Source: Rebecca billardiae RCC1528
Taxonomy: Eukaryota > Protista > Haptophyta
Direction of reading: 5' to 3'
DNA: 64,000 nucleotides
Assembly: GCA_965240325.2 (NCBI GenBank)
Contig: OZ251237.1
Coordinates: forward strand, 248,001 to 312,000
Shown: one piece after another, positions 1-64,000 of the stretch
Layout of the letters: each line of letters begins with the position of its first letter
How positions within the stretch are numbered: position 1 is the stretch's first letter
Notes under the pieces: generated by a model
The model's database searches: none
The model's input: the letters and a program-made list of their open reading frames with translations, nothing else
Told to the model about the DNA's origin: nothing
Position numbers and translations under genes: made by a program

Positions 1-215
1 AGCTGAGCGCGCGCGTCGTGCTCGAGCTGACCGCGAGCGCGCAGCTCGTCGGTGCGCCGCTGACGCTGCAGCTGGGCATCTGCGCTCCGGCCGAGGAATG
101 GACGGCGCTGGGCGCGCCTGTGACGGTGCCCACGATGACGGCGGAGCCGGGCCCCGAGGCCGCGCAGGCAGCGCAGGCACGCGTAGGCACGCATGTGCCT
201 ACGCGATTACGATGA
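1..215 (+). CDS. 3' end of an unknown gene (partial, runs in from the window edge)
   Basis: Open frame with GC3-rich codons (LSARVVLELTASAQLVGAPLTLQLGICAP...) ends at TGA 213-215 and is followed by an (ATG)n/AT-rich tract like other 3' ends in the window. Confidence 0.45.
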   Translation, partial: LSARVVLELTASAQLVGAPLTLQLGICAPAEEWTALGAPVTVPTMTAEPGPEAAQAAQARVGTHVPTRLR

Positions 216-268
216 TTACGTGCCTGAATTAAAATCGATGATTACGATGATGATGATATTACGTGCCA

Positions 269-2231
269 TTATGGTTGTATAACCGCTCGGTTATGCGGGT
301 ATAACTCACCGGTAGCCCTCATGAGGGCGGGCTGGCAGCCAGGGTCCGGCTGCCTGGAGGTTTTCCGGTCGTCAAGCCGAGCCAGGCCCGGATTGGGCGC
401 GGGCCTGGATTGGCTCAGCAGCTTGGCAAGCGATGCGCGTCTGGGTGCGGCCGCGCTCGCTGGCTGCACCCGCGGCGCGGCGGCCGGCGTGGCTGCTCTG
501 GTCACCGCTGCGCTGGTGGCTGCTCCTCCTCTGGGAGTTGTTTCTTCCAGGTGCGTGTGCGTCGGCGGTAGGCCGCCCTCAGCCCTCGCTCTCTCCACTC
601 GTGCACCTGCCCTGCTTGCTCTCTGCTTTCGATGGGGGCGCCTCGGAGCCGCTTCGAGGCGTCCCCGTCTGCAATCTTCTCATGCTCTATCTGCTTTCGA
701 TGGGGGCGCCTCGGAGCCGCTTCGAGGCGTCCCCGTCTGCAATCTATCTTCTCATGCTCTGCTTTCGATGGGGGCGCCTCGGAACCGCTTCGAGGCGTCC
801 CCGTCTGCAATCTTCTCATGCTCTGCTTTCAATGGGGGCGCCTCGGAACCGCTTCGAGGCGTCCCCGTCTGCAATCTTCTCCTGCTCTGCTTTCGATGGG
901 GGCGCCTGGGAACCGCTCCCAGGCGTCCCCGTCTGCAATCTTCTCACGCTTCGCAGTCTCGCTTGCCTTCATCGCCTGGCGGGTGGGTGCTGCTCTTTCC
1001 TTCTCTGCCGCCTCCTCTGCAGTCTGCCGTGCACTGCTGTGTGTGGGATGCGACCTGCTACCTTATCTGACGCTACGCGTGCGTGTCTCGCGCCTGCTTC
1101 CCGCCTGCGCCGCCGCCGCCGCGCATGTCTTCGTGCCCACTGTCTCATGCCGTCTGGATCGTCCTTACTCATACAACCCTGCGGGGAGCCCCTCTGGGCC
1201 TCTGCCGCCTTCGGTCCTCGCGCTACCCCTTCGGCGGCCTCGGCCTCTTCGGGCCCCCGGCCACCACCCCTGCGGGGTGTGGCATTCCACACCTCCTTCT
1301 GGGTGGAGGCCCTCGAGGCCTCTGCCTCCTGCGGCGCCGCGCTCTGCCCAAACTTGCGTTGGGGGGGGGCGTCGGCTGCCAGCGCCTGCGGTCTACGTGC
1401 TCCATCGAGTACTTCCTCTTCGGCGTCTAGGCGGTCATCGGCTTCTGTCGGCGTAGTTGCTCGAATGCATCGGCGAGTCCTTCCTGGTCGGCGTCGCATC
1501 CTGGACGGCTTCGGGGGTGTGACCTAGTCACCTCACGCGTTTATCAACGCGGCCCCCACCTCAATCTACTCTCATGTGGGTCTACCGAGTGAGTTATGGT
1601 TGTATAACCGCTCGGTTATGCGGGTATAACTCACCGGTAGCCCTCATGAGGGCGGGCTGGCAGCCAGGGTCCGGCTGCCTGGAGGTTTTCCGGTCGTCAA
1701 GCCGAGCCAGGCCCGGATTGGGCGCGGGCCTGGATTGGCTCAGCAGCTTGGCAAGCGATGCGCGTCTGGGTGCGGCCGCGCTCGCTGGCTGCACCCGCGG
1801 CGCGGCGGCCGGCGTGGCTGCTCTGGTCACCGCTGCGCTGGTGGCTGCTCCTCCTCTGGGAGTTGTTTCTCCCTGCCCTCCCACCCTGCTGGTTGCTGGG
1901 TGGGCATGGCCTTGGGTGCGCGCGGTGTCGGGGGGGTGGAGGCCCTCGAGGCCTCTGCCTCCTGCGGCGCCGCGCTCTGCCCAAACTTGCGTTGGGGGGG
2001 GGGCGTCGGCTGCCAGCGCCTGCGGTCTACGTGCTCCATCGAGTACTTCCTCTTCGGCGTCTAGGCGGTCATCGGCTTCTGTCGGCATAGTTGCTCGAAT
2101 GCATCGGCGAGTCCTTCCTGGTCGGCGTCGCATCCTGGACGGCTTCGGGGGTGTGACCTAGTCACCTCACGCGTTTATCAACGCGGCCCCCACCTCAATC
2201 TACTCTCATGTGGGTCTACCGAGTGAGTTAT
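269..2231. mobile_element. Non-autonomous split-direct-repeat element (A1-X-B1-A2-spacer-B2), PAT/Ngaro-like; alternatively a tandem dimer of a rolling-circle element
   Basis: A1 269-545 matches A2 1594-1870 (277 bp). B1 1301-1596 matches B2 1934-2230 apart from one SNP and one extra G. TTAT occurs at the left end, the B1/A2 junction and the right end. No credible ORF. Confidence 0.7.
621..947 (+). repeat. Five tandem 64-68 bp hairpin-forming repeats
   Basis: Unit CTGCTTTCGATGGGGGCGCCTCGGA(G/A)CCGCTTCGAGGCGTCCCCGTCTGCAATCTTCTCATGCT starts at 623, 691, 759, 823 and 887. Confidence 0.95.
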
Positions 2232-2330
2232 AGGCGGTGGTGATGATTTTCTCGGACGCGAAAGCAGAGCCGCGCTAGCTGCCCTCCCGGATTCATATTG
2301 TCAGCCGATGCAATAAGCGCGGATCGAGCT

Positions 2331-3602
2331 TCATCGAAAGTGCACGCGGCGGTCTGCACTCCCTGCAGGCACGGGCGGGGCGGGAGTGCCGTGAGCGCCA
2401 CGCGGCCGCGGAGCCGGTGCGCGGCCGACGAGCCCAGGAGTCGGGAGCGGGAGGTCCTTTGCCGTCTGCACGAGCGACTGGGCCACGACCAGGCACGCGC
2501 GGCCCAGCGTGAGGTGGCTCCGCCGCCGGAAGAAGGGCCGCTCGCACTCCACCGCCGCCGCCTCGATGCCGAGCATGCCCCACGTCATCAGGCACACGCT
2601 CAGCAGCGCGGGCAGGCCGCGGTCGTACAGCACGGGTAGCGGGCCGAGCATCAGGTACATCACGAGGAAGGTGCGCAGGTGCGCGACGTACACGAAGGGC
2701 AGGGGCGTGAGGTTGATGCGCTCCATCGCGCCGAAGCAGCCGGTCAAGCCCTGAACAAGCTCGTTGAGCCGGTGGTACACCATCGGGCCGAGGTGCTCGT
2801 GCCCCGGCGGCGTGGGCGCGCGCGCCACGGCGCCAATCAGCTCGCGCAGCCGGTTGAGCGCCGTGATCGGCTGGCACGGCGCCTCGAGCAGCTCGTTCGC
2901 CTCCTTGGCGCTCAGCAGCGGGATCAGCTCGTACGCGCGCTTCAGCTCATTCAGACTCGGTCGCAGGTAGTTCTTCGTCGCGACCGGCACGACGCCCAGC
3001 CAGCGCAGCATCGCGTTGCGCTCCGCGGGCGCATGCGCGCAGAAGACGCACGCCTCAGACGCAAAGGCGCGGCACAGCTCCACCAGCTTGCCGAGCGCAG
3101 CACGGGCGTCCCAGTACCGAACCGCGGCGCGGCTGAGCCGGAAGACCAGCAGGAAGCTCACCGTTCCGAGCACGTGCACGAACAGCTCGTCGATGGTGCG
3201 GATGATCATCTCGAAGATCGGCGTTGCCTGGCCGCGCTCTGTGAGGTCGAGGCCGCCGCCGTCACGCGGCCCGATGAGCACGGCGATGAGGACGGCCCAC
3301 ATCGTGACCGCGAGCCACGGCCAGATGATCAGATCGGCGTTGCGCCCGCGCGGGTCCACGACGACTTGCCACGATTCGCGCTCCCACACAATGATGTTGC
3401 CATCGGAGGCGATCAGCGCGTCGATGCGCTCGGCGTTGAGGAGCGCGTCGCACACCTCGTGGTGTGTCTCGGGTGGATGCGCCGGGCCAATGAGACCATC
3501 CTCGCTGTGCTCCGAATCCAAGTGTTTGAGCGGGAACCACTTCGAGCTCGTGTGCCGCAGCAGGCCCCTCGCCATCCAGCCGGCCGGGGCGGAATCTAGC
3601 AC
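2331..3602 (-). CDS. Bestrophin-family (YneE/VCCN/UPF0187-type) anion channel; true start uncertain
   Basis: Motifs LLVFRLSRAAVRYWDAR, MERINLTPLPFVYVAHLRTFL and GIEAAAVECERPF, plus hydrophobic TM segments. The frame stays open upstream to about 3755, and the first in-frame ATG is at about 3575. Confidence 0.9.
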   Translation of the reverse strand: MLDSAPAGWMARGLLRHTSSKWFPLKHLDSEHSEDGLIGPAHPPETHHEVCDALLNAERIDALIASDGNIIVWERESWQVVVDPRGRNADLIIWPWLAVTMWAVLIAVLIGPRDGGGLDLTERGQATPIFEMIIRTIDELFVHVLGTVSFLLVFRLSRAAVRYWDARAALGKLVELCRAFASEACVFCAHAPAERNAMLRWLGVVPVATKNYLRPSLNELKRAYELIPLLSAKEANELLEAPCQPITALNRLRELIGAVARAPTPPGHEHLGPMVYHRLNELVQGLTGCFGAMERINLTPLPFVYVAHLRTFLVMYLMLGPLPVLYDRGLPALLSVCLMTWGMLGIEAAAVECERPFFRRRSHLTLGRACLVVAQSLVQTAKDLPLPTPGLVGRAPAPRPRGAHGTPAPPVPAGSADRRVHFR

Positions 3603-3748
3603 CTCGCGTCCAGCGCGAGGGGCGTGCGGTCTACTACTACTGGTCTGGTGCCGGGTGGTGCCACCTTCTTCAACCTCGTGATCAGCAGCGGCGAGAACAA
3701 CTTTCGATTCGTCGAACCGTGCGTACCCACCCGGGCGGTATCTCCATA

Positions 3749-4860
3749 GTCTAGTTCAGGGGAAAAGTCCGGGAGCCGCCAACACCGTCGGTGTTGGTTC
3801 GCTGGGCATGGCTGCCCTTGTGGTGCGCGGTTGGCGACGAACATATGCCGAGCACGGCGCCAAGACAGCCCGCGCACAGCAGTAGAGACGGGCTAGTGGC
3901 GTCGTACGGCCCCAGCGCGCCCTACCGAGGCGCTTGAGCCGACATCTTGCGCCCAGTTGAGGCCGTACGTTCGTGCGGGCTCGTCGGCACGGCCATTGCC
4001 GGTGTTGGTTCAAACGTGCGGGCGCGGCGCGATGTAGCACACCAAGGTGAGGGGGACTGTGGTAGGGGACGTGTTGGTGTGGTCCTGGCGCGCGCTCTCC
4101 TAGCTCGGCCTTGTCGTACGCCCCATCGGTCTGGAGATTCACGCAAGTAAGGCATCGCTAACGGTTATACCACCACACAGACCATGTTTGGCCATTTCGT
4201 TATGTATTCATGGCTGTGAATGCTGCCTTGCATGCTGCATCACAGTGAGCCTGTTTGGCGCGTGCCGCGCGTGCCATTGCTGCTGACAAGTCGCAGAGCT
4301 ACAGAGGAGCATGTCACAGCACTATGCGTGTCTAAATCCCGGTGGTCGAGTACGCTCACACCTTGTCCGCAAAAGATCGAGCACGCCCATGCCTAGATGC
4401 AGCCGCACACGTGAAGACGGGTGACAGTTGGTGAGCCTTCATGTCAATCCGCGTACTCATACTTCCTCGGAGGCTCTGGCGGGGAAGGGACGCTAGGAGA
4501 GTGCGTGCCAGTACCGCACCAACACGTCCCCCACCACAGTCCCCCTCACCTTGGTGTGCTACATCGCGCCGCGCCCGCACGTTTGAACCAACACCGGCAA
4601 TGGCCGTGCCGACGAGCCCGCACGAACGTACGGCCTCAACTGGGCGCAAGATGTCGGCTCAAGCGCCTCGGTAGGGCGCGCTGGGGCCGTACGACGCCAC
4701 TAGCCCGTCTCTACTGTTGTGCACGGGCCGTCTTGGCGCCGTGCTCGGCATATGTTCGTCGTGAACCGCGCACCACAAGGGCAGCCATGCGCCCAGTGAA
4801 CCAACACCGACGGGTGTTGGTGCGTTTCACGAGCAGTCCGGGTGAATCCCTGAACTAGAC
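3749..4860. mobile_element. Foldback/MITE-like element with ~360-bp terminal inverted repeats, flanked by TA
   Basis: Arms ~3745-4104 and ~4492-4864 are imperfect reverse complements (CATAGTCTAGTTCAGGG / CCCTGAACTAGACTATG). The ~390-bp centre is non-coding. TA lies at 3747-3748 and 4861-4862. Confidence 0.75.
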
Positions 4861-4922
4861 TATGCCGTTTGGCCTCCAGTTTATTGGTGACGATATTTTT
4901 GCGTGCAACATGATGCGCGCTC

Positions 4923-5135
4923 GCCATCACCAGTCCTCGACCTCACCACGTACCCAAGGCCGGGTACGGCAGGTAGCCTGGGCCGGCGGCCCTCGGGGCG
5001 GGCGTCCCCCCGCGTGGAGTGTCAGACTGACTACTCGGAAGATTAGAAGAAGGTCCACATGCCCGAGCGCACGGCGCTGTCCTCGAGCTCACTGACGGGC
5101 CTGTAGGGGCCCCGAGGTCGAGGACTGCTGATGGC
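4923..5135. repeat. 213-bp segment closed by a 22-bp inverted repeat (MITE-like or structured RNA)
   Basis: GCCATCACCAGTCCTCGACCTC (4923-4944) vs GAGGTCGAGGACTGCTGATGGC (5114-5135), one mismatch. Confidence 0.6.
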
Positions 5136-5274
5136 AGCAGGCAAATATATCATCATCAGGAGCCTCGCCCTCGGGATCGCGGCGCGGCAAGCGCGATCGG
5201 GATCAGATGTCCCTGGCATCGCCCTCGCCCTCGGCCCGGGCGCACGTGCGCACGCGGCGGCGCGGCAGGCCCGA

Positions 5275-6977
5275 TCATGGAGTGCCATCGTCCTCGTCGT
5301 CCTCCGGCTTGCCGTCGTCGGCCATGCGCCGCCACACGAGGCAGCCCGCGTTGCTGACGAGCCGCATCGCGGTGAAGTAGGTCGCGACCCACCACAGCGA
5401 GGCGACCGAGCCGCGGCCGGAGCGCACAAGCGCGAGCGCGAGCGCGACGGCCGTGCCGGTGCTGAAGAGCATCGCCCCCGAGAGCGCGGTGTACCCGCCG
5501 AGCGCCATCAGCATGCCCTCGCACAGCAGCATCGGCGCGATCAGCGCCGAGGTCACGACGAGCGGCGCGTGCGGCACGAGCGCGATCACCTCCGCCGAGG
5601 GCGCGAGGACGGAGAGCGGGCCCGGCCGGCAGAGCAAGTGCACGGCCGTCGCGCTGAGGAGGCCGAGCGGCACGGTGACGACGAGCAGCCGGTTGAACGT
5701 GGCGCGCAGCGCCGCGACGCACGCCGCGCGCCGCGCCGCGCCGCCCAGCCCCTCCGCGCCGCGCGCGCGCACGTACCGCGCCGTCAGCTCGGGCACGTAC
5801 GTCTGCGCGGCCGCGGACATGGGCTCGGCGGTCGCGGAGGAGGAGCCCCAGAAGACGGTCGAGGTGATCTGGTGCGCGGCGGCGGAGAGCATGCCGCACG
5901 CGCACGCCCAGCGCGCGAGCAGCGCGTACAGCGCCACGCGGCACACCACCGCGCACATCACGGGCGACGCGACCGCGGCGATGCGCGAGAGCTGGCGCGG
6001 CGACGGCAGGTAGGGCTTCAGGCCGTCGAGCCACGAGCGCGCGCCCGAGCCGGCGGCGGCGGCGGCGGCGCCCGCCTGCGCCGAGGCGCGGCGCACGGCG
6101 GGCAGGAGGGAGCGCGCGTGGAGGCGCGCGGCGATGAAGGCGAGCGCGGCGAACTGCGCCGCGCTCGTCGCCACCGCCGCGCCGCCGATCCCGAGCTGCG
6201 GGCAGAGCAGCACGTCGCCGGCCGCGTTCACGCCCGCCACGACCAGCGTGGTGAGCAGCGGCAGCGTCGAGTCGCGCGCGGCGAACGAGGCCGCGCAGAG
6301 CACCTGCGTGAGGTGGTGCGCGAGGCAGCCCGGGGCGCGGCAGCGCAGGTACAACGCCGTGCGCCCAGCGAACTCGGGCTGCGCGCCCACCGCCGCGCCG
6401 AGCGGCAGCGCGCCGAAGAGCGTGGCCGCCGCATGCACGCAGCCAATCAGCGCGGCGATCACGAGCACGCCGCGCAGCGTCTCGTCCCACGCCTTGCGCT
6501 CCTCGCGCGTGCACGTGGGCGTGGGCACGCGCTCGGGCGCGAGCAGGTTGAGCGTCGCCGTGCCGAGGAACGCGAGCACGTACGACGTGTACTCCATCAC
6601 CGCCGTGCCCATCACCGCCGTGCCCGTACGACGTGTACTCCATCACCGCCGAACGCAGCGACCGCCGCGGTGTCGACGGCGCCGAGCGCAAAGTTGGAGA
6701 GGAAGAGCGCGGCGACGGGCAGGCCGAAGACGACGATCTCGCGGATCGTGGGCGACGAGACGGGCGCCACGCGCAGCGCACGCTCGAGCGAGTCGTCCTC
6801 GTCCAGCACGCCGAGGCCAACGCCGCGGATGGACGAGCGCCGACGCGCGGCGCGCGCGGAGAGGCGTGGCGCCATTCTGACGCCGTGCTGGAGCGCGACG
6901 GGCGCCGAGAGGCGCGGGAGGTGCGTTGTGCTCGCGCTTCCGAGGGCGATCATCGCCATCATCGTCATCATCGTCAT
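5275..6977 (-). pseudogene. MATE-family transporter with a targeting-like N-terminus, frameshifted at ~6580-6651 (pseudogene or assembly error)
   Basis: Upstream frame IREIVVFGLPVAALFLSNFALGAVDTAAV and downstream frame GTAVMEYTSYVLAFLGTATLNLLA...RDSTLPL...VNAAGDVLL...LGIGGAAVATSAAQ...AAHQI are MATE-like. A local nested duplication separates the two frames. Confidence 0.8.
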
Positions 6978-7270
6978 CGTCGTCGCCAGGCGCGCCCGGC
7001 CGGGGCCGGTTTGCAAGGTCCGGCCGGTTGCAGGTCCGGCGACTCAGCGGCGAGGTTGCTGTCCGGAGTTTTGCGAGCGCGGTGGCCGGGGCGGCGGGGC
7101 CCTTGTGGCGGAGAGGAGCGGTGAGCGGCTGAGCGAGTGCGTGATCACACACGCGTGGCCCGCGTGGCCCTCCTCCCGTCCTCGGAGTCGGCGGGCTCGA
7201 GCGAGCGAGCCGGCGAGCCCGCTCCGGCGCCTCCCGCGTCCTCGTCGGCCGTGCGCGCTCGCTCGGGGCG

Positions 7271-55769: not shown

Positions 55770-58700
55770 TTCGAAACTGGTGCAACCATGATGTCTCGGA
55801 ATTTTGCAAACTTGTCCTTGGGTAGCGCCTTGGTAAGACAATCGGCGATGTTTTCCGATGTGTGTACCTTGATAATGTTGACTGCACCGAGGTCGACACA
55901 ATCTCGAATAAAATGGTGTCGTACGTCGATGTGCTTGGTGCGCTTATGATGAATGCTGTTCTTCGAGAGATCAATCGCCCCCTTGTTGTCCTCATGGATC
56001 ACAATGGGCGTCTTGGGAATATTGAGAATATCGCTGATGATGTCGCGTAGGTAAACTGCCTCTTTGGATCCTTCCGCGAGAGCGACATATTCGGCCTCAC
56101 ATGATGAGAGGGTTGTGATTGACTGCTTGAAGGTGCGCCACGATACTGGGCCGCCTGCGTGGAAGTAGATATAGCTTCCTGTCGAGCGGCGATCCTTTGT
56201 ATCGTTGGCCCAATCCGAGTCCACAAACATCTCCGTCCGTGGCTGAGTAGGTGTTGATTTGAAGGTGATGCCGGAATTCTTTGTCCCGGCCAAGTACCTG
56301 AGCACTCGCTTGGCACCTTTAAGGTCGTTCGAACTTGGGCTTGCCATGTACCTTGCCAACATGTTGACTGCGTAGCTGATGTCGGGTCGGCAGGTGTTCA
56401 TGATGAATAGTAGCGCTCCGACGATTGCTCGGTAGGTCTTTGATTCCTCCGACGAGCACGATGATGAATCGTCTGTCTCGATTGATGTCGGTTGCTCTGC
56501 TGCCGATCTGCATGGGTTGTCGACGGGCGTAATGTCGCTCATGTCGTGCTTCTTGAGGAGATCAGTGATGTACTGTGACATGGAGATAGTCGTCGACTTG
56601 GGCCCCTGGGTGATATTCATGCCCAGGAACGTCGTTGCTGGTCCCAAATCCCGGAGGGTAAATTCTTTTCGAATTTCCTCAATAATCGAGCTGGGCCTTG
56701 CGCTGTCGGGGGAGCTGCTCAGAATAAGCAGATCGTCCACGTACACTGCGATGACGTCGATGATGTCTCCGGAGATGCGGACGAAGATGCACTCCGACTG
56801 TGCGAGTTTCTTGAATCCTTTCTCTCGCAGTTTCTGGCTGAGGCGGAGGTGCCATCGTCGGCCGCTCTGCTTAAATCCTGGAAGGGCCATATCCCAGTCG
56901 GCCGCGACCACATGCCCCTCGGGTGGCTTGAGAGTACACGGGTACAGCGGGGGTAGCGTAGTGTAGATCTTCAGGCCGTCCTCCAAAGGGGCTTGGAGGT
57001 ACGCCGTACTCACGTCCGCGGAGTGGATGATCCAAGGTCTTTCTGGTGTTCGTAGCTCCGTCGTCAGTGCCAATAGGAGGCGTACGTTCTCGTACCGGAT
57101 AGTAGGCGAGAACACCTCGTCGTAATTGACTCCTTGAATCTGGCGGAAGCCTTGACCAACCAATCTTGCCTTGTACCGTTCGATGGTACCATCTGGATTG
57201 GCTTTGACCTTGAAGACCAGCTTCGATGGGATAATTGCTTTCCCTTTGGGAACAACGACGGGCGTGAATGTGCCCAGTCTGTCGTGGGCCTCGTATTCTT
57301 CCATGATAGCCCTTGTCCAATCGGATGCTTGCTTGCTCTCCATCGCTTCCTTGAACGATGTAGGTACCGGGATATCTGATGCGAGCTGCGCGAGCTGCGC
57401 GCGCGCGCGCGCGCGCCGCGTCGACGGGAAGTATGACTTGCCAGTCATGTTGCGGGTCCGCTGTGGGCGACGATCGGCGGAGGGAGGAGGCTGCTTCGGC
57501 TGCGGCGGCGCGTTGCTGGGCGATGGTCCGCCTCCAGCTCCGGGGCCGTCTTCATCACCGTCGTCGTCGCCGTCATCTCCCTTCTCGTCGTCGTCGGGGC
57601 CGTCCCCGTCATCCTCGTCGTCATCGTCGTCTGATTTCTCGTCCGGCGGTTGTGGATCGTCTCCTCCGCGCTCGGAGCCGCTGTCGGCGTCGCTGCTGCT
57701 GCTGGCAAACTCTTCGTCGCCCTCCTCGATGGTGTTGCTGTCATGGGTCTTACCAGCATCTGCACCTTGAGGAGGTCGCCGAGCGCTCCACGCCAGCAGG
57801 GGGTCCCGAATTTCGCGGATCTCCTTGAAATGCGTAGAGATTCGATCCAAAATGACTTGCTCGTTGAACTTGACATGCCGAGTGATGACGATTTTCCCGT
57901 CGTCGGCACTCAAAACGATGTATCCGTGCGATCGCTTGATGGCGCCTCGCTCGAAGATACCGTCAAATCCGTATCCCAATAAGATGCCCTCCCGCGCGCG
58001 CGGGAGTAGCTTGTTCTGCTTGTTGATCGACTGTACGAGGTAGATGCAGGGCGAGCCCCAGACTCTCAGCTTTTGCAGGAATGGCCCGGGCGAGGTGCCA
58101 AACATCAACTCGTGCGGTGAAACCAGCTTGCCATCGCTGGTAGGATGCTTGCTCATCAGGTTGCGTTGCGCGGCAGCGCACTTGGCTGCCCAATACCACC
58201 ATTTGTGGTGTACGCCTGAGAGGTACAGCATTGTCCTCGCGTCATTCATGATGACTCCGAGGCCACGTTCGGCGACGCCGTTCAGCTGCTGCGTGTGGGG
58301 GGGCGACATGTAGTTGCATAGCATGTCGTACCTGCGAAGGACTCGGTTCCAATTCTTTGAGTGTAACTCTCGGCCTCCGTCGAGGTGAATGGTGCATCCG
58401 GCGATGCCCTTGTTCTGCATGGTGGCGGATAGAGAGTTGGCTCCCATCTCGCTGGCCATGAGGTCGAGCTTCTCCGGCGCTTCAGCCTTGTTTTGCATGT
58501 CGTAGAAGCGCATGTATCCGGAAAAATCATCGATGAATAGAGTTCCCCACCTTGGAGTCTTGGCGGGCAGCCCGTTGATGGGCCCGATGACATCGTTGTG
58601 GAGCATCTCGAGCGGTCGAGTTGTCCTCTCACGTGTGCCCGGGAACGGCTTAGCTTTGAACTTGGCAACGTCGGAGGGCTGGTACGAGCAGGGCGATGCC

Positions 58701-61700
58701 TCCGACATCTTGTCGTTCGCGCGGTAGGTTGCGCGTACACGCTTGATATCGGCGTATCCTAGTCTGGATTGCCAGAGCGTGATCTTTCGCCCGTTCTTGA
58801 TCGGGTCGACGTCTGGTGGCATGTCGTCCGTGGTGGCCGGCATGGCTGTCTCGGCCTTGGGTACGACTGCCTTGAATCCGACAGTGTTGTCGGGGCGCAA
58901 ATGAACCCTCTTGGGGCCGATGCGGATGTATGGTCGTTCGTCGAACACCACAGCCATTCCGGCCGCGGCGAACGCGTTGACTGAAAAGAGAGTAGTATCG
59001 AGATCTTCGACTCCGACGACGTTTTCCAGGCACACCGGCACGGTTGTGTCTGAGTCGGCGTCGAGTAAGTATACGTACATGTCGCCTGCCTTGGATGCGT
59101 GTAGCTCAATGTCACGCTTGGCGACCTTAACAGACATGCTGATCGGATGAGCATTGTGTAGCAGGCCGAGGTTGATATCGACAAATGATTGGGACGCGCC
59201 AGAGTCCAGATACGCGTATTGCGTCGGCTCGAGATCTGCGTCATCGGGTTCCGGGTCGATGTCCTCGTCTTGCACCATCTGGGCTCGCGGCCTCCCCGCC
59301 CGCTTGGGGGGCGGAGGTACTTTGATGAACTTGCCGTCACGCCCGCCGGGCTTGGCGGGCGGCTTGAAGTTGCCCTGTTTTGGTGCACCGGGCGGCCTGG
59401 GTGGCCGCAAGTCTGGATGTAGCTTCCAGCACCGCTCTGCGGTGTGATTGCGTAGCCCGCAGTGCGAGCACGTGACGACTGGTTGTCGGCGGTCCGCCTC
59501 CTCAGTATTGAGAGCGTGCGCGGGACCGCCCCGCTTGGGGTCACGTTGCGTTGCCTGTCGTCCCTTGGGCGACTGAGTCCAACGCCTGTATGCGTCCTCG
59601 ATCTGGGCGGTGAGCTGTTCGGTCTGCGCCACGCATTGCTGGGGCGACATGGAACCGTAAATAGAGATGACGGTCAAGTAGACCTCTGGGTGCTCGTGCA
59701 TCCCATTGTATAGCTTGAACACGAGGAGTGTGGCGTCGTCTAGCTCTCGATAGCGTGATGCGCGTACCATCTCCACTGTTTGCTTGATCATCTCGGGGCC
59801 GCTCACCGGGGTCGGTCGGTCCGGGTAGAGCTTCTTGAACTCAGCTCGGAGCTCCGACATGGTCGATACGTTCAGCTCGTGCTCGAAGATTTCGAGCAGA
59901 GTATGTAAATTCAGGAAATTCTCATTCGGGTTCACGATGTGCCGTTTCGACTCGAGGTACGAAAAGAGACTTGGCAGCATCATGTCCTTGATACGCTTGA
60001 AAAGTACTTCCACCGATCGCTCGTAGACGATCGTCATTTGCATGATGGTGGTGTCCGCGTCCATGTTTGCGAATGCGGTTGCGTAAGGTTCCCGAATAGC
60101 ATTTTCGGCTGTCCACACGGCTGCCTCGGCCAGCGCGTATCCGGAGAGCCTGGCCTCGACGAGGGTGACCATGGACGACGTAGTGTCGGTCGCTCTTCCC
60201 TTGTAGGAAGCCTTGACCTCGGTGACTGCGTCCTTGATCGCTCCGTGGATAGCCATTTTCGATTTGATTGTGAAGAAATTCAGCTTGTAGCTTCCGACGC
60301 CGAGCTGGCTTGTCTGCACAGCCATCATTGCATGTGCGTCGGGCAAGTAGGTGCAAGCTTCGCTTCCATTTCTGCGCGTTCGCGGTGACGCGTGGGGCGA
60401 GCTTGTCTCAATGTGGTCCTCTGCTGTGGTATAGCTGTCAATGTCCGACGTAGAGGACTCGTCCCCATCGCTGCTCTGCTGTGCGCTGTTGTCGGCGCCA
60501 GTCGCGGCAGGCGGGTAGTTTGTGCCATGTCCAGGTGGACCGTCGTCAGCTGGCGAGTGTCCCTCGCCTGCTTCAGAAGTCAGCCCATAGAACTCGTCGT
60601 GCAGTAAGCATGCGACACCTGGCTGTAGGAGTGCGTCGTTACAATGGAACATGAGATCAAACTTGCTTTGGTGAAGCTCGTCCCTTTCCCGCACATAGTC
60701 TCCAACTGTGTAGTTGTGACCTTGATGCCGCTCTGCGGCTGCTGCGATGAAGCCTCCCGAGTAGATAGTGCATCGTTTAGATGGCCGCCAAGGGCAAATA
60801 TCATCGAGGCTGGCGCCTGCGTCATTCACGACGCTCAGGCTGCGGCGATCAGCCGCTGCGACGGGTCCGTCCTGTTGGTGGACGTGAATGCCATCATCAT
60901 CGATGTCAATCCCATCGTTCATCGCTGCAAACTGGATGATCTGCTCACATTCGAGCTGATGCTGAACCTGGATGGCGTCTGCGCATCGGTAGCTGCAGAC
61001 TCTGCCCATCCCACAGATGTTGCACTCAAGAAGGCAATGCCTCGATGTGCACGACTGATTGTCGCATGGCTGGCACGACTCTGGATCATCGGTGTCAATC
61101 TCACTCCACTGGCTGCTGTAGATGCCGTTGCCCAGGTTCTTGCGCGACGGGATCTCTGGGATGATGCAGTCGAAGGTCTCGCTCACACCGCACCAGCTGC
61201 TGGCAGACAGGAGGGGGTAAGTGGACAACAATGAGGACATGCGATGCCGATCGCGGGCATCTTGTTCCCATGCTGCCTTGCTGCAGCACAGGATGGTGTG
61301 GGAGTGGTTAGTCGGAGCGCTGCGCGTACCTCCCATGTCGTGGAAGAAGCTCTCCACGACGTCCATCGGCTTCTGGTCGGGCTCGTTGATGCCCATGAGG
61401 GCCACTTCGTAGAGCGCGGCGACGACCTCATCGATGCTCACCAGATCGCCCGGCGAGTCGCCGAGGTACTCGAGCTCCGGTGCGATCGCCTCGACTGGCT
61501 GCATCCGCTGTCCGGGATCGTGGGGGATCTGCCCCGTGTCGAAGGGGTAGTCCTTGAGCAGCTCCTGGAAGTCTGGGACGAGGCTGCTGATGGAGAGGTG
61601 GGGCGTCGCGCCCACCGGCGGCGATGGCCCCGGTGCTGCGACAAAGCTTGTCGGCTGGTCGTCGCGACTGGTGAGTCCGGGTCGCGCCGCCATCGTGGAA

Positions 61701-62467
61701 GACGTCCCAAAATCGCCGTCGGTCGGTGTCGGTGAGAGCGTGGACGACGACAGGTTGTCGCAGCTCGGCTGGAACGTGGGCGACGCCCAACATTCCGCCA
61801 TGGGCTTGGAGGGCCCGCTCCATCCCCGCGCTCCGCGGCGCTGCTGGGGATATGGGGACGGCTCGAACTCCAGCGATCCTCCCTGTTGCGTCTGCGCGCT
61901 GGGGGTCGTCATGGAGTAAGTTGGCGCGGCGCGCGGCGCGGCGGCGCTCTGCTCGATCGGCGCGTGTCGGTCGACCGCGCGCCGCTGGGCTTGGTTGTTG
62001 TGGTCCAGCTGCTGGAGCGGCTGGGACGGGTCCCGCTGCGGGGGCACGTGGATGTGTGACCCGAAGTGCTCCGGGCGTCGCGACTCGCCTTCAGGTACTT
62101 CGATGTGGTGGCGCCGCTTGCGGCGCACGTCCCTTGGTTCTCGGCGGCGCTCGGCGTCGTCACCGTAGCGGCCGTTGACTCGGTTGGGATCTTGCTCGAT
62201 CCGCTGGGAAGGTCCGAAGCGGGAGTCGAGGTTCTCGAATGAGCGCTGCCAGTGGATCGGGGTACGCGTCCACTTGCCTTGCGACAGCTGGGGAGGTCGA
62301 GAGTATTCGGTGCGGTGCGATTGGCGCTGTGCGTCCCGCATCGCCGGTACGATGTTGTTGTTGTTGGTCAAATCCTCGCGGATGTCGACCTTCGAGTTCG
62401 GGTGAAACCGCGCGCGTCCGCGCGGTGTGTTCCCACGTTGTCCGCCGCGAAGCTCCCATGAGCTCAT
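55766..62467 (-). CDS. Copia Gag-Pol polyprotein with a long N-terminal extension
   Basis: CSHCGLRNHTAERC (zinc knuckle), YLDSGAS (protease), HNDVIGP/LDGGRE/NGVAER (integrase), RYKARLV and YVDDLL (RT), DSDWA/EAEY/EDNKGA/ADCLTK (RNase H). One uninterrupted frame; first ATG at 62467. Confidence 0.97.
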   Translation of the reverse strand: MSSWELRGGQRGNTPRGRARFHPNSKVDIREDLTNNNNIVPAMRDAQRQSHRTEYSRPPQLSQGKWTRTPIHWQRSFENLDSRFGPSQRIEQDPNRVNGRYGDDAERRREPRDVRRKRRHHIEVPEGESRRPEHFGSHIHVPPQRDPSQPLQQLDHNNQAQRRAVDRHAPIEQSAAAPRAAPTYSMTTPSAQTQQGGSLEFEPSPYPQQRRGARGWSGPSKPMAECWASPTFQPSCDNLSSSTLSPTPTDGDFGTSSTMAARPGLTSRDDQPTSFVAAPGPSPPVGATPHLSISSLVPDFQELLKDYPFDTGQIPHDPGQRMQPVEAIAPELEYLGDSPGDLVSIDEVVAALYEVALMGINEPDQKPMDVVESFFHDMGGTRSAPTNHSHTILCCSKAAWEQDARDRHRMSSLLSTYPLLSASSWCGVSETFDCIIPEIPSRKNLGNGIYSSQWSEIDTDDPESCQPCDNQSCTSRHCLLECNICGMGRVCSYRCADAIQVQHQLECEQIIQFAAMNDGIDIDDDGIHVHQQDGPVAAADRRSLSVVNDAGASLDDICPWRPSKRCTIYSGGFIAAAAERHQGHNYTVGDYVRERDELHQSKFDLMFHCNDALLQPGVACLLHDEFYGLTSEAGEGHSPADDGPPGHGTNYPPAATGADNSAQQSSDGDESSTSDIDSYTTAEDHIETSSPHASPRTRRNGSEACTYLPDAHAMMAVQTSQLGVGSYKLNFFTIKSKMAIHGAIKDAVTEVKASYKGRATDTTSSMVTLVEARLSGYALAEAAVWTAENAIREPYATAFANMDADTTIMQMTIVYERSVEVLFKRIKDMMLPSLFSYLESKRHIVNPNENFLNLHTLLEIFEHELNVSTMSELRAEFKKLYPDRPTPVSGPEMIKQTVEMVRASRYRELDDATLLVFKLYNGMHEHPEVYLTVISIYGSMSPQQCVAQTEQLTAQIEDAYRRWTQSPKGRQATQRDPKRGGPAHALNTEEADRRQPVVTCSHCGLRNHTAERCWKLHPDLRPPRPPGAPKQGNFKPPAKPGGRDGKFIKVPPPPKRAGRPRAQMVQDEDIDPEPDDADLEPTQYAYLDSGASQSFVDINLGLLHNAHPISMSVKVAKRDIELHASKAGDMYVYLLDADSDTTVPVCLENVVGVEDLDTTLFSVNAFAAAGMAVVFDERPYIRIGPKRVHLRPDNTVGFKAVVPKAETAMPATTDDMPPDVDPIKNGRKITLWQSRLGYADIKRVRATYRANDKMSEASPCSYQPSDVAKFKAKPFPGTRERTTRPLEMLHNDVIGPINGLPAKTPRWGTLFIDDFSGYMRFYDMQNKAEAPEKLDLMASEMGANSLSATMQNKGIAGCTIHLDGGRELHSKNWNRVLRRYDMLCNYMSPPHTQQLNGVAERGLGVIMNDARTMLYLSGVHHKWWYWAAKCAAAQRNLMSKHPTSDGKLVSPHELMFGTSPGPFLQKLRVWGSPCIYLVQSINKQNKLLPRAREGILLGYGFDGIFERGAIKRSHGYIVLSADDGKIVITRHVKFNEQVILDRISTHFKEIREIRDPLLAWSARRPPQGADAGKTHDSNTIEEGDEEFASSSSDADSGSERGGDDPQPPDEKSDDDDDEDDGDGPDDDEKGDDGDDDGDEDGPGAGGGPSPSNAPPQPKQPPPSADRRPQRTRNMTGKSYFPSTRRARARAQLAQLASDIPVPTSFKEAMESKQASDWTRAIMEEYEAHDRLGTFTPVVVPKGKAIIPSKLVFKVKANPDGTIERYKARLVGQGFRQIQGVNYDEVFSPTIRYENVRLLLALTTELRTPERPWIIHSADVSTAYLQAPLEDGLKIYTTLPPLYPCTLKPPEGHVVAADWDMALPGFKQSGRRWHLRLSQKLREKGFKKLAQSECIFVRISGDIIDVIAVYVDDLLILSSSPDSARPSSIIEEIRKEFTLRDLGPATTFLGMNITQGPKSTTISMSQYITDLLKKHDMSDITPVDNPCRSAAEQPTSIETDDSSSCSSEESKTYRAIVGALLFIMNTCRPDISYAVNMLARYMASPSSNDLKGAKRVLRYLAGTKNSGITFKSTPTQPRTEMFVDSDWANDTKDRRSTGSYIYFHAGGPVSWRTFKQSITTLSSCEAEYVALAEGSKEAVYLRDIISDILNIPKTPIVIHEDNKGAIDLSKNSIHHKRTKHIDVRHHFIRDCVDLGAVNIIKVHTSENIADCLTKALPKDKFAKFRDIMVAPVSN

Positions 62468-62972
62468 GATTGGCACTTCGTGCGCTGGCGGAGGTTCGCT
62501 CTTTGGCGATGGTGGCGCAGGGGTCTGGCCCTGCTTGCTGATCAGTTCGGTTTTGTTGTGTGGCTGGTGTAGCTCCAGATCGCTGAGAAAAACTTTTGTA
62601 GGGTTCTCACGAAGGACTCATCCCAGAACTTTCGTGATTAGAAAGTTTGGAGATGCTTCTCGGCTTCTGATTGCGAAGGCACGTTCTCGGAATGATCTGA
62701 TAGTGCATTGCCCTGCGAAGGCTTGAGAACATCTCAGGAGGCTTTGATTCCTGGATTGTTCCGCGACGCTTGTTGGCCATTATGAAATGCACGATGAATG
62801 ATGATGAATGAATTGGTGCACTGGACGTGATTAAAACCGACAGTTGAGGTCGATGATAAGGTTTTGAATTGGAATGAAGCCTCAGCATGGTGGCGCTTAG
62901 AATTGCTCAGCGCCTTGAGATTGAAACCTCGAGCTGGGGAATGGCGCCAATGGCTGCCTTGGGCTTTTGACA
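62467..62972 (-). repeat. 5' LTR
   Basis: 506 bp, matches 55253-55758. Confidence 0.97.
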
Positions 62973-63132
62973 TAACTCCGCGGAGCCGCCAGAGTCTGGC
63001 AGACTATCAGTGACTCATGAGTGAGGGCCAGGCCGGCCAGGGCGCCAGGCCAGCGCGGGCCTGCGCCGTTGCACCGGACTCCACGCCTCACGCCGTCACG
63101 GCGGGGCGCTCATGCTCGCTCAGCCTCAGCCC

Positions 63133-64000
63133 TCAGGCGTACCCGCGCGTCTCGACGAGCACCTCGCGCTCGCTCGCGGCGTCGAGCCGGCCGTAGTGCG
63201 AGAAGCGCATGCTGAGCGCGCCCTCGCCGTGCGTGAGGGCGCGCAGCGTCTCGACGTACCCGCCGAGCGCGGCGAGCGGCACGTGCGCGCGCACGCGGTG
63301 CTGCCGCTCGCTGATGACGTCGACGCCGAGCACGTGCGCGCGGCGCTGCGCGGTGAGCTCGCTGAGCACCGCGCCGACGTGGTGCTCGGGCGCGCGCACC
63401 TCGACCGTCGAGACGGGCTCGAGCAGCGCGGGCGCCGCGCGCTGCAGCGCCTCGCCCACCGCCGACGCGACCGCGAACCGCACCGCGAGCGGCGGCGTGT
63501 GCGGCTCCGGCCGCAGCCCGTCCAGCCGCACGCGCACGCCGAGCAGCGGCAGGCCGCACAGCGGGCCGGCGGCGGTGCCGTCGTCGAGGCCGGCGAGCGC
63601 CGCCTCGCGCTCGGCGCGCTTGAGCGCGCGCGCGAGCTCGGCGCCGAGCGTGAAGTGCTCCGCGCCCGCGCCGCCCGGCGCGGCGTGCGCGGCGTACGCG
63701 TGCGCCTCGTCGGCCGACTCGGGCTCGACGCGCAGCTCGACGCGGACGTCGTGCGGCTCGGAGCCCGCGCCGAGCGCCTGGCGCACCGTCGCGCTGTGCG
63801 CCAGCGCCTCGCGGCACGTCTCGCGGTACGCGACGCGCAGCCGGCCGACGCGCGGCTTCAGCCCAAACTCGCGCTGCAGCCGATGCGCCGCCACCTCCAG
63901 GTGGAGCTCGCCCATGCCGCACAGCAGCGTCTGCGCGTCGGCGCGGTCGTCGAGCACGGCGAGCGACGGGTCCTCGAGCGTGAGCGCGCGCAGCGCCGCG
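63133..64000 (-). CDS. Organellar elongation factor G family, C-terminal part (probably mitochondrial EF-G2/RRF2), partial
   Basis: EDPSL, GMGELHLEV..RLQREFG, VAYRET, LLEPVSTVEV, VPLAAL.GY..LR.LT.G. Confidence 0.9.
   Translation of the reverse strand, partial: AALRALTLEDPSLAVLDDRADAQTLLCGMGELHLEVAAHRLQREFGLKPRVGRLRVAYRETCREALAHSATVRQALGAGSEPHDVRVELRVEPESADEAHAYAAHAAPGGAGAEHFTLGAELARALKRAEREAALAGLDDGTAAGPLCGLPLLGVRVRLDGLRPEPHTPPLAVRFAVASAVGEALQRAAPALLEPVSTVEVRAPEHHVGAVLSELTAQRRAHVLGVDVISERQHRVRAHVPLAALGGYVETLRALTHGEGALSMRFSHYGRLDAASEREVLVETRGYA

What the first reader, a model, noticed from the sequence alone, without database searches (positions are those of the whole stretch)
269..2231. Non-coding split-direct-repeat element (A-X-BA-B) with the same TTAT core at both ends and at the internal circle-junction-like site
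Seen: A1 269-545 = A2 1594-1870; B1 1301-1596 ~ B2 1934-2230; a unique 63-bp spacer lies between A2 and B2; TTAT is at 269, 1594 and 2228; there is no TG..CA and no coding capacity. Known: an A..BA..B layout is the hallmark of PAT/Ngaro-type tyrosine-recombinase retrotransposons, which integrate through a circle by recombination at a short core, and the Chlamydomonas non-autonomous TOC1 also has split repeats and an internal tandem array. Inference: this is a very recent, miniature (2 kb) non-autonomous member mobilised in trans. The alternative is a head-to-tail dimer of an HUH rolling-circle element.
Basis: partly seen in the sequence, partly recalled or inferred. Interest (0 to 1): 0.85.

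Follow-up and report, generated by a model that had tools for sequence, protein, structure and literature searches.

The report
Non-coding split-repeat retroelement family
This 2-kb stretch is one young copy of a protein-less jumping element present about 55 times in this GC-rich eukaryotic genome; its repeat layout and insertion sites match the known tyrosine-recombinase retrotransposons (Ngaro/PAT/TOC1 type), so it is a well-documented new family of a known kind.

Summary

The element is not a local duplication. The genome holds 114 copies of its 5' end and 94 of its 3' end, about 55 elements on many contigs. They are 96-100% identical, and the order is always A-X-B-A-S-B, never the permuted order.

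Full copies have no target-site duplication, and two sets of paralogous empty sites show exact insertion. The left flank resembles the element's own last six bases, AGTTAT.

A1 and A2, and B1 and B2, evolve in concert across subfamilies, as LTRs do. This argues for copying through a sub-genomic RNA and against rolling-circle or cut-and-paste movement.

The B|A junction folds into a strongly conserved 80-nt hairpin. A recombinase-encoding element in the same genome has the same layout, spacer and junction geometry.

No autonomous partner with the same ends was found, and RNA evidence could not be obtained.

Earlier first-reader notes of this scan appear to describe the same family in other windows.

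Verdict: a non-autonomous Ngaro/PAT/TOC1-like element, a new member of a known kind.

The parts
269..272 (+). Target-derived copy of the recombination core (TTAT here). It is flank, not element.
   Evidence: The four bases before GGTTG vary among 25 copies. Left-flank consensus is A-R-T-T-A-T.
273..545 (+). A1, the 5' split direct repeat
   Evidence: Identical to A2. 114 genome matches to its first 23 nt.
273..340 (+). Conserved terminal block of A (A positions 5-72), containing TATAAC motifs and the 3' arm of the junction hairpin
   Evidence: No subfamily-level variable column here, against about 38 in A positions 73-256.
546..620 (+). Unique segment X1
   Evidence: Present once per long unit in all copies.
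621..950 (+). Tandem array of five 64-68-nt units, each with a 17-bp hairpin
   Evidence: TRF gives period 64, 5 copies. Unit folds have z about -6. The fifth unit's left arm restores pairing in this subfamily only.
951..1300 (+). Unique segment X2
1301..1597 (+). B1, the internal copy of the 3' split repeat, ending in AGTTAT
   Evidence: The last 114 nt are invariant across subfamilies.
1571..1650 (+). B1|A2 junction hairpin. The last 27 nt of B pair with bases 29-53 of A (counted from its GGTTG start), with an inner ATAACC/GGTTAT hairpin.
   Evidence: Folded as DNA: -25.4 kcal/mol, z -9.8, 0 of 200 shuffles as stable.
1598..1870 (+). A2, the internal copy of A
1871..1933 (+). Unique spacer S between A2 and B2
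   Evidence: Kept at this place in every full copy. No match to X.
1920..1975 (+). 25-bp hairpin across the S/B2 boundary. Deletion and truncation end points of other copies cluster around it.
   Evidence: RNA fold z -5.2. Copies end at element positions 1640-1722.
1934..2231 (+). B2, the 3' terminal split repeat
   Evidence: 94 genome matches to its last 20 nt.
2226..2231 (+). Element's own copy of the core, AGTTAT
   Evidence: Invariant 3' end. Mirrored by the left-flank consensus.

Best explanation
This is a non-autonomous split-direct-repeat retroelement of the tyrosine-recombinase (DIRS order; Ngaro/PAT/TOC1-like) kind.

Shown:
- It is a young dispersed family with a fixed A-X-B-A-S-B order.
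- Insertion is exact and makes no target duplication.
- It inserts just after a target sequence that resembles its own last six bases, AGTTAT.
- The two A copies and the two B copies of each element stay identical to each other while the family diverges.

Inferred:
- A transcript lacking most of A1 and most of B2 is reverse-transcribed by enzymes supplied in trans.
- The missing ends are rebuilt from the internal B1-A2 copy, which keeps the repeats identical.
- The cDNA ends are brought together at a B|A junction held by the long junction hairpin.
- A tyrosine recombinase then exchanges strands within the short core shared by that junction and an AT-rich target. This leaves one core copy on each side and no duplication.

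The source of RT and recombinase is not identified.
For: - **Dispersal and fixed order.** About 55 elements on many contigs at 96-100% identity. The order A-X-B-A-S-B holds in all 30 fetched loci, and no permuted A-S-B-A-X-B appears among the 100 listed 5' ends.
- **Concerted evolution.** A1 vs A2 within an element differ by 0.3%, against 1.7% between elements. B1 vs B2 differ by 0.1%, against 0.5%. At subfamily-level variable columns in A, the two copies of one element never differ; within-element differences are private. The 91%-identity subfamily shows 1 difference in 274 nt between A1 and A2.
- **Insertion.** No duplication flanks 15 full copies. Two independent sets of empty paralogous sites show exact insertion.
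- **Target preference.** The left flank matches the element's terminal AGTTAT (Mann-Whitney p = 3.6e-7). The first base of the right flank is A in 11 of 19 copies. [quoted passage not shown]
- **Same layout in a recombinase element.** A 6.5-kb element carrying a tyrosine-recombinase ORF has the same A..BA-spacer-B layout, sits in (TA)n, and has a similar junction hairpin.
- **Recombinant forms.** Rare A-X-B and A-S-B forms look like solo-repeat recombinants, as reported for Ngaro (PMC8547959).
- **Conserved junction.** The junction region is invariant across subfamilies.
Against: - No element with these ends carries RT, RNase H or a recombinase. The 23-nt 5' end matches only this family, and none of the eight 5'-end matches (among the 100 listed) that have no element 3' end nearby lies within 10 kb of an RVT_1 hit.
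- The only recombinase family detected has a different junction (GGACAC|GTGGCG) and no detectable RT.
- A double-stranded circle would carry two identical B|A junctions and should also give the permuted order, which is never seen. The intermediate is therefore not understood.
- Read on the opposite strand, the ends resemble the published Helitron2 layout.
- Gene conversion between repeats 1.3 kb apart could mimic concerted evolution.
Confidence: 0.75

Rival explanations
1. It is a head-to-tail dimer of a non-autonomous Helitron2-type rolling-circle element, read on the minus strand. A short unit (B'-S'-A') is followed by a long unit (B'-X'-A'), and the pair is copied as one piece when the first terminator is skipped.
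For: - On the minus strand, the first 27 nt are repeated in inverted form 28 nt from the 3' end. That repeat is followed by a hairpin (ATAACC GAGC GGTTAT) and a 6-nt tail. Bao and Jurka describe a 3' ATIR 20-30 bp from the end, upstream of a hairpin (PMC3627910).
- Full copies have no target duplication.
- Copies truncated at what would be the 5' end exist, and some carry short direct repeats, as reported for Chlamydomonas Helitron2 one-ended events.
- Helitron_like_N ORFs exist in the genome.
- Earlier notes of this scan report Helitron2-type families here.
Against: - The two units end in identical terminators, so monomers should dominate. Instead about 50 copies have the same two-unit order, and only one or two monomers were seen.
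- Rolling-circle copying does not explain why A1/A2 and B1/B2 stay identical while subfamilies diverge by up to 9%.
- The terminal inverted repeat does not form the local 5' hairpin required of Helitron2 (fourth fold).
- The same layout occurs in an element that carries a tyrosine recombinase, not Rep/helicase.
Confidence: 0.1
2. It is a DNA-only tyrosine-recombinase transposon (Crypton-like, but with split repeats). It is excised and re-inserted as a double-stranded circle by the RT-less recombinase element seen in this genome.
For: - The only recombinase-bearing split-repeat element I could read has no RT domain.
- Both families have TATAAC motifs just inside the 5' end.
- Core-sharing insertion without duplication fits any tyrosine recombinase.
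Against: - Cut-and-paste does not explain about 55 near-identical copies or the concerted evolution of the repeats.
- Recombination between an end and the identical internal junction would shed monomer circles and lose S or X, yet every copy keeps both in one order.
- The junction cores differ: AGTTAT|GG here, GGACAC|GT in the recombinase element.
- There is no sequence similarity between the two families.
Confidence: 0.08
3. It is a local tandem duplication or satellite-like repeat without its own mobility.
For: Variants with an extra unit exist: A-X-B-A-S-B-A-S-B in L018 and A-X-B-A-X-B-A-S-B in L031.
Against: There are more than 50 dispersed copies with unrelated flanks and precise, constant ends, plus empty paralogous sites.
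Confidence: 0.01

Closest known systems
TOC1 of Chlamydomonas reinhardtii (non-autonomous DIRS-order retrotransposon)
   Same: Both are protein-less elements with split terminal repeats that depend on enzymes of other elements. TOC1 is called a non-autonomous DIRS retrotransposon in PMC9940879. From memory, not checked here, TOC1 also has a unique stretch between its last two repeat parts and internal tandem repeats.
   Different: TOC1 is about 5.7 kb (from memory) and this element is under 2 kb. There is no sequence relation, and the host is different. I could not read the original TOC1 paper here.
Ngaro and PAT-like retrotransposons (DIRS order)
   Same: They share the A1-[body]-B1A2B2 split direct repeats. 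Solo AB recombinants occur (PMC8547959; PMC13465315). A short core is proposed to be shared by junction and target (PMC7192593).
   Different: Those elements encode Gag, RT/RNase H and a tyrosine recombinase; this one encodes nothing recognisable. A 63-nt spacer lies between A2 and B2. Clade assignment is impossible without a protein.
DIRS-1 of Dictyostelium
   Same: Its sub-genomic transcript lacks most of both terminal repeats, and the ends are rebuilt from an internal region that is essential for retrotransposition. The concerted evolution and the conserved B|A junction here fit the same logic.
   Different: DIRS-1 has inverted terminal repeats and an internal complementary region. Here the repeats are direct, and the internal B1A2 junction with its own hairpin would play that part.
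Helitron2 / Helentron non-autonomous elements
   Same: On the opposite strand the ends show an asymmetric inverted repeat followed by a 3' hairpin. There is no target duplication.
   Different: The other features do not match: no local 5' hairpin, a fixed two-unit order, concerted evolution of the repeats, and association of this layout with a recombinase gene rather than Rep/helicase.
TRIM/LARD (non-coding LTR retrotransposon derivatives)
   Same: They are short, non-coding, terminally repeated elements moved in trans, and their repeats are homogenised at each cycle.
   Different: Those have whole direct LTRs with TG..CA ends and 4-6-bp target duplications. This element has none of these.

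Membership tests
DIRS order, split-direct-repeat type (Ngaro/PAT-like) | Split direct repeats in the order A1-body-B1-A2-B2 | tested here: met
   the order is kept in all 30 loci. A 63-nt spacer between A2 and B2 is an addition.
DIRS order, split-direct-repeat type (Ngaro/PAT-like) | Insertion without target-site duplication, at a short core shared by the circle junction and the target | tested here: met
   No duplication in 15 full copies. Empty sites. Left flank resembles the terminal AGTTAT, p = 3.6e-7.
DIRS order, split-direct-repeat type (Ngaro/PAT-like) | Encodes RT/RNase H and a tyrosine recombinase, or, for a non-autonomous member, shares termini with an element that does | tested here: not met
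   No Pfam domain in the element. No RT- or recombinase-bearing element with these ends. The search was limited because no further genome DNA could be fetched after (refusals).
DIRS order, split-direct-repeat type (Ngaro/PAT-like) | Replication through RNA, with terminal sequences rebuilt from the internal junction | tested here: inconclusive
   The evidence is indirect only: LTR-like concerted evolution of A1/A2 and B1/B2 and a conserved junction. RNA reads were not obtainable.
Helitron2 | 5' ATIR within 0-2 bp of the end that also forms a local 5' hairpin | tested here: not met
   On the minus strand the inverted repeat is terminal, but the terminal 17 nt stay unpaired in the fold of the B end (fourth fold). 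Definition from PMC3627910.
Helitron2 | 3' ATIR 20-30 bp from the 3' end, just upstream of a 3' hairpin | tested here: met
   On the minus strand the inverted repeat ends 28 nt from the end and is followed by the ATAACC/GGTTAT hairpin.
Helitron2 | Rep/helicase partner with related ends | tested here: inconclusive
   Five Helitron_like_N ORFs exist. The 26 kb fetched around two of them (L049-L051) shows no similarity to A, B, X or S. Their ends were not reached.
Helitron1 | 5'-TC and CTRR-3' ends, inserted between A and T | tested here: not met
   The ends are GGTTG... and ...AGTTAT.
LTR retrotransposon derivatives (TRIM/LARD) | Whole direct LTRs with TG..CA ends and a 4-6-bp target duplication | tested here: not met
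Crypton | Recombinase-only DNA transposon without long terminal repeats | tested here: not met
   Long split repeats are present, and the copy number and concerted evolution point to replicative spread.

The most novel reading that the evidence does not exclude
Split-repeat elements of this genome may form a trans-complementation network in which the parts are spread over different families: protein-less elements (this one and a 4.6-kb one that shares the GTTAT|GG junction), a recombinase-only element without RT, and RT-bearing elements reported elsewhere in the genome. The long hairpin across the B|A junction would pair the 3' end of B with the sub-terminal part of A. That would let a linear single-stranded cDNA hold its own two ends together for joining, making it a direct-repeat counterpart of the DIRS-1 internal complementary region. 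It would also explain why only the end-made junction, never the internal one, is used for insertion.
Probability: 0.25. Interest if true: 0.55.

Novelty: new member of a known kind. Interest (0 to 1): 0.35.

Why it matters
Tyrosine-recombinase retrotransposons are the least understood retroelements, and only DIRS-1 has been tested experimentally. This family is small, young and abundant, and it has many informative copies. It provides a clean target-site logo, exact empty sites, LTR-like homogenisation of both split repeats, and a sharply conserved junction hairpin.

These features make it a convenient natural substrate for three questions: how split-repeat elements rebuild their ends, why the internal junction is not used for insertion, and which enzymes act in trans.

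For genome annotation, it is a repeat family that standard LTR, TIR and Helitron finders would miss or mislabel.

Tried and rejected
- **Autonomous partner, by ends.** Exact-end patterns with up to 2 mismatches found only this family.
- **Autonomous partner, by recombinase.** PF00589 found one recombinase family in five copies. Searching with that family's own recombinase domain found no second family. It has different ends and no RT.
- **Autonomous partner, by RT.** RVT_1 gave 55 hits.
- **Autonomous partner, by junction pattern.** A degenerate pattern (GTTATGG..CGGTTAT, excluding this family) found only one more copy of the 4.6-kb non-coding element.
- **Similarity to the recombinase element.** A sensitive BLAST gave nothing significant.
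- **The 4.6-kb insert in L031.** It has no Pfam domain and turned out to be another non-coding split-repeat element.
- **Homologues of the recombinase protein.** Only three were found, all unnamed. The PDB sequence search was blank. The Atlas pointed to eukaryotic recombinase and RT-recombinase clusters.
- **Truncated copies as cDNA ends.** Several are internal deletions that keep the terminal TTAT or GAGTTAT (L024, L017), so I did not build on them.
- **Junction hairpin of the 4.6-kb element.** A similar shape is predicted but is not significant (z -1.4).
- **Earlier-findings search by sequence.** Blank.

Full report
**1. The observation**

- A1 (269-548) matches A2 (1594-1873). Identity really ends at 545/1870.
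- B1 (1301-1597) matches B2 (1934-2231), apart from one extra G in a G-run and one G/A difference.
- A unique 63-nt spacer S lies at 1871-1933.
- A 64-68-nt unit is repeated five times at 621-950.
- TTAT stands at 269, 1594 and 2228, and there are no TG..CA ends.

**2. It is a dispersed, young family**

A search of the window's own genome (72 Mb in 41 contigs) with the whole element gave 56 matches. At least 20 are full length at 96-100% identity on different contigs.

The first 23 nt of A occur 114 times and the last 20 nt of B 94 times. The reversed control patterns occur 0 times. This means about 55 elements, roughly two thirds of them with an intact 3' end.

In all 30 loci fetched the order is A-X-B-A-S-B. 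The spacing of the 100 listed 5' ends shows no case of the permuted order A-S-B-A-X-B.

Rare variants exist:
- a monomer A-X-B (L033);
- a decayed A-S-B (L032);
- A-X-B-A-X-B-A-S-B (L031);
- A-X-B-A-S-B-A-S-B (L018).

All of these can arise by unequal recombination between the repeats. Solo AB repeats are reported for Ngaro elements (PMC8547959).

**3. Ends and target**

Aligning the flanks of 25 copies shows that the constant 5' end is GGTTGTATAACC, at window 273. The constant 3' end is ...CCGAGTGAGTTAT. The four bases in front of GGTTG vary, so the TTAT at 269 belongs to the flank.

Fifteen full copies have no adjacent direct repeat.

Two copies sit inside other repeated sequences whose uninterrupted paralogues are in my loci. 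L007 can be compared with L012, L048 and L051. L012 can be compared with L006, L034, L056 and L031. In both cases the element is inserted exactly, with no base gained or lost. Only 1-2 nt of ambiguity remains, where the target ends in T or AT like the element.

The left flank has a clear consensus:

| Position | Base | Count |
|---|---|---|
| -6 | A | 17/25 |
| -5 | A or G | 17/25 |
| -4 | T | 14/25 |
| -3 | T | 12/25 |
| -2 | A | 18/25 |
| -1 | T | 18/25 |

This consensus equals the element's own last six bases, AGTTAT. Similarity to that half of the junction is well above nearby control windows (p = 3.6e-7). The right flank shows only A at +1, in 11 of 19 copies. Three of the 25 copies lie in (TA)n tracts.

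One core copy comes from the element and one, imperfect, from the target. That is the pattern proposed for DIRS-like elements, where a short sequence at the circle junction defines the insertion site (PMC7192593).

**4. The two A copies and the two B copies evolve in concert**

I collected 71 A and 63 B copies and aligned them.
- A1 and A2 of the same element differ at 0.3% of sites. A copies of different elements differ at 1.7%.
- For B the figures are 0.1% and 0.5%.
- Subfamilies differ by up to 9% in A.

At the subfamily-level variable columns in A (one search counted 29; one search lists about 38 at positions 73-256), the two copies of one element never disagree. The within-element differences are private single changes. 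In the subfamily at 91% identity, A1 and A2 differ at 1 of 274 sites.

This is the behaviour of LTRs: at each round both copies are remade from one template. It fits a transcript that lacks most of A1 and most of B2, with the ends rebuilt from the internal B1A2 copy. In DIRS-1 the RNA lacks most of both terminal repeats (shown experimentally), and the internal region proposed as the template for rebuilding them is essential.

Rolling-circle copying or cut-and-paste of a fixed dimer would not do this. Frequent gene conversion is the only other explanation.

The window copy has A1 = A2 and a single B1/B2 mismatch, so it is very recent.

**5. Conserved structures**

Bases 5-72 of A and the last 114 of B carry no subfamily-level variation, while the rest of A varies at about one site in five.

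Across the B|A junction, the last 27 nt of B pair with bases 29-53 of A (counted from its GGTTG start), enclosing a small ATAACC/GGTTAT hairpin. Folded as DNA this gives -25.4 kcal/mol, z -9.8, with none of 200 shuffles as stable.

A 25-bp hairpin spans the S/B2 boundary (z -5.2). The end points of shortened copies cluster there, at element positions 1640-1722. Some of these copies are plain internal deletions, so I draw no mechanism from them.

Each tandem unit holds a 17-bp hairpin (z about -6). In the fifth unit, the left arm carries a change in this subfamily that restores pairing with the altered right arm.

**6. A recombinase element with the same design**

Pfam PF00589 finds five copies of one family, and searching with that family's own recombinase domain adds no second family. 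The copy in L047 (921-7445) has this layout:
- A of 449 nt;
- a body with a 976-aa ORF whose C-terminus matches Phage_integrase weakly;
- B of 264 nt;
- then A, a 92-nt spacer, and B.

It lies in a (TA)n/(CA)n tract. A second subfamily (L046) has diverged repeats but the same end motifs.

Its junction folds in the same manner: the B end pairs with sub-terminal A, and an inner GTTATAAC hairpin follows (z -3.8).

It has no RT domain. It has no sequence similarity to the 2-kb element beyond TATAAC motifs, and a different junction, GGACAC|GTGGCG. It therefore shows that this layout goes with a tyrosine recombinase in this genome, but it is not shown to be the helper.

A third, 4.6-kb non-coding split-repeat element is nested in L031. 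It ends in GGTTAT and starts with GG, so it shares the GTTAT|GG junction with the present family.

**7. The rolling-circle alternative**

Read on the minus strand, the element begins with a 27-nt sequence that is repeated in inverted form 28 nt from the 3' end, followed by a hairpin. This resembles the Helitron2 layout of Bao and Jurka (PMC3627910). Helitron_like_N ORFs exist in the genome.

Several points count against it:
- The required local 5' hairpin is absent.
- Two units with identical terminators should yield mostly monomers, which are nearly absent.
- Concerted evolution is unexplained.
- The same geometry occurs in the recombinase element.

I give it about 0.1.

**8. What is missing**

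No element with these ends encodes RT or recombinase.
- None of the eight 5'-end matches (among the 100 listed) that have no element 3' end nearby lies within 10 kb of any of the 55 RVT_1 hits.

One puzzle remains. A double-stranded circle would carry two identical junctions, yet only one permutation is ever inserted. This suggests that the inserted junction is the one made by joining the cDNA ends.

**9. Context**

The copy lies about 100 bp beyond the stop of a bestrophin-like ORF on the minus strand (2331-3602).

Earlier notes of this scan on the same genome describe Ngaro-like and DIRS-type coding elements and several non-coding split-repeat families. These include first-reader notes on a 1.96-kb "hairpin array" element and a 2.1-kb "SDR-1", which look like this family. 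I did not verify those notes. They call the organism a GC-rich alga, which I also did not verify.

**10. Verdict**

This is a real, well-defined, recently active non-autonomous split-direct-repeat element of the tyrosine-recombinase retrotransposon kind. It is a new family of a known kind. It has useful mechanistic detail but no identified helper.

Noticed in passing
L047:921-7445 (also L048, L046:3145-8799 minus strand): A 6.5-kb split-direct-repeat element in (TA)n tracts carries a 976-1286-aa ORF with a weak tyrosine-recombinase domain. It has no detectable RT or RNase H. Two subfamilies have diverged repeats but 99%-identical recombinase. A recombinase-only element with Ngaro-type repeats is unusual.
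   Followed up: partly
L031:1850-6466 (minus strand): A third, 4.6-kb non-coding split-repeat element (A 462 nt, B about 121 nt, 74-nt spacer, long internal tandem arrays) is inserted 24 nt before the end of a copy of the present family. It has no duplication. Its junction ...GGTTAT|GGGG... shares GTTAT|GG with the present family.
   Followed up: partly
window:55244-62757: Ty1/Copia-type LTR retrotransposon on the minus strand. It has LTR-like repeats of at least 300 nt (99% identical over the 300 nt reported) and a 2236-aa ORF with RVT_2 and retroviral SH3-like domains.
   Followed up: partly
window:11108-19506 and 36755-44941: Two 98-100% identical stretches of about 8 kb lie 25.65 kb apart. 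Their G+C content (52-58%) is much lower than that of the surrounding 74-84% DNA, and they have few long ORFs. This could be a segmental duplication or a large repeat.
   Followed up: no
window:1361-1369 and 1994-2003 (G-run in B): The G-run in B is hypervariable between copies. Indels of up to about 13 G occur between B1 and B2 of one element (L016). It is the main source of B1/B2 length differences, and several copies break off just before the run in B2.
   Followed up: partly
L003 (G000:C12:523104-528063): One copy of the family lacks its last three bases. It abuts a recombinase element that is cut off at its position 3730, while (TA)n lies on the other side. This is probably a deletion after neighbouring insertions.
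   Followed up: partly
L036-L040 (G000 C39, C7, C13, C23, C33): Five Helitron_like_N matches lie inside open frames of 2600-3640 aa, so Rep/helicase elements are present in this genome.
   Followed up: no
flanks of L006, L012, L024, L034, L056: Another repeat containing ...GTACAGTTTACTAAGAATAAGAGACGCACAC... is a recurrent landing site for this family and supplied the empty-site comparison. Its nature was not examined.
   Followed up: no
window:433-1527: An ATG-started frame of 332-402 aa stays open in all 15 full copies. It has no family match and reads the tandem units in different frames. It is probably an effect of high G+C and young age.
   Followed up: partly

What the first reader, a model, noticed from the sequence alone, without database searches (positions are those of the whole stretch)
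60330..62467. Copia polyprotein with a ~710-aa pre-Gag extension containing a MYND-like zinc finger
Seen: the frame is open from the LTR edge through Pol (over 2200 aa). At ~60947-61076 it encodes CQPC-DNQSCTSRHCLLE-CNIC-GMGRV-CSYRC-ADAIQVQ-HQLEC, which matches the MYND spacing CxxC..CxxC..CSxxC..HxxxC. An earlier CCSKAAWEQDARDRH may be a degenerate half-finger. Known: typical copia polyproteins are much shorter and lack such a domain, and MYND fingers bind PxLxP motifs of chromatin and co-repressor proteins. Inference: a captured host-interaction module (anti-silencing or targeting) defining an unusual copia lineage.
Basis: partly seen in the sequence, partly recalled or inferred. Interest (0 to 1): 0.8.

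Follow-up and report, generated by a model that had tools for sequence, protein, structure and literature searches.

The report
Copia retrotransposon with long pre-Gag extension
A young, apparently active copia-type jumping gene makes one giant protein whose first ~713 residues, ahead of the normal capsid part, are a fast-changing floppy stretch followed by a conserved cysteine-rich zinc-finger module with MYND-like spacing, an unusual add-on whose MYND identity and function remain unproven.

Summary
On the minus strand lies an intact Ty1/copia element (55253-62972) with identical 506-bp LTRs and a 5-bp target duplication. Its single 2233-aa frame starts at an ATG formed by the last LTR base. 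Some 713 aa precede the Gag-like part.

The extension is coding. All 22 copies found keep it open. Three subfamilies differ by in-frame indels, and 37 ATGs lie before MMAVQ.

It has two parts. The first ~450 aa are Ser/Pro/Arg-rich, length-variable and evolve about neutrally (dN/dS 1.1-1.5). The last ~260 aa are constrained (dN/dS ~0.35) and hold the finger at 60947-61075.

The finger also hits, at 43% identity, an element family only ~48-50% identical in Gag and integrase.

MYND membership is not shown. The ligand spacing fits and a language-model search lands on zf-MYND clusters. But Pfam, PDB sequence searches, 1.84 billion proteins and two AlphaFold models give nothing, and the first Cys is Arg in subfamily B.

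No host donor gene was found, although the host has at least 150 MYND loci. Function is inferred only.

The scan's first readers noted the same family on other DNA of this genome.

Verdict: a real, lineage-specific accessory region; a new variant of a known kind.

The parts
55253..62972 (-). Complete Ty1/copia LTR retrotransposon, 7720 bp
   Evidence: LTR pair, TG..CA ends and flanking 5-bp duplication AGTTA at 62973-62977 and 55248-55252
62467..62972 (-). 5' LTR, 506 bp
   Evidence: 100% identical to the 3' LTR. Its last base is the A of the polyprotein ATG
55253..55758 (-). 3' LTR, 506 bp
   Evidence: Preceded by the purine tract GAGGGGGCG at 55759-55767, which overlaps the stop codon
55766..62467 (-). 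Single polyprotein frame, 2233 aa from the first ATG, stop codon included
61112..62467 (-). Hypervariable N-part of the extension (452 aa), Ser/Pro/Arg-rich and probably disordered
   Evidence: No stops in frame against 4-5 in the other forward frames. GC3 is 0.77-0.84. 14 of 18 A-B indels are multiples of 3, p=1.4e-4. dN/dS is 1.1-1.5. Variable sites by codon position among 11 B copies are 26/17/26. Length is 452, 434 and 234 aa in subfamilies A, B and C
60329..61111 (-). Conserved C-part of the extension (261 aa): acidic run, zinc finger, conserved core, acidic/Ser-rich linker
   Evidence: 90-94% aa identity among subfamilies. dN/dS is 0.35 for A vs B. No homologue in Pfam, PDB or 1.84 billion proteins
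60947..61075 (-). Cys-rich finger with MYND-type ligand spacing: C-x2-C-x13-C-x2-C-x5-C-x3-C-x7-H-x3-C
   Evidence: Invariant except the first Cys, which is Arg in subfamily B. 43% identical at E about 4e-6 in a distant element family. Nearest language-model clusters are zf-MYND
59387..60328 (-). Gag-like region starting at MMAVQ, with a CCHC knuckle at 59429-59470
   Evidence: Homology to other copia Gag regions starts here. dN/dS is 0.08. Knuckle coordinates
56510..58084 (-). Integrase C-terminal SH3-like domain (57854-58084) followed by copia-type reverse transcriptase (56510-57271)
   Evidence: Pfam SH3_retrovirus 1e-13 and RVT_2 3.2e-50

Best explanation
This is a recently active Ty1/copia retrotransposon whose Gag-Pol polyprotein starts at an ATG created at the junction of the 5' LTR and the primer-site region. 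It therefore carries a 713-aa region in front of Gag. That region has two parts. The first ~450 aa are a low-complexity, probably disordered leader. Its sequence and length drift almost freely, but it must stay open because ribosomes have to read through it to reach Gag-Pol. The last ~260 aa are a constrained module built around a zinc-binding, cross-brace-type Cys7His finger with MYND-like spacing. I infer that this module is a protein-protein interaction domain fused to the N-terminus of Gag. It would tie the particle or its precursor to a host or element partner. This is an old feature of the local lineage, not a recent capture. Shown: the anatomy, that the region is coding, the two-part constraint, and conservation of the finger in a distant family. 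Inferred: zinc binding, the MYND-type fold, and the binding role.
For: Intact young element: identical LTRs, target duplication, purine tract, RVT_2 and integrase SH3 hits. All 22 copies keep extension and Gag in one frame. Subfamilies A, B and C differ by many indels, yet 14 of 18 A-B gaps are multiples of 3 (p=1.4e-4), and C lacks a stretch of about 240 aa and stays in frame. GC3 is 0.77-0.84, and there are no stops in frame against 4-5 in the other forward frames. 37 ATGs lie between the first ATG and MMAVQ, and the first ATG has A at -3. dN/dS by segment for A vs B: 1.36, 1.12, 0.35, then Gag 0.08 and Pol 0.18. Copy-to-copy variation has no third-position bias in the N-part (26/17/26) and a strong one in Gag (4/7/38). 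The finger region alone hits, at 43% identity and E=4e-6, a 1965-aa open frame. That frame's Gag and protease-integrase parts are 48% and 50% identical to ours, and the finger-to-Gag spacing is about the same. The ligand spacing is non-random. The nearest ESM-Atlas clusters are zf-MYND (0.93, 171 features) and zf-Mss51; for the finger alone they are zf-MYND at 0.87, 0.85 and 0.84. At E about 1, one of two insignificant non-element hits of the 273-aa piece falls on a true zf-MYND locus, starting at the position of the finger's first Cys.
Against: Pfam finds no zf-MYND, zf-HIT or any other family, even at E<=10 on the isolated finger. phmmer and hmmsearch against PDB find no MYND chain. 1.84 billion representative proteins give no hit at E<=0.001. 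The AlphaFold model of the 273-aa piece is useless (pLDDT 29). The 65-aa finger model reaches pLDDT 75 in only one of five models, is a plain helical hairpin, and matches nothing specific. The first Cys is Arg in the most numerous subfamily, B, so either another Cys serves as ligand or that site is not needed. The language-model scores are leads only, and recognition was below the tool's reliability mark. No RNA or protein data exist: the runs found are low-depth contigs of unknown kind. I could not read the distant family's finger, so retention of its ligands there is not verified.
Confidence: 0.55

Rival explanations
1. The conserved module binds zinc but is not a MYND relative. It would be a lineage-specific Cys-rich domain, for example an extra nucleic-acid-binding or chaperone module that helps package or dimerise the element's RNA, and the MYND spacing is convergent.
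For: Every profile, sequence and fold test for MYND failed. The segment holds nine Cys and two His, more than a MYND needs. The first CxxC is not conserved in subfamily B. The typical MYND Tyr, Gln and Trp positions are absent (sequence, compared with the MYND consensus from my own knowledge).
Against: Six of seven ligand spacings equal the MYND pattern (the consensus is from my own knowledge). All the top language-model neighbours of the isolated finger are zf-MYND. Gag already has a canonical CCHC knuckle for RNA binding at 59429-59470.
Confidence: 0.28
2. The variable N-part is not a passive spacer. It is under diversifying selection, for example as a decoy or antagonist in a conflict with a host restriction or silencing factor.
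For: dN/dS is 1.1-1.5 in all three between-subfamily comparisons. Among B copies, 45 codons change the amino acid and 13 change only synonymously. Length changes are large.
Against: The values are close to 1 and come from a simple counting method at 27-50% aa identity, where alignment error inflates dN. Variation is equal at all three codon positions, which is what neutrality predicts. Nothing in this part is conserved across subfamilies.
Confidence: 0.12
3. The extension is a long leader that is not normally translated. Gag-Pol would start at MMAVQ from a spliced, internally initiated or IRES-driven message, and the open frame is incidental.
For: A Met sits at the start of the Gag homology here, and also in the distant relative P0001. 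There are no expression data. GC-rich sequence has few stops anyway: 4-5 per 452 codons in the other forward frames.
Against: The frame is open in 22 copies and three diverged subfamilies. Indels are mostly multiples of 3 (p=1.4e-4). GC3 is elevated. dN/dS is 0.35 in the last 260 aa. The finger is conserved inside the same frame in a family only 48% identical in Gag. 37 ATGs precede MMAVQ.
Confidence: 0.05

Closest known systems
Ty1/copia (Pseudoviridae) LTR retrotransposons
   Same: LTRs with TG..CA ends, 5-bp target duplication, purine tract, single Gag-Pol frame, CCHC knuckle, integrase ahead of RVT_2 reverse transcriptase.
   Different: 713 aa ahead of Gag. The start codon is formed at the LTR/primer-site junction. 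The integrase N-terminal HHCC ligands are mostly replaced. A screen of 4,811 plant copia consensus sequences found no gained domain at all (PMC9289625).
zf-MYND (PF01753) protein-interaction fingers
   Same: Ligand order and six of seven spacings, with CS at the fifth ligand. The nearest language-model clusters are zf-MYND.
   Different: No HMM hit. The first spacer is 13 residues. The consensus Tyr, Gln and Trp are lacking. The first Cys is not conserved. The fold is not confirmed.
[quoted passage not shown]
   Same: A disordered, sequence-tolerant region ahead of the capsid fold of a copia-group Gag. In Ty1 it is required for particle assembly and can be swapped for foreign prion domains.
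   Different: Here the region is about three times longer than the roughly 158 aa ahead of the Ty1 capsid fold, and it is followed by a structured Cys-rich module. No assembly role has been tested.
Chromodomain of chromoviruses (Ty3/gypsy), as summarised in PMC9289625
   Same: An accessory protein-interaction module fixed in an LTR-retrotransposon lineage.
   Different: That domain sits at the integrase C-terminus and is known to direct integration to heterochromatin. This one sits on Gag, in a copia element, and its partner is unknown.
P0001, a 1901-aa copia polyprotein from metagenome assembly ERZ27313177 (L041)
   Same: The only outside relative found: 28% identity over Gag, protease and integrase. 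It also has about 380 aa ahead of Gag, with a small Cys cluster after an acidic run, and its frame appears to start inside the LTR-like terminal repeat of its contig.
   Different: Its pre-Gag region has no significant similarity to ours, no complete eight-ligand pattern and no Pfam hit.

Membership tests
Ty1/copia LTR retrotransposon | Direct LTRs with TG..CA ends and a 5-bp target-site duplication | tested here: met
   506-bp LTRs, 100% identical, TGTC...ATCA, duplication AGTTA
Ty1/copia LTR retrotransposon | Copia-type reverse transcriptase (RVT_2) with integrase upstream of it | tested here: met
   RVT_2 at 3.2e-50. The integrase SH3-like domain (1e-13) and the integrase core motifs lie upstream of RT
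Ty1/copia LTR retrotransposon | Primer-binding site complementary to a tRNA 3' end next to the 5' LTR | tested here: inconclusive
   The sequence after the LTR is TGAGCTCAYGGG, conserved in subfamilies A, B and C, but it is not a TGG... tRNA-end match. No tRNA partner was identified
zf-MYND (PF01753) | Match to the family profile at or above its gathering score | tested here: not met
   No hit for the 710-aa, 270-aa or 87-aa pieces at E<=1 or E<=10. None of the 150 best genome hits to PF01753 lies in an element copy
zf-MYND (PF01753) | Eight ligands with spacing C-x2-C-x(n)-C-x2-C-x(4-6)-C-x3-C-x(7-8)-H-x3-C | tested here: met
   Present in subfamilies A and C with n=13. In B the first Cys is Arg, and other Cys are available nearby. 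The consensus itself comes from my own knowledge
zf-MYND (PF01753) | Cross-brace two-zinc fold | tested here: inconclusive
   pLDDT 29 for the 273-aa model. pLDDT 75 in one of five models for the 65-aa piece, which is helical with no specific match: Foldseek 0 hits, VIA Z<=4.3, only generic helices in the Atlas
zf-MYND (PF01753) | Binding of PxLxP-type peptide motifs | not testable with these tools
   Needs a binding assay
zf-HIT (PF04438) | Match to the family profile | tested here: not met
   No Pfam hit at E<=10

The most novel reading that the evidence does not exclude
The Gag-borne finger is a true, highly diverged MYND-type tether taken long ago from the host's very large MYND gene family. 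It binds a host chromatin or transcription factor, and so sets the family's striking preference for short AT-rich (TATA-like) sites in a 70-80% GC genome, or shields the element from silencing. That would be the first targeting or host-interaction module carried on Gag in a copia element. It might also compensate for this lineage's loss of the integrase HHCC finger.
Probability: 0.12. Interest if true: 0.75.

Novelty: new variant of a known kind. Interest (0 to 1): 0.5.

Why it matters
Gains of extra protein domains are rare in LTR retrotransposons and especially rare in copia elements: a large plant screen found none (PMC9289625). Here an evidently active family, with 22 copies and identical LTRs, carries a conserved and otherwise orphan Cys-rich module on the N-terminus of Gag. 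A freely drifting 230-450-aa leader sits in front of it, and the module is shared with a much more distant family in the same genome. The system allows two direct tests. One is what a Gag-borne interaction domain does for a retrotransposon: assembly, targeting or escape from silencing. The other is how much disordered sequence a polyprotein can carry. It also warns annotators that such extensions are invisible to Pfam-based pipelines.

Tried and rejected
1. Pfam on the extension, the 270-aa piece, the 87-aa finger and Gag: nothing.
2. phmmer of aa 4-712 against 1.84 billion representatives: 0 hits.
3. PDB sequence searches, single sequence and profile: only chance hits, a disintegrin and collagen IV at E>2.
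4. AlphaFold on the 273-aa piece: pLDDT 29. On the 65-aa finger: one model at 75, the others about 40. Foldseek against PDB gave 0 hits, VIA wide gave generic helices at Z<=4.3, and the ESM-Atlas shape search gave ABC-transporter helices. All uninformative.
5. Sequencing runs: no RNA run. Four runs were laid on 57400-63100 (5701 letters, within the operators' limit). Two held only short low-depth contigs and two held nothing, with no joints. Run X2, from a second organism label, holds pieces of the extension at 92-100% identity.
6. Metagenome contig scan with the conserved part: 467 pattern matches, none a relative.
7. Search for a host donor gene with the 273-aa and 65-aa pieces: only element copies, plus insignificant hits.
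8. Comparison with the pre-Gag region of P0001: no significant similarity.
9. Reading the finger of the distant family (C15:411413-411574) was not possible.
10. The 'half-finger' CCSKAAWEQDARDRH was rejected as a finger.
Full report
**What is there**

The finding lies on the minus strand. A direct repeat of 506 bp at 100% identity (55253-55758 and 62467-62972) bounds a 7720-bp element. It has TG..CA ends, a 5-bp target duplication (AGTTA) and a purine tract GAGGGGGCG just ahead of the 3' LTR.

One frame runs from 62476 to the stop at 55766. Its first ATG is at 62467-62465, so the A is the last base of the 5' LTR. From that ATG the product is 2233 aa.

Pfam sees a copia-type reverse transcriptase (RVT_2, 3.2e-50) and the integrase SH3-like domain (1e-13). 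A CCHC knuckle, a protease motif and integrase core motifs are readable in the translation. The Gag homology to other copia elements begins about 16 residues after MMAVQ at 60328.

**Is the extension coding?**

Searching the whole 72-Mb assembly found 22 near-identical Gag copies (98-100%). In every copy fetched, the stretch from the LTR-edge ATG through the finger into Gag is one open frame.

The copies fall into three subfamilies:
- A: ours, 3-4 copies.
- B: about 12 copies, 2227-aa frames, LTRs of about 553 bp at 99.5-100% identity in the four copies examined.
- C: about 6 copies, 1994-2058 aa.

The subfamilies are nearly the same in Gag-Pol but differ strongly in the first ~450 aa. There A and B share 27-50% aa identity. 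C lacks the stretch matching about residues 220-460 of A and stays in frame.

A nucleotide alignment made without reference to the protein shows 14 of 18 A-B gaps to be multiples of three (p=1.4e-4). The frame has no stop, against 4-5 in each of the other forward frames. GC3 is 0.77-0.84, above total GC.

Between the first ATG and MMAVQ there are 37 ATGs, and the first ATG has a purine at -3. Leaky scanning to MMAVQ is therefore not credible.

One copy (contig C5) has a 2-nt indel at about codon 33. It ends the frame from the first ATG, and the long frame there continues from the second ATG 8 nt further on. That is the only defect seen in the region.

**Two parts with different constraint**

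Nei-Gojobori estimates for A vs B:

| Segment (residues counted from codon 62476-62474) | dN/dS |
|---|---|
| 4-270 | 1.36 |
| 271-445 | 1.12 |
| 446-712 | 0.35 |
| Gag | 0.08 |
| Pol | 0.18 |

Among 11 B copies, the variable sites by codon position are:

| Segment | Position 1 | Position 2 | Position 3 |
|---|---|---|---|
| N-part | 26 | 17 | 26 |
| Conserved part | 2 | 4 | 6 |
| Gag and downstream | 4 | 7 | 38 |

The N-part is Ser/Pro/Arg-rich, with 23% order-promoting residues against 30-33% in Gag and Pol. It is 452, 434 and 234 aa long in A, B and C.

I read it as a disordered leader whose sequence is free to drift but whose frame is held open, because translation starts upstream of it. 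Diversifying selection is a possible but unproven alternative.

The last 261 aa (60329-61111) comprise an acidic run, the finger, a conserved core of about 145 aa, and an acidic/Ser-rich linker. They are 90-94% identical among subfamilies.

**The finger**

The finger spans 60947-61075 and reads C-x2-C-x13-C-x2-C-x5-C-x3-C-x7-H-x3-C. This pattern occurs nowhere in 112,556 aa of six-frame background from the window, and in none of 200,000 shuffles of the 65-aa segment. All ligands are invariant except the first Cys, which is Arg in subfamily B. Three further Cys and a His lie in the 13-residue spacer and could substitute.

For MYND:
- The spacing from the third ligand onward equals the MYND consensus (my own knowledge).
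- The ESM-Atlas feature search puts zf-MYND (0.93, 171 shared features) and zf-Mss51 (0.92) first for the 273-aa piece. It puts three zf-MYND clusters (0.87-0.84) first for the finger alone. These are leads, not proof.
- One of the two insignificant non-element hits of the 273-aa piece in the genome (E about 1) is a true zf-MYND locus. The alignment starts at the position of the finger's first Cys.

Against MYND:
- No Pfam hit of any kind, even at E<=10 on the isolated finger.
- No PDB sequence hit.
- No hit in 1.84 billion proteins.
- Two AlphaFold models that cannot decide. The 273-aa model has pLDDT 29. The 65-aa model reaches 75 in one of five models and is a helical hairpin with only generic matches.

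Membership in zf-MYND is therefore not established. 'MYND-like spacing' is the most that can be said.

**Age and origin**

The finger piece hits four more places at 43% identity (E 4e-6 to 1.4e-5). One lies in a 1965-aa open frame on contig C15. That same frame holds a Gag 48% identical and a protease-integrase 50% identical to ours.

There the finger sits about 293 aa ahead of the Gag match, against 267 aa here. From the coordinates, only about 130 aa precede the finger. So the finger is an old, retained part of this local copia lineage, while the leader in front of it has grown and shrunk. Ligand conservation there is unverified.

The finger region has the element's own composition (GC 0.56, GC3 0.62). 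The N-part is closer to the very GC-rich DNA flanking the element (GC 0.63-0.70).

The host has at least 150 zf-MYND loci above the Pfam cut-off, so a donor pool exists. No donor is detectable, and 'capture' remains a guess.

Outside this genome the only relative is P0001: 1901 aa, 28% identity over Gag-integrase, from a metagenome assembly. It also has about 380 aa ahead of Gag, with a small Cys cluster, but no significant similarity to our extension.

**How it probably works**

Shown:
- The element is intact and young.
- The extension is part of the polyprotein frame.
- Only its last ~260 aa are constrained.
- The finger is conserved across families.

Inferred:
- The finger binds zinc and acts as a protein-interaction module on the N-terminus of Gag.
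- The leader is a tolerated disordered region, comparable in kind to the disordered N-terminal prion-like region of Ty1 Gag. That region is needed for particle assembly yet is replaceable by foreign sequences (PMC10372613).

Nothing here tests targeting or anti-silencing.

**Comparison and novelty**

Accessory domains are known in LTR retrotransposons: chromodomains, envelope-like genes and an AlkB demethylase. They are rare, and a screen of 4,811 plant copia consensus sequences found none (PMC9289625). Literature searches for MYND together with copia or a polyprotein found nothing relevant.

I class this as a new variant of a known kind. First readers of this scan noted the same family on other pieces of this genome (s1-355174, s1-350685), and noted the junction ATG (s1-357948). 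Those notes are not independent evidence.

**Limits**

- There are no expression data.
- The organism is not identified.
- The dN/dS values for the N-part are rough at this divergence.

Noticed in passing
window 11201-17011 and 36848-42661 (minus strand): Two complete rDNA units (SSU, 5.8S, LSU) lie 25.65 kb apart, with about 17 kb of other GC-rich sequence between them. They are not in a tight tandem array. The copia element sits about 11 kb from the second unit.
   Followed up: partly
window 55248-55252 and 62973-62977; L031-L040 element flanks: Nearly all insertions examined sit in short AT-rich sites (duplications such as AGTTA, ATATA, ATATC, GTATC, CGTAT, often inside (TA)n), in a genome of 70-80% GC. 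This suggests a strong target preference.
   Followed up: partly
G000, about 50 places, e.g. C30:74187-75158, C25:645920-646621, C17:839289-840260: There is an abundant second family with a Gag 49% identical to ours in open frames of about 880-915 aa. It has no protease-integrase match beside it and no finger match.
   Followed up: partly
G000 genome-wide: The host genome has at least 150 zf-MYND matches above the Pfam cut-off (264 candidates), a very large expansion of this domain.
   Followed up: no
window 58643-58777 (minus strand): Three of the four integrase N-terminal HHCC zinc ligands are replaced: LWQSRLGY in place of LWHxRLGH, and CSYQ in place of CxxC. The catalytic core motifs are present. 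The distant relative P0001 lacks most of them too. The same point was made in note s1-360856.
   Followed up: partly
window 62449-62467 (minus strand): The sequence after the 5' LTR (TGAGCTCAYGGG, shared by subfamilies A, B and C) is not a standard TGG... tRNA-end primer site. Together with the LTR's last base it forms the polyprotein ATG.
   Followed up: partly
window 3806-4104 / 4492-4790, 269-548 / 1594-1873, and 1361-1597 / 1995-2231: A 299-nt inverted repeat at 97% with a 387-nt spacer, and perfect direct repeats of 280 and 237 nt near the window start. Their nature was not examined.
   Followed up: no
window 60213-60393, 60465-60690, 61018-61168: Contigs from a run labelled as a different organism (X2, organism B) carry pieces of the extension at 92-100% identity. 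The family, with its extension, probably also exists in a related strain or species.
   Followed up: no
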